Sequence record: PP627280.1 | DNA length: 58,460 nucleotides | Strand: one strand, 5' to 3' | Origin: Escherichia phage SHIN8 | Shown here: piece by piece, positions 1 through 58,460 of the stretch | Numbering within the stretch: position 1 is the stretch's first letter | How the letters are laid out: the number at the start of each line of letters is the position of its first letter | Notes under the pieces: model-generated | The model's input: the letters and a program-made list of their open reading frames with translations, nothing else | The model's database searches: none | What the model was told of the DNA's origin: nothing | Translations under genes and position numbers: made by a program

Positions 1-558
1 ATGAACGGGGCAAGTCAAGAGCAATATGATCGTGACTGGACGAATTACATCCAGTATGCAAATAGCTTGTCCGCTGAAGAGATGGCAATACGTGACAAAG
101 TTGTTGCTGAGTACATGTTCGACTACAATTGGACTAACGCTTGCATGAGATGCGGGTTCAATGCTATGTTTGCACAGGAGCTTGGCCAACGCTTTGCCAC
201 GGACTGTTATGTTCGATGGAAGCTCAAGGAGATTGAAAGATCCCGTGTTCAACGTACTTCTGAGCAAGCTAACATTGAAGCAGACCTTGAGCGTCAGCAT
301 ATCATTGAAGCATTAAAACGTGAAGCTCATTATACAGGACCGGGATCTTCTCAAGCTGCTAGAGTCGCCGCATTGGGCAAGCTTGCACAAATTTATGATT
401 TGGATGCTCCCAAGAAGGCTAAGATTGATGTTACTAACAGAGGCGGCGTAATGATAGTCCCTGCTGTAGCAAATATTGACGAATGGGAAAAAACTGCATC
501 CGAGTCTCAACAACGACTAGTTAAAGAGACTGAAGATGGAGCTAAACCGACAACCTGA
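1..558 (+). CDS. terminase small subunit (putative)
   Basis: 185-aa ORF directly upstream of and overlapping the large terminase; ATG at position 1 with an AAGGGGG Shine-Dalgarno at 58449-58455 if the sequence is circular. Confidence 0.45.
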   Translation: MNGASQEQYDRDWTNYIQYANSLSAEEMAIRDKVVAEYMFDYNWTNACMRCGFNAMFAQELGQRFATDCYVRWKLKEIERSRVQRTSEQANIEADLERQHIIEALKREAHYTGPGSSQAARVAALGKLAQIYDLDAPKKAKIDVTNRGGVMIVPAVANIDEWEKTASESQQRLVKETEDGAKPTT

Positions 559-2095
559 TAACATGCCGCGAGTCGTCTGGAAACCACATCCAGGTTCACA
601 GACACTCGCTCTATCCTGCCCCGCTGATATTATCCTATACCACGGAACTCGCGGTCCCGGAAAAACGGACTGCCAGCTTATGCGTTTCCGTAAGAATGTT
701 GGTGTAGGGTACGGTAAATTTTGGAAGGGTATTATATTCGACCGTGAATATAAAAACCTTGATGACCTTGTAACTAAATCCCAGCGTTGGTTTCCTGAAT
801 TTAAAGACGGGGCTAAATTCCTTAGCTCTAAGTCTGATTATAAATGGGTTTGGCCTACTGGTGAAGAGCTACTGTTCCGTGTTGCTTGTAAAGAAAAGGA
901 TTACTGGTCTTATCACGGTCACGAATACCCATTTATCGGATGGAACGAATTAACAAAATATCCGGACGGGCGTTTGTTTGAAGCTATGATGTCCTGTAAC
1001 CGTTCATCTTTCTTACCAGAAGATAACCCAATTATCAATCCAGATGGTACGGTCACATATTTACCGGATATCCCTCTTGAAGTGTTTGCTACCAGTAACC
1101 CGTTTGGCGCGGGGCATAACTGGGTTAAGAAACGCTTCATTGACGCTGCACCGATGGGTAAAATACTCAGGAAGACTACGAGAGTGTTTAACCCGAGGAC
1201 GCAGAAAGACGAAGATGTGGTTACGACGCAATGCCATATCTTTGGTTCGTACCGTGAAAACAAAAACCTAAGTCCAAAATATATTGCAGAACTTATGTCT
1301 ATCACAGACCCGAACAAGCGTGCTGCATGGTTGGGCGGGAGCTGGGATATTACATCCGGTGGTATGTTCGATGATCTGTGGCGTAGCACTGTTCACAAAG
1401 TACGACCATTCCCGATTCCAGCGAGTTGGAAGATTACACGTTCTTTCGACTGGGGTTCTTCAAAACCGTTCTCTGTCGGTTGGTGGGCTATTAGTGATGG
1501 TTCGGATGTTGTGCGTGAAGATGGCACTACATTCTCCACGGTCCGCGGTGACCTGTTTAGGATTAACGAATGGTATGGGACCAACGGTAAAACAAACGAA
1601 GGTCTACATTTGCTGGACTCAGAAATTGCAAGCGGTATACTGGAGCGGGAATTGGCCTGGGGTATACACGATCGTGTAGTTCCTGGTCCTGCGGATAACT
1701 CCATTTGGGATCTGGAGAACAATAACTCCACCGCTGCAACAATGGCGAAGAAAATTCGTCTTAACGGGAAGTTATACGACGGTATACATTGGAAGCGCAG
1801 TGATAAGTCTGCTGGGTCACGTAAACGGGGCTGGCAGAAAATGCGTGAGTTCCTTAAAGCTGCACTGCGGGAAGATGCGAACGGTAAACCTTTGCCCGGT
1901 CCGCGCGAGAATCCAGCAATGTACATTTTTGATAACTGCAACTATTTCTTTGAGCTGGTTCCAAGTCTACCTCGCGATGAAGTAGATCAGGACGACGTTG
2001 ATACGGAATGTGAAGACCATATGGGTGATGAAGTTCGTTATATGGTTCTGGATCAAGCTGTTTATACAGGTGTTGGCAAAACTATCGGTATTTAA
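536..2095 (+). CDS. terL: terminase large subunit
   Basis: 519 aa; N-terminal Walker A-like HGTRGPGKTD; size and position before portal. Confidence 0.8.
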   Translation: MELNRQPDNMPRVVWKPHPGSQTLALSCPADIILYHGTRGPGKTDCQLMRFRKNVGVGYGKFWKGIIFDREYKNLDDLVTKSQRWFPEFKDGAKFLSSKSDYKWVWPTGEELLFRVACKEKDYWSYHGHEYPFIGWNELTKYPDGRLFEAMMSCNRSSFLPEDNPIINPDGTVTYLPDIPLEVFATSNPFGAGHNWVKKRFIDAAPMGKILRKTTRVFNPRTQKDEDVVTTQCHIFGSYRENKNLSPKYIAELMSITDPNKRAAWLGGSWDITSGGMFDDLWRSTVHKVRPFPIPASWKITRSFDWGSSKPFSVGWWAISDGSDVVREDGTTFSTVRGDLFRINEWYGTNGKTNEGLHLLDSEIASGILERELAWGIHDRVVPGPADNSIWDLENNNSTAATMAKKIRLNGKLYDGIHWKRSDKSAGSRKRGWQKMREFLKAALREDANGKPLPGPRENPAMYIFDNCNYFFELVPSLPRDEVDQDDVDTECEDHMGDEVRYMVLDQAVYTGVGKTIGI

Positions 2096-2106
2096 CTGGA
2101 GGGTAT

Positions 2107-3603
2107 ATGGGTATTGATGCAACTCACCCGCTATATGACAAGTGGAAGGACGCATGGGTTAAGTGCAACGACTGCTATGAGGGTGAAGATAAAATTAAGG
2201 AAGAAGGTGTTAAATATCTACCACCTTTAGCTTCCATGATTATTGATGGGATGAATAATCCTAATGATTTGGGCTTTCAACGTTGGCTCGCTTATCGTCT
2301 GCGTGCTAACTTCCCTGACGATTATTCAAGTGCGGTTACAAACAATTTAGGTCTGCTACACCAGAAGCCTCCTACAATCCAGCTCCCACCTGAAATGGAA
2401 TACATGCGGGAGCTGTGTACTGCGGACGGTGAAGACATTATTGCTCTGCTACGTCGCATCAATGAAATGCAGTTAAAAAATGGACGTTTGGGCCTGCTGC
2501 TGGACTTGCCGAAAGGTGAGGATGTAAATAACAGACCTTATATTAGCGTTTATGATGCTTTATCCATTATCAACTGGGATGATGGTAAAGATGAATTGGG
2601 CAATATCAACTTGAACATGGTTGTTCTGGATGAAAGCGGTCCTGTACGTGTCAATCAGTTTGACTGGAAAGAAGAGAAGCGTTATCGCGTTCTACAATTA
2701 GGTCCAATGGACACAGATGAAGTAGCAGGTGGAGCGGTCTACTCCCAACATCTGTTTATTAACAATACCAATTATGATGAAGGGCAAATGATTGCTCCTT
2801 ATTATAAAGGTAATACGCTGGATGAAATTCCTTTCCAGTTTGTCAATACAACAGATATTACCCCAGCACCGGAAGCGCCGCCATTGTTGGGTCTTGCTAA
2901 CATTTGTCTAAGCATGTACCGAAGTGACGCGGATTACCGCCAATGCTTGCATATGCAGGGTCAGGATACTTTAGTTGTTGTTGGTGGTTCCATGGAAAAT
3001 GGAGATAAAGCCCCTCAGCGTATTGGTCCTGGTGCAGTCATTAACGTTTCTCAGGGAGGTGACGCTAAATATGTAGGTGTTAGCGGTGACGGTTTGTCCG
3101 AGCAACGTCTCGCACTGGCAGCGGATAAGCAGGAAGCCCAAATTAAAGCCGGGCAAATGGTAAACAATACCAAGAGTACGCAGGAATCAGGCGAAGCTAT
3201 GAAAACGCGTATTGCTGCGCGTACAGCTAGTTTGATTCGAATTGCGTATACTGGTGCGGCTGGTTTGGAGAACTTGCTGAAGGTTTGCGCTAAGTGGATG
3301 GGTGCTGATCCCGAGAAAGTTGTGGTCAAGCCTAATCTTGAATTTACCAAGAGCATGTTTAACGGTCAGGACTTTGTTCAAATTATTACTGCACGCAACC
3401 TTAAAGCTCCGATCAGCTTGCAGTCTATTCATGGCTGGCTCGTTGATCAAGGCTTAACCACACTAAGCTTTGAAGAAGAAATGGCAATTCTTGAAGAAGA
3501 GCTTAAGAAGTGGCCTCTGCCCGATGATGCTAAAGCTGATTTAAACGCAGAGCAGCAAGTAAGTAAAGATCCTAAGGAAGACAACGCTTCCGATAAAGAA
3601 TAG
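2107..3603 (+). CDS. portal protein
   Basis: 498 aa, immediately after terL and before scaffold/capsid; acidic C-terminus. Confidence 0.7.
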   Translation: MGIDATHPLYDKWKDAWVKCNDCYEGEDKIKEEGVKYLPPLASMIIDGMNNPNDLGFQRWLAYRLRANFPDDYSSAVTNNLGLLHQKPPTIQLPPEMEYMRELCTADGEDIIALLRRINEMQLKNGRLGLLLDLPKGEDVNNRPYISVYDALSIINWDDGKDELGNINLNMVVLDESGPVRVNQFDWKEEKRYRVLQLGPMDTDEVAGGAVYSQHLFINNTNYDEGQMIAPYYKGNTLDEIPFQFVNTTDITPAPEAPPLLGLANICLSMYRSDADYRQCLHMQGQDTLVVVGGSMENGDKAPQRIGPGAVINVSQGGDAKYVGVSGDGLSEQRLALAADKQEAQIKAGQMVNNTKSTQESGEAMKTRIAARTASLIRIAYTGAAGLENLLKVCAKWMGADPEKVVVKPNLEFTKSMFNGQDFVQIITARNLKAPISLQSIHGWLVDQGLTTLSFEEEMAILEEELKKWPLPDDAKADLNAEQQVSKDPKEDNASDKE

Positions 3604-3698
3604 TTGCAACTTCCAAGTTGATCGGTTTATATTAACGAACACGGGGCTGGGACGGCTCAGCTCCAAAAACGTCACACGGGTGACAACGGAGATAAGAA

Positions 3699-4571
3699 AT
3701 GAAAAAGAGTTCTGTAGCTATTAGTGTTGGTATGGCTTTAATTAATCCACGCGCTCGCGGTGAAGGTGACGTGGAACTGGAATACGAATATGCATCTGCG
3801 GAAGAAATCCCGGCAGAGTTTGCAACTCTTTACGCAGAGCAGGGCGGTAAATACGTTCTTGCAAAAGTTAAAGGTGTAGCCCCCGCTGATAGCGTTCGTC
3901 GTCTGGAAAGTGCATTAGCAAAAGAACGTAACGACCATCGTCAGGTGAAGCAACAGATTAGCGCACTTGGGCGTCCGGTTGAAGAAGTCCTTGCGGACCT
4001 TGATCGTATCCCTCAACTGGAAGCTGCCGCTAACGGTAAAGGTACTCCGGAAGACATCGAAAAGATGGTTAAAGCCCGTCTTGCTCCGCTTGAGCGTCAA
4101 TTGCAAACTGTAGCAGCTGAACGCGATTCCGTTAAGCAGGAAATTGAAGGCTACCGCACTCGCGAAACTAAAGCGAAGATTAAAGACGCAGTTATTGCTG
4201 CTGCATCCGGTGCTAAGCTGCGTCCGTCTGCTATCGAAGATGCGGTGACTTATGCACAGTTGCAAATGACCGTCGACGAGAACGGCAATGTGGTTACGAA
4301 AGATGGGGCGGGTGTAACTCCATACCTAACCCCGGCGGATTGGCTTAACGAGATCCTCCCGAAACGTCCTCACTGGGTTGAAGGATCTGCTGGTGGTGGT
4401 GCATCTGGTCCGGGCGCTGGCGGACATCACGGCGAAGACCCTTACAGTCACGACGGTTGGAACATCTCTAAACAGATGAATCTCTGGAAAACTAATCAAT
4501 CTTTAGCTAAACGCTTAGCTGAAAAGAATGGCGTAGACCCGCTGAAGCCTGTACGTCCTGCTAAGAAATAA
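3699..4571 (+). CDS. head scaffolding protein
   Basis: 290 aa, charged and coiled-coil-like, between portal and major capsid. Confidence 0.55.
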   Translation: MKKSSVAISVGMALINPRARGEGDVELEYEYASAEEIPAEFATLYAEQGGKYVLAKVKGVAPADSVRRLESALAKERNDHRQVKQQISALGRPVEEVLADLDRIPQLEAAANGKGTPEDIEKMVKARLAPLERQLQTVAAERDSVKQEIEGYRTRETKAKIKDAVIAAASGAKLRPSAIEDAVTYAQLQMTVDENGNVVTKDGAGVTPYLTPADWLNEILPKRPHWVEGSAGGGASGPGAGGHHGEDPYSHDGWNISKQMNLWKTNQSLAKRLAEKNGVDPLKPVRPAKK

Positions 4572-4585
4572 GTTGACATCCCGAC

Positions 4586-4618
4586 GTCCCTGATGTTAAG
4601 TTTCAACACATCAGGGAC
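4586..4618 (+). promoter_or_regulatory. perfect 11-bp hairpin between scaffold and capsid genes
   Basis: GTCCCTGATGT-11 nt-ACATCAGGGAC, no T-run; TTGACA hexamer at 4573-4578. Confidence 0.35.
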
Positions 4619-4693
4619 ACGGGTTCCTAAACAGCCTTCCACGGGGAAAGGCTACCAACAGTAAACAAATCAATCCTTTTCCTGGAGACAAGT

Positions 4694-5755
4694 ATGTCTA
4701 AATCTAAAATTATTCTACCATTTGGTCGTGGTGAAACTGACCTGACTCGTTTGAAGGATGTCATTGTCCCTGAGATCTTCACTGGTTATGTGCAGACGCA
4801 GACCGCTGAACTTTCTGCCCTGATCCAATCCGGTGCGGTTGTGATGGACGAGCGTTTATCAGCTAACCTTGCTGGTGCAGGTCTGACTTTTAACGAGCCG
4901 TTCTATAACGACCTGAAAGATGAAGACGAAGATATCGCGGTTGATAAAGGTAATCCGTCAAAACCGTCTAATATCACTACCGGATCTGAAGTTCAGGTTC
5001 GTATGAGTCGTTCAAAATCCTGGGGTTCTGCGGATCTGGTATCAGCTTTGATCGGTAACGACCCAATGACCGCTATCGGTAACCGCGTGTCTGCGTGGTG
5101 GGTTCGCCGTCTGCAAGCTGCATACATCGCAACCTGGAAAGGTGTATTTGCTAATGCGAAGAAATCTCATAACGACGATTTGACTTTCGACATTTCTGGC
5201 GAGTCCTTTACGAATAACCAGACCAACTTTACCGCGTCTAACTTCATCAACGCAACTGCAACGATGGGTGATGCTGCTCGCGGTCTGACCATGATTATGG
5301 TACACTCTACCGTTCGTAACCGTATGCGTCAGTTGAACCTGATCGACTTCATTCCAGATGCTCGCGGTGAAACTCAGTTTGAGTATTATCAGGGTCTGCG
5401 TATTATTGAAGACGACTCCATGCCGCACGATCCGTCTACTGGTATCTTTGAAAGCTGGCTGTTCGGCCCGGGCGCTACTGCAATGGGTGCTGGTTCACCG
5501 AAAGTTCCGACCGCCGTGGTTCGTGACGAAGCCGCTAACCAAGGCGCTGGTGAAGAAGTTCTTCACAACCGTGTTGAATGGATTCTGCATCCGGTTGGCC
5601 ATGCTTGGGCTGCTGCTCAAACTGCTAAAGGTGGTCCGTCTAACGCTGCTACCACTAACAACCTGGCCCATGTAGATTCCTGGCGTCGTGCGTTCCCTGA
5701 GCGCAAGCAGCTTAAAGTTGCACGCCTGATCACTCGTGAGTATCAGGGTTCCTAA
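4694..5755 (+). CDS. major capsid protein
   Basis: 353 aa after scaffold; followed by a strong intrinsic terminator. Confidence 0.7.
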   Translation: MSKSKIILPFGRGETDLTRLKDVIVPEIFTGYVQTQTAELSALIQSGAVVMDERLSANLAGAGLTFNEPFYNDLKDEDEDIAVDKGNPSKPSNITTGSEVQVRMSRSKSWGSADLVSALIGNDPMTAIGNRVSAWWVRRLQAAYIATWKGVFANAKKSHNDDLTFDISGESFTNNQTNFTASNFINATATMGDAARGLTMIMVHSTVRNRMRQLNLIDFIPDARGETQFEYYQGLRIIEDDSMPHDPSTGIFESWLFGPGATAMGAGSPKVPTAVVRDEAANQGAGEEVLHNRVEWILHPVGHAWAAAQTAKGGPSNAATTNNLAHVDSWRRAFPERKQLKVARLITREYQGS

Positions 5756-5776
5756 GGCTTCACTCAACGCCGCGCT

Positions 5777-5803
5777 GTAGTATTTTGGGGACATCTTATG
5801 TCC
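5777..5803 (+). terminator. intrinsic terminator after major capsid gene
   Basis: GGGGACAT-ctt-ATGTCCCC followed by TCTTTTTT. Confidence 0.6.
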
Positions 5804-5825
5804 CCTCTTTTTTAGGAGAACAACC

Positions 5826-6149
5826 ATGCGTTATCAACGTTATGAGCGACATGACTTGATGGAAAAATCGTTGCAGGTGGAGCCAATTTCGATTACTCTC
5901 GATCCTGCTAAGATTGACACCACAACTTCAGAAGTAAAAACGGTTACTGTTAAAATAAACTTTGTCCCAGGCGGAACTACAAACAAAGCGTATAGCGCGT
6001 CAGTTGACGGTTCCTCTGCTACAATTAAAGACAACGGGGACGGTACAATTACCGTGACCACAACCGCAAGCAGTGGTACTTCAAACTTGACAGTAACGTC
6101 CAAGGCAAAGGATAGTGTTACTGGTACATGTGTTATTAATGTGACCTAA
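5826..6149 (+). CDS. Ig-like (Big_2-type) domain protein, possible head decoration
   Basis: 107 aa, Thr/Ser-rich beta-strand pattern (TVTVKINFVPGG...TITVTTTASSGTSNLTVTSKAKDSVTGTCVINVT); AGGAGA RBS. Confidence 0.55.
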   Translation: MRYQRYERHDLMEKSLQVEPISITLDPAKIDTTTSEVKTVTVKINFVPGGTTNKAYSASVDGSSATIKDNGDGTITVTTTASSGTSNLTVTSKAKDSVTGTCVINVT

Positions 6150-6165
6150 AAATAAGGATTAAACA

Positions 6166-6819
6166 ATGAAGACATTAATTGAAGCATTGTTAGAACTTGA
6201 TCCGGATAACCCGAATCATTGGACTAGCGACGGTCTACCTAAAGTTGACGCTCTGCGTTTCGCTACCGCTAACCCGTCTTTAACTCGCGACGATATTACA
6301 ACTGCTGCTCCGCTGTTTACCCGCGATAACCGCGTGCTGGAAGAGCCCGAGTCAGTGGAACCTGTTAAATCTGCTGACCCAGTTTTACATGAAGCAGTTA
6401 AACAGGAGAAAGCTCATGAAGAACAAAAGAAAGTCGCGGTTGCAACGATGCAAATCGAAGTTAAGATTAGCGAAGCACTGCGTGCTATTCTGGAGCCGGA
6501 AAAAATCGGTGACACTTCCAGCTTAACCGATGAAGAACTGAAAGCGAAGCGCGAAAAGCTTAGCAATGTGGTTAAAGAGATTGCCCACACTAAGCACGCG
6601 TTGGAGCTCGCTATCTCAGACGTTCAAGCGGATCTGGATAAGATTATCGTTGAGCAGGAGCGTCGTCGTCCTAAGTCCGGTCTTACTGCAACTCAGATGT
6701 ATCTTGAAGCGCAGAAAAAACGTAAACCGGAAGACATGCTTTCTGACCATCGCTTCCAGAACCCTATTGACGATCCGGTCGCCCGTATGGTTGCACGTAA
6801 TATGATGCGTCGAGGTTAA
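6166..6819 (+). CDS. hypothetical structural protein
   Basis: 217 aa in head module. Confidence 0.4.
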   Translation: MKTLIEALLELDPDNPNHWTSDGLPKVDALRFATANPSLTRDDITTAAPLFTRDNRVLEEPESVEPVKSADPVLHEAVKQEKAHEEQKKVAVATMQIEVKISEALRAILEPEKIGDTSSLTDEELKAKREKLSNVVKEIAHTKHALELAISDVQADLDKIIVEQERRRPKSGLTATQMYLEAQKKRKPEDMLSDHRFQNPIDDPVARMVARNMMRRG

Positions 6820-6871
6820 CCATGGAAATGAGCCATAGACAATATGTGTTGTGGCTCCTCCGACGTAATAG

Positions 6872-6900
6872 AAAACGGCGTCAAGAAGACGCCGTTTCTG
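6872..6900 (+). terminator. putative terminator or RNA hairpin
   Basis: AAACGGCGTC-aagaa-GACGCCGTTT followed by CTGTT. Confidence 0.35.
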
Positions 6901-6957
6901 TTCCTGAAGAAGAGCTCCCGCCGCTTATCCCTACAACCATCGCAATGAGGAAGAAAG

Positions 6958-7464
6958 ATGGAGATTCCACTGATAGTTGAAGATGGTACTGGTGTACCGG
7001 ACGCCAACAGTTATGTCACCATTGAACAAGTCCGCATGTATGCAGCAATGCGAGGTATTGTACTTCCAAGTGAAGACGAAGATCTAAAGACAAAGATCTT
7101 TGACGCTATGGATTTTGTGGAAGGGTACAGCCAACGCTTTAAAGGTTATAAAATTAACCCACAGCAACCGCTAAATTGGCCACGCTACGGGGTGTTTGTG
7201 GACGGGTTCGAGCTACCCCAAAGCCCCTTACCAAAGGCGCTTATAAACGCTGTTTGCCAGCTTACAGCGGACTCAGCTACTGGCGGTCCTCTTAATGGGA
7301 AAACTACTGCATATGCAGTCAAAAGAACTAAAGTAGAAGGTCTTGAGATTGAATACGCAACTGGTAGCACAGCACAGTCAGGTCCAGCAAAAACATATGA
7401 TAAAGCTATGACGTTTTTATCACCTTTGCTGGGTTATCAAATGGGTAATAGACTGATACGGTGA
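6958..7464 (+). CDS. head-tail adaptor/connector (putative)
   Basis: 168 aa, position between head and tail genes; RBS AGGAAG. Confidence 0.45.
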   Translation: MEIPLIVEDGTGVPDANSYVTIEQVRMYAAMRGIVLPSEDEDLKTKIFDAMDFVEGYSQRFKGYKINPQQPLNWPRYGVFVDGFELPQSPLPKALINAVCQLTADSATGGPLNGKTTAYAVKRTKVEGLEIEYATGSTAQSGPAKTYDKAMTFLSPLLGYQMGNRLIR

Positions 7465-7467
7465 TTT

Positions 7468-7848
7468 ATGAGCTTTCCTTACGAGCAGCTAGTTGAAGCT
7501 GCAAAGCAAATGATCAACGATGCAGGTGTTAACTGTACCCTTGTTGTTATGGAGCAAGGGGAAGGTCAAGATGAATGGGACGATCCGAGCGTTGAAAAAC
7601 GATACCCATTCATTGGAGCTTTCCTTTCACCGAAGGAAAAGATGATTGGCGGCAGTCTTGTTTCTGCTGGTGAACTGAAAGTGTTGACTTACCCAATGAC
7701 ACCTCCATTGACTCGCGATAAAGCAATGACTGCACGCATTGAGCGTGTGTCGCCGGATGGGGAACTGGAAGTGTGGACAATAAATGAGTTTGTTGATACA
7801 CGACCAGCTAACGTTTCTGTTCTTTACACTTTTAAGGTGACGCGATAA
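7468..7848 (+). CDS. head-tail joining protein (putative)
   Basis: 126 aa, tightly packed in neck module. Confidence 0.4.
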   Translation: MSFPYEQLVEAAKQMINDAGVNCTLVVMEQGEGQDEWDDPSVEKRYPFIGAFLSPKEKMIGGSLVSAGELKVLTYPMTPPLTRDKAMTARIERVSPDGELEVWTINEFVDTRPANVSVLYTFKVTR

Positions 7849-8255
7849 TGGGATTCGGGGCGGATATTCGACGTGCAAGTCAGAAGGTACTTGTTCAGAC
7901 AAGCGAACAGGCCAAAAAAGTCGTTGTCAAGTTCACAGAGAACGTGATACAGGATACTCCTGTTAAGACCGGACGTACAAAAGGTGGTTGGCGGTCATCC
8001 ATTGGTGCGCCGTATGCAACGGAAACTATCCGCCTCGATCCTACTGGAGAGATGGCTAAAGCTGAAGCCCGAGTTGTTGCACGCCAACTACCTAATGATA
8101 AAGACTGGACTTTCTATTTTAGCAACCTGACACCATATGCTGGCAAACTGGAGTTCTTAGGTTGGTCGCAGCAAGCTCCGAACGGTATGGTTCGTATTAA
8201 CGTAGCGAAGCTTCCAATGTTGATACGTCAAGCTATAGCAGAAGGAAAACTATAA
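7848..8255 (+). CDS. HK97 gp10-like neck/tail completion protein
   Basis: 135 aa; IQDTPVKTGRTKGGW resembles gp10-family motif; ATGA overlap with upstream gene. Confidence 0.5.
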   Translation: MGFGADIRRASQKVLVQTSEQAKKVVVKFTENVIQDTPVKTGRTKGGWRSSIGAPYATETIRLDPTGEMAKAEARVVARQLPNDKDWTFYFSNLTPYAGKLEFLGWSQQAPNGMVRINVAKLPMLIRQAIAEGKL

Positions 8256-8704
8256 TGCTTGGATACGATTTCATTAATGATGCATTTAATAAGATGCTAC
8301 GCGAAGCAGTTGGACCGGATATTGGTATAGCGTGGAAGAATAAGAAGTTCACACCTAAAGCCAACCAGATGTGGTTAAAGGCAATCAATGCTCCCGCTTC
8401 CACTTACGCTGCAACGCTAGGTGATAACGGTCTGAATGAAATTCCAGGCTTCTACCAAATCACAGTATATAGCCCTTTAAACACTGGAACGTCTAAGCAG
8501 AATCAAATCTTGGATTCTATTCGGAAAAAGTTTAAACTGGGCTTGCGTATCCCGTGCCCGGATGACCACACGTTACGGATCGTCAGTTTAGACTTTTCGC
8601 AAGGTGGACAAACTTCGCTGAACGATTTTACCAAAGGCGGGGTTGAAGATAACTGGGACGTTAACTTTATCACAATCTATTGGTCGGCTCGTGAGCCGAG
8701 GTAA
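8255..8704 (+). CDS. tail completion/terminator protein (putative)
   Basis: 149 aa, precedes major tail protein. Confidence 0.4.
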   Translation: MLGYDFINDAFNKMLREAVGPDIGIAWKNKKFTPKANQMWLKAINAPASTYAATLGDNGLNEIPGFYQITVYSPLNTGTSKQNQILDSIRKKFKLGLRIPCPDDHTLRIVSLDFSQGGQTSLNDFTKGGVEDNWDVNFITIYWSAREPR

Positions 8705-8718
8705 GAGAGGATCTAAAT

Positions 8719-9642
8719 ATGGCTACAGGTTCACGTTATTCGTGTTACTACGTCAAAGAAGATGTAAGCAACACTACGCCAGCGAGTGCGAAGTTTACTC
8801 CGTTCCGTGTGACCAGCTCCGGTCTGGACATTAATATTGCAACGCTGGAATCTGAAGAACTGCGCGATGACGCTGAAACTGCGGACTTCCGCCTCGGTGC
8901 TCGCAGTGTTGAAGGTACAGTAACGGGCGAAATGTCCTTCGGCACCTTCGATGATCTTATTGCTGCTGCACTTCGTGGGGAGTGGCAAGACAACGTCCTT
9001 AAAGGCGGTATTATCCGTCAGTCATTTACTTTCGTAGACTATAACGCAGATCTACCGTCAGGTAAATATACAATTTATCGCGGTTGCGAAGTTAATAGCA
9101 TGACTTTCTCATTGTCTGCGGAAAACATGACCACAGTGGAATTCGGTATTGTTGGTCGCTCAATGGAAATTGCGGAATCGCTCCCATCTGGTGCAACTAT
9201 CAAAGAGCGTACAACTACTTCACCGATGGATGGTTTCTCCGGCCGCTTGCTGGAAAACGACGAAGAAATCAGCGTTATTACGGAAATCGGTCTTACCGTT
9301 GAAAACGATATTGCACCACGCTTTGTTGTTGGTTCTAAGTTCTCCATTGAACCGTCCGCTGGTCGTCGTGCGGTAACTGGTACAGCTAACGTGTACTTCC
9401 TGGATAACAAGCTGCGTATGAAGTATCTGGATGAAGTGGAAACTTCAATCAAGTTTGATCTGATTGACCCAAGCAATCCGGAACAAAAATACACTGTGGA
9501 AATGCCTCGCGTGAAGTTCACTGAAGCTCCACGTCCTATTGACGGCGAAGGGGATATCATGCTTAATATGGGCTACCGCGGATTGCTGGACCCAACAACC
9601 GCAAGTTCCATCAAAATTACCCGCGTTGTAGCGGGAGCCTAA
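8719..9642 (+). CDS. major tail protein
   Basis: 307 aa, directly upstream of chaperone and tape measure. Confidence 0.55.
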   Translation: MATGSRYSCYYVKEDVSNTTPASAKFTPFRVTSSGLDINIATLESEELRDDAETADFRLGARSVEGTVTGEMSFGTFDDLIAAALRGEWQDNVLKGGIIRQSFTFVDYNADLPSGKYTIYRGCEVNSMTFSLSAENMTTVEFGIVGRSMEIAESLPSGATIKERTTTSPMDGFSGRLLENDEEISVITEIGLTVENDIAPRFVVGSKFSIEPSAGRRAVTGTANVYFLDNKLRMKYLDEVETSIKFDLIDPSNPEQKYTVEMPRVKFTEAPRPIDGEGDIMLNMGYRGLLDPTTASSIKITRVVAGA

Positions 9643-9651
9643 GGATAAGAA

Positions 9652-10059
9652 ATGACCGACACCAAAAAAGCCAAAGTTGTAGTAGCTAAAAGCTTCCGTG
9701 ATTTTAAAACTGTGAGCCGGGCTAACGACCCGGCAAACACTAAGCCAATGAATGTGGTTATTCCTGGTGTAGGCGACACTGGCGAAAAACTCTACATTCG
9801 TAGCCGCTACTGCACAGAGTACCGTGATGCTGAACTGAAAGCACAGCGTCAACTGTTGGCTCTTATGCAGGGTAAAGACGGTGAAGTAACGGATGCTATG
9901 AAGGAAGATATCCTTACCCGTTCACTGTGTAACCTTGTAGCAGGTTGGACTTTTGACGAGCCACCGACTGTTGACAACGTGTTTGAGTTCTTAACGGAGA
10001 ACCCAACTGTCCGAGAAGATCTTAACGTATTTGCCGCTAAAGATAGTAATTTTTTCTAA
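9652..10059 (+). CDS. tail assembly chaperone (gpG-like)
   Basis: 135 aa, ends at slippery T_TTT_TTC immediately before stop; upstream of tape measure. Confidence 0.6.
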   Translation: MTDTKKAKVVVAKSFRDFKTVSRANDPANTKPMNVVIPGVGDTGEKLYIRSRYCTEYRDAELKAQRQLLALMQGKDGEVTDAMKEDILTRSLCNLVAGWTFDEPPTVDNVFEFLTENPTVREDLNVFAAKDSNFF

Positions 10060-10457
10060 AAGCGCGCAGACAGTTAATTGATAAGAAGATCCTCCAATGG
10101 GAACTAAATAGCAAAGTCCCCGGCGGGGGATCTTCTTTATTATCGCAACTGCAAAAGGTTGAGGAACAGTCTGGTAAGACGCCACCTAAGCTTAAAGAAT
10201 ATCGGGAAAAGGAAATACCGGTTTGCTTTGAATACCTGTCTACTTTATTTGATGACATTTACACTGGAGGGGATTTTAGTTATACAGAATTGCACAGCTA
10301 TCAGGTAACAATGGGCTTACATCTTCAACCGTACGAATGCGAAATACTGCGACAGCTATGGCTTGAAAAGCGCGTGTCTGAAGCTGAACAAAATGCTAAA
10401 CTCATGGAAAGTCAAATGCAAAATCAGAATAAAGGTAGAAGGAAAAGGAGAAGGTAA
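9652..10457 (+). CDS. tail assembly chaperone -1 frameshift fusion (gpGT-like)
   Basis: -1 frame is open for 133 codons from slippery heptamer 10050-10056 to TAA at 10455-10457, which overlaps the tape measure ATG. Confidence 0.5.
10050..10056 (+). other. putative -1 programmed frameshift slippery heptamer T_TTT_TTC
   Basis: canonical X_XXY_YYZ in the zero frame of the chaperone gene; nested inverted repeats 10083-10137 downstream. Confidence 0.5.
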
Positions 10458-13400
10458 TGGCCGAAACTGCTTCGCTAGTAATCAGGGTTGACGCGAAAGG
10501 GATTAGCACAGCGGACTCCATGCTGCGTAACCTTGCGCGTACAGGTGACACAGCGGAGCGTTCCGCTCAACGTGTCACATCCAGCTATAAAACATTGTCT
10601 AACACATCTAACGAACTTGCAACTGTCACAAGTCGTTTGGATGCTGCAATTGTAGGAATGATTAGCGTTGACACTATTAGCCGTGTTATTTCGCTGTCTG
10701 ACTCCTGGACCATCCTTACCAACAAACTTGAACTGGCTCGTACGGGTAATGAAACCGTTGCGGATGCGCAACAACGTGTATTTGATATTGCCCAGCGTTC
10801 GCGTACAAGCTTGGAAGCGACTGCAACTCTGTACTCCCGTCTCCAGCGTGCGATGAAGAATACTGGTATGACGGGTATGGAGCTTGGACGTATCACGGAA
10901 ACAATCAACAAAGCAATGATCGTTTCTGGTGCAACGTCCCATGAAGCAAGTGCTGCCCTTATTCAGTTTTCGCAAGCAATGGCGTCCGGTGTTCTGCGTG
11001 GGGACGAATTCCGATCCGTTGCAGAACAAGCGCCCCGCTTAACTCAAATCATGTCCGATGCATTAGGTGTTACCATTGGACAATTGCGCGAAATGGCCTA
11101 CAGCGGCAAGTTAACCGCCGATGTGGTTATCAAATCGTTGTCTGGTGCTGCGGATACAATTGATAAAGAATTTAGCCGCACTATGCCAACTTTCAACCAA
11201 CAATGGACGATTGCAACAAACAACCTGACTAAATTTATGGGTGAATCCCAAAAGACTCAAGGTGCGGTCGCTGCATTGGGTCAGACGTTTGTTGCATTAT
11301 CTGAAAACTTAGGAACGGTTGTAACGGTTGGTTCAGCTTTAGCCACAGTGATTACCGCCCGTATCATTACGGCAATGCTTGCTAAGACTAAAGCGTCTAT
11401 AGCTGCTGCAAAAGCATCACAAATGGAAGCTGCACAAACTGCGGCAACTACGGCGGTGATGCAAAGCTCTATTGGCGTTACCGCACAGAAAGCGGCTGCG
11501 GATCGTGCTGCTTCGCTTGCCGCGTTACAGGTTGCTCGCGGGTCATTAGCGGTTGCTAAGGGTACGGCAGCGGAAGCGGGCGCACGTCTTGCCCTTATTA
11601 ACGCTACCCGTGCGCATTCTGCGGCAATTATGGCGGACGTACAAGCGCGGCAAGCGCTCAATGCTGCTCTTAATGCAACTGTACCAGCCGCAAGCCGGGC
11701 GGCTACAGCAATGAGCGTGCTGCGCGGTGCTATGGGGTTAATTGGTGGTCCTGTTGGTGTAGCAATGCTGGCAGCGGGTGCAATTTACTCCTATAAAGCG
11801 TCGCTGGAAGCAGGTCGTGCGGAAAACAATCAGTTTGCGGATAGTGTTGACAGTGTACGCGATAAATTGATGCAAATGACGGAAGCTCAGCTGGCAGCTA
11901 ACGCGGTCAAAGCTAGAGCAATCCTTCCGGAACTTGAAGAGCAACTGAAGCGGGAGCAGAACGCTCTAAAATCTGCAACAGAAACACAGAAGTTCTATGA
12001 AGCACAATTAAAACGCCGTGCCGCGTCCGGTCGTGATACAGCTAGTGCTGAGAAGAACTTACAAATTGCAACGGATAACGTCAAGCTTGCTGCCGAGCGT
12101 GCTGAAGAAGCTCAACGCCGTTACAACAATGTGCTTGAAATGACAAGTCCCGCTATAGAGAAAATAATCCCTCTAGCGCGTCAGCTTGCTGCGGATATGA
12201 AGGCAGTTCTTAACATCAAATCCGGTCCGTTGATTGACGAAAAAGTATTGGACCGCTTTAAAGGTCAACTAGGGGACGTTAACCGTGAGATTGATGTTAA
12301 CACGGTTAAGGGTGCTGGTAATGCTCGCCAAGCTGCAATCCTTAGTGGACTGTATCAGACGCTGGGCAAGGATGCGGATACATACGGAAGTCTTATTCGC
12401 AAAGTAGCTATGGGCCAGGACGTTAGCTCAGAGGCAACAAGCGAATCCGCTAAAGAGCTTGTTAAATATGCTCAAGATTTAGCGCAAGCTCTTGGCAAAA
12501 ACTACGATCTTGAAGAAGCAGAGAGAAACCGGACTAAAGCTACAAAAGACGGTATTAAAGCAGAACAACAGAACGCCAAAGTTATTGACGATTTACGCAA
12601 CAAGCTTAACGAAGTAACCACAGGAGTTAAGGAAAACGCCAAAGCAAAAGCTCAAGCTGTGGCTTTAAACAAGCTCAATACGTCTGCAACTGCCGCGGAA
12701 AAAGCAGAAGTTGTTAGTCTTGCTGCTGCAATTTACGATGCAGAAGAAGCTCAAAAGAAACTGGACGAGCGTAAGAAGAATCGTAAGTTTGCTCAGGGTC
12801 TGTTAGATGAAGGTATGACAGACTATGAAAAAATCGCGTATGAGCAAAATACTAAGATTGCAGATCTTAATGCAAAACAACGGGCGGATGATCTAGCTTA
12901 CTATCAGCTTTACGAAGACGCTAAGACGCAAGTCCTGAAGAAAGCAAGCATGGAAAGGGAAAACCTGGATAAAGTTCTTATGAACCGAATGATATCCTTT
13001 TCTCAGGAATCCTTAGGCATTATAATGGATGGACTGTCACAGGCTGTAAGCCAGCAGAACTTCTTTTATAAAGCTATGTTTGCAGCACAGAAAGCAATGC
13101 AAATCCCGTCAATCCTTGCCAACACGGAAACCGCGGCTTCTGCGGCGCTTGCATGGGGTACACAGCAAGGCGGTGCCACGATGGGTGCAACAATGGCAGC
13201 TATAGTGAAAACTATGGGTTATGCGTCCGCTGCTACTGTGGGTGGCTTAGCGATTGCTGGTATGGCTCACGACGGTATTGATAACGTTCCGCGTGAAGGT
13301 ACATGGTTGCTGGATAAGGGTGAACGTGTACTTAATGCTCCGTCTAATGACAAGTTAAATCGCTTCCTGGATAGCCAAGCTTCACAACAAGGTGGCGTGA

Positions 13401-13573
13401 ATATGTCCGGTGGTGTTAGCATTGTTCAGTATATCACGGTGCAAGGAAATGGCGATGCAGCACTCACACAAGCCATGCAAAAAGCGGCCCGTGATGGTGC
13501 TGAGCAGGGATATAATAAAGTTCTTAATGACTTTGCATCCCGAGGAACAATTCGTAGAACTGCAATGGGGTAA
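10457..13573 (+). CDS. tape measure protein
   Basis: 1038 aa, Ala-rich, helical, follows chaperone pair. Confidence 0.85.
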   Translation: MAETASLVIRVDAKGISTADSMLRNLARTGDTAERSAQRVTSSYKTLSNTSNELATVTSRLDAAIVGMISVDTISRVISLSDSWTILTNKLELARTGNETVADAQQRVFDIAQRSRTSLEATATLYSRLQRAMKNTGMTGMELGRITETINKAMIVSGATSHEASAALIQFSQAMASGVLRGDEFRSVAEQAPRLTQIMSDALGVTIGQLREMAYSGKLTADVVIKSLSGAADTIDKEFSRTMPTFNQQWTIATNNLTKFMGESQKTQGAVAALGQTFVALSENLGTVVTVGSALATVITARIITAMLAKTKASIAAAKASQMEAAQTAATTAVMQSSIGVTAQKAAADRAASLAALQVARGSLAVAKGTAAEAGARLALINATRAHSAAIMADVQARQALNAALNATVPAASRAATAMSVLRGAMGLIGGPVGVAMLAAGAIYSYKASLEAGRAENNQFADSVDSVRDKLMQMTEAQLAANAVKARAILPELEEQLKREQNALKSATETQKFYEAQLKRRAASGRDTASAEKNLQIATDNVKLAAERAEEAQRRYNNVLEMTSPAIEKIIPLARQLAADMKAVLNIKSGPLIDEKVLDRFKGQLGDVNREIDVNTVKGAGNARQAAILSGLYQTLGKDADTYGSLIRKVAMGQDVSSEATSESAKELVKYAQDLAQALGKNYDLEEAERNRTKATKDGIKAEQQNAKVIDDLRNKLNEVTTGVKENAKAKAQAVALNKLNTSATAAEKAEVVSLAAAIYDAEEAQKKLDERKKNRKFAQGLLDEGMTDYEKIAYEQNTKIADLNAKQRADDLAYYQLYEDAKTQVLKKASMERENLDKVLMNRMISFSQESLGIIMDGLSQAVSQQNFFYKAMFAAQKAMQIPSILANTETAASAALAWGTQQGGATMGATMAAIVKTMGYASAATVGGLAIAGMAHDGIDNVPREGTWLLDKGERVLNAPSNDKLNRFLDSQASQQGGVNMSGGVSIVQYITVQGNGDAALTQAMQKAARDGAEQGYNKVLNDFASRGTIRRTAMG

Positions 13574-13576
13574 TAT

Positions 13577-14161
13577 ATGCTCACTTGGCCCGAAGAAATT
13601 AGACCGTCTGAGATGGAATGGTATCTAGTTTCAAACTCTGTAGAATTTACAAGCCCCTTCAATGGGGCTTCCCAAACTGTGTCCTATCCTGGATCACGAT
13701 GGGAAGCAACGTTGACATTTAGTAATTTAAATGACTGGCAATCCAGAAAGCTCGAATCGACATTAGCTAAGCTTGATGGTAAAGCTGGTCGAATCATGCT
13801 TCAAGATTTTGGTCGTTGGGGACGTGCACCAATTGGATCACCTGTGGTTAACGGTGCAAACAATACAGGGACAACTTTATCAACTAAAGGTTGGACGCCT
13901 AATAGAAAGGTTTTATGGGAAGGGGATTACATCGCAGTAAACGATGAATTAAAATTAATAACCGAGGATGCTTGGAGCGATTCTTCTGGTAACGTGATAT
14001 TAAATATCGCCCCGATGCTAAGGACTATTCCACCGAATGGGGCTAAAATCGAAACTCAAAAGCCACAAGGGGCTTTCCGGTTAGCGGAAAATACTAACGG
14101 GGTTAAGCGTCAGCCCGCTTTTAATAATTCATTCACTCTAAAATTCTCGGAGGCGTTCTAA
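13577..14161 (+). CDS. minor tail protein
   Basis: 194 aa directly after tape measure. Confidence 0.5.
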   Translation: MLTWPEEIRPSEMEWYLVSNSVEFTSPFNGASQTVSYPGSRWEATLTFSNLNDWQSRKLESTLAKLDGKAGRIMLQDFGRWGRAPIGSPVVNGANNTGTTLSTKGWTPNRKVLWEGDYIAVNDELKLITEDAWSDSSGNVILNIAPMLRTIPPNGAKIETQKPQGAFRLAENTNGVKRQPAFNNSFTLKFSEAF

Positions 14162-14745
14162 TGCTATTCAGTCCTTTCAGCGATACGCTTCTTGACGCAA
14201 TGGAGCAAACAAATGTTAGCCTGGTTCTTGCTGCGGAGATTGACTTTCCTTCTGGTGTAACGCGTGTGCATACTGGGACAGGGGTTGTTGTTATTAATGG
14301 TCAGACTTTCCTTGGCGTTGGTACTCTTGGGGACGTTGGGTCAGTGACTGAGGAAAACAGCACTAGCTCCAGCACAATGTCCATGGCGCTTAGCGGTCTG
14401 GACATGAGTCTTGTTGGGGAGACATTAAACGAAGAAGTTATCGGGCGTAATGTTGTTTGCTATATTGCAGTGATGAACGATCAAGGTAACGTCATTGCTG
14501 CTAATATTTTATTTGAAGGTTTTATTACAGACACCGCATTACAAGCAGGTCAACAGAATGCCTTGAGTTATGTTATTTCCAACGTGTTTGAGCGTTGGTC
14601 ACAAGGTTTACCGGATCGCTATACAGATGAAAGTCAACAGCGTTTATATCCAGGCGACCGTTTCTTTAGATACATTGCACAAATGGCTGAACGTTCAATC
14701 TTTTGGGGGAGTAAGAAAGATGCGCCAGGGTTCTCCTATGAGTAA
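14161..14745 (+). CDS. minor tail protein
   Basis: 194 aa, ATGA-type overlap with neighbours. Confidence 0.5.
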   Translation: MLFSPFSDTLLDAMEQTNVSLVLAAEIDFPSGVTRVHTGTGVVVINGQTFLGVGTLGDVGSVTEENSTSSSTMSMALSGLDMSLVGETLNEEVIGRNVVCYIAVMNDQGNVIAANILFEGFITDTALQAGQQNALSYVISNVFERWSQGLPDRYTDESQQRLYPGDRFFRYIAQMAERSIFWGSKKDAPGFSYE

Positions 14746-15154
14746 GTTGCCGGGCTGGCAGACACGTTTATTAACCACAGTAAAGGAGTTGTCATCGACT
14801 CCTTTTTCTTGGGGTGAAAATGATTGCTGCACCTTCGCGGCTAAATGTGTTGATGCGCAATACGGCACAAATATCTACGAACAAGTTGCTGGAAAATATA
14901 GTACCGAGCTTGGAAGTAAAAAGTTCACTATTGAAAGAGTTGGAACCGCTTACCTCCCATTGTTATTGGATACTTACCTCAGCGAACGCGTTGACAAGAA
15001 CTATGCGCAAAGAGGCGATGTGGTTACATTTGAGGGAGCATTGGGCTTAACTGCTGGCATATTATGGACTGGATATGTATGGGCTATGGGTCCGAACGGT
15101 GTGGAAACATTCCCGCTTAATAAGATCAAAATTACGGATATTTGGAGGGTCTAA
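14720..15154 (+). CDS. tail tip assembly protein (gpK-like, putative)
   Basis: ORF-track ORF 14570-15154 trimmed to internal ATG 14720 with GGAG RBS; conserved Cys in SWGENDCCTF. Confidence 0.35.
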   Translation: MRQGSPMSKLPGWQTRLLTTVKELSSTPFSWGENDCCTFAAKCVDAQYGTNIYEQVAGKYSTELGSKKFTIERVGTAYLPLLLDTYLSERVDKNYAQRGDVVTFEGALGLTAGILWTGYVWAMGPNGVETFPLNKIKITDIWRV

Positions 15155-18100
15155 TGCCACCAGCAATAATTGGAGCAGCGATAGCTTTAGGTGCGTCGGC
15201 TGCTGCTGCGGCTAGTATTATTTCGGCTACTACCGCTCTCGTTATCGGTATTGCTGCAACCGCGGCAGGTGCTCTTTTGACTAAGACACCAAATATGAAC
15301 TTTGATGCTTACAAGGGGCAGCAAGAGCGTAAACAGGTTCTGCGTGCGGCTACAGCGTCACGTTCTGTTGTATATGGCACGACCGTAGCGTCCGGACTAT
15401 TAGCATTTGCGGAGGAAGAAGCTGGAGATCAAGATGAAGGTGAATGGATGCATCTTGTTGTTGTTCTTGCTAGTCATAAATTGGAAGGTATTGAAACGAT
15501 TTGGTTGGGTGATGACGGAATTGATTGGTTTGGTGAAAACGCTACTTGGGAGTTTCATAACGACCGTCAGACTGTTGACCCATTCATGTTAAGACATTGT
15601 CCTTCCTGGAAGGAGGATATGATTGGCAAGGGTATTGCATGGCTACGTTTAAGCTTAAAGTTTGATGCTGAAAAATTCCCATCTGGTTTGCCAAACGTCA
15701 AGGTGTTGAAAAAGGGACGTAGAGTCTATGACCCACGTTCCGGTCAAACTGTCTTTAGTGATAACGCAGCTCTTGTAATACTCGATTATTTCCGCACGTA
15801 TTTAAAGCGCAAGGATGAAAACATTAACTGGGACCAATTCAAGGAAGCTGCTAACATCTGCGACGAGTTTGTAACTAATGCAGATAATACCACAGAAAGA
15901 CGCTACCGAATTAATGGTGAGTTTGAAGTGGACGAAGCACCTGCCAAGATTCTCGATGCTATGCTTGAAGCTTGTGGCGGGGAGCTAACCTATATTGGCG
16001 GCAAGCATGGTCTGTTAGTTGGTGCTTATTACGGCCCAGCTACCATGACTTTGGATGAAAGCTGCATTGCTGGGGATATTAAAATAATCCCTGAGACATC
16101 TTATAAAGAGCGTACCAATACCATTACAGGTACATTCGTCGACCCGAAGCAAACATACGCTGAAGCAGATTTTCCTCCAGTTGTGGTTAAGGAATGGGTG
16201 GAAAAAGATGGCGGTGAAATAACGCAAGACATGGATTTCCGCTTTGTTACAAGTGAATATCAAGCTCAACGTCTTGCTAATATTATTTTACGTCGTAAGC
16301 GTGTTGGTCGAACAATTGAAGTGCCGTGTAACATGAAGGGGTATAAATTCCGCCCCGGCATGTATGTCAACGTAACCATTTCAAATATCGGAATGAAAAA
16401 CGTTGAGATGCGCGTTACTAAATGGTCATTCGATCCTAAAGGTGGGATTAATCTTGTTCTTCGTCAAGACTTCCTGGAAATGTGGGACGACGCTATTGGT
16501 AAACCAATGGAGCGCCCGGATCTGGTAGACCTTCCGTCTGGTGCTATTGCTCAACCGCAAAACCTTCAGTATCAGGTATTGCAGATTAGCGATGTTGTGC
16601 AGGGTGTTTTAACGTGGAGCAATATTGGGCAGGTAGCATATAACCGCGTAGCCGTGCGACAGGGAGGTACAACGGTTTGGACCGCCCAAGTCCCTGGCCA
16701 AAATGTTCGCGTTACTGGGTTGCTGCGGGGCGCGTATACAGCGCATGTTCAAGCGGTAGCTTACAGCGGGGCAATATCGCCGGAAGCATATCTGGAATTC
16801 AATATTCAAGCACCACCTCCGCCAACTTCTGTTGAAGTGCAACAGGGTTACTTTGCTATAAGTTTGATCCCAAAATCTGCGGATATTGCAAACGTTAGCA
16901 CGCAGTATGATTTCTGGACTTCCGGTGAAACAAGATTGTCTTCCGTGTCTACAGACATTGTAGAACGCGAAGCAACTCGTAAAGGTATGGGTACAACTTG
17001 GACGTCAGAAGGGTTGAAGAATGACCACACTTATTACTGGTATGTCCGCACCATTAACGCTTTCGGATCATCTGCATTTGTAGAAGTAGCTGCATTGTGC
17101 TTTACAACAGCTACAGATTTGATGCCACAAATTGATTCTGAATTCAAGAAGACGGAGACTTACAAAGAGCTTACTACTGAAATCACAGGTGTTAAAGACG
17201 GTGTTACTCAGCTTAGCCAAACTGTAGTGGAAACTGAACAGCGTTTAAGTCAAAGCGTTAGCAATGTTCAACAAAGCGTTATCACTTTAGATGGTGTTGT
17301 TCAGGATCAGGGCGTTACCATTAATGAACAAGGACAGCTCATCGATGCACAGGGTAAGTTGATTGACACTCAAGGTAAGACTATTGAAACGGTTAGCGCG
17401 ACCGTGCAGGAGACAAGTAAAGCAGTTGTAGATTTGGAAGGTAATGTTAACGCTCAATGGGGTGCTAAAGTACAGGTAGATAGTAAAGGGCAAAAATACG
17501 TTGCTGGTATCCAGTTAGGTATGGAAGGGTCCGGTGGAGCTGTTCAGTCTTACTTCATGGTAAGCGCTAACAACTTTGCTATCTATAACCCGACAAATAG
17601 CGTAGCAGAACTAGCATTTGCTGTTAAGAACGGTCAAGTGTTCATGAAGGCTGCGTTTATTGAAAATGGTACTATTGACAGCGCTAAAATTTCAAATCAA
17701 ATTCAGTCAACAAACTACGCAAGCAATAGCGCGGGTTGGATGATTAACAAGAATGGTAGCGCTCAGTTTAACAACGTAACGATAAGAGGTACTGTATACG
17801 CTAGCAACGGATCTTTCACAGGCACAGTGAACGCAACAAGCGGTAAATTCAAGGGTACTGTGGAAGCTACCAGTTTTGTGGGTGATGTTGCGAATATGTG
17901 TGTCATTGCTGAGTCTGCAATACCAAACACACAAACTACAAGTTCAAGAACCTGGACAAAAACTTTCAAAGACTCATCCGGTTCAACATTATCTAAAGAC
18001 TTTGTGTTGCTATTAAGTTATAGTTTAACTGCATATACATCAAATCGGGCAAGTCGTATAATTGTGACTGCTAACATAGGGGAGACATCAATTACAAGGA

Positions 18101-18387
18101 GGATTGAGCGAGCTGCTAATGGTCCTGCCATGGATGTAACCATACCTTTAGCAGTGAAAGGAAGTCGTATAATTGTGACTGCTAACATAGGGGAGACATC
18201 AATTACAAGGAGGATTGAGCGAGCTGCTAATGGTCCTGCCATGGATGTAACCATACCTTTAGCAGTGAAAGGAAAGACAGCGTCGAGCGTAACAATAAGC
18301 GTTAAGGAGGAGTATACGAACGTCTATGGGAGCTACTTGCGCCCGTCTGTAATATTAATGACTCGCGGAACTGGTAGTTGGTCGTAA
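15142..18387 (+). CDS. central tail fibre / host specificity protein (lambda J-like)
   Basis: 1081 aa; hydrophobic N-terminus then J-like core; C-terminal region carries a tandem 37-aa duplication. Confidence 0.75.
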   Translation: MEGLMPPAIIGAAIALGASAAAAASIISATTALVIGIAATAAGALLTKTPNMNFDAYKGQQERKQVLRAATASRSVVYGTTVASGLLAFAEEEAGDQDEGEWMHLVVVLASHKLEGIETIWLGDDGIDWFGENATWEFHNDRQTVDPFMLRHCPSWKEDMIGKGIAWLRLSLKFDAEKFPSGLPNVKVLKKGRRVYDPRSGQTVFSDNAALVILDYFRTYLKRKDENINWDQFKEAANICDEFVTNADNTTERRYRINGEFEVDEAPAKILDAMLEACGGELTYIGGKHGLLVGAYYGPATMTLDESCIAGDIKIIPETSYKERTNTITGTFVDPKQTYAEADFPPVVVKEWVEKDGGEITQDMDFRFVTSEYQAQRLANIILRRKRVGRTIEVPCNMKGYKFRPGMYVNVTISNIGMKNVEMRVTKWSFDPKGGINLVLRQDFLEMWDDAIGKPMERPDLVDLPSGAIAQPQNLQYQVLQISDVVQGVLTWSNIGQVAYNRVAVRQGGTTVWTAQVPGQNVRVTGLLRGAYTAHVQAVAYSGAISPEAYLEFNIQAPPPPTSVEVQQGYFAISLIPKSADIANVSTQYDFWTSGETRLSSVSTDIVEREATRKGMGTTWTSEGLKNDHTYYWYVRTINAFGSSAFVEVAALCFTTATDLMPQIDSEFKKTETYKELTTEITGVKDGVTQLSQTVVETEQRLSQSVSNVQQSVITLDGVVQDQGVTINEQGQLIDAQGKLIDTQGKTIETVSATVQETSKAVVDLEGNVNAQWGAKVQVDSKGQKYVAGIQLGMEGSGGAVQSYFMVSANNFAIYNPTNSVAELAFAVKNGQVFMKAAFIENGTIDSAKISNQIQSTNYASNSAGWMINKNGSAQFNNVTIRGTVYASNGSFTGTVNATSGKFKGTVEATSFVGDVANMCVIAESAIPNTQTTSSRTWTKTFKDSSGSTLSKDFVLLLSYSLTAYTSNRASRIIVTANIGETSITRRIERAANGPAMDVTIPLAVKGSRIIVTANIGETSITRRIERAANGPAMDVTIPLAVKGKTASSVTISVKEEYTNVYGSYLRPSVILMTRGTGSWS
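18051..18272 (+). repeat. perfect tandem duplication, 2 x 111 bp, in-frame within tail fibre gene
   Basis: 18051-18161 and 18162-18272 identical base for base; encodes the same 37 aa twice. Confidence 0.9.
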
Positions 18388-18394
18388 TAAATAA

Positions 18395-18424
18395 TTAACC
18401 CCTCATTTGAGGGGTTAATTTTCA
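18395..18424. terminator. bidirectional intrinsic terminator
   Basis: TTAACCCCTCA-tt-TGAGGGGTTAA perfect stem followed by TTTT; sits between convergent fibre and lipoprotein genes. Confidence 0.55.
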
Positions 18425-18655
18425 ATAATCAATCACACAGTTTGAAGGTGAGCCAATTCGTCGGTATTCGTGATCAATTTCATGACACCATTGCCCAGTC
18501 ATTGGAAGCTTTTCGGTATCATAAATTAAAGAACCGTTACCATCGCGATCCAAAGGTTTTGGAACGACGCCGGAATTAGGTTTACCAGTATTTAAACCAT
18601 TACCACATGCAGTAAGGGACAAACATAATGCCAGCATAATTAGAGCGTGTTTCAT
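18422..18655 (-). CDS. small lipoprotein, candidate superinfection-exclusion protein (Llp/Cor-like by position)
   Basis: 77 aa; signal peptide with lipobox LTAC; convergent with tail fibre gene. Confidence 0.55.
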   Translation of the reverse strand: MKHALIMLALCLSLTACGNGLNTGKPNSGVVPKPLDRDGNGSLIYDTEKLPMTGQWCHEIDHEYRRIGSPSNCVIDY

Positions 18656-18737
18656 CGGGACTCCTTTGTGTTGTTGTCAAGGTTCAATTTTAATATACTT
18701 GTTGTGTTGAGTAAGTCAAATAAAAGTGGGAGATATT

Positions 18738-19346
18738 ATGGCAACTCGTTTACGTGGTACTTTAGTTGATGGTTTGAACAAGCCTATTATCAACGCTACA
18801 GTTGCGCTTTTAGCTAAAGGAAACAGTCTTACCGTATTATCCGGCAGCGAAGCTATCTTTAAAACAAGTGCAACCGGAACATATGACATCACCGTCCAAA
18901 CAGGTTATTACAAGGTTATTATCGGTCTGCAGGGCGTAGAGCCATATAAAGCTGGTGAAATTGCTATTTACGCGGATAGTAAAGAAGGTACGCTGAATAA
19001 CTATTTAACTTCCTGGGCACCAGAAGAGTTAACTCCGGAAGTTATTGCTCAGGTAAAAGATTTGGTTGCACAAGCAGAGACAGCTAAGAATGCTTCAGCT
19101 TCGTCTGCTACTAAATCCGAGCAAGAACGCGTTAAAGCAGAAGCTACTCGTGCTCTCCTGCGCGATCAGCACGCACAAGCGCAAGCTGTTCTGATCTGTG
19201 ACCTGAAGTCCCAGTTGCAGGAAGCTCGCTTTGCAAACTCTCAGTTGGCGCAGACGGCTGGCCTTACCTGTAAAATCAATCAGGTTGAGCAGTTAGTTAA
19301 CTTTAAGCTGCCAACTCCTCCAACTCCTCCGACTGGCTGCTGCTAA
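18738..19346 (+). CDS. protein with carboxypeptidase-regulatory-like beta-sandwich N-domain (possible fibre/structural)
   Basis: start moved to ATG 18738 with GGGAG RBS (track start 18726 is GTG); N-domain G-x-V-x-D...ATGTYDITVQTGYYKV; coiled-coil middle; C-terminal PTPPTPPTGCC. Confidence 0.4.
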   Translation: MATRLRGTLVDGLNKPIINATVALLAKGNSLTVLSGSEAIFKTSATGTYDITVQTGYYKVIIGLQGVEPYKAGEIAIYADSKEGTLNNYLTSWAPEELTPEVIAQVKDLVAQAETAKNASASSATKSEQERVKAEATRALLRDQHAQAQAVLICDLKSQLQEARFANSQLAQTAGLTCKINQVEQLVNFKLPTPPTPPTGCC

Positions 19347-19367
19347 TCGTTGAAGTGTGGTTAAACT

Positions 19368-19403
19368 AAAGCGCCTTTCGCTCCTCCGCTTGGGGCGCTT
19401 TTA
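19368..19403 (+). terminator. putative intrinsic terminator
   Basis: AAAGCGCC...GGCGCTTTT inverted repeat with T-run. Confidence 0.3.
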
Positions 19404-19417
19404 ACAGAGGTACTATC

Positions 19418-19786
19418 ATGAGCCACATTAAAATCGCAACGATGGGAATGCCACGGGTCAAATTGCCTAAGGTTGCTTTACCTCGCATTAGCGTAGGCGA
19501 GCACCACCATGAACATGAGAAAGAGGAATATAAACATGCTCACTCTTATGCTCGAGATCATGAACATATGGCAGCTATGTCAGATGTTCATGACCGGATG
19601 GAAGAACCTCCGCATACGTGGGCGGCGTACCACGACAAGCCCGGCGGTATGATGTCCATTGTTGAAATGGAATACCGCGAATTAATGGAGTGTAAGAAAG
19701 AAGGCGACCGCGCAGGGATCATGAAAGAGTTGACTGATCTTGCCGCAGCTTGTACTTGCGCTCTTCAAAAAATGAAAGATATGTAA
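19418..19786 (+). CDS. His-rich protein, possible MazG-like NTP pyrophosphohydrolase
   Basis: 122 aa; EMEYRELMEC...KELTDLAAA resembles all-alpha NTP-PPase EExxE/D helices; low certainty. Confidence 0.3.
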   Translation: MSHIKIATMGMPRVKLPKVALPRISVGEHHHEHEKEEYKHAHSYARDHEHMAAMSDVHDRMEEPPHTWAAYHDKPGGMMSIVEMEYRELMECKKEGDRAGIMKELTDLAAACTCALQKMKDM

Positions 19787-19801
19787 GAATAGGAAGCCGA
19801 C

Positions 19802-20332
19802 ATGCAAAACGTAAACGCAGGAATGGGCGTAACCCAGTTCAACGGGATGAAACCGAAAAACTCCATCAACATGGGCGGTGTTGATTGGACGTTACGTCGG
19901 GACGCTACCGATTCAACTACCATGTTCCCACACCAGAAGGTGAGCTGGCTTAATGCTGGCTGTGAACCTATGGGCGATGGAAGGGTTCATTACTGTTGGA
20001 TTATGGGAGTGATACCGCCTACGCCGGGCACTATCGAACGACCCGTGAATGTGATGTATGTCGGCTTCCACCAGTTCAAGATTACAATTGCTCCAAACTC
20101 CATTAGTCAATCAGATCTTGATCGTATGCATGTTTACGTCAGCGATGGTAAAGACTTCGCAGGGGATTTTATTAGTAAGTTTCTTGGTATGCAACCAGAG
20201 CAGCCTGTAGAAGCACGCGAGCATATTAGCCCGTGGCCGCCCATGATTGATCAGGAAGTGCTGCAACCAAAGACCGCTCAAACGGTCCCTCAGAAACCGG
20301 AGCAGAAGGTGAAACCAAATGACGAAGAATGA
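19802..20332 (+). CDS. hypothetical protein
   Basis: 176-aa ORF. Confidence 0.4.
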   Translation: MQNVNAGMGVTQFNGMKPKNSINMGGVDWTLRRDATDSTTMFPHQKVSWLNAGCEPMGDGRVHYCWIMGVIPPTPGTIERPVNVMYVGFHQFKITIAPNSISQSDLDRMHVYVSDGKDFAGDFISKFLGMQPEQPVEAREHISPWPPMIDQEVLQPKTAQTVPQKPEQKVKPNDEE

Positions 20333-20603
20333 AGGTATTGATAAAGTCGTTGAAGGGCTTTCTATTCGTGCTCATGTTATAGCAGACGAAGGTCATGATC
20401 AACTCACAATTATGAAATCTGCATTCAGCGATTTTAAGTCTCTTGGAAACTTAAGCGGGTTAATGACTGTGGTGTCGACCGGAAAATTAACCCAGCAGCA
20501 AATCAGTCTGGCTCAGCGTATTGCTGTTAAAGTTATTGCGGTACTTGGGATGATTGAAGCTGAAAAGCCTAGTTCCAAGCAGGATAACGAAAGCGACCTT
20601 TAA
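20319..20603 (+). CDS. hypothetical protein
   Basis: 94-aa ORF overlapping upstream gene. Confidence 0.4.
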   Translation: MTKNEGIDKVVEGLSIRAHVIADEGHDQLTIMKSAFSDFKSLGNLSGLMTVVSTGKLTQQQISLAQRIAVKVIAVLGMIEAEKPSSKQDNESDL

Positions 20604-20614
20604 GGAGGTCTACT

Positions 20615-20818
20615 ATGTGTGGTAATACTAACCGTTGCTGTCTAGGCAGTCCTGCAACACAAGCAGGTATACTTCAGGGGCAATTAGCTCAAGCAGCGTG
20701 TAATTGCAAAACTTTTCAACCAGTAGCGCCAACTCCTGTGTTTGTGAATGCTTTTGCACCGCCTGTTTTCAATACTTTTGGCGTATACCCATACGGTGCT
20801 TTCTTTCGTATATTCTAA
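20615..20818 (+). CDS. small Cys-containing hypothetical protein
   Basis: 67 aa, followed by bidirectional terminator. Confidence 0.35.
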   Translation: MCGNTNRCCLGSPATQAGILQGQLAQAACNCKTFQPVAPTPVFVNAFAPPVFNTFGVYPYGAFFRIF

Positions 20819-20825
20819 GAAGAGA

Positions 20826-20850
20826 AAAGGGGCAAACGCCCCTTTCTTTA
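20826..20850. terminator. bidirectional intrinsic terminator at convergence of plus and minus transcription
   Basis: AAAGGGGC-aaac-GCCCCTTT with T-runs on both strands. Confidence 0.55.
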
Positions 20851-21129
20851 ACGCTTATGAAAAGCTGACAGGATTGCAAGTGTTACAGCACCCAATCCAA
20901 CGACGGTAGCATAAGTGAGTTGGTGTTGAACTTTAACAAAGCCATAATAGGTGCTAGGGATGTCTACAATCCCAAACGCGATAGCAAAGCTGGTCACAAG
21001 TAGTGCTACAGCAAGGGCGCGTAATAACGCCCTGCTCATTGCTGTAAAACCCTTCTCATTACTATCTCCGGTCATTATAACAACAATGATTAGAAATAGC
21101 GAAACGACAACTAATAGATATTCCATCAT
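20848..21129 (-). CDS. membrane protein
   Basis: 93 aa, 2-3 hydrophobic helices. Confidence 0.45.
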   Translation of the reverse strand: MMEYLLVVVSLFLIIVVIMTGDSNEKGFTAMSRALLRALAVALLVTSFAIAFGIVDIPSTYYGFVKVQHQLTYATVVGLGAVTLAILSAFHKR

Positions 21130-21338
21130 TTGCGTCTCCTGTACATGTATTGATCATACGCAGTCGCAATAATAGTGACTGGCCAGCAAGCGAGTATACA
21201 TAGAAGACTTACAATCTTCTCCCAACGTTTCTTATGGGCTAGCGCATAATCATAGTTATTCCAACAAAAGAAATAAGTCATTGCTGTAATAACTGCACCA
21301 ATTACAAAATACATAACCACATATTCAGTCATTAACAA
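21126..21338 (-). CDS. membrane protein
   Basis: 70 aa, two hydrophobic helices. Confidence 0.45.
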   Translation of the reverse strand: MLMTEYVVMYFVIGAVITAMTYFFCWNNYDYALAHKKRWEKIVSLLCILACWPVTIIATAYDQYMYRRRK

Positions 21339-21522
21339 ACTCCCATGTTAAATGATTACGATATACACCATTGTCTACATACCGTCCGGGACGTGCATCA
21401 AAGCTAGGTACAGTAAATGCTAACGTTCCCGCAGTGTAAAGTTGCACCTTTTGTCCGTCCCACGGTCCGCCGATCAATTTAAAAGTCTGTCGATAACCTT
21501 TTGCAGCTCTAGCCATGCTCAC
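21325..21522 (-). CDS. hypothetical protein
   Basis: 65-aa ORF. Confidence 0.35.
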   Translation of the reverse strand: MSMARAAKGYRQTFKLIGGPWDGQKVQLYTAGTLAFTVPSFDARPGRYVDNGVYRNHLTWEFVND

Positions 21523-21558
21523 TCCTTAAATACCCGCGCGAACGCGGGTATTATTTTA

Positions 21559-21765
21559 TTACGCTTCCGGTGTTTCCGGTGATGGTTCATCAGGAACAAC
21601 AATAACGTCGGCTAAAACTTTTAACGCTTCTTGCTGCTCCGCGGTCATATTATTCCAGTAATAGACGTGAATGTAAATTACTGGTTTGTCACCATGTTGC
21701 CACGGTTCGCGACTTACTACATCCACACCTAAATCGCTTGCTACGCTTTTTTCTTTACCAGCCAT
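21559..21765 (-). CDS. hypothetical protein
   Basis: 68-aa ORF. Confidence 0.35.
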   Translation of the reverse strand: MAGKEKSVASDLGVDVVSREPWQHGDKPVIYIHVYYWNNMTAEQQEALKVLADVIVVPDEPSPETPEA

Positions 21766-21797
21766 GCTAATATACCCCTTTAAGGTTTTACACGCGG

Positions 21798-22091
21798 CTA
21801 GCCCCCAAAAGTACCCCTATGATCAAGGGTTCTAATGCGCTGCTCCAGCCAACGTGCGTTCTTTTCAAAATGTTTATTGGTACGCGCTGCTTTGCACGCA
21901 TCAATAATACCTAACTCACATCCAAGCTGCGTTTGTCCCATCACGTAAGAATGGGTTAACATGCTGGATACAAGCTCTTCACATTGTAACTTAATAGGAT
22001 GGTCTTGGCATAGTTTCTTTGCTGCATCTTTTAAATCCACAGCTTGGACACCAGGCGCTATCAGCAAAGTTACGAGTAATAAACGTTTCAT
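21798..22091 (-). CDS. secreted/periplasmic protein
   Basis: 97 aa, cleavable signal peptide MKRLLLVTLLIAPGVQA, four Cys. Confidence 0.45.
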   Translation of the reverse strand: MKRLLLVTLLIAPGVQAVDLKDAAKKLCQDHPIKLQCEELVSSMLTHSYVMGQTQLGCELGIIDACKAARTNKHFEKNARWLEQRIRTLDHRGTFGG

Positions 22092-22375
22092 TATGCTTTC
22101 CCTTTACGACATAAGGCTTGAAGTTCCAGAAGCGCATTAATGTCTTCCTGTGGAGTTACACCAACGTGAATTGGATATTTATCGCGGCATTCGTTACCGA
22201 CCTCAACAGTGTGGTTAATGTAGCCGTAAACACATCCACCAATAACAGTGAAGATAAGCGCAACAATCATTGTAAGGTACTTACCTTGTTTGCGTTCTTC
22301 ATTTTGTTTATTAAGCTGACGGTTAAGTTCTACCGCGTCGATTTTACCTTTATTGTAATCGTCTACTAAGCTCAT
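22091..22375 (-). CDS. single-pass membrane protein
   Basis: track ORF begins at TTG 22432; internal ATG 22375 has GAGGAG RBS and lies after a terminator hairpin. Confidence 0.4.
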   Translation of the reverse strand: MSLVDDYNKGKIDAVELNRQLNKQNEERKQGKYLTMIVALIFTVIGGCVYGYINHTVEVGNECRDKYPIHVGVTPQEDINALLELQALCRKGKA

Positions 22376-22404
22376 TTTGTATCTCCTCTTGTTGTATGCA
22401 TATA

Positions 22405-22430
22405 TTAAAACAGACCCGCGAAGGGTCTGC
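22405..22430 (-). terminator. putative intrinsic terminator downstream of DNA polymerase
   Basis: CAGACCC-gcgaa-GGGTCTG followed by T-run on minus strand. Confidence 0.45.
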
Positions 22431-22439
22431 AAGTAGAAT

Positions 22440-24425
22440 TTAGGCGTATCCCATGTCTTCGAGATACTTCTCTGCTTTAGCTATATAAGCATCATAATCT
22501 ATGTCGTCCGGTATTTTATCCGGTAGCGTCATAATCGGGACACCTCCCGCGCTACCAGCTACACGGTTGCCCGAGTTAGCATAGATTATTTCAGGTGTTT
22601 CTTCATTAGTGCTTAAGTACCAGCGTACAACCTTACCCAAAAATTCGCCATTCCATACCGCGCCGCCTTTTACCGCACGTAGGATAATGAATTTTCTAAT
22701 ATCGTTGCAATTGCGTATAGTACGAGAAACAGGCGTACCGTGGGCCAAACATTCACATACAGATTCCATAATGATCTCACCAGTACAGTTCTTTTGAAGA
22801 CCTGTCTTTGCGAACCACCCTTTACGTTTAATTTCAACATTTCCTTCCTCGTCAGGTTCTTTTACTGCAACATAGTTATTGACGTTAGCGCTGTACAGCT
22901 TGTCATAGTAGTTGGACTCCATTTCAAAGCCTGTCACGGATTCCCACCACTTGATCATATTATCAACGAAGTCCTGCATATGGTCCGGATACTTAACCAC
23001 AATACCATCCGTGTTCGCTGAAATTACTTTAACACCGTTCAGCTCAAACGCTTCAATAAGCATCAACAGTGAAAGCTGTCCAGTTAATGTAACTTGTATC
23101 AATAATTGGGGCGCGTACAGTACGGACCACATAGACCCCAACTTACCGAACGATCCGTTGATGACGATCTTCAGCGTGTTGGCTGTGTTTTTGTCTCCGC
23201 TGTGCTTAGCTGCAATACGGCGGTCTACAATACTTTTATAAACACGAAGGAACGCTGGTCCCAACTGTTCTGGATATAAGCCCTGATTAAGAATGATTGA
23301 AGGATAATAAGACGTTACGTCAATGTCCCGCTTTTTGATACCAGGCTCTTTACCGTGGCCAGCACACTCTTCGGAGCTATGTAAACCACCAATACCCATA
23401 CGGTAGACACCGTCTGCAATCTTGATCTCAAGACCTGTTAATGCTGGAGGTAAGCTGACACCACCGTTATCGCTAACAATAAAGCGACAGTCCCGAACAA
23501 TATCCAGAACACTATTCATCAAAGGTGTTTGAAAACGAATAAAGTCCGGTATGTTGTATGCATACTTTGTTCCAGGATAAACTTGCGGACGCTGTGGGCG
23601 CACGCCCGTTAACGCTTGGATTTCGTGCTTAATCACGTCTTCTGCAATCTGTGCATCGGAGCGTGAACGTAGATCCACACCGTATTCTTGCGACATAATT
23701 TCACGCAAGTGAATAGGCTCTTGCAATGCAATAAAACATTCTTCTGTTTGTACAAGGTCGTTAATACAGTACCAGCGTACAATTAACATCTGGTCCTGCG
23801 TTAACATGGTATTGGGTTTGAACGGTAAATCCTGCATACGTCGAGTATGTACACGTCCGCCGTATTGTTTCAAACCGCCGGACCCAGGCAGCACTTCCAT
23901 GATATCAATGTGGTTAACGTTCTGCATACGCTTGAGACGGTAACTTTTCAATACATCCGAAGGACGCCAGTCTTCAACGATTATCTTATCGGTCGCGTCT
24001 TTAAGCTGCGCATTAGAACAGCCGTTAAGCGCAAGCGTAGCAATGGGCATATCGTACCCGTTACCGTTAAAGCTCACGATAAGGAAGTTTGTCATCACCC
24101 AGTTAAGTAATAAGCAATTCAAACTACAACCGTGATACATCTCGAAGTAGACAACTTTCTTAGTTCGCACTCCGCGAAATGCAATTAAGAAATAATTTGG
24201 ATAACATTCTATATCATATACAAGCGGTTCGCGGTTAATCCATGCTTGAATAAGTTCGTCCTGTGTGTACAGGTTGTATTGGAAGTTCCGCGCTTCCTCA
24301 AGATTAGGCAAATAATCCGGGCGCTCCCAAGTGCGCTCCGGCGGTAAACGTTTAACCTTTTCTTTCTTTGCTTTTGGCTCAGGCGGTAAGTCCTGCCAAA
24401 AGAAACCTATAGCATCGGTTCGCAT
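22440..24425 (-). CDS. DNA polymerase, family B-like with 3'-5' exonuclease
   Basis: 661 aa; exo motif YDIECYPNYF; DVTSYYPSI (motif A-like), KIVINGSFGKLG, ANTDGIVV. Confidence 0.75.
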   Translation of the reverse strand: MRTDAIGFFWQDLPPEPKAKKEKVKRLPPERTWERPDYLPNLEEARNFQYNLYTQDELIQAWINREPLVYDIECYPNYFLIAFRGVRTKKVVYFEMYHGCSLNCLLLNWVMTNFLIVSFNGNGYDMPIATLALNGCSNAQLKDATDKIIVEDWRPSDVLKSYRLKRMQNVNHIDIMEVLPGSGGLKQYGGRVHTRRMQDLPFKPNTMLTQDQMLIVRWYCINDLVQTEECFIALQEPIHLREIMSQEYGVDLRSRSDAQIAEDVIKHEIQALTGVRPQRPQVYPGTKYAYNIPDFIRFQTPLMNSVLDIVRDCRFIVSDNGGVSLPPALTGLEIKIADGVYRMGIGGLHSSEECAGHGKEPGIKKRDIDVTSYYPSIILNQGLYPEQLGPAFLRVYKSIVDRRIAAKHSGDKNTANTLKIVINGSFGKLGSMWSVLYAPQLLIQVTLTGQLSLLMLIEAFELNGVKVISANTDGIVVKYPDHMQDFVDNMIKWWESVTGFEMESNYYDKLYSANVNNYVAVKEPDEEGNVEIKRKGWFAKTGLQKNCTGEIIMESVCECLAHGTPVSRTIRNCNDIRKFIILRAVKGGAVWNGEFLGKVVRWYLSTNEETPEIIYANSGNRVAGSAGGVPIMTLPDKIPDDIDYDAYIAKAEKYLEDMGYA

Positions 24426-24996
24426 TTAATCCGCTCCATTGCTTCTTTAATTGCTAGAATCATATGGTCATAACGACTAACACCACTACCGTCGCAAGTA
24501 TGTGCGCCAAGTACGTGAAATTTAGCAAAACGCTCAGGTCCGTTTACACGTCCAATATGAACATGCTTATTATTTTCCAATCCCCATAAAACAATATCCG
24601 CAGCATGTTCAGAATCTTTAAACTCCGTAGTTCCGCCAATAAAGATACAATCCGCTTCATTTGGAATACTATCACAACCATCCTGGGCTACAAATGCTTT
24701 CTTCCAACCGTCTGCTAGATGGTTGTATTGCCCCACATTTCAAGAGTAGTTTTATGATCCCCAACTTTATCCGGAACGCAGACAAATAAGCATTGGTCTT
24801 TAACATGATATTCTCGTTTAAGAAGAGAAATAAACTCTTTCTCACGAAACCCGCTGTATGCGCCGTTATCAATTGCAAATACAGGTTCACCGCGAGTATA
24901 TCTGGTCAATGGTGTTAATAATTGCCCAACAACGCCTTCCGGCCATTGGGTCTTACGGAAAGCTATACGGTCACGATGCCCGTCAATCAAAAATTT
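24407..24996 (-). pseudogene. hypothetical gene split by single-base frameshift at a C4/G4 run
   Basis: track ORFs 24715-25053 and 24407-24736 are contiguous; adding one G at 24731-24734 gives one ~196-aa ORF (..TTLEMWGQYNHLADGWKK..). Confidence 0.4.
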
Positions 24997-24998
24997 CA

Positions 24999-25952
24999 TT
25001 AGACACGTTCTCCAATTAACACACCGCGAAGATTTTCCCCAAAGAATGCGCAAGGTTGCGGATATAAACTAAAGTCCGCAGTCTTAACCACATTTTCGAG
25101 TAATAACAGGATGTCGATATTGTAAACTCCCGTTATTGATCTGTCCTGCAATACGAAGCTTGCACCTTCTGCATCATCGTAATGAGTACGCGCTAGACCG
25201 TTTTCAATATATACGCGAGGACGATCTTCCGCAAAAGGTTTAATTTTATGCAAGCCCTCAAAAAGACCTGGATCAACAGGATGTGCATTACATTGAACAT
25301 TTAAAATACGACGTATATCAGGCCACTCCGCATCAATAAGCTGTGTTCGCAACCAGCGACCTTCCGGATAATGAAACGTCACATTGTTCTTGCTAACCTG
25401 AATATGTGTCGGGTTAGCTTTAATGCGCAGTATTTCTTTAATAGCAACAGACGGTATTATGCAGTCAATAGGGAATTGATTACCAAACCAATATTCCGCA
25501 ATGGTGACGTTATTTGTAGCAAACAGGCTACCGTTATTAATCAGAATACCGCAAGCCCACGGGCGGGACGCATCCGAGCCTACAAACGGAGCAACAGACT
25601 TCACACCGTGTACGAAGCGAGCACCGTCTATTTCGTATAAATCGCCTTCAGGGAATACGTGAGGTGTTTCCTTGTCAATACAGCGTATAGCAACACGAAA
25701 CGGTCCGGACTTGATATTAAGTTTACCGTTAGCCATCATTGTTAACTGTACGGTTTCGTCACAGTTTGAAATAGCTTTAATCATAAGCCCAGCTTCGGGT
25801 TTGCAATCAATATCCAGCTCAATAGGGCTACCCAGTGCAATAACACCGTTAAAGCCCTGTACCTGTCCATCACGGATAAGAAAGCTGGTAAGCCCTTCTA
25901 CCAGTTCCTTTCGAGCGACGGAGCCTTGAACAAATTTAAGAGCGTCTAACAT
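24999..25952 (-). CDS. sliding clamp (DnaN/beta-clamp-like)
   Basis: 317 aa; DAEWPDIRRILN resembles the DnaN DGRFPDYRRVLP segment. Confidence 0.5.
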   Translation of the reverse strand: MLDALKFVQGSVARKELVEGLTSFLIRDGQVQGFNGVIALGSPIELDIDCKPEAGLMIKAISNCDETVQLTMMANGKLNIKSGPFRVAIRCIDKETPHVFPEGDLYEIDGARFVHGVKSVAPFVGSDASRPWACGILINNGSLFATNNVTIAEYWFGNQFPIDCIIPSVAIKEILRIKANPTHIQVSKNNVTFHYPEGRWLRTQLIDAEWPDIRRILNVQCNAHPVDPGLFEGLHKIKPFAEDRPRVYIENGLARTHYDDAEGASFVLQDRSITGVYNIDILLLLENVVKTADFSLYPQPCAFFGENLRGVLIGERV

Positions 25953-26179
25953 TAGCGATCCTCGATTGCTCTAATTGTGGTTAAATCTAATTCGCAGGTT
26001 GGAGGGTATCCATAAAGTCCCATTTGTTTTCCTTGTGCATTAAACCATGTACCTGACGGATCCTGCCATTGCTTAGGTGTCTTGTGGAGAAATACTACTC
26101 TGTTTTCACCGTAATAATTAATTCTTACGCCTGTGTGAGTATATTTACGTTTACCTTTTGGTCTTCTTAAGTTAGCCAT
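25952..26179 (-). CDS. hypothetical protein
   Basis: 75 aa, basic. Confidence 0.35.
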   Translation of the reverse strand: MANLRRPKGKRKYTHTGVRINYYGENRVVFLHKTPKQWQDPSGTWFNAQGKQMGLYGYPPTCELDLTTIRAIEDR

Positions 26180-27099
26180 CAGAACAACTCCATTACACGA
26201 TCACGGAATGTGCCGTCATGGGTGGCGTTAATGTTTGCAGCAATTACACCATACGCCCATAAGTTGAAGGCAGCACGTGATTCATAGATTGTTGATAAAC
26301 GTTCGTAAGTGAAACCGTTTTGCTCAAGGTATTTAAGGACAGCGTCTTGTTCAATTTCAGTTAATGTTGAAACATGCTTACCAAAATGATGACGGTCCGG
26401 TGACTTATCTGAAACGCGCATTAGTCCCCACGGAGGGGTAACCACACTTCCAAACGCTGCCGCTTGTATCCAGGAGGATGAGTCGCAGCTATACCACGGG
26501 TAACGTTCCATAATGGTTGTGGACGTAATACCAAACGCATGAAGTTTAATCTTAGCACGTCCGCTACCGTCGCAAATGTATTTGTCCCACATGCGGTCAA
26601 GCCAAGTCTTAAGCGTGTCCGTGGAACGCCCTACCATGCCACCGATAGTGATATATTCGTAGTTCTTCATGTAGTATTCAAGATAGCGGAAGTCCTCCCC
26701 AAAGTGAAAGCAAGGTAACGGTTTAGCACCGCGTGCTTCCATTTCAAGTTGGTTACGGTAGGTTTGCAACGGATCACCGATACCATCGAGCACCGACGCC
26801 ATTACTGCGCCATCTTCTACGCGAAGGATGTCTTTGTTGCGCTTGATGTATTCGCAGTATTCAACAATATCAATGTGAGCACCTAACGAGTGCGCGGAGA
26901 ATGCACCGGAGTCGAGAAACACTTTAGCCCCGTCCGCACGCATTTGATCAACATACTTCTGACGCCCAACGTAGTGGTAGGATTCCAAAATATTTGGAAG
27001 GCTATTAACAATGTCTTTTTCCCGATCGTTTAACTTTTCATATCGTTGTTGACCAGCTTTATAGCCGTTGGTATATACCGCAGCGACAAACAGATGCAT
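26179..27099 (-). CDS. dpdA: DNA-guanine transglycosylase (TGT-like, DpdA-type)
   Basis: 306 aa; VFLDSGAFSAH TGT-type motif; adjacent to preQ0 synthesis genes. Confidence 0.7.
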   Translation of the reverse strand: MHLFVAAVYTNGYKAGQQRYEKLNDREKDIVNSLPNILESYHYVGRQKYVDQMRADGAKVFLDSGAFSAHSLGAHIDIVEYCEYIKRNKDILRVEDGAVMASVLDGIGDPLQTYRNQLEMEARGAKPLPCFHFGEDFRYLEYYMKNYEYITIGGMVGRSTDTLKTWLDRMWDKYICDGSGRAKIKLHAFGITSTTIMERYPWYSCDSSSWIQAAAFGSVVTPPWGLMRVSDKSPDRHHFGKHVSTLTEIEQDAVLKYLEQNGFTYERLSTIYESRAAFNLWAYGVIAANINATHDGTFRDRVMELF

Positions 27100-27656
27100 T
27101 ATTCCACCTCAAATTTATTACGCTTAGATCTGTTTTCTTCAATAGATAAGTATTGTAGGTTACTAAGGACGTGAAGTCCACTGACTCTTTTACCGCAAAG
27201 AGGTATAATATGATCAACCTCCATCCCATCCGGGCAGTTAGCGTAGAACAATTCAATTTGTTCTTTTTCAGACCACGCAGGGATTCTTAAAGACCTTTTC
27301 TTATGCACTTCAAGGGAATGTAACCTTGATCTAGCTTTACCGTAATCTGTCTTAGCCCAGCGTTTCAGCCTTTCTTTATTTTGTTCTTTACCTTTCTCAG
27401 TAGAATTATAAGCAGCTTTTGAACGTTGAAGGGCTTCTTTTCCTTTCTGTGACTTATGGTATCTCTTAATAGCATTCCTTGCAGCTTCTGTTTTATTGTA
27501 AATACGCATTCTTTTCTTTCGTGCTTCTCTGTCACAAGTAATACAATAGCCATCTACAGTCTTTCTTTCAGAAACATGACCTTTCGCACAAGGCTTACCA
27601 GTAAAATAATATTTCAAACCTCTTTCTTTTGCTTCAGCTCTTGTGATAATTTCCAT
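27099..27656 (-). CDS. HNH homing endonuclease
   Basis: 185 aa; C-terminal DHIIPL...N...N HNH motif; Cys pairs; AT-rich codon usage. Confidence 0.65.
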   Translation of the reverse strand: MEIITRAEAKERGLKYYFTGKPCAKGHVSERKTVDGYCITCDREARKKRMRIYNKTEAARNAIKRYHKSQKGKEALQRSKAAYNSTEKGKEQNKERLKRWAKTDYGKARSRLHSLEVHKKRSLRIPAWSEKEQIELFYANCPDGMEVDHIIPLCGKRVSGLHVLSNLQYLSIEENRSKRNKFEVE

Positions 27657-27670
27657 TGTCTTATACCAAC

Positions 27671-27708
27671 TAAAAAGCCCATACCAGTATTATGACCGAT
27701 ATGGGCTT
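27671..27708 (-). terminator. putative intrinsic terminator between folE and HNH/dpdA
   Basis: AAGCCCATA/TATGGGCTT 9-bp stem followed by TTTTT on minus strand. Confidence 0.4.
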
Positions 27709-27726
27709 GATCTGTAAAGCTATCTA

Positions 27727-28368
27727 TTATTTACAAGCTTCAAGGAACTCCCGGCGCCATTCTTTACCAATATCGCTACCATGCTCCAGTTCTGTAGCGC
27801 CCCGGAATGCTTTAGTAATAGTAGAGCTGCCGCATACCTGCTTAACACCGCGTGACTCCATGCACATATGCTTGGCGTCAACATAAACACATACAGCTTT
27901 CGGGTTTAAATGCTCCTGAATAGCGTCTGCAATCTGGTTAGTAAGACGTTCCTGAACTTGCAGTCGACGACTAAAAGCATCCACAACGCGAGACAGCTTA
28001 CTAAGCCCAACAATCTTCCCATTGGGGACATAACCCACGACAGCATGACCGATGATAGGAGCCATGTGATGCTCACAATGACTATACACAGGGATATCAC
28101 GGACAATGACCATTTCATTGGTGTTTTCCGCCCCGTCTTCAAAGGTCTTAAATAACCCAGCAATATCTACATCGTAACCGCTAAACCACGTTGCATAAGC
28201 TTTCGCTACACGCTCCGGAGTTTCCTCCAGTCCTGGGCGCAGAACCGCGCTAACTTCAATTTGGGATAGTAAAGTACGCACAGCGTTAGCAATACGGAAT
28301 TGAACACCTTCACTATTAATACTATATTTAGACATGGTTTGCAGTTTCCTTGTTGTTAATGTGGTCAT
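27727..28368 (-). CDS. folE: GTP cyclohydrolase I
   Basis: 213 aa; SHCEHHMAPIIGHAVVGYVP active-site region. Confidence 0.85.
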   Translation of the reverse strand: MTTLTTRKLQTMSKYSINSEGVQFRIANAVRTLLSQIEVSAVLRPGLEETPERVAKAYATWFSGYDVDIAGLFKTFEDGAENTNEMVIVRDIPVYSHCEHHMAPIIGHAVVGYVPNGKIVGLSKLSRVVDAFSRRLQVQERLTNQIADAIQEHLNPKAVCVYVDAKHMCMESRGVKQVCGSSTITKAFRGATELEHGSDIGKEWRREFLEACK

Positions 28369-28369
28369 A

Positions 28370-28906
28370 TCACAGGCTATAGTTTACGTGGCATTTCGAA
28401 GTTTCTTCGATGGTGCATTCTACAAGTTGAACACCATGTTCGTCAAGCAGTAGCGGACCAATTACTTCAACCATATATGCAGCTAGATTTTCCGCAGTTG
28501 GGTTGAACGGCAAAGATACAAGTGAATCGTTAAAAGCTTTAAGATCTTCATCCCCTTCACCGAAAGTAGGCCAACCGCGTTCAGATTGAGTATCCGTTTC
28601 AATACAACATTGCAGTCCGTTGATCAACATATCCTTTTCCCAATGTAGAAACTTATGATCCCAGTTATCTTCTAGCCACTGGCAGAGCGTAGTTTTAACC
28701 ACACTAAAGTCGATCACGCGCCCAACGCTGTCCAGACCGTCCTCAATCAGCTTTCCTCGTGTCACTACTTTTCCGCATCCATGTTTCGGTGCAACTTTAA
28801 AATGAAACTTATAGTTGTGACCGTGGAGGTGGCGACATTTGCTTTCATGTCCTACAACACGGTGACCAGCGCAAATTTCATGTGAACGGATTACTGTATA
28901 GCTCAT
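28370..28906 (-). CDS. queD: 6-carboxy-5,6,7,8-tetrahydropterin synthase
   Basis: 178 aa; ICAGHRVVGHESKCRHLHGHNY Cys/His zinc motif. Confidence 0.75.
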   Translation of the reverse strand: MSYTVIRSHEICAGHRVVGHESKCRHLHGHNYKFHFKVAPKHGCGKVVTRGKLIEDGLDSVGRVIDFSVVKTTLCQWLEDNWDHKFLHWEKDMLINGLQCCIETDTQSERGWPTFGEGDEDLKAFNDSLVSLPFNPTAENLAAYMVEVIGPLLLDEHGVQLVECTIEETSKCHVNYSL

Positions 28907-29178
28907 TTTAATACCTCTTCTACTCTATTCATAAATTCCAAATGACGACGCATAGTTTCTTCTTTTGTGGAAGAATTACAATGCGACCAACCATTATCTA
29001 AGAAATATGCCCAATAATATTCACCATACTTCTTCCGCATAGCGGGAATGGGACATTTCCTTCTTTCAAGCTTAGGGTTCTGTGATCTTATATAAGCTTG
29101 TTTTTCTTTAAGACTTAATGCTTCAAACCAGTCAGCTTGCTCGTGGTACTTTAAATGTTTTGGAGGTACAGGGATCAT
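28903..29178 (-). CDS. hypothetical protein embedded in deazaguanine cluster
   Basis: 91-aa ORF. Confidence 0.4.
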   Translation of the reverse strand: MIPVPPKHLKYHEQADWFEALSLKEKQAYIRSQNPKLERRKCPIPAMRKKYGEYYWAYFLDNGWSHCNSSTKEETMRRHLEFMNRVEEVLK

Positions 29179-29753
29179 TTAATCACCTCTTTAGATTGTT
29201 CAATTTCTAACGCACGCTGTGCGGACGCAATAATGTCTTTCAAATCTTCTAACAGATTTTTATGACCGCGTTCGCCCGGCTGCAACGCTTTTTTGATTAA
29301 ATGCTGCAAAGCTGGGTTAGTTGTCTTCCAAGCTTCCAAGACATCATACACATCCACGATACACTTTACAACATTTCCGTTTTGATCTTTACCACGAATA
29401 ACTTTCTGATATTTATTCATGGGAATTTTAGATGGTTTGTATTTCGTAAAAACTGCACCATTAAATGTATTACTTATGCTTGTTTCAGAAGCTTGATGGT
29501 ACAATCCGGAGCGAGTGTTTTCGCTAGCTTGTTTGACGTAATCATCCGCAACAATATAACGCCAAGATATAACTGAATCCTTTTCTAACGGTATTACATT
29601 ATCGCAGGATTTTTTATACCAATCCCATCCTTGCTTATGGTTCTTCTTAATAGATCCATTAGCTAATTGAACTTCAAATTGCTCATTCTGAAGAAAAATA
29701 GGCATTCCTTTTCCATCATGTTTGTGCCAAATTTTATTCAAATTATCTTTCAT
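29175..29753 (-). CDS. hypothetical protein embedded in deazaguanine cluster
   Basis: track ORF trimmed to ATG 29753; Lys/Asn-rich, AT-rich. Confidence 0.4.
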   Translation of the reverse strand: MKDNLNKIWHKHDGKGMPIFLQNEQFEVQLANGSIKKNHKQGWDWYKKSCDNVIPLEKDSVISWRYIVADDYVKQASENTRSGLYHQASETSISNTFNGAVFTKYKPSKIPMNKYQKVIRGKDQNGNVVKCIVDVYDVLEAWKTTNPALQHLIKKALQPGERGHKNLLEDLKDIIASAQRALEIEQSKEVIK

Positions 29754-29755
29754 TT

Positions 29756-30235
29756 TTACGCTCTCGCTGTACGTGAATGAACTTCGTAAACAACCCAAAG
29801 AATAGCGGACGCTGTGAACTTACTTAAGCTCATTGCTACCATAGATCCCGGATTAACAATACCTATAATACTTAAGAACACAATGGAGTCAATCGGTACA
29901 GCTACCAAAGAGCTGATAAATACACGTTGATGAAAAGGCTTCTTGGTGACCGTGTATACCACATAATCAGCAAACTCACTAAGCGCAAAAGACGCAACGG
30001 ATGCAACTACAACCGCAGGATCTCCAAACACCCAGCTAAGGATGCAGCCAACGATCATTGCAGGGATAACACCTTTACCCGCGTTACGCTGTGCGTAATC
30101 ACGCAGGACAAAGATAATGCTTACAAAGAAAGCCATCATGGGGACTACGCCAAGTGGCGTATTAAGCATCGGAAGGTAGGAAAAGCCCAGGTTTACGAAT
30201 GTAATTGCAGCCAGATAAGCAACGATAAATTTCAT
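29756..30235 (-). CDS. polytopic membrane protein, possible 7-deazaguanine precursor transporter (YhhQ-like)
   Basis: 159 aa, 4-5 hydrophobic helices, located between queD and queC. Confidence 0.4.
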   Translation of the reverse strand: MKFIVAYLAAITFVNLGFSYLPMLNTPLGVVPMMAFFVSIIFVLRDYAQRNAGKGVIPAMIVGCILSWVFGDPAVVVASVASFALSEFADYVVYTVTKKPFHQRVFISSLVAVPIDSIVFLSIIGIVNPGSMVAMSLSKFTASAILWVVYEVHSRTARA

Positions 30236-30355
30236 ACTTTTGTTCTCCAGTTTTAACAGCGCTATTCGCTGGTTGTTGGGTTTAAAAGATTTAGTACTAT
30301 AGTTGGGTTACCGCACCCTAAACAATGCGCTAGCGGTGCGGTTTTCTCGGTAAGA

Positions 30356-31063
30356 TCAAGCTTTGCTAATAAATTCGCTGTACCCTTTAGCACGCAATTT
30401 GCACGCAGGGCATTCTCCGCAACCGTATCCCCAATCATGCAGAGTACGACGGACGCCGTTATAGCAAGTATGTGACCGCTCAATCACTGTGGTTAAGAAA
30501 CCAACCTTATCCGCCAGCTCAAACGTTTCTGCTTTATTTAAACGCATAAGCGGAGTAACAAAATGGATATCTGTTTCATATCCAACGTTTAACGTAGCTT
30601 CAAGCAGATCTACAAACTGCTGGCGGCAATCCGGATAACCGCTATAGTCCGTTTCACAAACGCCTGTAACCACATATCGAGCTCCAACCTTCTGCGCGTA
30701 GGCGTGCGCGGTAGTCAGGAAAAGAGCATTACGGTTTGGCACAAAGCTTGCCGGAAGGTTGTTGTGCTGTTCGTGATGTTCGTTAACATCACCTTCATTC
30801 CCGATTAAAGCACTATTGCCAATCTGTTTCAAAGCAGGTAATTCAAAGACAACAAACGGGACATTGTGCTCTTTACAAATTTGATTTGCACAAGCCAGCT
30901 CAATGTTATGACGTTGACCGTATGCAAAACCAATAGCATACACCTTATCATAGTTATTAAGGGCAAGACCCAAACAGGTGACGCTGTCCTGGCCGCCAGA
31001 CAGGACGACAACGGCGGAGTTATGATTTTTTACAGGGAATACCAGTTTATCTAATTTATTCAT
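30356..31063 (-). CDS. queC: 7-cyano-7-deazaguanine synthase
   Basis: 235 aa; PP-loop VVLSGGQDSVTC; C-terminal Cys cluster CYNG...CGECPAC. Confidence 0.85.
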   Translation of the reverse strand: MNKLDKLVFPVKNHNSAVVVLSGGQDSVTCLGLALNNYDKVYAIGFAYGQRHNIELACANQICKEHNVPFVVFELPALKQIGNSALIGNEGDVNEHHEQHNNLPASFVPNRNALFLTTAHAYAQKVGARYVVTGVCETDYSGYPDCRQQFVDLLEATLNVGYETDIHFVTPLMRLNKAETFELADKVGFLTTVIERSHTCYNGVRRTLHDWGYGCGECPACKLRAKGYSEFISKA

Positions 31064-31064
31064 T

Positions 31065-31253
31065 TTAGAAACCTTTAAGGTTAATATTAAGGTTAACGAC
31101 TACTTGTTCAACTACATCTTCAGAGGTTACCTGACGCTTGTGAATCTCAAGCTCCGAGTATATTTTCTTGGATGCAGCACGGCAAATAGCGTCATTTAAC
31201 TCGTCCTGTAAACGTTGAATCTTTTGCATAAGAATTACAGTCTCTTCATTCAT
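31065..31253 (-). CDS. hypothetical protein
   Basis: 62-aa ORF. Confidence 0.3.
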   Translation of the reverse strand: MNEETVILMQKIQRLQDELNDAICRAASKKIYSELEIHKRQVTSEDVVEQVVVNLNINLKGF

Positions 31254-31458
31254 CTACTTCACCTTTAATATCACAAGGGTTGATTGTTACGTTAGACATT
31301 ACAATTGGATGATTGCGCGCTCCAATTGTACTAACGTGATTAATATCTAATTCTACATGCACGCCCTGCATAGTAGCATGAGCAATTGAAGAATTAAGTT
31401 TTTCTACCAGCTCAGTGATCATTTCCTGATGCTGTTTCGCTTCTTCTAAAGTGATCAT
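31246..31458 (-). CDS. hypothetical protein
   Basis: 70-aa ORF. Confidence 0.3.
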   Translation of the reverse strand: MITLEEAKQHQEMITELVEKLNSSIAHATMQGVHVELDINHVSTIGARNHPIVMSNVTINPCDIKGEVDE

Positions 31459-32165
31459 TATTCCACCCCAATATATTTGTGAACCTGAAGCTGCAACGTG
31501 TAACCGTGTTTCATACAGCTTTGGACAACGGCTTGGATATTACTGTGGTTAAGGTCTTCATCCTGCTCGTCCATTGGCTGTAAATATATCTTACCCTTGA
31601 AACCCTTCGGAGGTCTAGCGATAAATGGCGTAGCTTGATGATCTAATGCCTGAAGCGGCAAACCATCTTCCACGTTTACACAGCACGCTTTAAGTACATA
31701 TTTAAATGCATTAGCGCGGCGCAGCACAGAAGGATGAATCTTTGAGGTCTTGGGACTACATACAATTACAGGTGACTGGGAAAAGTTCTTAGGTAAAGGC
31801 ATAGACCCATTAGTTTCAATTTGCACCAAATACCCGCGCGATAACAGTTGTTCAATAAACGGGTTAATTTGCTGACGGAACGGTTCACCCCCAGTGATAA
31901 CCACAAGTGAGGTGCTATTGCCGGATTCCAGCTTACGGCTTTCGATTAAACGCATAATATCGACAATGTGATAAAGACTACGACCAACAGTATAATCTGT
32001 ATCACAGCCAGGGCATTGCAGATTACACCCAGCAAGACGCACAAATACAGCAGGTTGGCCGCAGAATGGACCTTCACCCTGAATGGTAGAGAATACCGAA
32101 TGCACGTCTAAATACATATCGTTTTCTTTAGAACGGGACTCGGGAGCTTGTTGATTAATATTCAT
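31458..32165 (-). CDS. queE: 7-carboxy-7-deazaguanine synthase (radical SAM)
   Basis: 235 aa; CNLQCPGC (Cx3Cx2C) radical-SAM motif. Confidence 0.8.
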   Translation of the reverse strand: MNINQQAPESRSKENDMYLDVHSVFSTIQGEGPFCGQPAVFVRLAGCNLQCPGCDTDYTVGRSLYHIVDIMRLIESRKLESGNSTSLVVITGGEPFRQQINPFIEQLLSRGYLVQIETNGSMPLPKNFSQSPVIVCSPKTSKIHPSVLRRANAFKYVLKACCVNVEDGLPLQALDHQATPFIARPPKGFKGKIYLQPMDEQDEDLNHSNIQAVVQSCMKHGYTLQLQVHKYIGVE

Positions 32166-32180
32166 CTTAAATCCTCTAGT

Positions 32181-32209
32181 GAAAAAGAAAGCGCCTCATT
32201 GGGCGCTTT
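32181..32209 (-). terminator. putative intrinsic terminator
   Basis: AAAGCGCC/GGCGCTTT stem followed by CTTTTTC on minus strand. Confidence 0.45.
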
Positions 32210-32234
32210 CATTATAACGTGATATGTTTTGATA

Positions 32235-33047
32235 TTACAAGCCGTTCAGGGCTTCCGGTACTGGCATAGGCACACGGCCAGTTACACCATTAAACTTCTT
32301 CCAACGTGCATACTGAGTTTTAACGGTATCTTCGTTCAGACCGTGGCGACCAGCCAGATTCAGAACATAAGAGATCGGAGCAGGCTGACCCAGCGTAGCG
32401 CTAATCTGATCCATCAGAGCCCAGGCACGACCGCAGGAAGTCTCAGGTTGTGGACGACGAACACCATTCTGTTCAGGCATACGGTTCGCTTCTTTCGCTT
32501 TTTCACGTTCAGCTTTTTCGCGGGCTTTTTCAGCAGCCTTTTCAGCCTGTTTAGCAGCGCGGATCTTGTCTTTGAAGCCTTTGATAAACGAATCCAGTTC
32601 GTCAACCATGCTCTGAGCAGCACTTACTGCACCGGACAGATCTTCATCTTTGGATTTTTTAACAACTGCTTTCAGCTCTTTCAGTTTATTCTTAAAAAGC
32701 TTCAGCTGTTCAGAACCCTGAAATTCAGCTACCGTAATCTCTTCAATAGTGCCTTTATCGGCAACATCGGATAAAACAGACCTCACGGTTTCAACTCCGC
32801 GGGAAAGAGCGGTAAATTTATTTTCCGCTACAGCACGAATTTCAGCTTGTTTCTTTTCAGCGGCAGCTTTTTTCTCTGCTTCTTTTTTCTCTTTTGCTAC
32901 GCGTGCAGCTTCAGCAGCAGCGGCTTTTTTAGCCTCTGCGTCGTTAGCAGTAGCTTCTTTCTTTGCAGGCTTAGCAGATTTTGCAGCGGCAGCAGCGGCT
33001 GCGGCAGCAGCGGCTTTCTTATCTTCAATATTACTCATTTTCTTCAC
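32235..33047 (-). CDS. Ala/Lys-rich low-complexity protein, possible histone H1-like DNA-binding protein
   Basis: 270 aa; N-terminal AAAAAAAAAAKSAKPAKK and AKKA repeats; structured C-terminal domain. Confidence 0.4.
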   Translation of the reverse strand: MKKMSNIEDKKAAAAAAAAAAAKSAKPAKKEATANDAEAKKAAAAEAARVAKEKKEAEKKAAAEKKQAEIRAVAENKFTALSRGVETVRSVLSDVADKGTIEEITVAEFQGSEQLKLFKNKLKELKAVVKKSKDEDLSGAVSAAQSMVDELDSFIKGFKDKIRAAKQAEKAAEKAREKAEREKAKEANRMPEQNGVRRPQPETSCGRAWALMDQISATLGQPAPISYVLNLAGRHGLNEDTVKTQYARWKKFNGVTGRVPMPVPEALNGL

Positions 33048-33165
33048 TCCGAATTATTATGGGTTCGTTTGTTACCAACGGGGTTAAATGTACCAAAGGA
33101 TTTTGTGACACGCAACCCCTTACATAAACATTTTTAAAAATATTTTTGATCAGGGTTAGAACTTA

Positions 33166-33660
33166 TTAGCTCTTCGCACCTCTGCCCGGTGTCCATGCTG
33201 CTTGCAATGCGGGTTGCTCACAAATGACCCTGGCACCGGAAATAATACCACCCTCCCGTTCAGCATCGTATTTGACACGGGCAGGTTTCCAAAGTCCTTC
33301 ATCCATTGACGGTACGTATTGCCCAAGTTGAGGCGAGCAAAAGCCCTGGATATCATATTCCACACAGAATTCGGCTTGTGCGCTAATTTGGGCGTGATCC
33401 AGGATTGTTTCTGGAAGTTGCGTAAAGTAATCAGACAAAATGCGCTCAACGATTTCCCGTTCATATGGTGCAGCTCCTAAATTTTCTGTCAGGTTAATAT
33501 AAAGCATTTGAAGATCTACATCTTCAAGATCTTTTAAATCGTTTACTGGTGTTACCAGTGTTGACTCCGGACAACAGATAATTCCAAGTTGGTGTAGTGT
33601 CAACCAATTGGGATGTTTTGCCAAGAGTTCAAATTTATCTGTATCAATTAGGACGTACAT
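33166..33660 (-). CDS. hypothetical protein
   Basis: 164-aa acidic ORF; AGGGGA RBS. Confidence 0.4.
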   Translation of the reverse strand: MYVLIDTDKFELLAKHPNWLTLHQLGIICCPESTLVTPVNDLKDLEDVDLQMLYINLTENLGAAPYEREIVERILSDYFTQLPETILDHAQISAQAEFCVEYDIQGFCSPQLGQYVPSMDEGLWKPARVKYDAEREGGIISGARVICEQPALQAAWTPGRGAKS

Positions 33661-33681
33661 TGCAATCCCCTATAAATAAGT

Positions 33682-33704
33682 AATGCCCCAATAGTAGGGG
33701 CATT
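33682..33704 (-). terminator. weak putative terminator or RNA hairpin
   Basis: AATGCCCC-aatagta-GGGGCATT. Confidence 0.3.
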
Positions 33705-33719
33705 AGATGTTGAAGTCAA

Positions 33720-35702
33720 TTAGAACGGGACGTAATCCGGATCATCTACTTGTACAGGGTTAACCACATTGTTCACCGTTATGCCTTGCGTATTCTGCGA
33801 AACAATATCGTCCCAGCTTACATCATCGTTATAGCTCGGACCTTCTGTTGTTCCATCCTGCCCGTATACTTTAACCTGAATAGCTTCGTCGTCCTGTGGA
33901 GCTTCAAACTTACCGAAACAAGTACCATCATAATCATAGTTCAATATCTCAGGCCATTTCTTATTGGTATGAACTTTGATGTATTTTGGTGTTTTAAGCA
34001 TTGCAGCAACATCAAGAGCTTCTTCAATAGTTTGTGGTAAAGGTAAATGTGTCCTTTTCTTCCACCATGCAACAGCTTTACGACCTGCCCAGTCCCCATG
34101 AAGCAGAGCTACCCATTCACTGAATATTTTACTACCGCAATAATAAGTCACCTTCATTGTTGGAGGTTTAGAGCTGTCATTGCGTTTAGTATGCTTTGCA
34201 TAAGTAACATGCGTAACTTTGAAGTCTTCAACTACTGGAATATCCTGCTTGATCAGGGCTTCCGTACTTGCAGCTTTCTTGAGTTTGGTCTGGAACTTAA
34301 ACTCATGACCGCAAAAGCCTTCTTTAACGTAATCCGTCCCGCGTAGCCTAAATCCTTTCAGATATAATTGTTGAACTTGTTCCTGTGTGACGCTGTCCAT
34401 TGGGATTGGTGCGAAGCCACCGCAATAGCGAGCGGATGCATGATTATACGACCCACATACATCGCATTCTTTAACCGGAGCAGTACCAGCACCTTTTTCG
34501 CCAGGGCGCTTGGGTTTAACAGGGTCGTTAATAGGGCCCAAACGGCGCGTATTGCCGCTGAAATCCAGTACAAGGCAGTTCTGCTTGGGGCTTGCCGCAA
34601 TAGCTTGTAAGCGCCCCTCCTGCGTGGAAAGATCAAAGCCCTCCGCGTACACCGGACGCGTACCGCGACCCAGCATCTGGACCCATAGCACCGCCGACGC
34701 AGTTGGGCGGAGCATGATAATTAAGTCCAGCATTGGATGATCAAAACCTGTGGTTAAGACGTTATTGTTAGTTAATGCACGAAATTCACCGCGCTTGAAC
34801 TTTTCAATAATCTCGTCACGTTCTTTTGCATCAAGCTTAGAGTGAATACATCCACAGCTAATACCCATATCGTTCAGCATATCGCAGGCGTCTTTAGCGT
34901 GTTCAATACCAGAACAAAATATAAGCCAGCTTTGACGGTCTTCACCACATTCAATCGCTTCCTCAAGTGCGCGGAGTGTTGCGTCATCGCGGTTTACCGC
35001 ACTTTGCAGCTCACTCTGGATAAACTCACCGCCGCGTTTACCTACCCCGTTGATGTCCAGCTCCATCTTAGTACGCTTTGGCACAACCGGAAGAAGATAA
35101 CCTTGCTCCAGGAACCAGTTAAAGGCTTCCGGAGTAGTTGCATCGAACGTTACCTTATCAAATAACGCATCATCGTCTTCGTTTTCCTTGACAATTGAAC
35201 CATACCCCAGTCGATAAGGTGTAGCAGTAAGGCCGATGATTTTTAAGTAAGGGTTAACTTCACGCAACGCTGCAAAGAACTTCTTATACATTGTTGCATC
35301 ACGCGGACTAATAAGATGCGCTTCATCCACAAAAATAAGATCAACTTTGCCGAACTTTTTCGGATGCTTAGCAACGGACGCAATCCCTGCAAAGGTAATA
35401 AGATTGTAGACTTCTTTACGCTTCAAACCCGCGCTGTAAATACCTGCTGGCGCTTCGGGCCAGACTTTCATTAATTTATCATAGTTTTGTGCAATTAACT
35501 CTTTGACGTGAGTTAACATCATTACGCGCTGGTTTGGATACCATTTGTAAAGCAGATCGAGGAACCCCGCGATAACGAGCGATTTTCCTGTCCCTGTTGG
35601 TAACAGGATCAAAGGGTTCCCCGCGTTACCCTTTTCAGCATCAAAATAGCGGAATACGCTATAAACTGCTTCCTGTTGATAATCGCGGAGCCTCATAATC
35701 AA
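33720..35702 (-). CDS. DEAD/DEAH-box superfamily 2 helicase
   Basis: 660 aa; Walker A LPTGTGKS; FVDEAHLIS; zinc-ribbon CDVCGS...YCGG. Confidence 0.7.
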   Translation of the reverse strand: MIMRLRDYQQEAVYSVFRYFDAEKGNAGNPLILLPTGTGKSLVIAGFLDLLYKWYPNQRVMMLTHVKELIAQNYDKLMKVWPEAPAGIYSAGLKRKEVYNLITFAGIASVAKHPKKFGKVDLIFVDEAHLISPRDATMYKKFFAALREVNPYLKIIGLTATPYRLGYGSIVKENEDDDALFDKVTFDATTPEAFNWFLEQGYLLPVVPKRTKMELDINGVGKRGGEFIQSELQSAVNRDDATLRALEEAIECGEDRQSWLIFCSGIEHAKDACDMLNDMGISCGCIHSKLDAKERDEIIEKFKRGEFRALTNNNVLTTGFDHPMLDLIIMLRPTASAVLWVQMLGRGTRPVYAEGFDLSTQEGRLQAIAASPKQNCLVLDFSGNTRRLGPINDPVKPKRPGEKGAGTAPVKECDVCGSYNHASARYCGGFAPIPMDSVTQEQVQQLYLKGFRLRGTDYVKEGFCGHEFKFQTKLKKAASTEALIKQDIPVVEDFKVTHVTYAKHTKRNDSSKPPTMKVTYYCGSKIFSEWVALLHGDWAGRKAVAWWKKRTHLPLPQTIEEALDVAAMLKTPKYIKVHTNKKWPEILNYDYDGTCFGKFEAPQDDEAIQVKVYGQDGTTEGPSYNDDVSWDDIVSQNTQGITVNNVVNPVQVDDPDYVPF

Positions 35703-36607
35703 TCTTTCCCGTAATAATTAGCTACTTGATAGTTTTGACAACCAACTTTCTGTCCTTGCGTATCCACTGCGACGGAATGGAAATTGCAATACCATGTTCC
35801 ATCTTCTTTAGGTTCAAGGAATTGGCATGTGCGGCAGTTTACTTCCGGCATAGTTTTACGCCAGCATAGTGAGGAGTGATCGCACCATTTACATTCGAAG
35901 AAAGTGGAATCTTTAAATGCGCGGTCCGGAATATCTGTAGCAATAGCAATCTGCACACCACGATCAATATACATGTCCGCGGTAACAGGATCAAACGGAA
36001 TAATTTCTGCGTAAACTTCATCGTCATTCTTGTTTACAGCAAGATATAACGCTGCGCCAAGACCTAGTTTTCGCATGTACACGTTCATCTGTACATAGTG
36101 TTCAGGTTTAGCTTCTTTGACACCTTTAGCTTTCAGCTTTTTAAAAGACTTATCGTTATGTGTCTTCATTTCGGTGAGCACAGGCATCCCAGGCTGCACG
36201 TCCGGACAACCTATAACCACACCATCGCAGGAACCGCCAAAGTGTCCGCCAGCTTCGCTGATACGGAACTGGTGTCCGTTTTCGTCCTGCTGGTAGACCT
36301 GCATACCTGCCGCAAGCAGCATAGCAATGAAACGGGCTTCTTCCAGATGTCCGCGGTTAAACAGTCGAAGCTGGCGTCCGTCAAACTCTTTGCGTGTGGC
36401 CCAGCGATATCCATAGAAAAGCTTGCGTGCGCATTGCTGCCCAATAAGGGAAGCGCCTAAGTGACTGCGGTTACCGCTTTCAGGGCGATAAGCGTCTTCA
36501 ATTGTGGGAATGACTACGCCAAGATACTTACGGTAAGTCCCACCCTGATCTTTTTGCACACCGTCATTGATCGCTTGAAGTGTTTTTTCTGCAATATAAA
36601 TAGCCAT
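35699..36607 (-). CDS. PD-(D/E)XK nuclease, Cas4/RecB-like with C-terminal Cys cluster
   Basis: 302 aa; D...EMK and QMNVY motifs; CKWCDHSSLC...CRTC. Confidence 0.55.
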   Translation of the reverse strand: MAIYIAEKTLQAINDGVQKDQGGTYRKYLGVVIPTIEDAYRPESGNRSHLGASLIGQQCARKLFYGYRWATRKEFDGRQLRLFNRGHLEEARFIAMLLAAGMQVYQQDENGHQFRISEAGGHFGGSCDGVVIGCPDVQPGMPVLTEMKTHNDKSFKKLKAKGVKEAKPEHYVQMNVYMRKLGLGAALYLAVNKNDDEVYAEIIPFDPVTADMYIDRGVQIAIATDIPDRAFKDSTFFECKWCDHSSLCWRKTMPEVNCRTCQFLEPKEDGTWYCNFHSVAVDTQGQKVGCQNYQVANYYGKD

Positions 36608-36672
36608 TGGAATACCTTAGAAAAATAAGCCGTCTTTCGACGGCTTATGGACACTACAGAGGGAGGGTTATC

Positions 36673-37560
36673 TTACTGCTGCCACGGCGGGACTGCTGCT
36701 TGTGCCGGATGCGGTTCAGCTTGCTGCTGCGGCTGAGCTTGCTGCTGAGGTGCTGCTGCTTGGCCAGGCTGTGCTACCTGCTGCGCCCACGGCTGCTGAG
36801 CTGCTTCCGGTGCTACTGGCTGTTGTACCGGAGCTTGCTGCACTGGCTGCTGTGGTGCTGCGTTTTGAGCAGGATTATCCCACGGCTGCGGTGCGGCATT
36901 CTGCCACGGTTGTGCTGCTGCGCCCTGCTGTGGTGCTGGTTGCTGCTGCACAGGCTGCTGAACTGGCTGCTGTTGCTGCACCGGAGCTTGCTGCTGTACA
37001 GGCGCTTGCTGTTGCTGAGCAAACGGGTTAGCTGCTGGTTGCTGTGGTGCTGCGCCCGGGAAAGCTGGCTGCTGTGCTGGCGCACCTGCACCGAACGGGT
37101 TAGCTACTGCCGCTTGAGCACCCATTGCTGGAGCACCTGCTTCTTTTTCCGCATACTTAACCGGATCGTTAATGTTAGCATAACCGTTAGGCTCGTTGCT
37201 GTCTTCATAACCTTCCTGAGAACGAACTTTCAGACGCAGGTTCAGCGGAATGTTATGCAGTTGAGCAGGAGTATCCCAGCGAATTACGCCAACCGCATGG
37301 GAAAGCGCGCCCAGTTGTTCGTATGCGATACGCACAGTATCTTCGTTGTCGTTGATAACGTTGTAACGAGCAAAGATTTTACGACCTTTGGCAAAACCAT
37401 CAATGATGCTAAACGTTACCTGGATCGCCATACCGCCATTTTTGGTCGGTTTAAATTCAGATGCTTCAATTACTGCTTTATACCAACCTTTCGGCAATGC
37501 GCCGTAAGAAGGTGCTTGATAGCTGCTCGCGTCAAAGTGGAAATTAGTTGGCATAGTCAT
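36673..37560 (-). CDS. ssDNA-binding-like protein with Gln/Pro/Ala-rich C-terminal tail
   Basis: 295 aa; globular N-domain ~140 aa then low-complexity QQQAPVQQ repeats; next to Sak4-like ATPase. Confidence 0.4.
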   Translation of the reverse strand: MTMPTNFHFDASSYQAPSYGALPKGWYKAVIEASEFKPTKNGGMAIQVTFSIIDGFAKGRKIFARYNVINDNEDTVRIAYEQLGALSHAVGVIRWDTPAQLHNIPLNLRLKVRSQEGYEDSNEPNGYANINDPVKYAEKEAGAPAMGAQAAVANPFGAGAPAQQPAFPGAAPQQPAANPFAQQQQAPVQQQAPVQQQQPVQQPVQQQPAPQQGAAAQPWQNAAPQPWDNPAQNAAPQQPVQQAPVQQPVAPEAAQQPWAQQVAQPGQAAAPQQQAQPQQQAEPHPAQAAVPPWQQ

Positions 37561-38288
37561 TAGTTAATACCTTTCATTTTGTTGATAACAGAACCTAAGT
37601 GTGGGACTTCAACCGCATCTAAACGTCCCGAACGATCCTTAGCGATTGTATTAAAGTCCGGTTGAGTTTGCAAGTAACGATACGAGTTACCTTGCTGATC
37701 CTTATTTACATTCAGACGAAATACTTCGTCGAAGAAGTAAGGGAGCATTTGCCCCAATTTGGATCCAGGCATAGATGGAGCATACGCGGTAACACCGGAG
37801 ACTTCATCTTTGTCTTTGCCCATTTTAGCAGACATATAAACATGTTTGCCAGGAATATCGCGAAATTTACGGATCAGATCTTGCATCTTTTCAAGCAAAG
37901 TACCATAAGCTTGACGAGGATCTTTCGTTCCCTTTTTCGCGTTGTTTAAACATTGTTCAGCAATTTCGCTCAAGCTGTCAAGCGCAATAGAATCGAAATA
38001 CTGCTGGTTAGCTGGAGTTACGCACCACTGATAAGCCGCTTCAACGTCTTCCAGACATTTCACTTCAATTACCGGAATATCGTAAACGATGGGCAAACCC
38101 ATGTTACCATAAACACGGTTAAGGTTTTCCGCTGCAATAGACAACAGACCGGATTCTGCGCTGATTAAAATTGGTTTAGGTAGTGTGGCTACAAGGCTGG
38201 TTTTACCCATACCTGCTTCACCGTAAACCAGAATTTTAACACCTGTGTCCTGCACAACTTGTGAAGACATTTTAATTTCAATGGCCAT
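37560..38288 (-). CDS. RecA-like ATPase (Sak4-type recombination protein, putative)
   Basis: 242 aa; N-terminal Walker A GEAGMGKTS. Confidence 0.55.
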   Translation of the reverse strand: MAIEIKMSSQVVQDTGVKILVYGEAGMGKTSLVATLPKPILISAESGLLSIAAENLNRVYGNMGLPIVYDIPVIEVKCLEDVEAAYQWCVTPANQQYFDSIALDSLSEIAEQCLNNAKKGTKDPRQAYGTLLEKMQDLIRKFRDIPGKHVYMSAKMGKDKDEVSGVTAYAPSMPGSKLGQMLPYFFDEVFRLNVNKDQQGNSYRYLQTQPDFNTIAKDRSGRLDAVEVPHLGSVINKMKGIN

Positions 38289-38353
38289 TTAACGCCTCTC
38301 TTTTAAGTTCGCGCTCATTGTAACGTAATATACTTTGAACCCTCAATTACTTT

Positions 38354-39280
38354 TTAATCTAAAGCCTGATCACTTTCATCGCGGAAATGCATAAAGTTTG
38401 CAAAACGCGGTTTATCTTTCACGCCATGAGGGAAGTGTTTATATGAAATAGTCCGACCTTTAATTTTGTCAGGGTTATTCCAATAATAAATCTTATCCTC
38501 TTGCGTTAGTTTACCAGGACTAACGTTGATTGTATTGCCCGTCTTAACGTCTTTACAAACCAACGTCCCGATCATACCGTTAGGAACTTTATTTTCCTGA
38601 TGCGAAGATCGTGTAGTCCTGCCCAGCTCGTTAACAGTAGCTTCATTAAGGTTAGTTTCACCCTCAATAATATCAAGGACAATAGCATCTTCCTGAATAA
38701 AGCGTTTAATACGAAGATATCCACCTTCACGAACTGTGCCGCGCCCATGTTTATAAGGCTTGTCAGGATCACGGATAATAATACCTTCATAACCCATATC
38801 AAGCCAGATGTTTTCCCAGTAGAGCAGCTCTTGTAAAGACTTAACCACACGCATCTCTACCACTTTCAGGTCGAACAATTCACCCTTCGCGTGCTGTGTG
38901 GTTATAAAGTCTTTCATCATGTTGTAGCGAGCTTCATACCCAAGCTCTGCTACACTTTCCGCGCACAGATCAAAGATGTGCCATATTAGCAACGGTTCAC
39001 CTTCAATTGTATTTACCGCACTGGTTGTTTTACGACACAGGTCAGGATCTGTTTCCAACCCTGCTGCAAGTTCACCGTCATAGCCCATGTACTGGGGACC
39101 GCTGAAAATTGCGCTTGTATGGCGGTTTTTAAACAGCTTTAAGCTTCGCCCTACTATCTGCCCGTCCGGATTTAAACCGCGTACACCGTCGATTTTAGGC
39201 AGTATACAGCACGGAAACTTAATCTTTTCTTCAACCGCGTCAGTCGCTAAATGTGGTTTAAATGCCATTGTTAACCTCAT
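38354..39280 (-). CDS. ATP-dependent DNA ligase
   Basis: 308 aa; motif I LPKIDGVRG. Confidence 0.7.
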   Translation of the reverse strand: MRLTMAFKPHLATDAVEEKIKFPCCILPKIDGVRGLNPDGQIVGRSLKLFKNRHTSAIFSGPQYMGYDGELAAGLETDPDLCRKTTSAVNTIEGEPLLIWHIFDLCAESVAELGYEARYNMMKDFITTQHAKGELFDLKVVEMRVVKSLQELLYWENIWLDMGYEGIIIRDPDKPYKHGRGTVREGGYLRIKRFIQEDAIVLDIIEGETNLNEATVNELGRTTRSSHQENKVPNGMIGTLVCKDVKTGNTINVSPGKLTQEDKIYYWNNPDKIKGRTISYKHFPHGVKDKPRFANFMHFRDESDQALD

Positions 39281-39899
39281 TCATAATAATCATGTTGATG
39301 AGAACTGCCACGTATACCGCAACGTTCTAAAAGTATTGCAGCTTTTTGAGCTTTCTCTTTCATACGGGTATTACGGCGTAAATGTCCGCTACCCTTTTTA
39401 GGTCTATTTTCCTTTTTCTTTGCTTCGGAAATAAGCTCTTTGCATTCCTGCAAACGGATCTTGCTTCTTTCCAATCGCATAGCAGAACGCGCACGTTCAT
39501 CGCAAAATCTTTGGGCTTTACTACGTTGGTCTTGCGTACTTGTATGACCTTTAACGTGGCGGAACTCAATAGTTAGATTATATTTACGCAATTGATCGTT
39601 CAACCATTTGAAAGCTACACCTTCCTGTTCACTTTTCCAGCTTGCTTCTTTATACACTTTAATAGCTGTTGAACAATCTGTTTGCACAATTAAATGATCG
39701 CCTGGATGGATTAATTTAGCCTTCAATCCCTCCCAAATAACATTACAGATTGCCATTGTTTCAGCTGCATTATTATCAGGAGCTCCACGTAACGGCCCAC
39801 CGTTAGCGTTATTTCCACGGTTGCACACTACCCAGCCACCGTATCCCGCGGCTTTGTATTTGGACAAAAACTTGCATCAGATATAATTGTTACTCTCAT
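39277..39899 (-). pseudogene. ribonuclease H, interrupted by frameshift at an A5/T5 run
   Basis: N-terminal MRVTIISDASF is in another frame from the track ORF (TTG start at 39867); one extra T at 39866-39870 gives continuous ..SDASFLSKYKAAGYGGW..TDC.. Confidence 0.5.
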
Positions 39900-39911
39900 T
39901 ATTTATCCTTA

Positions 39912-39935
39912 ATAAAAAGGGGTCTGTTGACCCCC
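39912..39935 (-). terminator. intrinsic terminator upstream of RNase H
   Basis: GGGGTC-aaca-GACCCC followed by TTTTT on minus strand. Confidence 0.5.
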
Positions 39936-39940
39936 TATAG

Positions 39941-40171
39941 TTATGCAGGAATGGATTCTTCCGGTACTTCCGGAATAACAATCTCAATTTCTTCCTCATT
40001 CTGGAAGGTTAGTCGAAACCCGTCTCCTGGACGCCCGAAAGCAAAGGTAAGGGCTATCGTATTATCCTGCTCGTAATGACAGATGCTTTCTACTTTCATT
40101 TCGTTACCGTAAAAGTCACGGTAAATCATTCCAGGTAGCGCATCGGTCGCTTTGATCTTTCTTACAGCCAT
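39941..40171 (-). CDS. hypothetical protein
   Basis: track ORF trimmed to internal ATG (MAVRKIKATD..). Confidence 0.35.
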   Translation of the reverse strand: MAVRKIKATDALPGMIYRDFYGNEMKVESICHYEQDNTIALTFAFGRPGDGFRLTFQNEEEIEIVIPEVPEESIPA

Positions 40172-40181
40172 TATTCCCCGT

Positions 40182-40973
40182 TTACAGTTTGTCTTTGAAC
40201 TCTTCGATATATTGCTCGATCGGATACTGCTTACGCTTGAAACGATCAAACAAGATTTTAGCAGATTCTACGTCTTCGTCGCTCTCTTTACTTGCGCCCG
40301 GTGCCATAAAATCACGCCATGTAAAACCGTTCAGATTATGCATCTTAGCGATGTGCTTGTTGTAACGGCTTTCCCAGTCCACACGCGGACCTTCCATCGT
40401 GCGTAAACCGCGCCCAAGCACCTGTACATATAGATCTTTCTGACGTTGTACAGCTTCGCCATTATAAGGTCCGGTTTTAAACTCAACAATACTACCGTTA
40501 AGATCTACACCATCTGCAAAGTTGTGTAGCATAGTTTCAATGACGTCATTCAATGTTGGAACCGCCACTTTACCCTGAGCAATACCTGCTAAATAACCGA
40601 CGTTTTCTTCACCGTACAACTCGATCAGTTCTTTCTTGGTTGCTTCTGCTTCTTTGTTTGCGGACAAAGCCAACATCTGTTGTTCGAACATGTGCTCCTG
40701 TTCCAGGAAGTGAGCATAGCGCTCTTCGTCTACTTTGCACACAATCCATTTATATTCAACATCCTTGCTGAAGTCCGGATACTGATCTACTTCTACTACT
40801 TCCGTAGCAAAGAACTTGCCGTTATGTTGAATAACAACTGTATCGCCCGGCTGCAATTCGTCACTTTCCAGAGCACGGTAGGTATAAAGACGCCCACTCG
40901 CTTCAAACTTAACTTTGACAGTTACAACGCCTTTTAACAGAGCATGATAAGCTTTCTGAAATTCTTTACGCAT
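40182..40973 (-). CDS. hypothetical protein
   Basis: 263-aa ORF. Confidence 0.4.
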   Translation of the reverse strand: MRKEFQKAYHALLKGVVTVKVKFEASGRLYTYRALESDELQPGDTVVIQHNGKFFATEVVEVDQYPDFSKDVEYKWIVCKVDEERYAHFLEQEHMFEQQMLALSANKEAEATKKELIELYGEENVGYLAGIAQGKVAVPTLNDVIETMLHNFADGVDLNGSIVEFKTGPYNGEAVQRQKDLYVQVLGRGLRTMEGPRVDWESRYNKHIAKMHNLNGFTWRDFMAPGASKESDEDVESAKILFDRFKRKQYPIEQYIEEFKDKL

Positions 40974-41015
40974 TTTTAGTTTCCTCTTGGGCGGATTGAC
41001 CGCCCGTTAATGTGG

Positions 41016-41426
41016 TTAAGCTTTATTTGGAACGATTTCCAGTGACGCGGAACCAACTTTCGATTCAACGCACTGGTTAAAGACTGCGGCTTGCTCCGCT
41101 GTAAGTTTACGCCAAGCCGCAACTTTCAACACAGGTTTATTTTCTACAAGCTGATCAACGTTAACACCAACTTTAATCAGATCGCCCAGGATTCCGTTAA
41201 GACTTGGAAGATCAATCTTACGATCAATCTTGTGAGTCATTTTCATAACCCCGCCAGTAATTTCAACTTTATTAGTCCCCTCAGACGGCGCTGGGAAATA
41301 GGACTTAATAATCTTTTCGCGTAGTGCTCGCTCGCGAGCTTGAAGCTTTTGTAATTCTGCTTTGGTTTTATACCACTCAATAACATCTGCTTCGGTTGCT
41401 TGTACTGCTTTATCTGCGTCGAACAT
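41016..41426 (-). CDS. hypothetical protein
   Basis: track ORF begins at TTG; internal ATG 41426 has GAGGA RBS. Confidence 0.4.
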   Translation of the reverse strand: MFDADKAVQATEADVIEWYKTKAELQKLQARERALREKIIKSYFPAPSEGTNKVEITGGVMKMTHKIDRKIDLPSLNGILGDLIKVGVNVDQLVENKPVLKVAAWRKLTAEQAAVFNQCVESKVGSASLEIVPNKA

Positions 41427-41489
41427 TTTTCTATCCTCTGTTGTGTTTCGATGTATGTATAATAGCGCATCCATGTGACAGGGCAAGAC

Positions 41490-41660
41490 TCAATCTGTAT
41501 CAATTAATCTTTTTAAACGGATTAGTAATCTAGCAACCTTCCTCCATTCAGCATCCTCCATTAATGGTGAAGGCTTATACGCTTCAGGTATCGGACAAGG
41601 TATATAGGGTTCCATGTCAGATATTACTTGCTTTGATAACTTTTTCTTCCGTTTACCCAT
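41490..41660 (-). CDS. small basic protein (56 aa), not in ORF track
   Basis: ATG ORF MGKRKKKLSKQ... below track threshold; weak RBS. Confidence 0.25.
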   Translation of the reverse strand: MGKRKKKLSKQVISDMEPYIPCPIPEAYKPSPLMEDAEWRKVARLLIRLKRLIDTD

Positions 41661-41667
41661 AAATAAC

Positions 41668-42423
41668 CTATTTCAAATAGCGGGAAGTCATAATTGGATG
41701 CAAAGACACTTCTTCCTCAGATGTAACCACATTGCGCTTCCCTGAGCAAGGCACTTCTAATTCAATTTCAGCTGCCCCACAGACACGGCATTGATGTAAT
41801 GCAATTTCACCATTTCTATCCTTGATGCACTCAGGGGCGTCCGGATCGCTATTAATATATAATTCATGACCGTTTATAAAAGGTCGCATATCCCGTTTAC
41901 GATAAGCTACACCCGTTGACCCGAAACCATTAGCACCGCGCTCAGTAGTCTTGAGCTCGTCTACTTCTACCAATTGCACGCTGGGCAGCTTAATAAGCAT
42001 AGCTTGCGCAATGCGATCACCATGATTGACAGTAAAACTACCATCGTTATCGATGGTCATCTTAACCTTAAGTTCTCCAGTGTAGTCGCTATCAATGACG
42101 CCCACGCAGTTTGCCAGACGCACGTCATTTTTGAATCCGTGCCCGCTACGGGAATAGACCATAAGCGCGTAACCTTCAGGAATATCAAACGCTAACCCTG
42201 TGCGGAATATGTGCTCGTAAGAGAAAATGATTTGTTCACAACCGTCTTCACTTTTGAGATCCGCGTGCAGGTCAAAGCAAGCTGCCCCGGCAGTGGCAAA
42301 CGCTGGTAGAATTGCCGTGTCAGTTAAACGTTTCACACCGACCGGAATTGTGCTTAATGATGCAGCAAATTTTTCAACATCAATTGCAAAAGAATTTTTT
42401 GTGATATTTAATACATCAGTCAT
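41668..42423 (-). CDS. dut: dUTP diphosphatase with C-terminal zinc-ribbon extension
   Basis: 251 aa; GVIDSDYTGE, SRSG, RIAQ, GFGSTG motifs; C-terminal CRVCG...PCSG. Confidence 0.7.
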   Translation of the reverse strand: MTDVLNITKNSFAIDVEKFAASLSTIPVGVKRLTDTAILPAFATAGAACFDLHADLKSEDGCEQIIFSYEHIFRTGLAFDIPEGYALMVYSRSGHGFKNDVRLANCVGVIDSDYTGELKVKMTIDNDGSFTVNHGDRIAQAMLIKLPSVQLVEVDELKTTERGANGFGSTGVAYRKRDMRPFINGHELYINSDPDAPECIKDRNGEIALHQCRVCGAAEIELEVPCSGKRNVVTSEEEVSLHPIMTSRYLK

Positions 42424-42455
42424 AATTTCACCTTATTGAATTGAACCGCGATCAA

Positions 42456-42977
42456 TTAACCATTGTTGGAAAATTCACCGTGCAAAATTGCACGCATTTC
42501 CTTCAGCCATTGTGTCGCTTTATTTTTACCTTCATCATTAAATGGGAAATACCTATAATAGTTTTTACCATTCAGCCGAATCTGCGCTAACCAACTATTG
42601 CTGCTTTTAGATTTGTTATGTGTAAGACCTTTAACCCCGCTTGAATTGTTACTATATTTAAATCTATTATGTGCGTTCTGACTAGAATCGCAAGCCCTCA
42701 AATTGTATTGAGCATTATTCAGTTTATTGCAGTCATCATGATCAATTTCTTCAGGTTCTTCATCATAGAGCATTTTCCAGATTATACGGTGGACAAAATA
42801 TGAAATGCCATCAATCTTTGTTCTAAGATGACCAGTTGTATGAACCCATCCAACGCAAGATCCCTTTGGAGCTCTGTTGCTTCTATGAATCTTCCATGTT
42901 AATGCACCCGTCGACGGATCATAGTCAAACAGCTCCAGAAGCTGCTCTTGTGTAAGGTGTATAGGCTTCGCTTTCAT
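42456..42977 (-). CDS. HNH homing endonuclease with AP2-like DNA-binding domain
   Basis: 173 aa; HRIIW...DHDDCNKLNN HNH_3-type motif; AT-rich. Confidence 0.65.
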   Translation of the reverse strand: MKAKPIHLTQEQLLELFDYDPSTGALTWKIHRSNRAPKGSCVGWVHTTGHLRTKIDGISYFVHRIIWKMLYDEEPEEIDHDDCNKLNNAQYNLRACDSSQNAHNRFKYSNNSSGVKGLTHNKSKSSNSWLAQIRLNGKNYYRYFPFNDEGKNKATQWLKEMRAILHGEFSNNG

Positions 42978-43444
42978 GATATGAGTGAACCCCTCTCAAT
43001 CAAGTAGCATTTCGCGTGCGCTTTAAAAATAATGCGGTAGTCATCAAGACTAATTTCCGCGCGGATGGAATCTTTAACTTCATACCACTGCCATTCACCA
43101 TTACTGAAGACAACCGGATTAAGCGGTAGAACAACCTTCCATCCTTTACGTTCTATTTTATACATCAGAACTGGATATCTGCCAAGCTCTTTAGCAGATT
43201 GAACAGTCTGCTTCCACCATGTGTTTACTTGTGGCGTAGCATGGTTTTTTACTTCAACCGCATGGTGGCATGTATTGCTAATGTCGCAACCCCCGACCGC
43301 ACTTTGATTCTGGTTACGCTGAGCAATAGGTTTTTCCGGTAACTGCATCCCCAGCTCTGCGTAAATTTCGGCATAAATTGCATTAAAGAAGTCACATACT
43401 TCCCGCTCACCGCGTTGACCTTTAGCGCGAATATTTACTGCCAT
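42974..43444 (-). CDS. PD-(D/E)XK-type nuclease (possible Holliday junction resolvase)
   Basis: 156 aa; GQRGEREV...D...EVK arrangement. Confidence 0.4.
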   Translation of the reverse strand: MAVNIRAKGQRGEREVCDFFNAIYAEIYAELGMQLPEKPIAQRNQNQSAVGGCDISNTCHHAVEVKNHATPQVNTWWKQTVQSAKELGRYPVLMYKIERKGWKVVLPLNPVVFSNGEWQWYEVKDSIRAEISLDDYRIIFKAHAKCYLIERGSLIS

Positions 43445-43445
43445 T

Positions 43446-43748
43446 TCAAATCCCCTTTAAAGACTCACCAATAATCCGTTTAATTTTACATAGTCTGCGA
43501 ACTTGAGTAAAGAACGCTCCGTTTTTCCATGGTACGCCAAAATCTCCGGTTGTGATTGGTTGCATAAAACCTGGAAGAACAATGCTAGCGCTAGCTGTAA
43601 CTCCATCCGGTTTATTGTCAATAGTGATAATATAGTCTTCGTCCATTTTACTCATAATGCAACCAGACTCGACATCCGTCCCCATATAACGCACTTGCAC
43701 AGACCATCCTGATTGCGACAGGTGCTGTTTAAATTCTTCATATGTCAT
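43446..43748 (-). CDS. hypothetical protein
   Basis: 100-aa ORF. Confidence 0.4.
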   Translation of the reverse strand: MTYEEFKQHLSQSGWSVQVRYMGTDVESGCIMSKMDEDYIITIDNKPDGVTASASIVLPGFMQPITTGDFGVPWKNGAFFTQVRRLCKIKRIIGESLKGI

Positions 43749-43787
43749 ATAATCTCCAAAAGTTGAATATAAAACACTTCATAAAGA

Positions 43788-43816
43788 ATTTTATATTGAA
43801 GTTCTGTTGATCTCAA
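43788..43816 (-). promoter_or_regulatory. candidate sigma70-type promoter (TTGAGA-17-TAAAAT)
   Basis: hexamers read on minus strand, just downstream of a terminator and ~40 nt upstream of the 43748 start. Confidence 0.3.
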
Positions 43817-43820
43817 GGAA

Positions 43821-43852
43821 CAAAAAAGCCCAGGCATAAGGATTCCTGGGCT
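43821..43852 (-). terminator. intrinsic terminator
   Basis: AGCCCAGG-10 nt loop-CCTGGGCT followed by TTTTTTG on minus strand. Confidence 0.55.
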
Positions 43853-43958
43853 CTCTTGATTGTCGGATAGCTTACTTTGACTGCCGTCTTCGTCTATCCT
43901 GGCCTACTTGTACAGCCTCGCCAAAGGCTGGTGACGGTTTGGTACATCTGGCGCCGTC

Positions 43959-44095
43959 GCGTTAAACATCGTTCACATCGTTCAGTAAGTTGCGGGTTTA
44001 CCCTGTCCGCTCCAGGAAGCCCAGCGAAAGTAGTTGCTGTAAGGAGGTACAGCTACCGCTTTCAAGGGCTTGAGTTAAGCATCGTTCACTAAGTT
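43959..44095. repeat. direct repeats of CATCGTTCA(C/G)(TAAGTT) in a ~300-bp non-coding region
   Basis: copies at 43967-43976, 43977-43991 and 44080-44095. Confidence 0.7.
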
Positions 44096-44164
44096 AATGT
44101 TGTTAAATTGTTAAACCTCGTTAACTGTGGTTATCTTAAAGGATGCAGTCTTGAATGGCAAGCT

Positions 44165-44482
44165 TCAATTTTGCGCGGTCCCCTTTGCCGCTTTTGGTGC
44201 TAAAGTACCATCATTTAACATCAACTCAAAACCTGTTACTTGATCGGTTGGAACAATAGGGTAATTCATGATAGCCATGTGGATACAACACCCTCCATCA
44301 CATTCGTCGATGTATTCACTACCCCAATAGTATAAATGACCATCTCTTCGAATATCCATTGCTGTAGGGAAATCTACAAGAATTCTTTTGATTTCTTTTC
44401 GTCCTTCTTTATGCAGATTAGTTTCAATACGGATAAGCTCCGCATAAATTGCTTCACAGATAGTATTTACAATTCCCATCAT
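44165..44482 (-). CDS. hypothetical protein
   Basis: 105-aa ORF with CDGGCC cluster. Confidence 0.4.
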   Translation of the reverse strand: MMGIVNTICEAIYAELIRIETNLHKEGRKEIKRILVDFPTAMDIRRDGHLYYWGSEYIDECDGGCCIHMAIMNYPIVPTDQVTGFELMLNDGTLAPKAAKGTAQN

Positions 44483-44689
44483 TTACCCCCTTAAGTTTTG
44501 AATCATTCTATCACAGGCAGCTTTTACAGAAGAGTTCTGCCAGTCTTCTTCAATTTGTGAAGGTTCTTCAGGCGAATAAGCAGCACTAATCAAGCACTGA
44601 TTATAACCTTCAATATAAGCTTGCTTTGCGGTATCGACTATTGCTCGTAAAGCGATATTGAATAATTGTTGATCCATTTTACACCTCAC
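44483..44689 (-). CDS. hypothetical protein
   Basis: 68 aa; GTG start overlapping stop of upstream micro-ORF. Confidence 0.4.
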   Translation of the reverse strand: MRCKMDQQLFNIALRAIVDTAKQAYIEGYNQCLISAAYSPEEPSQIEEDWQNSSVKAACDRMIQNLRG

Positions 44690-44760
44690 AGAATGTACAT
44701 AAACCAGAAATAACCAGCTACGAAAATAGCACCCGCAAATAATTTTAAAAGCTCGAACAT
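44686..44760 (-). CDS. 24-aa hydrophobic micro-protein (MFELLKLFAGAIFVAGYFWFMYIL)
   Basis: ATG with strong GGAGGG RBS; stop overlaps next start (GTGA); candidate promoter upstream. Confidence 0.35.
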   Translation of the reverse strand: MFELLKLFAGAIFVAGYFWFMYIL

Positions 44761-44787
44761 TGTTCCCTCCGTTAACTTTATGCTGTA

Positions 44788-44815
44788 AGTATAGCAGGAC
44801 TTACGATGTATGCAA
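44788..44815 (-). promoter_or_regulatory. candidate sigma70-type promoter (TTGCAT-16-TATACT)
   Basis: hexamers on minus strand ~30 nt upstream of the micro-ORF. Confidence 0.3.
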
Positions 44816-44918
44816 CAACTTTAGACTTGAAATACATCTATAAAATAGCACGATTTGCCTTTACCTCTGATCCGTCTAGCTGTACTATTAACACATAAAC
44901 AGAGCGGAGGATTACAAA

Positions 44919-45143
44919 ATGGTCATGCTGAATAAAGTATATAGCACAATGGGCGCGGATTATAAAGTTGTACGTCACCCGCGTACTGGTAAATTTGAAG
45001 CGTATATCCGTCCAATGGGTGAAAGTTGGATGTATTACGGTACTTATGATGACGCTGAGCAAGCTTATAAAGAAGCGGAAAGTGCGGCGGAAGCATCCGA
45101 AATTATGGCAAGGTACGACGTCGATGATTACTACCTTAACTAA
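44919..45143 (+). CDS. hypothetical acidic protein, lone plus-strand gene inside minus-strand block
   Basis: 74 aa; GGAGGA RBS; followed by terminator. Confidence 0.45.
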   Translation: MVMLNKVYSTMGADYKVVRHPRTGKFEAYIRPMGESWMYYGTYDDAEQAYKEAESAAEASEIMARYDVDDYYLN

Positions 45144-45147
45144 CAAT

Positions 45148-45172
45148 AAAGGGCCATTTGGCCCTTTATTTA
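45148..45172. terminator. bidirectional intrinsic terminator
   Basis: AAAGGGCC-attt-GGCCCTTT with T-rich flanks. Confidence 0.5.
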
Positions 45173-47512
45173 TTCCTCTTCTCCTAAGTTTGCCATAATA
45201 CCTTCAACATCTTGCGTAATGCGCCAAGCGGCCCCAGTAAATCCCAGTTTGATAGTTTCCTCCCGTGTTACCGGAACAAGAGCACCCATAGCAACCATCT
45301 CTTTGATCGTAGACTCAATTGCTGCGGACAATCCGTGGTGATAGTTTTTAAACGCGGACTTACTTGCAAGACGAGTAGTAATATCACCCCGCGTGATAAT
45401 ACCTTCTTTACGCAGATCTACACGTTTAACTTTCACCCAATCTTTAGTTAGATAATTGACACAAACTTGGCACATAGTACGGATACGAGCTTCGTCATTA
45501 GTACCGATACCCCCACTATGCCATTCCTTCATAATGATATCCTGTCCATGACGCACAAAGTCTAAGGCCCATTGTACATGATAGGTCTGCACAACCGGAT
45601 TGATCCAGTTTTCTCCCACAGCTAACAGGGCGGATAGACGTAATACCTTCAGGTGCGCACGGTTCCACGGCTGACGGATCGCTTCGTCTTTGGTTGCGTT
45701 AATATTACGGTCACATTCATCGTTAAACTGATCACATAATGCTTCCGCTTCTGGACTAAACTGCACTTCAATACTTTGATGCTTTGCCATTGCGACTAAG
45801 GTGTGGTTAACAAGATGGCACACCATATCCCGCAAATGCTGATCCATTGTAGTCTGCTGGTTCTTGTTTAAAGGTGGTCGATCCCCTTCATAGCGGACAA
45901 CATGGAAACGGGATAAGAATCCATCCTCCATCATTTCACGGGTTAAAGCTTCAAAAAACGTGTCCGGTGTCGTTTCGCCCATGATGCTATAGGCCACACC
46001 TTGTTGAGCTTCCGTATTATTAGCCTTATCAGAATAAGACATACCACCAACAATAGACATCTGACCGGACTTTTGATAAACATCGGTAAGGTCATTCTTG
46101 AAGCTTTGCATCGGTGAACCTGCTGGCGCCGTTGCCATTGCTTTGATAATCTTACCAAACTCACCGTTCAAGTTGATAAAAGATTGTTTGTCTGCAAAAG
46201 ATTTACGCAGTGCGGAGCCGGAAGCGCATCGGTCAAAAGATACAAAGCTATGAATCTGCGGAAACGGTTCCTGAAGCTGGCTAACTATATTAGATAGGCC
46301 GCTGTTCAACGTTTCTTTACCAACACCTGAACGAGCAATAAGGACGAAATATCCATTAAGACCAGATTGCGGAATCTGCCAAACCTTCCCGCATACGCCA
46401 GCCATAAATCCTAGTGCTGTCACAATAGAAATTTCTTTCACTGGTCGGACAGATGCTTTGTAGATGTACTTCGCAAGCTCCCCAGCAAGTCCCGGCGGCC
46501 AGTCAATGGCGGTTGCATCAATAGATGTACTTTCTGCAACTACTGTCTGCCCCTGTGTTGTTTCAACAGTTACGGGCATTTCCGCTACCTGCTGCATTGC
46601 ACTGTGTGCCGCTTGCATACGGGCAGCATAATCCCGCGCCAGCGCCGCTACGTTTTCCTGGGCAATGCGCTCACGCTCCATGCGACCGCGACACATACGC
46701 AAGCAACGGTCAATATGAACATTGTTCTTATTAGCCTTCTCACGTTTGCCCAGTGCACTGTAACGGAACAGACGACGACATTGCTCATTACTTTCCGTGT
46801 AAAATGCATACATAGAAATAAGGGCAAGATCTGCTTCAGACTGGGAAGGGAAACCCATTTCAACCCATTCACCATTGAATAACCGCGCATACTTATCGCC
46901 GTTATCTGCTTCAAGTGCGCGCTGATGAATAGTTGCATCATCTTCTACCGGATCTTTTTCTACCAGTTCAATTTCATATGTCTTGCGCTGAAGATCAATT
47001 TCATTCACAAGCATAGTAAGGTAATGATCACGTTCTGCGACTGGTTTGTTGTAGACGGGATTACCCGTGCAGATAATAAAACGCTCCTGACTATAAACCT
47101 CGACACCATCACGTCGACGACCTTTACCGATGTTACCTCTTAACCACAGGTGGACACCCAAGCCTGAGCGACTCACTTCGGTGTAAGTGTCGAACGCAGT
47201 CATGATCTGTTCGAAGCGGCGCAACTGCTCCGGCGTCGTGTGCTTCTTGGGATCAGGTTCATTGGTTGCGTTCTTCACATCCAGGTCGATGCAGGTGAAC
47301 GGGTCTTGTGCAGTAAGCACAAAGCCAATATAAGGTTTATTGAAATGAGCGGCGCAACCTTTAGCAGCTTCAAACGTCATAAGCATATCCGGATCGGTAA
47401 CGTCCGCCGCCATCAAACGTCCAATATCGCTATCCCATACCAACGGCTTTTTATCCGCATCGGCGACCGCCCATTGTGGGAAAGCTTTAATTTCAGCGGG
47501 AAACAGTTCCAT
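45170..47512 (-). CDS. DNA primase/helicase (primase-polymerase-like N-domain plus P-loop NTPase)
   Basis: 780 aa; Walker A ARSGVGKETL in C-terminal half; acidic catalytic-like CIDLDV...GLGVHLWL N-domain. Confidence 0.65.
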   Translation of the reverse strand: MELFPAEIKAFPQWAVADADKKPLVWDSDIGRLMAADVTDPDMLMTFEAAKGCAAHFNKPYIGFVLTAQDPFTCIDLDVKNATNEPDPKKHTTPEQLRRFEQIMTAFDTYTEVSRSGLGVHLWLRGNIGKGRRRDGVEVYSQERFIICTGNPVYNKPVAERDHYLTMLVNEIDLQRKTYEIELVEKDPVEDDATIHQRALEADNGDKYARLFNGEWVEMGFPSQSEADLALISMYAFYTESNEQCRRLFRYSALGKREKANKNNVHIDRCLRMCRGRMERERIAQENVAALARDYAARMQAAHSAMQQVAEMPVTVETTQGQTVVAESTSIDATAIDWPPGLAGELAKYIYKASVRPVKEISIVTALGFMAGVCGKVWQIPQSGLNGYFVLIARSGVGKETLNSGLSNIVSQLQEPFPQIHSFVSFDRCASGSALRKSFADKQSFINLNGEFGKIIKAMATAPAGSPMQSFKNDLTDVYQKSGQMSIVGGMSYSDKANNTEAQQGVAYSIMGETTPDTFFEALTREMMEDGFLSRFHVVRYEGDRPPLNKNQQTTMDQHLRDMVCHLVNHTLVAMAKHQSIEVQFSPEAEALCDQFNDECDRNINATKDEAIRQPWNRAHLKVLRLSALLAVGENWINPVVQTYHVQWALDFVRHGQDIIMKEWHSGGIGTNDEARIRTMCQVCVNYLTKDWVKVKRVDLRKEGIITRGDITTRLASKSAFKNYHHGLSAAIESTIKEMVAMGALVPVTREETIKLGFTGAAWRITQDVEGIMANLGEEE

Positions 47513-47523
47513 GATTTATCCTT

Positions 47524-47739
47524 TTACTGAGAACTAACCATTGCACAACCGATGGCAGCAAATAAGTGCTTCTTAGTCTCGTTGATCACTTTCTCTGCAT
47601 CCAGATAGCTCTCATAATGTCCAAGGTAAATAATAGTCCCTGCAACCATGATATAAGCTGTGCGGTAATGCATGTAATGCCCAATGAACCATCCCTGCTC
47701 CCGAAGCTTATTTTGTCCAACTTCACTAAGTACCATCAT
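47524..47739 (-). CDS. hypothetical protein
   Basis: 71-aa ORF. Confidence 0.35.
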   Translation of the reverse strand: MMVLSEVGQNKLREQGWFIGHYMHYRTAYIMVAGTIIYLGHYESYLDAEKVINETKKHLFAAIGCAMVSSQ

Positions 47740-47939
47740 GACCTCCGACGCTTATCGCCTTGCATCTTTTCCAGGGCGGGCACTGCTAAGGAACGTTTGT
47801 AGATGTACTGGTTAGCGATTCTGATAGCGCCCGGGATGCTGTCACGTATGCGCGACATCTTAAACTTAGATATGCCATAACGGTCTTCAATTTCCGCCGC
47901 CGTTATGTAGTTCAAATCAAATTCCGATTCGTGATCCAT
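47736..47939 (-). CDS. helix-turn-helix DNA-binding protein (putative regulator)
   Basis: track ORF trimmed to ATG 47939 with GGAGGG RBS; YITAAEIEDRYGISKFKMSRIRDS HTH-like. Confidence 0.4.
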   Translation of the reverse strand: MDHESEFDLNYITAAEIEDRYGISKFKMSRIRDSIPGAIRIANQYIYKRSLAVPALEKMQGDKRRRS

Positions 47940-48004
47940 AATACCCTCCGTTACAACCGTCCACACAATACACAGTAAAGTCCTACTTTGCAACTATTTT
48001 TGCA

Positions 48005-48733
48005 TTATTGCGGAGTTGTGATAATATGGTTACCAACTTCTAACATAACGTCCTGCGGCTCTCTTCCCTGTCTTAAGCTAATGAGCCAATTATCAATATT
48101 AGGAAGAATATTTTTAGCCTGCTCAGAATCCCTGTATAGTGCAAGGTCTACCCATTGAGCCCCAAGCTTGACACGGATAGCGGTAGCGGTTTCGTAATGG
48201 TGCAGGGAACACGTAGGCCAGCGACCGCGATTATCCCAATCCTGGATATCGCCACTCCGGCGCATTCTGTACCAGCGATGGGTTAGTTTATCCATTTCCT
48301 TATCCGTCAGAGCATCCCCTTTAAGCAAAGCTTGGCGCTGTATCCAGGCCTTAAGCTCGGCGTTTTCCTTGCGCCCGGTTTTACCCTTATCTACTTTTAC
48401 CTTAAGTGCTTCCTCATAGGGATCGTTACCCTTGCCCATGTGGTAATTGAATTTGCCCGTATAGCTGCGAAGCTCTTTGGCGTCCAGCTCATGCCCCAGC
48501 TTATCGCTAACCCATGCAAGGAAAGCCGCACGCTCTGCATCCAGTTTACCCGCTTTTTGTCTTACCGCTTTTTTAACTGGTTGCTCCACATCTTCGTTGA
48601 AGTAATCCTCCACCATAGCAAGCGCCTGAGCCTTAGTGGGCACGCCCCGTAACCGCGAGCACGCTTGCACGACCCAGGCAGCAAAGCACAAATCCTTAAC
48701 CACAGTTTTAGATGTAATAGTTTCTTCGCTCAT
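48005..48733 (-). CDS. hypothetical protein (first gene of a leftward operon)
   Basis: 242 aa; GGAGGA RBS; candidate promoter immediately upstream. Confidence 0.45.
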   Translation of the reverse strand: MSEETITSKTVVKDLCFAAWVVQACSRLRGVPTKAQALAMVEDYFNEDVEQPVKKAVRQKAGKLDAERAAFLAWVSDKLGHELDAKELRSYTGKFNYHMGKGNDPYEEALKVKVDKGKTGRKENAELKAWIQRQALLKGDALTDKEMDKLTHRWYRMRRSGDIQDWDNRGRWPTCSLHHYETATAIRVKLGAQWVDLALYRDSEQAKNILPNIDNWLISLRQGREPQDVMLEVGNHIITTPQ

Positions 48734-49401
48734 AAATCCTCCTAGTGAACTGGTAATGCTACTATAAAACAGCTATTAGCTATTTGCAAGAATTGTTTTA
48801 ATATAGTGCTTAGTGGCGTACATAGTGGGCAAAGCGTGTATAGTACGCCGTTACTGGCTTTGTAAAAGTTTGCCACTATAAACCACTATCCCACTATTCA
48901 CTAATTTTTTATTTTTACACAGAGCAAAGTTTATAAGTTTACGGTTTCCCCCTTATTACCCCGTTTTCAAACAAAGAATTAGTAGTAGTAGTGAAAACGT
49001 GTAAATGCCACTATCACTACTATACTATTAATTATCTGAAAAAAGTTGGGAGTATACCCCTATAAACTTATAAACTTTCAGTCAACTAACTAAAATAAAA
49101 CTAATTAAACTAATATTAATAATAACTATAAATATATATAAAATAAGGATTTATTATTATTGTATATAGTACCTATTGGTATTATGTGATGAGTTTATAG
49201 TCACTAAATAAACTCTATAAATTTTAATAAACCTGAACGGATGCAAATCAAAAACGAGAAGTCAAGTGCTTTTGAGGGAAATTTATTGAACTATTGTGAT
49301 CGGAAGGTATATCAAGCTATAATGCGCTTAATCGCGGGATATTGGAGGAGGACTTTATTGCGCGGTTAACCGGACCAGTAGGAGGGCTGGCCCGGAGTAG
49401 T
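48734..49401. repeat. AT-rich 668-bp non-coding region with repeated CTATAAA/CCACTAT motifs
   Basis: CTATAAA at ~48763, 48877, 49050, 49127, 49216 and inverted at 49194; CCACTAT x3 at 48872-48897; (TAG)4 at 48981-48992. Confidence 0.6.
48761..48789 (-). promoter_or_regulatory. candidate sigma70-type promoter (TTGCAA-17-TATAGT)
   Basis: hexamers on minus strand, -10 about 28 nt upstream of the 48733 ATG. Confidence 0.35.
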
Positions 49402-49734
49402 TTAGAGCTGTACAGGTATGAAGTGGGCTAATGTGTCGTCTGACATGATACCCGACAATTTTTCGCTTACCCATTCGGACCAAATGCTATCCGGTTCCTG
49501 GCGGTGTACAAACCAGATTTCGGAAGTGCCTTCTTTGCGCATCGGCTTCACTTCTACAAGGAACTTGTCCTGCATGAGGCGGGTGAAGCAGACGCTGGTC
49601 ATTGGAACCGGCTTTTCGTGTTTATTGTAATAAGGAGTCAGTAATTTATTTCCGAAGTTAGCAACTTCATAAACTGTTCCTTTGCGAAGACCTCTGATGT
49701 CTGTGTAAGAGCGGATAAATGTTTTCATGTTCAC
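49402..49734 (-). CDS. hypothetical protein
   Basis: 110-aa ORF. Confidence 0.4.
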   Translation of the reverse strand: MNMKTFIRSYTDIRGLRKGTVYEVANFGNKLLTPYYNKHEKPVPMTSVCFTRLMQDKFLVEVKPMRKEGTSEIWFVHRQEPDSIWSEWVSEKLSGIMSDDTLAHFIPVQL

Positions 49735-49778
49735 TCCTAGGGCTCCCGCAGAAGCCCGTTGGTAGATGTGGTTATAGA

Positions 49779-50393
49779 TTATGCGTCCAGTCCGTTGTAT
49801 TTGCGCCAGGCGTAGAACTGAATGGCGACTGTTGTCCCGTTGTAAGAAGGCATTGCAGCTTTCATTTCTTTCAGCTCCGGCGTGCGACCCAGTTCAGCTA
49901 AAAGTTTGTCGCCCATTGCCCACACTTCGGCGGTTTTTCCTTTCAGAGGCTTGCGAGCGCCATTTTTGAAATCACAGCGAGCAGCTTTTGCATCCTGTTT
50001 TGGCGCGGCAGCTTTTGGCTCTTCAATTTTGATTTCAGAAACCTGCGTGGCAGCTTTTGCGTGTTTCATATCTTTCTCTTCCTCCTGCTCCAGAGCTTCG
50101 AGGCAGCTTTTGACGATTTCCGGATTTACCATCGGGCGCAGTACCGAGACGCTGGCAGCTGGCGCGGCGGTCGGTGCCGGGACTTTCTGCTCCGGCAGCT
50201 GCGCTTTTTTATGGTCGCGCAGCACCTGAAGCACTTCCTTCTCGACGATGTAAAAACCGATCTCGTCCTGATGGATAAGCTGTTCGTGTGCGTCGCGTGC
50301 AACCTGGCCCCAGCGGGTCTTAAGGGCGCGGCGTGCATTCGTTTTCATGGTGTAACGCATTTTGTCCTGTTCGCGGTGAGTTACTTTAGACAT
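49779..50393 (-). CDS. hypothetical protein
   Basis: 204-aa ORF, Ala/Lys-rich middle. Confidence 0.4.
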   Translation of the reverse strand: MSKVTHREQDKMRYTMKTNARRALKTRWGQVARDAHEQLIHQDEIGFYIVEKEVLQVLRDHKKAQLPEQKVPAPTAAPAASVSVLRPMVNPEIVKSCLEALEQEEEKDMKHAKAATQVSEIKIEEPKAAAPKQDAKAARCDFKNGARKPLKGKTAEVWAMGDKLLAELGRTPELKEMKAAMPSYNGTTVAIQFYAWRKYNGLDA

Positions 50394-50483
50394 GGTATAG
50401 CTCCTTCTGTTAGATTGTTTAGTTGTCTTGCTAAGTTGACTTATTATTGCCCAGTCGGATCAACTAGGCAAGATATAAATCAC

Positions 50484-50708
50484 TTATTTAACCATTAAGG
50501 CCCATCTTTTATAGCCGTTCAGCTCCAGTCTATGACCGTGATCGTTGCAATAACGTTGGATATTATTAAAGTCGTTATCATTCATATCGCTAACATCAAT
50601 ATTAAAATAGTTGCGCTTTGCAGCTGTAACGTATTGGGACAATTGTATTGAGTACAGATGTTCAATGTTGTCGATAATAGCTTGCTGAACTTTAGTGATA
50701 GTAGCCAT
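50484..50708 (-). CDS. hypothetical protein
   Basis: 74-aa ORF. Confidence 0.4.
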   Translation of the reverse strand: MATITKVQQAIIDNIEHLYSIQLSQYVTAAKRNYFNIDVSDMNDNDFNNIQRYCNDHGHRLELNGYKRWALMVK

Positions 50709-51046
50709 GATGCAACCCTTTTTATGTGGTTAAGCAGTATTTCTTTGTTGAAGTAATAATAGCCTTGCATCGTGATATTGAATAGGCCAAAAGTGCTATT
50801 TTAGATCACTATTACATCTACAGCTTTGCAGTAACGCTACGCTAAAAATGCAAAGTCTTACGTTTGCAAAGAAAGTGGATTTTATGTACATCACTCTTAG
50901 TACGTATAACGTCTATTATGTTAAATAGCTAAGTTATTGATTTATGGTAAATCTTGTATCAATTCGGACGTTATAGGAGTCTAACGTATTGATTTATAAG
51001 GGTGTAAAATTTTGCTGTTTGTAGCGCATAAAAAGGAACAAACCGG

Positions 51047-51063
51047 GATGTCATAAAATGACA
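51047..51063. promoter_or_regulatory. candidate operator palindrome ATGTCAT-aaa-ATGACAT in divergent control region
   Basis: perfect 7-bp inverted repeat next to TATAAA-like elements between divergent gene blocks. Confidence 0.3.
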
Positions 51064-51168
51064 TGTGTTTTGTCAGTATAAATGCCACGTTTGGCCTAGA
51101 CATGGATCAAGTCATGTTGTACTATATAGTCAAAGGAAAGATAAAGCTGAAAGGCGGAGGAAAATAAA

Positions 51169-51318
51169 ATGAGAAAGTTTAAAGTCATGTACTACGGTAA
51201 CTACATTGGAGACGTTAAAGCTCCGAACCGTGCTGAGGCAGAAGGTTTCGTCCGCGCAGAGATGCAACTTGGAATCGCTGATTTTGCAGCCATTATCGAA
51301 CTAGTAGAGGTATTTTAA
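51169..51318 (+). CDS. small hypothetical protein (49 aa), not in ORF track
   Basis: ATG with GGAGGA RBS, first gene of the rightward block. Confidence 0.35.
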   Translation: MRKFKVMYYGNYIGDVKAPNRAEAEGFVRAEMQLGIADFAAIIELVEVF

Positions 51319-51319
51319 T

Positions 51320-51460
51320 ATGCCACGCAAATACACGCTTACACGCGCACAGCACGCGTTATTAATTGCAGCAATGCGCGCAGAATATGCAGTTCATGGC
51401 TGGCATAGTGCCATGATGCGCGGTAAAAGCATATATGCGGACATACTCTCGCAAGGATAA
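51320..51460 (+). CDS. small hypothetical protein (46 aa), not in ORF track
   Basis: ATG 2 nt after upstream stop. Confidence 0.3.
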   Translation: MPRKYTLTRAQHALLIAAMRAEYAVHGWHSAMMRGKSIYADILSQG

Positions 51461-52025
51461 CGCACACAGCAGCACCACAGCGAGCTAATGTACATAGGTA
51501 ATGGTAATGCATTACCAACACACAACGAGCACGCTGTACCCCACAAAGCGGCGCTAATTTCAACACTCACAGGCTGTACGTTAACTCGTACGGCCTGCTC
51601 TGCTATATGCACGCCACATACGCAGCCAGCTCACAGTGAACATTAATATAATCACGAATGAAATGGATTCGTTTGGAAGAATAACAATTCTTGCAGTCAC
51701 AGACCGGTCCAATGAGCCGGCTCATAGACCCCACCTAGGATCATCAGGGTACTAATAATCACCCGAGGGCGCCTTATCCATCCTGATAGTAAGTCCACGC
51801 CTAAATCTCACCTGTCACATCCCTGTCCACCTACATCCATGACCCCACCTACCTTCTTTTTGAATATATTGCGCTCATCCTTTCTAAATATATGGATTTT
51901 GGTAGTAAATTCTGAGTCGTCAACGTATAATTCGTCTTGTAGCTGCTCCATAGCTATCATCTTTAAGCGGATGCAACCAATTTCTATCAGTTCACACCTG
52001 TTTTTAGAGCATCGAGGAGGTATTT

Positions 52026-52277
52026 ATGTGCGACTCCAGTGCAAGCGCTGCACCCAGCACCTCCAGCAATGTGGTTACAGAGGTAAATGCAATGCGATTA
52101 GGCCCATATCGCGGCTATTATGGTCGTGCAGCATGGAATGACGCTACTCAACGTTTTGAAGGCTGGATTATCTGTCCGGAACGTGTTAAATTTCACTCCG
52201 TAAAAGAGAAAAATATCGTTCTTAATTTTCAAAAATGTGTCACTAAATATGTAGAGGAGCAGGAAGAATGCGTGTAG
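52026..52277 (+). CDS. hypothetical protein
   Basis: 83 aa; AGGAGG RBS. Confidence 0.4.
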   Translation: MCDSSASAAPSTSSNVVTEVNAMRLGPYRGYYGRAAWNDATQRFEGWIICPERVKFHSVKEKNIVLNFQKCVTKYVEEQEECV

Positions 52278-52510
52278 AAGACGAGCAAAAGACAGTTGAC
52301 TACTTCGGAATGCAAATTGTTGTTCCGGAATGGGTTAAATGGCTTGCTGTCGATGGTGACGGCAAATTATTCGGTTATGAATGTGAGCCCGACATTTTAG
52401 TTAATGTAGATTGGGATAAATGGTACAGTGAAGAAGGTAAATGCCGCTGCATTACAGAAGTCATCCTTGAAGAAGAACATTGGTCACAAACCTTAGTGGA
52501 GCTTTTTTAA
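52268..52510 (+). CDS. hypothetical protein (paralogue of 52852-53148)
   Basis: 80 aa; shares VPEW..AVDGDGK..Y.CEP motif with 52852 ORF. Confidence 0.4.
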   Translation: MRVEDEQKTVDYFGMQIVVPEWVKWLAVDGDGKLFGYECEPDILVNVDWDKWYSEEGKCRCITEVILEEEHWSQTLVELF

Positions 52511-52800
52511 TGCACGTAGAAGATATTGTTGAAGGCAAAGAGTATCGTTTACTGACCGATATTGGCGGTGTCGGATATACTCCGGATGATGCGGCTTGTT
52601 TTAACGTCCTTCCGCAAGGTGCTATCGTGACAGTTAACAAGGTTGTTACCGATTTATACAGCGTTCATGACGGCAGATGGCCACATGCAGTTATTGTCAC
52701 CTTCGGTAAAGATGGTTATGTGGACCTTGATGGCGAAGACGATACTTACGAAGTTGCGTATACAGGTCTGGTAAGTCCCAATTTCCTGGAAGAAGTATAA
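52510..52800 (+). CDS. hypothetical protein
   Basis: track ORF trimmed to ATG overlapping upstream stop (TAATG). Confidence 0.4.
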   Translation: MHVEDIVEGKEYRLLTDIGGVGYTPDDAACFNVLPQGAIVTVNKVVTDLYSVHDGRWPHAVIVTFGKDGYVDLDGEDDTYEVAYTGLVSPNFLEEV

Positions 52801-52851
52801 TTATCAATCTATAATGGGCTCTACGGAGCCCTTAATTATCTGGAGGTTGTT

Positions 52852-53148
52852 ATGCTGTATTTAGGGATGGACGAAACTGGACACGCGATTCCTTCCGTTA
52901 ACAAGGAGACGCAAGTATTTACCGACTATTACGGGTCTGCTGTCCCTGTTGAGCCCTGGGCTAACTTTATCGCTGTAGATGCAGACGGTAAAGTTCATTG
53001 TTATGACGCCAAACCTTCTTGCTATGAATCTGGTAAGCAATGGATGCTTGGCGTATACGGATTACATGTGCGCTACTGCGGTGAAGTTGACATTGAAGGT
53101 GTGGACTGGCGCGATACGTTGAAGGAGATTAAAGATGTCCGCGGCTGA
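52852..53148 (+). CDS. hypothetical protein (paralogue of 52268-52510)
   Basis: 98 aa; VPVEPWANFIAVDADGKVHCYDAKP. Confidence 0.4.
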   Translation: MLYLGMDETGHAIPSVNKETQVFTDYYGSAVPVEPWANFIAVDADGKVHCYDAKPSCYESGKQWMLGVYGLHVRYCGEVDIEGVDWRDTLKEIKDVRG

Positions 53149-53221
53149 AGTTACGACATTTATAATAGCTTTTGCTGTTGCTTTATTCCTTATAGCTAAG
53201 TTAGATTTAATGATGGGATAG
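53135..53221 (+). CDS. 28-aa hydrophobic micro-protein, not in ORF track
   Basis: ATG with GGAG RBS; MSAAEVTTFIIAFAVALFLIAKLDLMMG. Confidence 0.3.
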   Translation: MSAAEVTTFIIAFAVALFLIAKLDLMMG

Positions 53222-53224
53222 TTT

Positions 53225-53449
53225 ATGCGCTTACTCATGGTGTTAGGCGTTATACTTGCCGCTTTCGTTGTATTTGCAATTGTAGACTCTAAAGAAATGG
53301 AGCGGCAAAACTGCCAACGTACTGGTAACAGCCGTGAGGATATCATTTGGCAATATATTTACGATGCAAAAGGTAATGTTATGTCAATGTATCCTCAGGT
53401 TATTACTGAGTATGAATATAAATGCAATGACCGTAACAGGTGGAGATAA
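53225..53449 (+). CDS. small membrane-anchored protein
   Basis: 74 aa, N-terminal hydrophobic helix. Confidence 0.4.
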   Translation: MRLLMVLGVILAAFVVFAIVDSKEMERQNCQRTGNSREDIIWQYIYDAKGNVMSMYPQVITEYEYKCNDRNRWR

Positions 53450-53451
53450 TA

Positions 53452-53643
53452 ATGGATAGACTATCCGATGAGCGCGTTGCTAAGCTTGCAGAATATGACT
53501 GTGCAAGCAATGAGGAGGTTATGTTTTTAGCACAAGAGGTGAAGGAACTTCGAGCTGTAGCAAAGGACTTCCTGCGTCGTAATAAATATGGTCCTTTGTT
53601 CTATCGTGATTTGTATAACCGTTTTAAGGAGATTGTGAAATGA
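53452..53643 (+). CDS. hypothetical protein
   Basis: track ORF trimmed to ATG with GGAG RBS. Confidence 0.35.
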   Translation: MDRLSDERVAKLAEYDCASNEEVMFLAQEVKELRAVAKDFLRRNKYGPLFYRDLYNRFKEIVK

Positions 53644-53909
53644 TTACCGCTCAAGAAGCTCGTGAATTAAGCGATAAGCTGGATATTAGCGAAGATATTG
53701 AATTTATCAGTAACAGCATTCGCGTAGCTGCTACAAAGGGATACAATAAAGTATCACTGGTAACAAAATACGGCGCTGTTGGCAATCCTGACACTCAAGA
53801 CCCGACAACTATGAAGATTGCTAAATGGTTAGCTGATTCTGGTTTTACGGTGTTATATTATCCTTCAATGGACCAACGTGATAACGAGCGTACTGAGGTA
53901 GCATGGTGA
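53640..53909 (+). CDS. hypothetical protein
   Basis: 89-aa ORF. Confidence 0.4.
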   Translation: MITAQEARELSDKLDISEDIEFISNSIRVAATKGYNKVSLVTKYGAVGNPDTQDPTTMKIAKWLADSGFTVLYYPSMDQRDNERTEVAW

Positions 53910-53977
53910 TTGAAGAAAATATCAAATATTGGAAAGGCTTTATTGACGAAATGTTGAAACCATTGGAGAAGAAATAA
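53903..53977 (+). CDS. 24-aa micro-ORF translationally coupled on both sides
   Basis: ATGGTGA overlap with upstream stop and TAATG overlap with downstream start. Confidence 0.25.
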   Translation: MVIEENIKYWKGFIDEMLKPLEKK

Positions 53978-54369
53978 TGCTATTAGTCGTCACCGGAGGT
54001 CGAGATTTTAAGCATGTGGAGTATATTTACGCTCAATTGGATAAGCTGCATATGCAAAGAAGGATAACCACACTTCGCCACGGTGACGCTGACGGTGTTG
54101 ACCGGATTTGCGCACATTGGGCAGAGCGCAACGGTATTAAGACAGAAGCGTTCCCTGCCCCGTGGGACAATCTTTCCTTACCAAATACAAAGATACGGTA
54201 TAACGCCAAGGGTGCTTATAATGCACAAGCTGGCGCTTACCGCAATCAATTGATGCTGGATACTGATCCTAAACCAGATCACGCTATTGTATTTCCTGGC
54301 GGAGCTGGTACTATGGATATGTACAGACGGATTAAAGCATCCGGTATTCCTTACACTTTAGCGGAGTAA
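53977..54369 (+). CDS. Rossmann-fold nucleotide-binding protein (SLOG/DprA-like, putative)
   Basis: 130 aa; LVVTGGRDF, HGDADGVD, IVFPGGAGT glycine-rich motifs. Confidence 0.4.
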   Translation: MLLVVTGGRDFKHVEYIYAQLDKLHMQRRITTLRHGDADGVDRICAHWAERNGIKTEAFPAPWDNLSLPNTKIRYNAKGAYNAQAGAYRNQLMLDTDPKPDHAIVFPGGAGTMDMYRRIKASGIPYTLAE

Positions 54370-54372
54370 ATA

Positions 54373-54843
54373 ATGGCTGACGTTAAAACTATTGTTGATG
54401 TAATGGATGAGTCCAAAGACTGCCAACTGAAGAAGTCGTTTGAAGTAAAACAGGTTACAGAGACTCAGTTAGTCTGTAATTTTGCGCGTTATTGTGGACT
54501 GGGGCGCGGGAAAGACTGGAACGGGCTTATTGTTATGCCCACATCACAGATCCTCGTTTACGTCCGCAATATTGTAGAAGATCTTTTGCGTCTTCAAATA
54601 GATATTGGTGACGTAGAAATTAACATGACCGCGAGCTCTACCATTGTGGTTAAATGGCAGTCGGGCGAGACACTGCGTTTGGAAGCGTGCCATTGTGCTA
54701 AGAGCCTACACCACCTGCGCGGTTGTCATTACCAGTTCGTTGGGTTTGTACATCCGCAAGGGTTAAGCGAGCGTACGGCGCTGGTAGCGCGTTTGCTGCT
54801 GCGTCCTTATAATAACGAGCTGGAAGTTATATACGAGGCATAA
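54373..54843 (+). CDS. hypothetical protein with Cys/His cluster
   Basis: 156 aa; CHCAKSLHHLRGCH. Confidence 0.4.
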   Translation: MADVKTIVDVMDESKDCQLKKSFEVKQVTETQLVCNFARYCGLGRGKDWNGLIVMPTSQILVYVRNIVEDLLRLQIDIGDVEINMTASSTIVVKWQSGETLRLEACHCAKSLHHLRGCHYQFVGFVHPQGLSERTALVARLLLRPYNNELEVIYEA

Positions 54844-54844
54844 A

Positions 54845-55051
54845 ATGGAAACTCCATTAGCTAAACAAATGATAGAGCGTGCGGATCGGGACGGTTTACC
54901 GGAAGACCATGCTATGCGTCGAACCGCCCAAGTGTTTGACGAGATTAGCGTTAAATATGCTATGGGTAAGAGCACCCCTAAAGCCTTATTAGGTGCTTGG
55001 GCTCGCGCTCGACGCTGCTGGTGTAACTATACCGGAGAACAGCTTATATGA
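54845..55051 (+). CDS. hypothetical protein
   Basis: 68-aa ORF. Confidence 0.35.
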   Translation: METPLAKQMIERADRDGLPEDHAMRRTAQVFDEISVKYAMGKSTPKALLGAWARARRCWCNYTGEQLI

Positions 55052-55470
55052 TCAAACACGTTAAACAGCCAACGTTGAATACATGCGTTTCCGCGTGTTT
55101 GGCAATGATCCTTAATAAACCTGTTGAGACGGTTATTAAGGAATTTCACAGTCGTTATTATAACAACTGGGAAATCACTATCAGCGAATATTTGACTAAA
55201 AACGGCGTCCAGCATCATTGTTCAGAAGGTGGTGGGCGTGAAACTTTGCATATGGGAGGTTTGTTCCTGTGCACGGTGCCAAGTCTTAATATTCCTGGCG
55301 CATTGCACCAGATTGTGATTGATATGACGGATCACAAGTTTATTGTGCATGATCCAATTAAAGGATGGGAAGGTAAAAAGTTCTATGTTGGTCCGGATCA
55401 AGATCCTGAAGAGCCTGGAGCTTTTATCATTCATACTTGGGTCAAAGACGTTGAAATCCTGCTTTATTAA
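55048..55470 (+). CDS. papain-fold cysteine peptidase (C39-like domain, putative)
   Basis: 140 aa; QPTLNTCVSACLAMIL N-terminal Cys motif and HQIVIDMTDHKFIVHDP His motif. Confidence 0.45.
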   Translation: MIKHVKQPTLNTCVSACLAMILNKPVETVIKEFHSRYYNNWEITISEYLTKNGVQHHCSEGGGRETLHMGGLFLCTVPSLNIPGALHQIVIDMTDHKFIVHDPIKGWEGKKFYVGPDQDPEEPGAFIIHTWVKDVEILLY

Positions 55471-55500
55471 TTTTCTTGCTATCACATAACCCTTCATTGT

Positions 55501-55534
55501 ATTGTGTACCCATCGAATAAGAGGGGTACACAAT
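55501..55534 (+). promoter_or_regulatory. perfect 11-bp hairpin occluding RBS/start codon of downstream membrane-protein gene
   Basis: ATTGTGTACCC-12 nt-GGGTACACAAT; 3' arm includes the first two bases of the ATG at 55533. Confidence 0.4.
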
Positions 55535-55718
55535 GACCAAACTATACGCCGGATTGTTTTTATTTGCGACGTTGATGTTCGCTGGGCTTTATACCTATAC
55601 AGTAGTCGAACAACCTTCCACGGTTATCCGAATCTTTGCAAGTACAGGGCTTTGCATCTGTCTTATTCTATTTGTTTTATGCATTGTTATTATCCAAGAC
55701 CAAAGGAAAGTTAAATGA
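55533..55718 (+). CDS. small two-helix membrane protein
   Basis: 61 aa, two hydrophobic segments. Confidence 0.45.
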   Translation: MTKLYAGLFLFATLMFAGLYTYTVVEQPSTVIRIFASTGLCICLILFVLCIVIIQDQRKVK

Positions 55719-56179
55719 CCACAATTGCGTTTGATGGAAAAGTATTAGCTGCGGACCGTGGAGTTATGCGCGGGGAAGCTGTGACTGCTTATAAGAAAGT
55801 TCATAGCGTGAATGGACATCGTGGACGGTTTTTACTGGGCTTGTGCGGTTTGACGGCATTTACCGATCAGGTGTTGCGTTATTTTAATAGCGCGGAACCT
55901 GTTAAGTTCCCTGATATTAAACTTTACAGTAAAGATGATGATTACGGGCAAACTTGCGGTCTTGCTGTCACTCCGGAAGGTACTTGCCATTTTATTTATA
56001 ATGATGGTACTTTGAGTGAGCCCATGCTGGATGGATGGGGATCTGAGGGTAGCGGTTGTGTGTTTGCTGCTGGTGCATTAGCTGCTGGTGCAAGTGCGAG
56101 CGAAGCTATTGAGCTGGCAATTAAACACACCACATGTGCATTCCTGGGAGTTGATACAATATCGTTTGAGGGTTTTTAA
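55715..56179 (+). CDS. HslV-like Ntn-hydrolase (proteasome beta-subunit-like peptidase, putative)
   Basis: 154 aa; N-terminal MTTIAF (Thr after Met), KKV, GLCGLTAFTDQVLRYF and GSEGSG segments parallel HslV. Confidence 0.5.
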   Translation: MTTIAFDGKVLAADRGVMRGEAVTAYKKVHSVNGHRGRFLLGLCGLTAFTDQVLRYFNSAEPVKFPDIKLYSKDDDYGQTCGLAVTPEGTCHFIYNDGTLSEPMLDGWGSEGSGCVFAAGALAAGASASEAIELAIKHTTCAFLGVDTISFEGF

Positions 56180-56180
56180 A

Positions 56181-56672
56181 ATGGAATGGTCTTCCATATT
56201 CACTTATTTGGATGGAAAGCTGTTCTGGAAAACTTCTAGAGGCGGTAGAGTTATACCAGGAGCACTTGCTGGTCATGCTACAAAGAGGGGTTACGTCAAA
56301 ATACGATGCGGTTGTAGTTTCTATCTAAGGCATCGCATAGTATGGGAAATGCATAATGGGTCCATTCCCGAAAATATGCAAATAGATCATATTAATCACG
56401 TTCCTGGAGATGATAGGATAGAGAATCTTAGATTAGTTACAAGTACATTAAATAATAGGAACGTAACCAGATCTAAGCTTAATAAGTCTGGTGTTACTGG
56501 TGTTTGCTATCACAAAAGAAATAAAAGATGGATAGCTTATATTAATACACAGGTCGGTCAAGTAAGACTTGGCTCTTTTATTAATTTTGAAGATGCTGTC
56601 AATGCTCGTAAAAATGCTGAGATTGTATATGAATACCACGAGAATCATGGAACTGAACGTAAGAGTTTTTGA
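56181..56672 (+). CDS. HNH homing endonuclease with AP2-like domain
   Basis: track ORF trimmed to ATG 56181; HRIVW...IDHINHVPGDDRIENLR HNH_3-type motif. Confidence 0.65.
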   Translation: MEWSSIFTYLDGKLFWKTSRGGRVIPGALAGHATKRGYVKIRCGCSFYLRHRIVWEMHNGSIPENMQIDHINHVPGDDRIENLRLVTSTLNNRNVTRSKLNKSGVTGVCYHKRNKRWIAYINTQVGQVRLGSFINFEDAVNARKNAEIVYEYHENHGTERKSF

Positions 56673-56916
56673 TGTTTTACCTTCACAATTAAACTGGAGG
56701 ATAAAAGATTTTTATAACTATGTCCAAGTGAACGATGATATTTTCTTCACTGATTGTGAGGAGGTAGCTATTGCGATTATTGATAGTCTGCAAACTAATG
56801 GCCTTGTTATCTTTTGGGATGGGGTTAACGATTACTCAGTATATTCAGAAAAGTATCTTGGCGAAGGGAACTCATTATTCGCTAAGTCCTGCGTTCTGGC
56901 ATTCCTTAATAGATAA
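56647..56916 (+). CDS. hypothetical protein
   Basis: internal ATG of track ORF 56569-56916; start uncertain. Confidence 0.3.
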   Translation: MELNVRVFDVLPSQLNWRIKDFYNYVQVNDDIFFTDCEEVAIAIIDSLQTNGLVIFWDGVNDYSVYSEKYLGEGNSLFAKSCVLAFLNR

Positions 56917-57001
56917 TCCGTCATATCCAATTCAGCTTGCTCCTCTTGATCAAAGCCTGTTAATATTATCAAGCCTAAATCAAGCGGAGGAGGCTTTATC
57001 T

Positions 57002-57439
57002 ATGGCACTTCAACCTCGTGGTATTCGTAATAACAATCCAGGCAATATTCGCTGGGGTGATAATTGGCAGGGCTTAGTTCCTGCTGATAAGCGAACCGAT
57101 AAATCTTTTGCTCAATTCACGCAACCGATTTACGGCATTCGTGCGCTAGCGAAAATCCTGACAAACTACACCAAACGTGAAGGCTTGCCCAATGTGGGTA
57201 AGAAAAACATCGACACTGTACGTGAAATTATCGCTCGCTGGGCACCGCCTAACGAAAACGATACGGAAGCGTATATTCGCTCTGTTGCCAAAGCAATTGG
57301 TGTTCAACCTAACGATCCAATTAATGTCTTCGACAAGGCAATTATGTCAGGATTGGTGAAAGCAATCATTCGTCATGAAAATGGCATGATGCCCTATACC
57401 GATGACGTAATTAACCGCGCTATTGCAATGGTACTTTAA
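57002..57439 (+). CDS. endolysin (putative peptidoglycan hydrolase)
   Basis: track ORF trimmed to ATG 57002 with GGAGGAGG RBS; conserved GIRNNNPGNIRW segment; directly upstream of holin and spanins. Confidence 0.5.
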   Translation: MALQPRGIRNNNPGNIRWGDNWQGLVPADKRTDKSFAQFTQPIYGIRALAKILTNYTKREGLPNVGKKNIDTVREIIARWAPPNENDTEAYIRSVAKAIGVQPNDPINVFDKAIMSGLVKAIIRHENGMMPYTDDVINRAIAMVL

Positions 57440-57443
57440 CTGA

Positions 57444-57466
57444 CGGGGCGTTAGCCCCTTTTATTT
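57444..57466 (+). terminator. putative intrinsic terminator between endolysin and holin
   Basis: GGGGC-gtta-GCCCC followed by TTTTATTT. Confidence 0.4.
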
Positions 57467-57475
57467 GGAGGGAAC

Positions 57476-57820
57476 ATGTTCAATTCACCCAACGAACATT
57501 GGGCAGTTCTAGCGGGGTTTGCGTTTATCTCCCTCATTGGGGGAGCTCTCGGTTATGTCATGCGTACAATAGACGCTGGTAAGAAAGTACGGGCAAGTAT
57601 TGCGTTTCTTGAAGGCTTATCCGCCGCTTTCTTTGGCGTTATAATGTATGCGATCTACAGGGAGTTTAACATCAGCCTTTGGTTCGCTTTTGGCCTTGCT
57701 GGCCTATTTGCTTGGGCAGGTTCACGTGCTACGCTAAAAGCCCTAACGTCGCTTATAGCTTCACGGACAGGGATCAAACTCGATTCAGGGGACTGCAAAC
57801 ATGAAAACGATTCTAAATAA
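57476..57820 (+). CDS. holin
   Basis: 114 aa, three hydrophobic helices, charged C-terminus; GGAGGG RBS. Confidence 0.55.
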   Translation: MFNSPNEHWAVLAGFAFISLIGGALGYVMRTIDAGKKVRASIAFLEGLSAAFFGVIMYAIYREFNISLWFAFGLAGLFAWAGSRATLKALTSLIASRTGIKLDSGDCKHENDSK

Positions 57821-58277
57821 CTTCTTCGGTTTTATAAAAACTAAACCGCGTCTGTTTATCGAGTATTTGATGATCGGCGCGGTTGTGTTTTTATGCGGGG
57901 TGGCTGCATACTTGTGGTCACAGAACGAGCTCAGCAAAACTAATTTAAATCATGCTGAGCAAAGACTAACCGTTGTAGAACGGGACAATGCAAAGCTGGG
58001 CGAAGCTGTTGTATTTCTTGCATCCCAACGGGAGAAGGATACTGAATCCTATCGAAAATTGGCTTCAGCAATTGAAAGTGAGCAACATAACCACAGGTTG
58101 CTTCAGGACAAATTAAAAGCACTGGAGAAAAGCAATGCCGACGTCAAAGCTTATCTTAATGAGCGTGTTCCTGATGATTTGCGCAGGCTGCTCGACGGAG
58201 ATACAACCTCCACCACCGCCGCAGATAGTGAAGATAAAACTTCCGGCCCATCTGTTGGTAGAATGTCGGGAAGTTGA
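57801..58277 (+). CDS. i-spanin (Rz-like)
   Basis: 158 aa; N-terminal transmembrane helix then coiled-coil periplasmic domain. Confidence 0.55.
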   Translation: MKTILNNFFGFIKTKPRLFIEYLMIGAVVFLCGVAAYLWSQNELSKTNLNHAEQRLTVVERDNAKLGEAVVFLASQREKDTESYRKLASAIESEQHNHRLLQDKLKALEKSNADVKAYLNERVPDDLRRLLDGDTTSTTAADSEDKTSGPSVGRMSGS

Positions 58278-58440
58278 TAAATATCCTTTGGTTTATACAA
58301 GGGATATTATCCAACGTTTGCAGGATACAGAAACAGCTCTGACTGAATGTAAACTGAGGGTTAAGGAAATCATACGCTATGAAGCTGAAAATGTTTCGCT
58401 TGATTTTGTAGGATCAAGCAATTATATTCAGCCTAAATAG
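58135..58440 (+). CDS. o-spanin (Rz1-like lipoprotein) overlapping i-spanin in +1 frame
   Basis: 101 aa; signal peptide with Cys at LMICAGC, PPPPP run; starts inside Rz. Confidence 0.55.
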   Translation: MPTSKLILMSVFLMICAGCSTEIQPPPPPQIVKIKLPAHLLVECREVDKYPLVYTRDIIQRLQDTETALTECKLRVKEIIRYEAENVSLDFVGSSNYIQPK

Positions 58441-58460
58441 CAATAAGAAAGGGGGCTTCC

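Follow-up and report, generated by a model that had tools for sequence, protein, structure and literature searches.

The window analyzed here, that is, the whole 58,460 nt sequence of Escherichia phage SHIN8 (accession no. PP627280.1), contains three genes, designated HNH1, HNH2, and HNH3, that are best explained as free-standing homing endonuclease genes, independent of one another and belonging to two families, in a Seuratvirus genome; we put the probability of this interpretation at around 80%. They are phage parasites of an ordinary kind, new members of a documented type. The phage is CAjan/Seurat-like (Seuratvirus, Queuovirinae), with megablast identities of 92–95% to Seuratviruses and KS_A3 as the nearest of them, and its DNA belongs, as in Seuratvirus (Queuovirinae), to the dPreQ0-modified class.

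The three ORFs occupy the positions reported in an earlier note made on this sequence. HNH1 (27099..27656, minus strand) codes for a putative free-standing endonuclease of 185 aa and is located between folE (27727–28368) and dpdA (26179–27099). HNH2 (42456..42977, minus strand) codes for a 173 aa I-HmuI-like HNH_3 endonuclease and lies between the gene for a PDDEXK/RusA-like nuclease (42974–43444) and dut (41668–42423), whereas HNH3 (56181..56672, plus strand), coding for a 163 aa I-HmuI-like HNH_3 endonuclease with an AP2-like C-terminal domain, directly follows an HslV-like gene (55715–56179). Judged from their sequences, HNH1 would belong to one family and HNH2 and HNH3, both I-HmuI-like, to the other. 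The earlier note had also considered them AT-rich and this is real, with G+C contents of 36.9, 38.1, and 36.8% for HNH1, HNH2, and HNH3, respectively, versus 44.3% for the window and 43.9–46.3% for the adjoining genes; these values fall in the 3rd to 5th percentile among 520-nt windows. A tblastn search with seven HNH/homing endonuclease proteins from the window and its relatives did not reveal any additional HNH copies in the window, not even degenerate ones.

The genes had been taken for mobile selfish insertions, and a comparison with related phages for empty insertion sites had been proposed as a check. Such sites were found at all three loci, being base-exact in the remaining Seuratviruses: among about 31 database Seuratviruses, HNH1 is present only in KS_A3, KS_S4, ECP2304, and STP-SP5, HNH2 only in Skure, KS_A3, and KS_S4, and HNH3 only in slur01, SA126VB, SLUR76, and SLUR26. 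With three to four carriers per gene, the situation that would speak against mobility, every relative carrying the genes and none showing an empty site, is clearly not seen. The combination of the three genes varies between phages and no database phage contains all of them. Copies are 96–100% identical among carriers, and all are intact ORFs that keep the catalytic motif. This polymorphism, together with the AT-richness, the rewriting of the flanking sequences, and the occurrence of a 99% identical HNH1 in a divergent genome (see below), supports the idea of mobile selfish insertions.

The sequences surrounding HNH1 show a tight association of this gene with the start of dpdA. The ATG of dpdA and the stop codon of HNH1 share one base, and the ribosome-binding site of dpdA (GAGGTGG) is inside the HNH1 coding sequence. 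A diverged 5′ tract of dpdA, comprising codons 1–35 (26994..27099, minus strand), travels with HNH1 and is only 61–63% identical in nucleotide sequence to the HNH1-less alleles, compared to ca. 97% for the remainder of dpdA; between carrier and HNH1-less alleles, the first 108 nt of dpdA contain 42 nucleotide differences, with 15 codons showing synonymous and 13 non-synonymous changes. The tract of the window type occurs in four of 50,697 phage records, all of them HNH1 carriers, versus a DpdA N-terminus that is common to all HNH1-less Seuratviruses, at 71% identity. Neither blastn nor tblastn with a 45 aa query retrieved a donor of the window-type 5′ end among those 50,697 phage records. In HNH1 carriers, codons 2–35 of dpdA are a foreign version.

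At the other side of HNH1, a terminator-like hairpin, overlapped by a sigma-70-like promoter (27675..27718, minus strand; −23 kcal/mol, z −3.9), separates it from folE. In an alignment of five Seuratvirus junctions (window, KS_A3, CAjan, SA80RD, and slur01) the hairpin does not vary, and it is also 100% identical in ECP2304 and STP-SP5, even where the last 100 nt of folE are reduced to 67% identity; it delimits the HNH1 cassette on the left. The Salmonella phage STP-SP5 shares 99% identity with the window over HNH1 and the initial 108 nt of dpdA, with flanks that are clearly more distant (neighboring genes of 78–92% identity; 85–96% for the rest of dpdA, 78–80% for the clamp gene, and the already mentioned 67% for the end of folE). 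HNH1 and the tract thus form a recently transferred unit of ca. 675 nt in this divergent phage. A near-identical copy in a divergent background is seen for HNH1 only; the genomes carrying HNH2 or HNH3 are too similar to one another for such a comparison. Identity to STP-SP5 decreases along dpdA (99 > 96 > 92 > 86 > 85 > 80%), and a gradient of co-conversion was considered for it; nevertheless, the comparison of STP-SP5 with the HNH1-less phage CAjan gave the same profile beyond nt 108, and the gradient therefore reflects conservation of the gene. Outside the tract, the carrier state is limited to a single informative site, nt 156.

An equivalent pattern occurs in Nonagvirus. Nucleotides 1–140 of dpdA are 65–70% identical between SE1, which carries the HNH gene, and 9g, which does not, whereas the rest of the gene is 96% identical; in SE1, the HNH gene is placed after dpdA codon 2, using the ribosome-binding site and the ATG of dpdA. 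This pair of phages represents an independent replicate of the linked rewriting of dpdA. The layout folE-terminator-HNH-dpdA is also found in Nipunavirus PaMx25, and HNH and DpdA are each roughly equidistant among the three genera, with about 50% and about 70% amino acid identity, respectively. At this depth, an old resident gene with repeated losses and a repeated invasion would both fit and cannot be separated. We found no description in the searchable literature of this dpdA-associated sub-lineage from Seuratvirus, Nonagvirus, and Nipunavirus, and nothing that deals specifically with homing endonucleases of Seuratvirus or at the dpdA locus.

Insertion of HNH2 occurred 11 codons upstream of the original stop of the PDDEXK nuclease gene, whose present stop overlaps the start of HNH2 (ATGA). 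As seen by comparison with the empty sites of CAjan and slur01, the nuclease gene ends in a recoded replacement tail (...CYLIERGSLIS*; 42974..43009, minus strand) that came in with HNH2. A remnant of the original tail remains at positions 42433..42467 (minus strand), 3′ of and partly within the 3′ end of HNH2, such that the HNH2 stop codon sits inside the remnant, which marks the point of insertion; except for one base, this remnant is the same as the empty site of CAjan, ...AACAATGGTTAATTGATCGCGGTTCAATCCAATAA.

The start of HNH3 is one base past the HslV stop codon. The endolysin gene had been described as its other neighbor, but a small ORF (56629–56916) stands between them; this ORF plus the spacer to the endolysin ribosome-binding site span positions 56629..56995 (plus strand) and overlap the 3′ end of HNH3 by 44 nt. 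The true start of the endolysin gene is at position 57002, and the TTG-extended ORF from position 56771 is wrong. The deduced product of the small ORF is 33% identical to gp87 from CAjan (E = 5e-9), and the region 56629..56995 shows only 47–50% nucleotide identity to HNH3-less phages, compared to 97–100% for its flanks. The diverged allele was found in five records, corresponding to four phages, all of which carry HNH3; the small ORF is a highly diverged gp87 allele that travels with this gene.

Complete linkage of the endonuclease genes to altered flanking sequences is evident from the restriction of the dpdA tract and of the small-ORF allele to carriers, from the splitting of the HNH2 target and the recoding of the adjacent tail, and from the replicate in Nonagvirus. 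Four sites share a single architecture, with insertion a few codons from the end of a gene and provision of a recoded end, and each cassette keeps the host gene expressed: stop and start codons overlap, dpdA gains a ribosome-binding site, and the nuclease receives a replacement C-terminus. Additionally, relatives contain other endonuclease genes in the neighborhood of these points: gp76 from slur01 at the 3′ end of folE, a gene for a 170 aa HNH protein across the PDDEXK gene from the HNH2 point in SA126VB, VogelGryff, and Dru_SM1, and a different endonuclease gene 5′ of HslV in SeppeHuegi. For the gp67-type HNH gene of CAjan and KS_A3, the window has an empty site. The points adjoining HNH1, HNH2, and HNH3 thus appear to behave in the relatives as hotspots for other endonuclease genes.

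Part of this evidence could also be accommodated if the three genes were inactive relics, or plain mosaic cargo moved by ordinary homologous recombination without involvement of the nuclease. The diverged flanks might then be ordinary mosaics, since each cassette is bracketed by conserved sequence on which recombination could be anchored, namely the invariant terminator and a conserved dpdA motif (the ILESYHYVG-coding stretch) for HNH1 or the stop codon of HslV and the ribosome-binding site of the endolysin gene for HNH3, and the 5′ region of dut and the 3′ end of folE vary independently of the HNH genes, in a genus that is mosaic elsewhere. We nonetheless regard this alternative as improbable, because none of the copies has decayed and the catalytic motif is preserved, the insertion architecture is the same at the four sites, and in relatives other endonuclease genes have repeatedly come to occupy adjacent points. 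Such patterns typify insertion driven by an endonuclease, and under plain mosaicism there is no reason to expect a nuclease as the constant cargo.

The assignment of HNH2 and HNH3 to the HNH_3 family is clear. HNH3 matches the Pfam HNH_3 model with E = 1.5e-19 (69.8 bits versus a cut-off of 24.8) and HNH2 with E = 1.7e-8 (34.4 bits, same cut-off), and both align along their whole length with PHROG 99 (E = 3.4e-57 and 2.5e-51, respectively); hhalign gave a probability of 99.6% for the relationship of HNH2 to the HNH3 family. The profile of the HNH3 family aligns with I-HmuI (1U3E; E = 1e-6) over the N-terminal domain and the HNH motif, and 1U3E is also the best PDB match for HNH2, with a value that is not significant (E = 0.59). 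AP2-like DNA-binding domains had been proposed for both proteins. The proposal is supported for HNH3, whose family profile matches the AP2 domain of the plant protein WRI1 (E = 6.5e-4) and, less clearly, that of TEM1 (E = 0.017), with the score of HNH3 itself against the Pfam AP2 model remaining below the threshold (E = 0.0015–0.003) and PF00847 appearing in about 16 of 120 HNH3 homologs, among the matches listed. For HNH2 it is only partially sustained: the alignment of the protein with the profile of the HNH3 family extends to residue 142, but it shows no direct AP2 match, and its C-terminal part is more degenerate than in the HNH3 family, with YRYFPF where LG.F is expected and only the first strands aligning.

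From its N- to its C-terminus, HNH1 consists of a Cys/His motif (YYFTGKPC..GH...C..C), a helical linker of considerable length, and a DH...N...N motif. It matches PHROG 1035 (E = 2e-16), and PHROG 1081 matches its N-terminus. An alignment of 38 diverse homologs shows no variation at residues C23, H27, C38, C41, D148, H149, N166, and N175 and hardly any at H162; the conservation of the catalytic D-H...N...N/H motif across homologs is that of an HNH/His-Me finger nuclease. The top PDB matches of the family profile are Cas9 HNH domains (E = 0.018), with the motif residues aligning with the Cas9 active site, and the best Foldseek matches of an AF2 model (pLDDT 87.9) are nearly all HNH nucleases. 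Conversely, no Pfam model scored above its cut-off with HNH1: PF01844 reached E = 0.06–0.2 (12–14 bits versus 21.4), HNH_3 and HNH_4 were also sub-threshold, and only 3 of the 38 homologs matched PF01844 at E < 0.01. The HNH label that HNH1 had received draws on the motif, the family profile, and the fold model, but fails with every curated HNH model. HNH1 aligns end to end with 399 homologs (E ≤ 0.001) and with at least 561 IMG/VR loci, and belongs to a large unannotated phage family without a Pfam model or a solved structure. Family members occur in T7-like phages and in many other contexts, sometimes with several copies per phage; their names in GenBank vary (endonuclease VII, homing endonuclease, McrA), and in nearly all Seuratvirus and Nonagvirus records HNH1 and its homologs are labeled as hypothetical proteins. 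A family-wide tie to deazaguanine genes was rejected, because DpdA, FolE, QueC, or QueD did not appear within 3 kb in any of the best 80 of those IMG/VR loci.

Several known systems resemble these genes. I-HmuI, I-HmuII, and I-BasI (HNH homing endonucleases from SPO1, SP82, and Bastille; structure 1U3E) are alike in their small size, and I-HmuI matches the HNH3-family profile. However, I-HmuI is inside a group I intron, whereas the three genes of the window are free-standing, and the C-terminal DNA-binding part of I-HmuI consists of helical modules instead of the AP2-like part of the HNH3 family; I-HmuI is a nicking enzyme, and its likeness to HNH2 and HNH3 is one of sequence. The T4-type free-standing endonucleases SegF, SegG, MobE, Hef, and SegH, responsible for intronless homing, also lie between conserved genes or at their ends and share with HNH1, HNH2, and HNH3 a patchy distribution in relatives, a linked replacement of flanking sequences, and common endonuclease hotspots, but the Seg proteins are GIY-YIG enzymes and MobE, an HNH enzyme, is unrelated in sequence as far as tested. 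Among phage endonucleases with HNH_3 and AP2 domains (PHROG 99; PF13392 plus PF00847), full-length matches are obtained with both HNH2 and HNH3, and the complete architecture is found at the family level for HNH3 and lacks the AP2 match for HNH2. The PHROG 1035 or 'YYFTGKPC' endonucleases align end to end with HNH1, with invariant Cys/His and DH...N...N motifs.

The location of HNH1 within the deazaguanine cluster raises the alternative that it functions as part of the 7-deazaguanine DNA-modification module in an accessory role, for instance cooperating with DpdA or attacking unmodified DNA. This would agree with the presence of the folE-terminator-HNH-dpdA layout, including the stop/start overlap onto dpdA, in Seuratvirus, Nonagvirus, and Nipunavirus, and with the similar star-like divergence of HNH and DpdA across the three genera. 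Yet HNH1 does not co-occur consistently with the Dpd/Que module: most Seuratviruses, CAjan among them, lack it, as does 9g, and the DNA of both CAjan and 9g is modified, as determined by experiment (PMC7544227; PMC8594841). Moreover, its family is present in T7-like and many other phages, with none of the 80 best IMG/VR loci close to these genes, and HNH1 itself is AT-rich, polymorphic in close relatives, and transferred laterally with a foreign 5′ end of dpdA, all of which makes an accessory role quite unlikely. A T4 endonuclease VII-type junction resolvase, or an HK97 gp74-type packaging-associated HNH protein, is very unlikely indeed, despite the endonuclease VII label of PHROG 1035 and of some GenBank homologs, since HNH1 does not match Pfam Endonuclease_7 (PF02945) even at E ≤ 10, has its nuclease motif at the C-terminus after a long linker, contrary to the Endonuclease_7 domain order, is not beside the terminase genes, coexists with a PDDEXK/RusA-like nuclease already encoded by the phage, and is absent from most close relatives, and therefore does not have an essential replication or packaging function.

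If HNH1, HNH2, and HNH3 are homing endonuclease genes, their spread would start with the coinfection of one cell by a carrier and a non-carrier phage. The enzyme, for which we infer nuclease activity in the three cases, would nick or cut the allele of the non-carrier at the point of insertion or close to it, and recombinational repair off the carrier genome would then copy the endonuclease gene and adjoining sequence. We propose that the site of the carrier escapes cleavage, either because the insertion splits it or because divergent sequence has taken its place. The predicted targets would be the conserved first ~105 nt of HNH1-less dpdA for HNH1, the junction of the PDDEXK tail with dut (...GCGCACGCGAA^ACAATGGTTAATTG...) for HNH2, and the junction of the HslV stop with the gp87 start for HNH3. 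Modified DNA would be no novelty for such enzymes, for which T4 and SPO1 offer precedents: the T4-type free-standing homing endonucleases work in hypermodified DNA, and SPO1, the host phage of I-HmuI, has a modified base in its DNA, SPO1 and SP82 being hmU-containing Bacillus phages.

A more specific, and doubtful, version of this model is that the HNH1 sub-lineage is a dpdA-specific homing endonuclease gated by the very modification that dpdA installs. Such an enzyme would confine its cutting to HNH1-less dpdA that is unmodified or still awaiting modification, either in freshly replicated DNA or in that of a co-infecting competitor, and the swapped 35-residue N-terminus might alter DpdA. The association of an HNH gene with the start of dpdA recurs in Seuratvirus and Nonagvirus, with the same gene layout in Nipunavirus, and the predicted HNH1 target tract contains 14 GA/GGC sites, counting both strands; GA and GGC are the modification motifs of CAjan (PMC7544227). 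If true, gating would couple the spread of a parasite to the anti-restriction system of the phage and would be a possible weapon between co-infecting Queuovirinae.

At the level of concept, our results add a further case to a well-known phenomenon. The HNH1 family can now be labeled as a putative homing endonuclease family, and the presence of foreign first 35 codons in the dpdA gene of carriers matters for phylogenies of DpdA and for comparisons of its specificity. CAjan ΔqueC mutants obtained via CRISPR-Cas9 have been reported (PMC7544227). The window and its relatives constitute a natural panel, with four sites, filled and empty alleles, and ~95% background identity, that suits the question of how homing endonucleases deal with 7-deazaguanine-modified DNA, whether by tolerance, avoidance, or exploitation.

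The 6-kb stretch around HNH1, the minus-strand ORF at 27099–27656 (185 aa), is 92–95% identical to Seuratvirus phages (Queuovirinae; CAjan, Seurat, slur01 and BASEL phages), the nearest relatives being KS_A3 and KS_S4. The gene lies among dpdA, folE, queD, queC and queE, a cluster that in CAjan replaces a portion of the G in the genome, within GA and GGC motifs, by dPreQ0 (PMC7544227; PMC8594841). The coordinates claimed for this ORF, for HNH2 (42456–42977, minus strand, 173 aa) and for HNH3 (56181–56672, plus strand, 163 aa) were all confirmed, as was their AT-richness relative to neighbors: their GC contents are 36.9, 38.1, and 36.8%, respectively, versus 43.9–46.3% for the neighboring genes, and fall between the 3rd and 5th percentiles for stretches of their size (whole window, 44.3%). 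A search for a further HNH copy in the window returned none.

Against a Pfam HNH_3 cut-off of 24.8 bits, HNH2 scores 34.4 bits and HNH3 69.8 bits; PHROG 99 (HNH endonuclease) covers both over their full length, and their GenBank homologs already bear HNH or homing-endonuclease annotations. A profile built from 35 HNH3 homologs matched I-HmuI, the SPO1 homing endonuclease (1U3E; E 1e-6, residues 1–107), and, over residues ~99–150, plant AP2 domains (WRI1, 6.5e-4; TEM1, 0.017); PF00847 is present in about 16 of the 120 HNH3 homologs listed. HNH2 aligned to this profile with 99.6% probability, but the alignment ends at residue 142 and the HNH2 sequence itself gave no AP2 match. The AP2-like domain that the earlier note assigned to both proteins is thus supported at the family level for HNH3 and only in part for HNH2.

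For HNH1, a Pfam search returned nothing at E ≤ 0.01, PF01844 scored 12–14 bits, and none of the 120 homologs listed has a precomputed Pfam domain. We found 399 homologs at E ≤ 0.001 in a large protein collection and at least 561 IMG/VR loci encoding a relative. In GenBank, HNH1 homologs mostly bear the name "hypothetical protein". An alignment of 38 diverse members revealed three parts: an N-terminal module (YYFTGKPC..GH...C..C) with invariant C23, H27, C38, and C41, which would form a zinc ribbon; a charged linker of variable length; and a C-terminal block (P.W...FY..CP.G.EVDHIIPL.G..VSGLHV..NLQYL...EN..K.N) with invariant D148, H149, N166, and N175. In the PDB, the family profile best matches Cas9 HNH domains (E 0.018), and it does so at the C-terminal D148/H149...N166...N175 motif, where an AlphaFold model (pLDDT 87.9) places two strands and a helix, preceded by ~85 residues of helix. 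Motif, profile and fold model are each weak but converge, and on these grounds, rather than on Pfam, we accept the proposed assignment of HNH1 as an HNH-type nuclease. Pfam likewise gives no support to the label "endonuclease VII" (PHROG 1035). The N-terminal module, presumably DNA-binding, behaves as an independent unit, since it is doubled in tandem in one family member (as YFTGK.C..GH...C..C) and PHROG 1081 matches it alone.

On the minus strand, the HNH1 site reads folE, a hairpin that resembles a terminator and is overlapped by a promoter-like site (27718–27675), HNH1 and dpdA, whose ATG shares one base with the HNH1 stop codon. All five aligned Seuratvirus junctions (the window, KS_A3, CAjan, SA80RD, and slur01) have exactly the same terminator/promoter-like element. 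The site is empty in SA80RD and slur01, where the terminator is followed by 22 nt with a ribosome-binding site and then by the dpdA ATG. An unrelated 68-aa ORF (CAjan gp36) lies between terminator and dpdA in CAjan, Seurat and most other Seuratviruses. The slot of this ORF corresponds to 27657–27668 or the empty site, and at least three versions of the terminator–dpdA slot exist (with HNH1, with the 68-aa ORF, or with nothing). Across the terminator, slur01 contains a different NUMOD3/His-Me endonuclease fused to the 3′ end of folE, and the folE–dpdA interval (~150 bp) therefore has two separate endonuclease insertion points, one on either side of the terminator. The slur01 gene (152 aa; slur01 47257–47715, window ~27720–27730) matches NUMOD3 at 3e-8, with weak His-Me zinc-loop and HNH_3 matches. 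The last ~100 nt of folE (27727–27826) occur among Seuratviruses as several strongly diverged alleles that do not track the HNH genes.

HNH1 carriers were limited to KS_A3, KS_S4, ECP2304 and Salmonella phage STP-SP5, and all share with the window a sharply bounded, divergent tract over codons 2–35 of dpdA (26994–27099). The first 108 nt of carrier dpdA contain 42 differing positions (15 codons changed synonymously and 13 non-synonymously), and the tract is 61–63% identical to non-carrier alleles versus ~97% for the remainder of the gene. One conserved DpdA N-terminus is common to all non-carrier Seuratviruses; among 50,697 phage records, the divergent tract is restricted to the four carriers and no donor lineage was found. 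The window and STP-SP5 are 99% identical over HNH1 and the tract, whereas the last 100 nt of folE (67%), the rest of dpdA (85–96%) and the clamp gene (78–80%) are less similar, indicating that a ~675-nt unit (26994–27668) recently moved between diverged genomes. We rejected co-conversion as the origin of the identity gradient deeper into dpdA, because STP-SP5 versus CAjan gives the same profile.

The same place is occupied in the Nonagviruses SE1, JenP1, SP8, and FritzHoffmann by a 162–164-aa homolog (blast, 44–46% aa identity), absent from 9g, JenP2, and JenK1. In SE1 it follows codon 2 of dpdA, taking the ribosome-binding site and ATG of this gene, which has a new start within the 3′ end of the homolog; nt 1–140 of SE1 and 9g dpdA are 65–70% identical, versus 96% for the remainder. 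The Pseudomonas Nipunavirus PaMx25 has the folE–terminator–HNH–dpdA layout of the window, and NP1, JG012, PAB2, and others contain a 44% identical homolog. Among the three genera, identities of ~50% (HNH) and ~70% (DpdA), both star-like, would at this depth fit old residence with repeated loss as well as repeated invasion. Family-wide, there is no tie to the deazaguanine pathway: none of the best 80 of at least 561 IMG/VR loci has DpdA, FolE, QueC, or QueD within 3 kb, and members also occur in T7-like, Vibrio, Xanthomonas, and Ralstonia phages, in some as multiple copies.

Judged against CAjan and slur01, whose sites are empty, HNH2 lies in a 542-nt insertion in the PDDEXK/RusA-like nuclease gene, 11 codons upstream of its stop. 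The cassette opens with a recoded nuclease tail (CYLIERGSLIS* replacing QWLIDRGSIQ*), whose TGA shares bases with the HNH2 ATG. Downstream, the original tail persists (42433–42467), with the HNH2 stop codon inside it, and is followed by an unaltered dut ribosome-binding site and ATG. The presumed recognition sequence would thus be split in carriers (Skure, KS_A3, and KS_S4). SA126VB, VogelGryff and Dru_SM1 have, at the other end of the PDDEXK gene (window ~43445), a different 170-aa HNH of the I-HmuI-like family, 35–39% identical to HNH2 and HNH3; their PDDEXK gene is itself a highly divergent allele. Several strongly diverged alleles also exist for the first ~100 nt of dut (42300–42423), where the window resembles VogelGryff, unlike the HNH2 carriers KS_A3 and Skure. 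Some mosaic boundaries, here at dut 5′ and folE 3′, are independent of the endonuclease genes.

HNH3 starts one base past the HslV stop codon. Its placement between the HslV-like gene and the endolysin needs amending, in that a small ORF (56629–56916) overlaps its 3′ end and intervenes before the endolysin. This ORF is a homolog of CAjan gp87 with 33% protein and 47–50% DNA identity, while the flanking HslV and endolysin genes are 97–100% identical; the diverged gp87 allele is confined to the four HNH3 carriers, slur01, SA126VB, SLUR76, and SLUR26. SeppeHuegi has a different endonuclease gene 5′ of HslV (1316–1786; window ~55715), an unrelated 156-aa putative homing endonuclease, followed by a shorter annotated HslV-like ORF (414 versus 465 nt). 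The endolysin ORF (56771–57439, 222 aa) is over-extended from a TTG; relatives have an annotated gene of 438 nt, and identity with them returns just upstream of the ATG at 57002 (MALQPRGIRNN...). Another small presence/absence polymorphism is a 68-aa ORF (54845–55051) of the window, KS_A3 and SA126VB, replaced by a 200-nt alignment gap in CAjan, slur01, and SeppeHuegi.

A fourth HNH gene, of the CAjan gp67 type, is carried by KS_A3 and CAjan and missing from the window, leaving an empty site at 49735–49800 (minus strand) between ORFs 49402–49734 and 49779–50393. The product (CAjan gp67, KS_A3 CDS0073) is 46% identical to HNH3. The insertion falls within the final codons of the homolog of the 204-aa ORF. 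This host gene acquires a different end (...WRTYHGLK*), and its original tail (GLDA*) forms the C-terminus of the endonuclease.

Across about 31 Seuratviruses, the presence of each of the three genes varies independently of the others, and no database phage has the combination found in the window. The suggestion that they are mobile insertions was borne out, with HNH1, HNH2, and HNH3 present in four, three, and four database relatives, respectively, and empty sites in others. A site architecture recurs: insertion no more than a few codons from a gene boundary, a recoded or replaced host gene end, which would keep the host gene working, coupled translation, and a linked, divergent adjoining tract. 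This architecture, much less expected if the genes were ordinary mosaic cargo, is that of the free-standing homing endonuclease genes of T4-type phages. We therefore rate HNH1–3 as probably homing endonuclease genes that are, or recently were, mobile (probability of about 0.8). Their predicted targets, rated at about even odds, are the opening ~105 nt of dpdA in non-carriers and the junctions PDDEXK-tail/dut and HslV/gp87. Our literature search found no paper on endonuclease genes at the start of dpdA, where HNH1, a predicted parasite, sits on a DNA-modification gene and would be rewriting its start.

Follow-up and report, generated by a model that had tools for sequence, protein, structure and literature searches.

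[quoted passage not shown]

Analysis of the window, that is, the whole stretch of 58,460 nucleotides from Escherichia phage SHIN8 (PP627280.1), showed that three adjoining genes make up the standard set for DNA recombination/replication in a known genus of E. coli phages, an ordinary finding, and that the functional unit comprises four genes, since a RadD-like SF2 helicase comes next. We consider it quite probable that this is a conserved replication-recombination cassette of Seuratvirus, with a mechanism predicted from the families of its proteins, and it would most likely serve recombination-dependent replication and repair by resecting ends, coating ssDNA and annealing strands in an ATP-dependent manner. 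[quoted passage not shown]

The window belongs to a coliphage of the genus Seuratvirus (Queuovirinae) and shows 99% identity to SeppeHuegi and CAjan; the three genes already carry RefSeq labels (Cas4-domain exonuclease, DUF669 protein and Sak4-like annealase). The three adjoining minus-strand genes of the initial annotation were recovered to the nucleotide as ORFs at 37560-38288 (242 aa), 36673-37560 (295 aa) and 35699-36607 (302 aa), and the order of transcription on the minus strand is Sak4-like ATPase, DUF669 SSB, Cas4-like exonuclease and RadD-like helicase. PHROG profile E-values for all three proteins ranged from 1e-59 to 1e-140, so that the matches lie far beyond chance. The profile searches proposed in that annotation returned a Cas4-domain exonuclease, SSB families together with DUF669, and a Sak4-like annealing protein; a lack of homology to SSB or Sak4 families was to speak against it, and both families were matched. 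The suggested likeness to a phage single-strand-annealing recombination module is supported by these matches. The neighbours of the cassette in the genome annotation were polymerase, processivity factor, primase, ligase and RNase H genes, with a RusA gene also nearby. The coordinates of all features are shown in the table.

Table. Features of the cassette and its surroundings, with positions in the window.
Feature	Position	Strand	Basis
RadD-like SF2 helicase/translocase, 658 aa, fourth cassette gene	33720..35696	-	ResIII and Helicase_C domains
Acidic SSB-C-terminus-like helicase tip, VDDPDYVPF	33723..33749	-	Conserved among homologues
Cas4-like/RecB-family PD-(D/E)XK exonuclease, 302 aa, Cas4-type Cys4 set and extra C-terminal Cys4 module	35699..36607	-	
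Intrinsic-terminator-like hairpin between SSB and nuclease genes	36625..36648	-	10-bp stem, GAAA loop, U-run
Disordered Gln/Ala/Pro-rich linker of SSB, about aa 142-295, four Pro-Trp motifs	36676..37137	-	pLDDT <50
C-terminal PPW tip, P291-P292-W293, then QQ and stop codon	36682..36690	-	Conservation among homologues
DUF669 OB-fold domain of phage SSB, about aa 1-141	37138..37560	-	
Sak4-like core-only RecA-type ATPase, 242 aa, putative ATP-dependent ssDNA annealase	37560..38288	-	AAA_24, phrog_124, phage 73 similarity
Candidate sigma-70-like promoter upstream of Sak4 gene, TTGAGG, 18 nt, TACAAT	38317..38346	-	Consensus scan only, 9/12 matches

The ATPase matched Pfam AAA_24 (E 1.2e-27, 97.4 bits, cut-off 27) and phrog_124, "Sak4-like" (E 1.7e-59), while the NCBIfam label, "phage nucleotide-binding protein", was reached under its cut-off. 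Similarity to gp032 of Pseudomonas phage 73 extended over the full length (28% identity, 246 columns, E 3e-30); this is the Sak4 tested by Lopes 2010, which performs single-strand annealing in vivo and which, on its own, gave recombineering ~2000-fold weaker than Red-beta (PMC2896510). The small RecA-like ATPase with an N-terminal Walker A that had been described from the letters stood up to alignment with the Sak4 proteins of 9g, phage 73 and HK620, where G23-x2-G26-x-G28-K29-T30 and the Walker B Asp104 were invariant. [quoted passage not shown] Adjacency to an SSB gene, also characteristic of Sak4, was found as an overlap with the DUF669 gene, and the pairing recurs in 39/50 related loci. 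These features point to a Sak4-like protein and a putative ATP-dependent annealase.

The middle protein has the globular N-domain that had been proposed, with ~140 residues predicted at pLDDT >90. It matched Pfam PF05037 (DUF669) over aa 8-144 (E 2.4e-14, 54 bits, gathering score 21) as well as PHROG SSB families, and all listed homologues carried PF05037. The predicted fold of the N-domain is an OB fold with PrgE as the top structural match. DUF669 proteins have been proposed as replicative SSBs in phages without a known SSB (PMC4889955), and the middle protein is best described as a predicted OB-fold phage SSB with putative ssDNA binding. Sequence searches of the PDB with the three proteins and the DUF669 profile gave nothing usable; the sole profile match for DUF669, to the P/Q linker of ZipA, was rejected as compositional.

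The low-complexity tail of the SSB was likewise confirmed, with 150 residues (aa 146-295) predicted to be disordered, of which 33% are Gln, 25% Ala and 20% Pro; the net charge is -3, and Pro-Trp motifs lie at W219, W227, W258 and W293. Its length, which had been called unusual, proved not to be so: members of this DUF669 clade normally have a long tail (homologues of 240-350 aa), and the SSBs of close relatives show in-frame length changes (262-302 aa) with an unchanged C-terminus. The protein ends in …EPHPAQAAVPPWQQ, and W293 was invariant in a 121-sequence alignment. Among 150 unbiased SSB representatives (50% identity, collected with only the N-domain in an HMMER search that uses no word index), 146 had a tail Trp, the last copy of which stood 1-11 residues from the end with a single exception, and 115 had PPW around the last Trp. 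A word-index bias toward Q/P-rich tails was considered as the source of this conservation and rejected, the N-domain-only search having given the same result. PPW was also present in 54/58 distinct SSBs adjoining nuclease homologues in viral contigs, and it is kept in phages whose hosts differ widely, among them Pseudomonas, Vibrio, Rhizobium and Alteromonas.

An acidic C-terminal tail is typical of DUF669/non-canonical phage SSBs according to Kazlauskas et al. 2016 (PMC4889955), and it was not found here, where the charge of the 150 residues is nearly neutral and the end reads VPPWQQ. Acidic tails were flagged in only about 3/150 of the unbiased relatives, two of them with an SSB-like acidic tip. 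The unusual part of the tail is its non-acidic, conserved PPW end and not its length. A literature search for PPW with SSB and phage found nothing. The tail is also without the acidic tip that mediates the interactions of the HK620 and E. coli SSBs, which counts against the main model. On the opposite strand, a plus-strand ORF of 318 aa (36607-37563) was dismissed as non-coding, being the Leu/Cys/Arg-rich antisense of the low-complexity tail.

The nuclease matched phrog_1990, a Cas4-domain exonuclease (E 6.6e-118), and its high-confidence predicted fold lies near lambda exonuclease, Cas4, Dna2 and RecE. In 121 homologues D128, E146-M-K148 and Q173-x3-Y177 were invariant, in agreement with the PD-(D/E)XK nuclease of the initial annotation; the single four-Cys cluster given there had to be replaced by two invariant sets. 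One of them, C59 with C239-x2-C242-x5-C248, follows the Cas4 pattern C…CxxCx5C across the 121 homologues, and the other comprises C258, C261, C274 and C290. Pfam gave nothing for the nuclease even at E 10 (Cas_Cas4, PDDEXK_1 and YqaJ included), NCBIfam gave no match, and the genome annotation contained no cas genes or CRISPR components. The enzyme is thus "Cas4-like" and not Cas4 in the strict sense, because it has neither a curated-model match nor a CRISPR context. Its polarity and Fe-S content are predicted from family membership.

The helicase gene starts 2 nt past the nuclease stop codon. The best NCBIfam match of its product was heli_RadD_YejH (E 4e-78, 263 bits, below the equivalog cut-off of 720), and its motor domains (aa 2-348) matched E. 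coli RadD, 6jde (E 9.5e-55). The SSB-pocket arginines of RadD, R21, R49 and R145 (numbering from PMC10238739), are aligned by phmmer with Asp, Asn and Lys, leaving only one basic residue, so that the phage helicase has neither the RadD equivalog score nor the conserved pocket for the SSB C-terminus. The helicase itself ends in …NPVQVDDPDYVPF, and an acidic x-P-F tip closes 114/120 of its homologues and 54/57 helicases in viral contigs; the end of the phage 9g helicase, DFDDDIPF, is the E. coli SSB tip as quoted in PMC10238739. A literature search for DDDIPF in connection with phage and mimic gave no relevant result. Binding of this tip in cis by a RadD-type SSB pocket was considered and is unsupported, since conservation fails at two of the three arginine positions of that pocket.

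The Sak4 and SSB genes meet in a TAATG stop/start overlap, which would couple their translation. The hairpin downstream of the SSB gene had a predicted energy of -18.3 kcal/mol (z -4.1 against shuffles), and "terminator" was annotated under the matched region in two related GenBank records; it probably holds nuclease and helicase levels lower. The promoter candidate upstream of the Sak4 gene is weak, because the number of promoter-like sites in the region was not above shuffle expectation.

Locus comparison was anchored on nuclease homologues, and viral contigs with enough upstream sequence were taken as informative. The SSB gene was directly upstream of the nuclease gene in 50/50 of them, and the position of the nuclease between SSB and helicase was strictly conserved in the same proportion. 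Upstream of the SSB gene there was a detectable Sak4 in 39 contigs and another small P-loop ATPase in 10. The order Sak4-SSB-nuclease-helicase was seen in phage 73, Ab26 and 9g.

In the mechanism that we propose, the PD-(D/E)XK nuclease, probably aided by the adjacent helicase, would resect DNA ends 5'->3' to leave 3' single strands, which the OB-fold SSB would coat. The SSB would also be expected to coat lagging-strand ssDNA at the fork, because the phage has no other candidate SSB. The PW motifs of its disordered tail and the terminal PPW tip may recruit partners to SSB-coated DNA, the likeliest being the Sak4 ATPase by analogy with HK620. Sak4 would then anneal complementary strands with ATP, giving rise to concatemers, recombination-dependent replication and repaired broken genomes, and the products of the nearby ligase, RNase H and RusA genes could complete the processing. 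The module probably serves replication too and not recombination alone, since the annotation of the near-identical phage CAjan contained no further SSB or recombinase.

A different and, in our judgement, unlikely reading makes the cassette a replisome accessory set, in which the P-loop ATPase acts on SSB-coated DNA to load or remodel the helicase, primase or clamp, the SSB is purely replicative and the nuclease trims flaps or primers. It would suit the surrounding replication genes and the single annotated SSB, as well as the generic nature of AAA_24, the below-cut-off NCBIfam label and the different P-loop ATPase in the Sak4 position of 10/50 related loci. Against it stand the full-length similarity of the ATPase to the annealing-active Sak4 of phage 73 (PMC2896510), the in vitro ssDNA annealing by HK620 Sak4 (PMC5928155) and the fold of the nuclease, which is of the type of recombination end-resection enzymes. 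Replication and recombination roles are not exclusive, because the replication of S. aureus phages needs Sak4, and both Sak4 and Ssb are required there for replication and concatemer formation (PMC5499656).

It is very improbable that the main function of the SSB tail is transcription coupling, with a PPW tip that binds host RNA polymerase and not Sak4. The precedent is phage N4, where host RNA polymerase is activated at late promoters by the C-terminus of the SSB; late transcription there requires the C-terminal residues of N4SSB, acting through the beta' subunit, and not its binding of DNA (PMC4496689). A link between N4SSB and DUF669 has been published (PMC4889955), and in N4, too, the gene immediately upstream of the SSB gene is Sak4-like. 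However, the C-terminus of N4SSB is basic (…SLFGKK) and without PPW, its published link to DUF669 was not reproduced (single-sequence hhalign, 10% probability), comparison with N4SSB and N4 gp44 gave no support, and the occurrence of PPW across very different hosts is no less compatible with a partner encoded by the phage than with one from the host. The Cas4-like fold and cysteine pattern could also suggest a nuclease directed mainly at the host or its defences, by host DNA degradation or interference with CRISPR adaptation, with the recombination genes as mere neighbours. We give this hardly any credence in view of its fixed place between SSB and helicase in 50/50 loci, its stop codon 2 nt before the helicase start, best structural matches that include lambda exonuclease, RecE and Dna2, and a genome annotation free of CRISPR components.

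Beyond the preferred reading of a replication-recombination cassette, we put forward as a tentative and rather doubtful idea that the SSB interaction code has been rewired in Queuovirinae and relatives. The acidic …DDDIPF-type tip would have been swapped for a neutral PPW and linker PW motifs, forming a private phage recruitment hub, while the host-SSB-like tip of the helicase would tap or decoy host SSB-binding proteins. If true, phage ssDNA would be shielded from the nucleases and helicases that are clients of host SSB, and selected host factors would be drawn to the phage helicase. As a recombination module the cassette adds little, given the existing RefSeq homology labels and a Sak4-SSB partnership established in other phages. 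Its value lies in a well-populated example, tractable in E. coli, of how Sak4 engages SSB-coated DNA; the large natural family with PPW in place of the acidic tip is a clean handle on what the tip recognises, and the SSB-like tip of the helicase homologues makes phage manipulation of the host SSB interactome directly testable. The compact Sak4, SSB and exonuclease set of a virulent coliphage is also a possible alternative recombineering system.

Compared with known systems, the nuclease differs from Cas4/RecB-family Fe-S and lambda-exonuclease-type nucleases in an added conserved N-terminal helical extension and the C-terminal CxxC…C…C module. The helicase resembles E. coli RadD (YejH), an SF2 accessory protein of RecA that binds the SSB C-terminus (PMC8887467, PMC10238739), in that both are tied functionally to a RecA-family protein and an SSB, but the phage helicase itself bears an SSB-like acidic tip. 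PrgE of plasmid pCF10 (PDB 8S4S), the best fold match to the SSB OB domain, is an experimentally proven DNA binder (PMC11137577); it has 144 aa with 11% sequence identity and no long tail, and it binds dsDNA too, in a conjugation-related context (PMC11137577).

Phage HK620 shares a small core-only RecA-like ATPase gene directly upstream of and overlapping a non-canonical SSB gene, and the C-termini of both SSBs have an aromatic residue right after Pro-Pro. HK620 Sak4 depends on its cognate SSB and on the six C-terminal residues of that SSB, and this extreme C-terminus, NDYPPF, is required for Sak4 loading and stimulation (Hutinet et al. 2018, PMC5928155). In contrast to the window SSB, with its 150-residue, nearly uncharged tail and a Trp as the aromatic residue followed by two or more residues, the HK620 SSB has 195 aa and a short acidic tail whose very last residue is Phe; HK620 also has Abc2 in place of the Cas4-like nuclease and RadD-like helicase. 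The two SSBs gave nothing in pairwise BLASTP and 2% probability in hhalign, the HK620 SSB had no DUF669 match in the Pfam copy searched, and the match between the two ATPases was confined to the surroundings of the P-loop (E 0.01). By sequence comparison, the HK620 pair is only remotely related to that of the window; with no detectable SSB similarity and only a P-loop match between the Sak4 proteins, phage 73 was therefore taken as the characterised relative. Phage 73 (PA73; Septimatrevirus) has the order Sak4, DUF669 SSB, Cas4-domain exonuclease and SF2 helicase beside clamp and polymerase genes, and the nuclease of Ab26, of the same genus, is 33% identical to that of the window, second Cys module included. 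In the phage 73 SSB the tail is rich in Gln/Gly, contains repeated xW motifs and closes with …AAPWGQR, although these motifs are mostly AW/GW and not PW; the phage 73 nuclease has an insertion of ~50 residues, and the phage 73 helicase is without the acidic C-terminal tip.

The three minus-strand ORFs that the initial annotation had placed at 35699-38288 were recovered with exactly these boundaries, and its reading of them as a recombination module was borne out by profile matches to the Sak4, SSB/DUF669 and Cas4-domain exonuclease families. Matches to the 2.6-kb region, at identities of 90-99%, came from 34 sequenced phages, almost all of them Escherichia phages belonging to Seuratvirus, a genus of the subfamily Queuovirinae; identity was 99.2% for SeppeHuegi and 98.9% for CAjan. 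RefSeq names the CAjan proteins "Cas4-domain exonuclease" (gp49), "hypothetical protein" with a DUF669 note (gp50) and "Sak4-like ssDNA annealing protein" (gp51), and the reading therefore coincides with existing homology-based annotation. The module is ordinary for Seuratvirus-type phages and belongs to the known Sak4-SSB-exonuclease kind; a literature search found no experimental work on these particular three proteins.

Features of the recombination cassette and its surroundings in the window
Feature	Position	Strand	Details
Sak4-like ATPase	37560-38288	(-)	242 aa
DUF669 SSB	36673-37560	(-)	295 aa
ORF antisense to SSB gene	36607-37563	(+)	318 aa; Leu/Cys/Arg-rich product
Terminator-like hairpin in 65-nt SSB-nuclease gap	36625-36648	(-)	10-bp stem, GAAA loop, U-run
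Cas4-like nuclease	35699-36607	(-)	302 aa
Second invariant four-Cys set of nuclease	35729-35836	(-)	C258-x2-C261…C274…C290; residues about 258-293; from alignment
RadD-like SF2 helicase	33720-35696	(-)	658 aa
Acidic SSB-like helicase C-terminus	33723-33749	(-)	VDDPDYVPF
270-aa ORF	32235-33047	(-)	Ala/Lys/Glu-rich low-complexity N-terminal half, poly-Ala run

The functional unit is four genes, in the order Sak4, SSB, nuclease and helicase. Synteny was assessed in 80 viral-contig loci fetched with the nuclease as anchor, 50 of which extended upstream by more than 2.5 kb. In all 50, the gene directly upstream of the nuclease on the same strand encoded a DUF669 protein, and it was preceded by a phmmer-detectable Sak4 in 39; in 10 others the Sak4 slot was occupied by another kind of P-loop ATPase (275-293 aa; deviant Walker A, …EK[MV]GKTT), which phmmer with the window Sak4 did not detect. 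The helicase followed the nuclease in nearly every viral locus extending far enough. In the window, the Sak4 stop and SSB start overlap (TAATG), and the helicase ATG lies 2 nt past the nuclease stop. The terminator-like hairpin (predicted energy -18.3 kcal/mol, z -4.1) may keep nuclease and helicase expression below that of Sak4 and the SSB, which would fit a high level of the stoichiometric proteins and a lower level of the enzymes. Ligase, RNase H, dUTPase and RusA genes are located just upstream of the cassette in transcription order. The CAjan annotation places a 7-deazaguanine (preQ0) DNA-modification cluster (queuine tRNA-ribosyltransferase-like DpdA, FolE, QueD, QueC and QueE) between the polymerase/clamp genes and the cassette, at 2808-8468 of the CAjan locus, transcriptionally downstream of the helicase. 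The 270-aa ORF matches phrog_11298 (unknown function) and carries an FtrA transcriptional-activator domain in the CAjan annotation.

The nuclease matched PHROG 1990 "Cas4-domain exonuclease" (E 6.6e-118), and no Pfam or NCBIfam model matched it, even at E 10. Its structural model was very confident (pLDDT 93), and the predicted fold resembles that of PD-(D/E)XK superfamily nucleases acting 5'->3' in recombination and repair, with scores of 12.7 for LHK-Exo, 11.6 for lambda exonuclease, 11.2 for Cas4 SSO0001, 10.2 for Dna2, 9.5 for a Cas4/Cas1 fusion, 9.3 for Exo5 and 8.9 for RecE. Across 121 homologues, D128, E146-x-K148 and Q173-x3-Y177 were invariant, as were the Cas4-type cysteines C59 and C239-x2-C242-x5-C248. 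The four-Cys cluster described initially is thus present, and it is only half of the picture, since C258, C261, C274 and C290 are also invariant. This second set is located in a small C-terminal beta-rich module of the model and is probably a zinc ribbon or second metal site.

The small ATPase matched Pfam AAA_24 (E 1.2e-27) and PHROG 124 "Sak4-like ssDNA annealing protein" (E 1.7e-59). The N-terminal Walker A noted earlier was confirmed at residues 23-30, which together with the Walker B Asp104 were invariant when aligned with Sak4 from phages 9g, 73 and HK620. Pseudomonas phage 73 gp032 showed 28% identity over the full length (E 3e-30); this Sak4 was shown to promote annealing of oligonucleotides in vivo, with an efficiency about 2000-fold below that of Red-beta (Lopes et al., PMC2896510).

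For the middle protein, residues 8-144 scored 54 bits with Pfam DUF669, where the cut-off is 21, and several SSB families of PHROG also matched. In the AlphaFold2 model, built from 121 homologues, the N-domain was confident (pLDDT >90, roughly residues 20-140) and its predicted strand and helix order is beta-beta-beta-alpha-beta-beta, as in the OB fold. Residues 146-295 form a tail of pLDDT <50; its composition is 33% Gln, 25% Ala and 20% Pro, Lys and Arg are absent, and the net charge is -3. Such a tail had been regarded as unusual; it is the norm in this clade, where the best 120 homologues are 242-349 aa long. The plus-strand ORF antisense to this gene arises as a side effect of the low-complexity sequence that encodes the tail, and is almost certainly not a gene.

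Tryptophan makes up 2.6% of tail residues and is preceded by Pro in 57% of cases. In the 121-sequence alignment, W293 occupied one of only five invariant columns and the mid-tail QPW (W227) was more than 90% conserved. The first homologue search pre-selects by shared words, with a possible bias toward Q/P-rich tails, and it was therefore redone with the N-domain alone by index-free HMMER over 1.84 billion representatives. A tail Trp was kept in 146 of the best 150 matches, and word-index bias was rejected as the source of the conservation of Pro-Pro-Trp (PPW). Among these 150, the distance of the last tail Trp from the C-terminus was 1-11 residues (median 5) with a single exception, and this Trp followed Pro-Pro in 115; tail Gln content varied from 0 to 62%. 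Between close relatives the length varies in frame (262-302 aa), with …VPPWQQ retained. Of the 58 distinct SSBs from the viral loci anchored on the nuclease, 54 carried PPW no more than 12 residues from the end; three of the four exceptions had xPW at 13-14 residues.

DUF669 proteins have been described as having acidic C-terminal tails (PMC4889955). Acidic tails were flagged in only about 3 of the best 150 relatives, two with SSB-like tips (…DDVPPFE and …DDDSDLPF); with the conserved PPW, the clade therefore departs from that description. Its architecture of OB domain, disordered linker and short conserved tip is still SSB-like. In HK620, the last six SSB residues, NDYPPF, allow Sak4 loading onto SSB-coated DNA (PMC5928155). 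A partner-docking role is, by analogy, most likely for the PPW tip too, and Sak4 would be the prime candidate partner. This replacement of an acidic tip by a neutral one is lineage-wide and apparently undescribed, full-text literature searches having returned no description of the PPW motif, and it adds moderate interest.

The helicase is RadD-like as judged from its sequence, with heli_RadD_YejH as best NCBIfam match (E 4e-78, under the equivalog cut-off) and E 9.5e-55 against E. coli RadD (6jde), a protein that speeds up strand exchange by RecA and interacts with the C-terminus of SSB (PMC8887467, PMC10238739). An acidic x-P-F tip was present at the C-terminus in 114 of 120 homologues of the helicase, and in the viral loci 54 of 57 helicases had one. 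In the phage 9g helicase the last residues are …DFDDDIPF, identical to the tip of E. coli SSB (quoted in PMC10238739). Selection bias is unlikely, since the query shares no five-residue word with DDDIPF. The phage 73 helicase has no acidic tip, and one relative with an acidic-tipped SSB still has an acidic helicase tip. Simple binding of the tip in cis, in a RadD-type pocket, is not supported, because the three arginines framing the SSB-binding pocket of RadD align with Asp, Asn and Lys in the window helicase (phmmer alignment); candidate binders are host SSB-client proteins, the phage SSB and Sak4. At its end, D-Y-V-P-F, the window helicase is similar to the HK620 SSB, whose tip reads D-Y-P-P-F. 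The host-SSB-like helicase tip is likewise lineage-wide, apparently undescribed in the literature searched, and of moderate added interest.

The cassette is quite probably a resection-coating-annealing system, in which resection, ssDNA coating and then annealing would serve the formation of concatemers, the repair of breaks and recombination-dependent replication. Since the CAjan annotation names neither another SSB nor another recombinase, the DUF669 protein would also act as the replicative SSB; replication of S. aureus phages depends on Sak4 and the cognate Ssb (PMC5499656). Reading the ATPase as a purely replisomal loader, or the nuclease as an anti-host enzyme, fits the conserved synteny and the fold matches less well than the resection-coating-annealing system. 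The same holds for a tail acting as an N4-like transcription-coupling device, and the C-terminus of N4SSB is moreover basic and without PPW.

The best characterised pair, the Sak4-SSB of HK620, is only remotely related to the window proteins. BLASTP found similarity between the Sak4 proteins at the P-loop only and none between the SSBs; the HK620 SSB gave 2% probability in hhalign against the DUF669 profile built here and no match to DUF669 in the Pfam copy searched. Phage 73 is a closer characterised relative, via its Sak4 gp032, and with Ab26 of the same genus it shares the window's gene order of Sak4, DUF669 SSB, Cas4-domain exonuclease and SF2 helicase; between the Ab26 and window nucleases the identity is 33%, and the second Cys module is shared. 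Phage 9g (Nonagvirus) shares the four cassette genes and the ligase and RNase H neighbours. In N4, a Sak4-like gp44 lies directly upstream of N4SSB (gp45), at 7521-9119 of the N4 locus, with exonuclease and primase just before them, which suggests that the pairing of ATPase and SSB predates the families that sequence comparison can detect.

Follow-up and report, generated by a model that had tools for sequence, protein, structure and literature searches.

The DNA analysed here (the window) comprises the whole 58,460-bp genome of Escherichia phage SHIN8, a member of Seuratvirus (Queuovirinae), and it is collinear from the first base to the last with the genome of Escherichia phage CAjan (also Seuratvirus, Queuovirinae). 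The replication module of SHIN8 holds a type 1 RNase H gene that adjoins a DNA ligase gene, both on the minus strand. The ligase gene (38354-39268) encodes an ATP-dependent enzyme of 304 amino acids. It is located directly downstream of the RNase H gene, and its Shine-Dalgarno sequence overlaps the RNase H stop codon. The position of the RNase H gene directly upstream of the ligase gene in the replication module would fit a role in primer removal. The region directly upstream of the RNase H gene contains a hairpin resembling an intrinsic terminator (39917-39936, minus strand), which reads AGGGGGTC-AACA-GACCCCTT and is followed by a run of T. The equivalent hairpin carries a terminator annotation in the phages Seurat and SA80RD. 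The native ATG is preceded at a distance of 6 nt by the Shine-Dalgarno-like sequence AAGGA (39906-39910, minus strand). SHIN8 has kept the start signals of the gene intact, and the Seurat record annotates a ribosome-binding site at the corresponding position. The RNase H genes of the other Seuratvirus phages occupy the same place, between an ORF of 76 amino acids and the DNA ligase gene, and have the same upstream terminator, Shine-Dalgarno sequence and start codon. A look-up in GenBank for 38354-39268, 39277-39756 and 40182-40973 returned the SHIN8 proteins WZL04299, WZL04300 and WZL04303, respectively. At about 25000-32000, also on the minus strand and collinear with CAjan, the genome carries a gene set for 7-deazaguanine (preQ0/queuosine) DNA modification, whose members are FolE, QueD, QueE, QueC, a DpdA-type transglycosylase and a preQ0 transporter.

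An uninterrupted ORF for the whole RNase H domain is absent in SHIN8. A 1-bp deletion parts codons 1-16, which include the codon for the catalytic residue D8, from codons 17-207. The 5′ fragment (39828-39899, minus strand) consists of 23 codons and a TAG stop codon. It begins with the native ATG at 39899-39897, ends with the stop at 39830-39828 and translates as MRVTIISDASFCPNTKPRDTVAG. The first 16 codons of this fragment (MRVTIISDASFCPNTK) are the native N-terminus of RNase H including Asp8, and the last seven are out of frame. The 3′ portion (39277-39852, minus strand) comprises the native codons 17-207 and a TGA stop codon, and, counted from the ATG, is in the -1 frame. Encoded in it are Glu47, Asp68 and Asp75, His119, Asp134 and the Lys/Arg-rich C-terminal tail. 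The -1 frame is open on the minus strand from 39877 to the TGA at 39279-39277 and reads …KYKAAGYGGWVVCNRGN…QTDCST…VKGH…CDERA…, also quoted as …AAGYGGWVVCNRGN…TDC…. When the intact proteins of six relatives were used as tblastn queries, the match to the SHIN8 gene broke in two: frame -1 covered residues 1-16, and frame -3 covered residues 11-207. An RNase HI-like gene split over two frames of the minus strand, as the first-pass annotation had described from the letters of the sequence, is therefore borne out by both the ORFs and the two-piece matches. The -1 frame holds two ORFs. One of them, drawn mechanically, starts at a TTG, has 196 amino acids and does not include D8. The other starts at the internal Met49 (39277-39756, minus strand), has 159 amino acids and is devoid of both Asp8 and Glu47. 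This remnant is the protein WZL04300.1, which an exact-sequence look-up, with coordinates computed, found in GenBank as 'Rnase H' and not flagged as a pseudogene product.

The family to which the interrupted gene belongs was assessed with the repaired protein of 207 amino acids. The repaired protein matches the Pfam profile RNase_H (PF00075) with 37.4 bits at a gathering score of 25.8, and the match spans residues 3-141 and profile positions 4-140 of 141. It also matches PHROG 531, 'Rnase H', with an E-value of 1.5e-38. The residues D8, E47, H119 and D134 align with D10, E48, H124 and D134 of E. coli RNase HI and are invariant in five phage homologues and the E. coli enzyme. The third carboxylate is ambiguous. 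It is either D68, as aligned by MAFFT and BLASTP, or D75, which lies in a QTD motif after a predicted strand, and both are kept among the phage proteins. On the minus strand, the codon for the aspartate of PGD68 lies at about 39698-39696 and that of QTD75 at about 39677-39675; the strand followed by TD at D75 resembles …LSTD70 of E. coli. The phage protein is only 27% identical to E. coli RNase HI (PF00075) and, unlike it, has a Lys/Arg-rich C-terminal tail of roughly 65 residues that varies between Seuratvirus lineages. A sequence search with the phage RNase H for a relative of solved structure returned no significant match. The single-sequence AlphaFold2 model of the 196-aa ORF was poor (mean pLDDT 53.9), and the top PDB matches of this low-confidence model in Foldseek were human, archaeal and E. 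coli RNase H, at E-values of 0.024 or higher and a TM-score of about 0.3, which is not significant. Judged by its profile matches and conserved residues, the SHIN8 gene, once repaired, encodes a predicted type 1 RNase H.

The relatives of SHIN8 carry this gene in one piece. In CAjan, ECP2304, SLUR25 and SA80RD an uninterrupted CDS of 624 nt is annotated as RNase H, and the repaired SHIN8 protein is 98.6% identical to that of CAjan (AJT60538.1, 207 aa). In Seurat, SLUR75 and KS_A3 the gene is also uninterrupted and is longer (654-663 nt), because its C-terminal tail differs. The product of ORF56 of the phage DruSM1 (WZK98959.1, 217 aa) is a Seuratvirus RNase H like that of CAjan. A tblastn search matched 113 records; all 60 matches listed run in one piece and a single frame from residue 1 (in one case from residue 3), and all 33 close records from Seuratvirus are among them, together with Nonagvirus and others. 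Compared with the Seuratvirus genes, the SHIN8 gene has one A fewer in an A4 run at codons 16/17, which splits the ORF, and in GenBank it is represented only by the 159-aa remnant. The tail itself is mosaic among the Seuratvirus phages (39277-39340 in the window and the equivalent segments elsewhere). At least three unrelated endings are found, namely …AAILLERCGIRGSSHQHDYYE in CAjan and SHIN8, …SITTRSDWSDFDYEM in SLUR75 and DruSM1, and …KLKFVHSFMNRGANGI in Seurat and KS_A3, the last of which overlaps the ligase start. Shorter forms of the protein, with 167 and 196 amino acids, also occur. The mosaic tails suggest that recombination has had a breakpoint within the 3′-terminal part of the RNase H gene. 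In SA126VB an HNH endonuclease gene is located nearby.

The missing base was placed by alignment. The run A3 (TTT on the plus strand) at 39853-39855, minus strand, is A4 (ACAAAAGCC) in every relative aligned there, so that AATACAAAAGCC in the relatives corresponds to AATACAAAGCC in the window. The A4 form is found in CAjan, ECP2304, SLUR25, Seurat, SA80RD, SLUR75, KS_A3 and slur01 and in five metagenomic or IMG/VR contigs. In an exact-pattern search the A3 allele was absent from IMG/VR, the JGI metagenome contigs and the GTDB genome contigs; the A4 allele was present in six further public contigs. The deletion falls between codons 16 and 17, and the zero frame now reads AC[A_AAG].

The first-pass annotation had located the lesion elsewhere, in the A5/T5 run at 39866-39870 (minus strand). 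According to that version, the base is missing from the T5 run and the native protein is MRVTIISDASF-LSKYKAAGYGGW. The insertion of a T at this run does reopen the frame, as had been predicted, but the continuous protein obtained contains four wrong residues and one extra residue (FLSKYKAAG versus FCPNTKAAG). Both the window and all four relatives of the first alignment have five T here, the further alignments show no gap in the run either, and the lesion lies 13 nt downstream of it. The proteins of the relatives read FCPNTKAAGYGGW across this point, and comparison with them gives the native N-terminus as MRVTIISDASFCPNTKAAGYGGW and not as ...FLSKYKAAGYGGW. The residues KYK, which had been taken for native RNase H sequence, are out of frame, and LSKYK would stand in place of CPNTK. 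A lesion in the T5 run is hardly credible in view of these data and was rejected, since the run has the same length in all relatives and a difference in length is seen only at 39853-39855. The base worth checking is accordingly in the A run at 39853-39855; a search for six T/A at 39866-39870 would address the wrong run.

Transcriptional slippage needs A/T runs much longer than three. It was considered for the SHIN8 gene, in which the A run has only three bases. The deletion brings a slippery motif into register: the zero frame reads ACA AAG, which contains the tetramer A_AA.G, on which tRNA-Lys can shift to the -1 frame and pair anew with AAA. A -1 slip at A_AAG (ACA AAG to AAA GCC) gives the exact wild-type protein. 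Such a site could serve a functional recoding, in which -1 frameshifting at A_AAG yields the wild-type protein in a smaller and possibly adaptive amount. In E. coli no tetramer shifts as readily as A_AA.G when a stimulator is present; tetramers that have no stimulator shift at about 0.15% compared with a background of 0.11%, and values of up to 5.6% require a strong pseudoknot (PMC4066793). With the tetranucleotide Z_ZZ.N sites, among them the A_AA.G sites of IS elements (Sharma et al. 2014, PMC4066793), SHIN8 shares the tetramer in register. Unlike them, the SHIN8 site has no pseudoknot or hairpin, is not conserved and was made by a private deletion, and its expected efficiency is near background. 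The 77 nt that begin at the motif fold with -24.6 kcal/mol, compared with -23.5 +/- 2.7 for shuffled sequences (z = -0.39), and inspection by eye of the sequence upstream of A_AAG revealed no Shine-Dalgarno-like stimulator. The two-frame arrangement was seen in none of the 60 tblastn matches listed (113 matched). Since a stimulatory RNA structure is missing and the shift is not conserved, the site is not one of programmed recoding. Programmed or stimulated frameshifting was rejected on these two grounds, and we regard a functional recoding as highly unlikely, the register of the tetramer and the restored native sequence notwithstanding. The low-level slippage that the first-pass annotation had offered as one of its explanations can be retained as a background leak only, given the lack of a stimulatory structure and of the frameshift in any relative. 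At most, a background -1 slip of tRNA-Lys on A_AAG could regenerate the exact wild-type protein; judging by published reporter data, such a slip would occur at a rate of about 0.1%. There is also a slim chance that the A3 run is real and that SHIN8 is a natural RNase H down-mutant and not a null, with a few ribosomes slipping at codons 15-16 to make the exact wild-type enzyme, and that the reduced dose or the complete loss of RNase H is selectively favoured, for example by removing a trigger or target of host defence.

The first-pass annotation had explained the split by a single-base frameshift within a homopolymer, which would reflect either an error of sequencing or a mutation that truly inactivates the gene, and this general reading holds. 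The sequence alone gives nothing to tell a real deletion from a consensus error. Apart from the RNase H gene, no genuine conserved CDS of the 58-kb genome is frameshifted. A tblastn scan with the ORFs of six relatives revealed no other broken real gene, and the remaining signatures belong to antisense or unannotated ORFs. In the equivalent 27-44 kb of six sibling genomes no frameshift was backed by more than one ORF. The SHIN8 genome contains 563 homopolymers of four bases, 121 of five and 28 of six, and all 121 five-base runs and all 28 six-base runs lie in unbroken genes. The isolated 1-bp indels relative to CAjan are common to other relatives, except those at 39853, 40176 and 44486; apart from the one at 39853, all are confined to gene junctions or to the final codons of a gene. 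Because they are common to other relatives and lie at gene junctions, most of the other 1-bp indels are natural polymorphisms. The assembly cannot be regarded as riddled with indels, as the other indels are mostly shared or located at junctions and no other real gene is broken.

Several of the differences from CAjan can be described individually. The difference at 44486, in a C5 run, affects a small ORF in its last codon only (…RGK becomes …RG before the stop), and an allele of the same length is found in a metagenomic contig. At 50719 there is a 2-bp insertion, and the homopolymer-length differences at 51897 and 52005 are common to KS_A3 and SLUR25. These four differences all lie near gene ends or between genes.

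An alternative origin of the lesion is an artefact of the consensus. In this case the phage DNA has A4 and an intact gene for 207 amino acids, and one base was dropped from a short homopolymer, possibly through an under-call in long reads that was aggravated by 7-deazaguanine (preQ0) in the adjacent GGC motif. CAjan-type phages modify G at GA and GGC (preQ0), which disturbs the nanopore signal of neighbouring bases (PMC7544227). The lesion abuts a GGC motif, and SHIN8 carries the queuosine/preQ0 gene block collinear with that of CAjan. The lesion lies in a homopolymer, its A3 allele was found nowhere else, and the RNase H gene shows no secondary decay, all of which speaks for an artefact. So does a second 1-bp homopolymer deletion that is seen only in the window. 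It is located at 40176-40179 on the plus strand, 323 bp from the RNase H lesion, where the window has CCCC (GGGG on the minus strand). All nine relatives aligning there have C5, and the deletion is present in no sampled relative. The site is a Shine-Dalgarno-like G run 4 nt upstream of the ATG at 40171 with which the 76-aa ORF starts; on its other side is the stop (40182) of a 263-aa ORF. That two window-only deletions lie so near to each other may be a coincidence or may point to a local weakness of the assembly. The second deletion, however, lies between genes where it is harmless, the pattern that selection on variants would produce. A consensus prone to indels should strike the longer runs first, but no other conserved gene is frameshifted in the 58 kb, and short reads would be very unlikely to give a wrong consensus at an A4 run. 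Taken with this evidence, an artefact is quite conceivable, at somewhat below even odds.

The alternative to it, a genuine deletion in the phage DNA, draws support from the clean state of the rest of the assembly despite its many runs of four, five and six bases. Within 2.8 kb around the RNase H gene 12 substitutions are present that occur in no sampled relative. These lineage-private substitutions imply that there has been time enough for a mutation to arise. On the other side, the 623-nt RNase H gene itself contains no window-unique substitutions, compared with about 2.7 expected at the local rate, and every amino-acid difference of the SHIN8 RNase H is common to some relative. An old pseudogene was rejected, given the absence of window-unique substitutions and the occurrence of L59, S121 and T122 in relatives.

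We propose that the frameshift is a genuine, recent, lineage-private and tolerated loss-of-function mutation. This is the most likely account of the locus, with a probability of roughly 0.55. Translation would start normally at the ATG at 39899, the Shine-Dalgarno sequence being intact. Past Lys16 the ribosome would no longer be in the native frame and would terminate at the TAG at 39830-39828, releasing a peptide of 23 residues, and the downstream part, which holds most of the active site, would stay untranslated. Since the frameshift lies between codons 16 and 17, the catalytic Asp8 is parted from the rest of the active site. A product of internal reinitiation, either from the 196-aa TTG ORF or from the 159-aa Met49 ORF, would not contain this residue and should be inactive. 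The loss would be tolerated by the phage, the gene being dispensable, and the removal of primers could be taken over by the host, whose RNase HI and Pol I can remove them. The dispensability of the gene is known from the sibling Seuratvirus DruSM1, for which a phage with a clean deletion of ORF56 ('Rnase H') was obtained, as was a ligase deletion (bioRxiv 10.1101/2024.04.14.589459, Table S1). DruSM1 comes from the same laboratory collection that lists SHIN8 (bioRxiv 10.1101/2024.04.14.589459). The identity of the deleted gene was checked, and the primers used for the deletion match the gene for RNase H in DruSM1. As DruSM1 is viable without its RNase H, a genuine loss of function in SHIN8 would be tolerable.

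The lesion is an ordinary private single-base frameshift or a sequencing error in a known gene that is dispensable in a sister phage, and the public annotation already contains it in uncorrected form. Beyond record-keeping it has little significance. Should it prove an artefact, both the 159-aa 'Rnase H' and the GenBank record that holds it would have to be corrected. A real deletion would make SHIN8 a naturally RNase H-deficient Seuratvirus and a potential ready-made comparison strain, and it would agree with the engineered deletion in DruSM1 that these phages manage without an RNase H of their own.

Follow-up and report, generated by a model that had tools for sequence, protein, structure and literature searches.

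A stretch of 58,460 nucleotides from Escherichia phage SHIN8 (PP627280.1; here, the window) contains a noncoding island with short direct repeats, located, as the initial annotation of the window had claimed, between minus-strand flanking genes. The locus raises the question of whether the repeats mark a replication origin, an operator array, or the gene for a structured RNA. The repeats themselves are where that annotation had placed them: CATCGTTCA was found on the plus strand at 43967 to 43975, 43976 to 43984, and 44080 to 44088, and two of the copies carry a TAAGTT extension (43976 to 43991, CATCGTTCAGTAAGTT; 44080 to 44095, CATCGTTCACTAAGTT). There are four exact copies of TGAACGATG in the window compared to 0.55 expected, and three of the four are within 122 bp (43967 to 44088); the fourth, at 56729, is within an 89-aa coding frame. 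A longer repeat unit of 16 nt has three copies (43961 to 43976, 44074 to 44089, and 44110 to 44125) with spacings of 113 and 36 nt. In the RNA sense, the repeat reads UGAACGAUG and is embedded in AACUUAsUGAACGAUGyUUAAC. The G+C content of the island, which was absent from the initial annotation, is 51 to 54%, compared to about 38 to 40% in the flanks.

The island had also been described as having no credible open reading frame (ORF), and comparison with Salmonella phage STP-SP5 agrees with this. A plus-strand ORF of 71 aa (43877 to 44092), annotated as a hypothetical protein in some GenBank records, is frame-shifted in STP-SP5, only TVWYIWRR being common to the two phages, and a PHROG search returned no match for the ORF in the island. 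A minus-strand ORF of 21 codons is likewise frame-shifted in STP-SP5, and there is no conserved reading frame on either strand. The nucleotides of the element are 85 to 87% identical between STP-SP5 and the window (100-column windows), versus only 52 to 63% for the upstream gene. The island encodes no protein and, by prediction, a highly structured RNA.

A sigma-70-type promoter was predicted by a consensus scan at the upstream edge of the island, a site that was absent from the initial annotation, with a predicted transcription start near 44126. The match in the window is 9/12, and shuffled sequence reaches equal quality. The hexamers are kept in all variants, and the differences that do occur shift them toward the consensus (TTGACA in ECP2304 and STP-SP5; TAATAT in STP-SP5), while the spacer diverges. 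At the other end of the island, the terminator (43821 to 43858) and the promoter-like site (43816 to 43788) of the initial annotation were both found on the minus strand. VogelGryff-type variants have another hairpin, GCGCAGCG..CGUUGCGC, and a U-run in the same position. The borders of the G+C-rich island coincide exactly with the terminator and with the predicted promoter at 44161 to 44133. The downstream promoter retains both hexamers and the 17-nt spacing in the VogelGryff type, with a different spacer sequence, and the gene that follows it varies by isolate (a 100-aa ORF, a PDDEXK/RusA-like nuclease, or an HNH endonuclease). At the level of sequence, the island is shown to be a discrete minus-strand transcription unit that would extend from the predicted promoter to the strong intrinsic terminator near 43822 and would have the promoter and terminator of its own that define an independent noncoding RNA gene.

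Predicted features of the island and its borders (window positions)
Feature	Positions	Strand	Description and basis
Promoter of the RNA gene (sigma-70-type)	44133..44161	-	TTGCCA (44161-44156), 17-nt spacer, TAAGAT (44138-44133); consensus scan
Predicted noncoding RNA, ~305 nt	43822..44126	-	Predicted start to end of terminator U-run; z-score, covariation, no conserved ORF
5' leader, A+U-rich, apparently unpaired	44072..44126	-	UUAAC repeats, R0, R1
P1 hairpin, 20 bp, interrupted	44017..44071	-	9-nt loop ACCUCCUUA at 44048-44040
P3 hairpin, 4 bp GCGG/CCGC	43992..44010	-	11-nt loop ACAGGRUAAAC; covariation
Linker with tandem repeats R2 and R3	43961..43991	-	AACUUAC-UGAACGAUG-UGAACGAUG-UUUAAC; the "iterons" of the initial annotation, 43967-43991
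P4 hairpin, 5 bp GACGG/CCGUC	43933..43958	-	16-nt loop CGCCAGAUGUACCAAA holding palindrome GGCGCC
P5 hairpin CAGCCU/AGGCUG	43913..43930	-	Loop sequence UGGCG
P6 domain GGAUAG/CUAUCC	43865..43899	-	Encloses P6b mini-hairpin GAC-GGCA-GUC (43888-43879)
Intrinsic terminator	43822..43856	-	AGAGAGCCCAGG-loop-CCUGGGCU, then U6
Separate promoter of downstream genes, outside the RNA	43788..43816	-	TTGAGA-17-TAAAAT

Folding of the island was strand specific: the minus strand gave an MFE z-score of -3.59, and the plus strand gave one of -1.17. The 57 proposed pairs were 98.5% paired across 18 distinct variants. Two-sided changes were found in 12 pairs, compared to 4.4 ± 1.3 in shuffles (0 of 500 reached 12) and 1 to 3 in slid registers. 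The compensatory substitutions expected of a structured noncoding RNA are therefore present beyond controls, with few independent lineages contributing. The diversity is shallow, most variants being at least 96% identical, and the number of independent events behind the covariation is small, since two lineages, STP-SP5 and the VogelGryff-type 3' module, supply most of the two-sided changes. G·U pairs are found in all or most sequences at columns 74/114 and 81/107, where the plus strand would have A·C mismatches. Only the minus strand accommodates the G·U pairs.

The leader contains two repeats, the degenerate R0 (GUUAACGAGGUUUAAC, 44125 to 44110) and R1 (AACUUAGUGAACGAUGCUUAAC, 44095 to 44074). 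In the P1 hairpin that follows, the loop ACCUCCUUA is identical to the anti-Shine-Dalgarno 3' end of 16S rRNA and is invariant in 19 of 19 variants, while 6 of the 20 pairs in the stem have two-sided changes and 99.2% of the cells are paired. One two-step compensation in P1 also arose independently within close relatives, with C-G changed to U-A in IMGVR_000005 and a C·A intermediate in slur01. The stem of P3 is GUGG/CCAC in STP-SP5 instead of GCGG/CCGC. P4 is invariant in 18 of 18 aligned variants, the 80%-identical STP-SP5 included, so that covariation is not possible and this helix is a prediction. The P5 loop is complementary to CGCCA in the P4 loop, and thus a kissing interaction, the pairs of which are invariant, is possible. 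Changes in P5 affect two pairs and yield only G·U, from A-U in Greed and SLUR76 and from G-C in STP-SP5. At ∼50% identity, the VogelGryff-type 3' module still retains the P6 helix as AAAUAAGG/CCUUAUUU, with two-sided changes in three pairs; P6b, which is GUC..GAC in PLYYY01 and GCU..AGU in the VogelGryff type, has two pairs changed on both sides. Neither a long-range helix, P2 (CCUGG/CCAGG), nor an alternative leader-to-P6 helix (GAUGCUUA/UAAGCUAUC), which competes with the supported P6, had covariation. A hairpin that RNAalifold placed inside the tandem repeats was rejected, as it is broken in two variants without compensation. Overall, it is very likely that the island is a structured RNA gene.

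The RNA was shown to be modular, with the order leader, R1, P1, P3, R2 plus R3, 3' domain (P4, P5, and P6), and terminator. The 113-nt spacing of the repeats is the length of a module. The copy number of the repeat varies, with three tandem units in Dru_SM1, and a metagenome variant (L021) has an extra, diverged module of ∼105 nt inserted at the R2/R3 linker. The extra module keeps a P3-type hairpin (CUGU/ACAG, loop ACUGGAUAAAC) and the boundary motif, and its P1 loop is different. It aligns end to end with module 1, sharing the TKAACGATGCTT boundary, CCWGGA, and the AACT boundary; between the two modules, the 4-bp stem is fully compensated and the loop ACWGGATAAAC is common. These variants show that the repeat joints are the sites at which a 9-nt unit or a whole diverged module is gained in nature. 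The repeats are best read as predicted unpaired linkers, or joints, that bound a 113-nt RNA module, rather than as origin-like iterons.

The element was detected by BLAST in 34 phage records, all Seuratvirus-like, with queries from the window and from STP-SP5 giving an identical set, and by pattern scans in 3 IMG/VR contigs and 7 metagenome contigs, which are close Seuratvirus relatives only. All Seuratvirus phages sampled carry it, and it was not found outside Seuratvirus. Escherichia coli genomes and plasmids had no match, and the sole match in the genome collection was a chance 22-mer within a 1,202-aa ORF of a Planctomycetaceae metagenome-assembled genome. Retrieval of relatives through the primase yielded no intermediate lineages. 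In the Providencia phage PSTCR7, the syntenic position has a strongly structured, terminator-ended noncoding unit (z-score, -5.3), in which a covariance model gave a weak match to the leader (11.4 bits; common UAACUUAGUGAAC). Nothing beyond this weak leader match was found by covariance model in the syntenic regions of PSTCR7, JenP2, and JG054. Rfam 15 had no matches at the gathering threshold in the window, with only chance-level matches in 43700 to 44250 at E values up to 10; Rfam searches of the related loci found no family, and ARAGORN found nothing. A search of the literature found no noncoding RNA or origin of Seuratvirus or Queuovirinae. As judged from these comparisons, the predicted RNA family is previously unannotated and new to Rfam.

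It might instead be proposed that TGAACGATG and TTAAC are iterons for a phage initiator, one candidate being the NrS-1-like primase-helicase, which is encoded 1 kb upstream. Unwinding would occur in the neighboring A+T-rich stretch, and the promoter would provide transcriptional activation or a primer/R-loop RNA whose fold matters, with ColE1 RNA II and the T4 and T7 origins as analogues. Consistent with an origin, the repeats are significantly clustered and adjoin an A+T-rich stretch and a promoter within a block of replication genes; the stretch at 44095 to 44135, about 30 to 38% G+C, is also promoter and RNA leader. The alpha primase-helicase of satellite phage P4 binds TGTTCACC iterons (P4 ori/crr), and the island repeat has GTGAAC/GTTCAC in common with the phage P4 iteron; however, the primase-helicase of the window had no sequence match to phage P4 alpha in PDB and Pfam searches. 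A related repeat-bearing leader (UAACUUAGUGAAC, GUGAA at a 9-nt period) is found at the syntenic place in PSTCR7, and the folded cores differ; similarity to another genus only in the leader/repeat region, and not in the folded core, is a pattern that would also fit a DNA-level site. Nevertheless, an origin here seems unlikely. Iterons are expected as at least three direct repeats of ∼17 to 22 bp in a regular, helically phased arrangement, whereas the repeats of the island have a 9-nt core in an extended unit of 16 to 22 nt and are spaced at 9, 36, and 104 to 113 nt, with no regular phased array. Repeat positions 1 to 3 drift (TGA, TTA, TAA, and AAA), the copy number is variable, and the hairpins between repeat copies are under strand-specific, RNA-type selection. 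The repeats are the same whether the primase-helicase of a phage is 99% or just 77% identical to that of the window; for example, CSP1C and SLUR63 are 98% identical across the element. As a test of covariation this is weak, since the initiator and its DNA-binding domain are putative. Cumulative GC skew, which tracks gene orientation, has its extrema at ∼20.5 and ∼49.5 kb and stays level across 44 kb. There is a 668-bp A+T-rich, repeat-rich gap (48734 to 49401) at the skew minimum, which by its sequence appears to be a better origin candidate than the island.

A promoter followed by a long structured leader, an intrinsic terminator, and then genes is the layout of an attenuator, and the element might be a cis-acting leader RNA. 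It could attenuate, work in the manner of a riboswitch, or serve as a processive antiterminator, in each case acting on its own RNA polymerase or terminator, similar to HK022 put RNA or boxA/Nus complexes. It would set the read-through from the upstream promoter or operon into the downstream nuclease and nucleotide metabolism genes. The upstream operon is without a convincing terminator of its own, and thus read-through transcripts would also meet the element. A 12-mer of the leader, TTTAACAATTTA (44104 to 44115), is identical to the E. coli rrn leader and overlaps boxA (P of about 0.003, dinucleotide shuffles). The 12-mer is near the start of a transcript that is not translated, a place at which protection from Rho would be of use (PMC7665894 and PMC5725501, for the concept). 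However, the gammaproteobacterial boxA consensus is GYTCTTTAANA, and the changes C4T and T6C cause loss of function (PMC5725501), whereas the boxA-like GAGGTTTAACA of the window matches 8 of 11 positions, with G at the critical C4, and STP-SP5 has GAGTCTTAACA. A boxA/Nus element was rejected, the critical 5' half (YTC) being absent in the window and not conserved between variants. A riboswitch or attenuator that gates a fixed downstream gene was also rejected, since the following gene differs by isolate and is preceded by a conserved promoter of its own. Neither a covarying antiterminator alternative to the fold nor a match to an Rfam riboswitch or leader family was found, and a cis-acting leader is not a likely explanation. 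As an operator array, the repeats would be DNA sites at which a phage or host regulator controls both flanking promoters, R0 and R1 being directly downstream of a promoter. The candidate regulator is a small AP2-like protein encoded nearby by a divergent gene (44919 to 45143), the positional counterpart of which in PSTCR7 abuts the repeat region, but its AP2 match is weak (19.5 bits, below the Pfam cutoff of 33.3). This seems very improbable, as the repeats are without dyad symmetry, R2 and R3 are 150 nt inside the transcribed, folded region and distant from both promoters, and the extra module of L021 duplicates the repeat with RNA hairpins and without a promoter. Finally, the fold could be the 3' end of the upstream operon mRNA, a stabilizer or the source of a 3'-derived small RNA, with the internal promoter incidental. 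No canonical terminator lies between the island and the gene that ends at 44165, so that transcripts of this gene should reach 43822, and the promoter match in the window is modest at 9/12. It is nonetheless extremely improbable that the element is only a 3' untranslated region: the promoter hexamers are conserved and improve toward the consensus in diverged relatives, about 300 nt of covarying multidomain structure is far beyond what a stabilizer needs, and the analogous unit of PSTCR7 follows a gene on the opposite strand and so cannot be a 3' untranslated region there. Thus, among the readings that the initial annotation had offered, the structured RNA gained support from the promoter and terminator, the strand-specific compensation, and the z-scores; the origin iterons did poorly in the tests, and the operator array is not favored.

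The best overall explanation, and a reasonably likely one, is that the island is a modular structured noncoding RNA gene whose product is a trans-acting recognition RNA. The RNA is probably a trans-acting regulatory or decoy RNA. It would act in trans early in infection, with recognition sites in its single-stranded repeats and in its invariant loops (those of the anti-Shine-Dalgarno sequence, of P3, and, at 16 nt, of P4), and our preferred guess is that it pairs with the Shine-Dalgarno regions of at least one mRNA or sequesters an RNA-binding factor. Each specific mode of action, taken singly, is doubtful. Among phage mRNAs, no translation initiation region in the window was above shuffled controls as a target, and an apparent target of the anti-Shine-Dalgarno loop at 56750 to 56775 was rejected because it is inside an 89-aa coding frame. 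The loop itself is a mixed signal: if exposed, it would compete for the phage's own mRNAs too. Beyond the anti-Shine-Dalgarno 9-mer, there was no mimicry of 16S or 23S rRNA, the number and length of shared k-mers not being above shuffles (P of about 0.1 to 0.3). A further idea, quite unlikely, is that the RNA is an array of "handle plus variable loop" units of ∼105 to 113 nt each, cut at the UGAACGAUG boundary motif, with the anti-Shine-Dalgarno loop as a blanket or decoy. Each module would combine a constant protein-binding hairpin (ACWGGRUAAAC loop) with an apical loop that differs by module and sets the target. The universal module would display the anti-Shine-Dalgarno tail of the ribosome and blanket host ribosome-binding sites or, alternatively, would divert, as a decoy, a host factor or an immune nuclease with specificity for the 3' end of 16S rRNA. 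If true, this would mean that virulent phages use a programmable or mimicry RNA of a new class.

Studies of antiphage defense make wide use of Seuratvirus phages, among them CAjan, Seurat, and several members of the BASEL collection. The locus is currently unannotated or misannotated as a hypothetical protein on the wrong strand. The ∼300-nt RNA, which has a promoter of its own, is better conserved than the gene directly upstream, and so it likely matters during infection. As a family, it would be a new entry among the few structured RNAs encoded by virulent phages, and the invariant anti-Shine-Dalgarno loop and the repeat-bounded modules provide experimental handles in E. coli K-12, which is a tractable system. 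Where short repeats cluster in a G+C-rich island that ends in a terminator, RNA module joints are a better reading than iterons.

As in lambda ori and phage P4 ori/crr, there are direct repeats in a noncoding island near a primase-helicase gene and beside an A+T-rich stretch, but unlike iteron origins, the repeats are sparsely and irregularly spaced, with RNA-type covariation between copies, no skew signal, and no covariation with the initiator. The position of the boxA-overlapping 12-mer, early in an untranslated RNA, resembles the arrangement in rrn leaders, lambda nut, and CRISPR array leaders. Similar to ToxI antitoxin RNAs and CRISPR-like arrays, the predicted RNA has a repeat-bounded tandem module whose unit number varies by isolate; however, the module is about 105 to 113 nt, not about 36 or 28 + 32 nt, and there are only one or two modules. 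A type III toxin-antitoxin system or CRISPR-like array was rejected, there being no adjacent toxin or cas gene; the neighbors are variable and encode small proteins or PDDEXK or HNH nucleases. Likeness to the type I-E CRISPR repeat (GGAUAAACC, GCGCCAG) was attributed to chance, the GGAUAAACC resemblance being 9 nt and polymorphic, and the ops element (GCGGTAG) and CsrA sites, which are short, polymorphic, or in compensated stems, were judged likewise. The CsrB/CsrC and RsmY/RsmZ sponges are of similar size and have repeated modules with several CAGGAUA-like motifs in or beside loops, whereas only one or two modules, and no Rfam match, were found here. The A of GGA is polymorphic (GGA/GGG) at both CAGGRUA sites (the P3 loop and the P6 site), with GGG at both in phage Seurat, which argues against CsrA binding, and a CsrA/RsmA sponge was rejected because the loop GGA motifs are not conserved. 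Like φ29 pRNA and T4 species 1/2 RNAs, the RNA is phage encoded, about 100 to 300 nt, and multihelix, and its complementary or palindromic loops (CGCCA/UGGCG and GGCGCC; pairs invariant) could mediate loop-loop contacts as in pRNA rings. It differs from φ29 pRNA in having no sequence or Rfam similarity, in its location in the replication/early block rather than at the genome end, and in that no link to packaging genes was found. Its length of ∼305 nt and at least six helices, with no homology to Rfam small RNAs and no target found, are unlike typical small RNAs. It does share with Hfq-type enterobacterial small RNAs a promoter-to-terminator unit of its own, a U-tailed terminator hairpin, and an A/U-rich unpaired region with AAC/AAU triplets, binding of Hfq or ProQ here being putative. 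As in the Shine-Dalgarno-pairing RNAs with C/U-rich loops, such as RNAIII and RsaE of Staphylococcus, an invariant hairpin loop is complementary to UAAGGAGGU.

The genome in the window belongs to a Seuratvirus phage (Queuovirinae), and Escherichia phage WildeMaa (BASEL Bas23) was 100% identical to it over 451 bases around the island, a noncoding region flanked on both sides by minus-strand genes. The G+C content of the island was 51 to 54%, compared to ∼38 to 40% in the flanks. The initial annotation had proposed a replication origin, a regulator binding array, or a structured noncoding RNA; the fold, the covariation, and the promoter and terminator favored a structured RNA, whereas the repeat geometry and GC skew argued against an origin. 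We consider it very likely that the island is a structured RNA gene.

Coordinates of transcription signals and supported hairpins in the island
Feature	Coordinates	Strand	Details
Sigma-70-type site (putative promoter) TTGCCA-17-TAAGAT	44161..44133	minus	Starts 4 bases past the upstream gene's stop codon
P1	44071..44017	minus	6 compensated pairs, one of them in two steps (C-G, C·A, U-A) within closely related variants
P3	44010..43992	minus	GCGG/CCGC to GUGG/CCAC
P6	43899..43865	minus	GGAUAG/CUAUCC to AAAUAAGG/CCUUAUUU in the VogelGryff-type module
P6b	43888..43879	minus	GAC/GUC to GUC/GAC in PLYYY01
Terminator	43856..43822	minus	Strong hairpin + U6; end of the island
Second promoter TTGAGA-17-TAAAAT	43816..43788	minus	Serves downstream genes

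Folding compared to shuffled controls gave z = −3.59 for the minus strand and z = −1.17 for the plus strand. Nineteen distinct variants were gathered from GenBank phages, IMG/VR, and metagenomes, and a hand-built structure was tested on 18 of the 19 (alignment A4). Across these 18 variants the 57 proposed pairs were 98.5% paired, and 12 pairs had two-sided changes (4.4 ± 1.3 in column shuffles, with 12 reached in 0 of 500), compared to just 1 to 3 pairs in control registers slid by 1 to 3 columns. Changes in the P5 hairpin were to G·U only, and P4 did not vary. Several G·U pairs occur in every or almost every sequence; the opposite strand would have A·C at these sites, and thus the fold belongs to the minus-sense strand. 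Energy minimization proposed two long-range helices, which were rejected; both lacked covariation, and one clashed with P6. Identity between the window and STP-SP5, a diverged Salmonella phage copy, was 85 to 87% over the 3′ two-thirds of the RNA (100-column windows, gaps counted), which equaled or exceeded that of the flanking coding sequence, with the upstream gene well lower (52 to 63%).

The terminator and promoter-like site that had been claimed at 43788-43852 were both present. A promoter scan by itself is weak evidence, and conservation is stronger: the −35 hexamer was TTGACA in STP-SP5 and ECP2304 and the −10 hexamer was TAATAT in STP-SP5, with a diverged spacer. Because the gene 3′ of the island differs among isolates (a 100-amino-acid open reading frame [ORF], a PDDEXK/"RusA-like" nuclease, or an HNH gene), the island is its own unit rather than the leader of one particular gene. 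In VogelGryff-type phages (such as VogelGryff and Dru_SM1) an HNH endonuclease gene lies directly downstream, and the island has its final third swapped for sequence only ∼50% identical, which also terminates in a hairpin and U-run; the TTGAGA-17-TAAAAT promoter then follows as in the window. This HNH gene and replaced 3′ module resemble a co-conversion tract whose donor lineage is absent from the sample. Homing-endonuclease polymorphism around the RNA was also seen in the window, where a different gene, an HNH/AP2-type ORF (42456-42977), is missing from STP-SP5 and appears there as an alignment gap. Directly upstream of the RNA promoter, the last codons of a 105-amino-acid gene contain a hairpin, GCGG-N9-CCGC (44175-44191), with a terminator-like plus-strand score; its stem was preserved and its loop altered in STP-SP5.

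The absence of a credible ORF was borne out by comparison with STP-SP5, in which both candidate frames were shifted. A 71-amino-acid plus-strand ORF, annotated over the island in several GenBank records, had no PHROG family and was not conserved; only 8 of its residues were common to STP-SP5, because small indels there shift the frame. A 21-codon minus-strand ORF that begins in a repeat fell in another frame in STP-SP5, over invariant nucleotides.

The repeats were as initially described, with CATCGTTCA at 43967, 43976, and 44080 and the (C/G)TAAGTT extension on two of the three. This 9-mer had 4 copies in 58 kb (0.55 expected), 3 of them in the island, and a repeat finder detected a longer 16-nt unit at 43961, 44074, and 44110, with spacings of 113 and 36 nt. 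As RNA, the repeat is AACUUA(G/C)UGAACGAUG(C/U)UUAAC; one copy lies 5′ of P1, two in tandem lie 3′ of P3, and a degenerate one is close to the 5′ end. None of the copies falls where pairing is supported, and the unit of repeat, P1, and P3 is 113 nt long, equal to the repeat spacing. Length variation was located at the repeat joints: phage Dru_SM1 has a third 9-nt repeat unit, and a Seuratvirus variant on a metagenome contig (ERZ1026901 NODE-154, ∼1150-1260) has ∼105 additional nt between repeat copies. This insert, a second and diverged module, aligned over its whole length with module 1 (repeat, P1, and P3), sharing the TKAACGATGCTT start, CCWGGA, the ACWGGAUAAAC loop, and the AACU...UUAAYGAUG end, and thus the RNA consists of paralogous modules with the "iterons" as module boundaries. 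Its long hairpin is similar in size to that of module 1 with the loop GUUCGUU, not ACCUCCUUA, and every pair in the 4-bp stem of its P3-type hairpin is compensated, with CUGU/ACAG in place of GCGG/CCGC.

The fourth TGAACGATG copy of the window lies inside an 89-amino-acid plus-strand ORF (56648-56916; start, MELNVRVF...) that overlaps the end of an HNH gene. Given this ORF, the 222-amino-acid ORF call at 56771 is a probable false start, because the muralytic-like domain begins near MALQPRGIRNNNPGNIR.

If the island were a replication origin, the repeats would serve as iterons. However, their geometry is unlike an iteron array, and they are alike whether the primase-helicase of a phage shares 99% or 77% identity with that of the window, an NrS-1-like protein without a P4 alpha match. 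The GC skew turns at ∼20.5 and 49.5 kb, and a more conventional candidate origin or early promoter is a 668-bp gap (48734-49401). One point for a DNA-level role is that the sole similarity detected in another genus, in Providencia phage PSTCR7, is in the leader and repeat region. The leader of the window RNA could instead be an antitermination (boxA) element: TTTAACAATTTA (44104-44115, minus strand) is shared exactly with the E. coli rrnH leader over the 3′ part of boxA plus 4 bases, with a chance probability of ∼0.003 in dinucleotide shuffles. However, this leader matches the published boxA consensus, GYTCTTTAANA with C4 critical (PMC5725501), at 8 of 11 positions and lacks C4, and the boxA-critical positions are not conserved in STP-SP5. 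Among other candidates, rRNA mimicry past the P1 loop was not significant, the GGA motifs of CsrA-type sites were polymorphic, and no toxin or cas gene adjoined the RNA.

The 668-bp gap is the largest noncoding gap of the window (33% G+C), lies at the cumulative GC-skew minimum, and has several direct repeats of the CTATAAAC type as well as a 16-nt perfect inverted repeat (48926-48941/49063-49078). Two other gaps had no ORF of ≥50 amino acids: 51567-51838 (49% G+C), with GACCCCACCTA (11 nt) as an exact direct repeat at 51727 and 51841, and 14162-14569 (45% G+C), which is probably a missed coding sequence because it is not unusually structured (z = −0.5).

The element is conserved, separately bracketed, noncoding, strand-specifically structured, and modular. 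The P1 loop, ACCUCCUUA, was invariant in every variant, despite a rebuilt stem beneath it in STP-SP5; this sequence, with just 2 occurrences in the window, is the exact 3′-terminal anti-Shine-Dalgarno sequence of 16S rRNA. The 16-nt P4 loop and the P5 and P3 loops were also invariant, save one A/G position in P3. The P4 loop has CGCCA, the complement of UGGCG in the P5 loop, and GGCGCC is palindromic, and thus a kissing contact or dimerization may be possible. Host RNA polymerase would transcribe the RNA early, and the RNA would act in trans, with the invariant loops and the single-stranded repeats serving for recognition; a bound protein is suggested by the modular architecture, in which a small hairpin is constant. 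Pairing with ribosome-binding sites is the most concrete proposal, from the anti-Shine-Dalgarno loop, and a search for phage mRNA targets found none. We judge Shine-Dalgarno pairing or titration specifically to be rather unlikely, and the explanation as a whole, in which the repeats are joints in an RNA that acts in trans, to be moderately probable.

The element was found in Seuratvirus-like phages only, with a positional analogue in Craquatrovirus. In PSTCR7 (NC_071001), a 640-bp unannotated gap (9580-10217) lies at the equivalent position, with the primase-helicase gene on one side and a RusA-like gene on the other. It has a strongly folded segment (9690-10050; z = −5.3) with an intrinsic terminator (10019-10046) at its end and, 5′ of this segment, UAACUUAGUGAAC, common to the window, and GUGAA repeats at a 9-nt period. 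The structured part is unrelated to that of the window, and the sole other hit was PSTCR4 (97% identity); the gap is probably a second noncoding RNA gene, unrelated or highly diverged. Between the primase-helicase and the RNA, the window has a small 74-amino-acid gene on the opposite strand (44919-45143, plus strand; PHROG 22269, function unknown), whose match to an AP2 DNA-binding domain was subthreshold (19.5 bits), and a similarly positioned opposite-strand gene adjoins the PSTCR7 repeat region. Rfam had no family for the RNA, E. coli genomes and plasmids gave no match to the element, and a literature search found no description of it. The element is a new family among phage-encoded structured RNAs, and one that is readily testable in BASEL phages.
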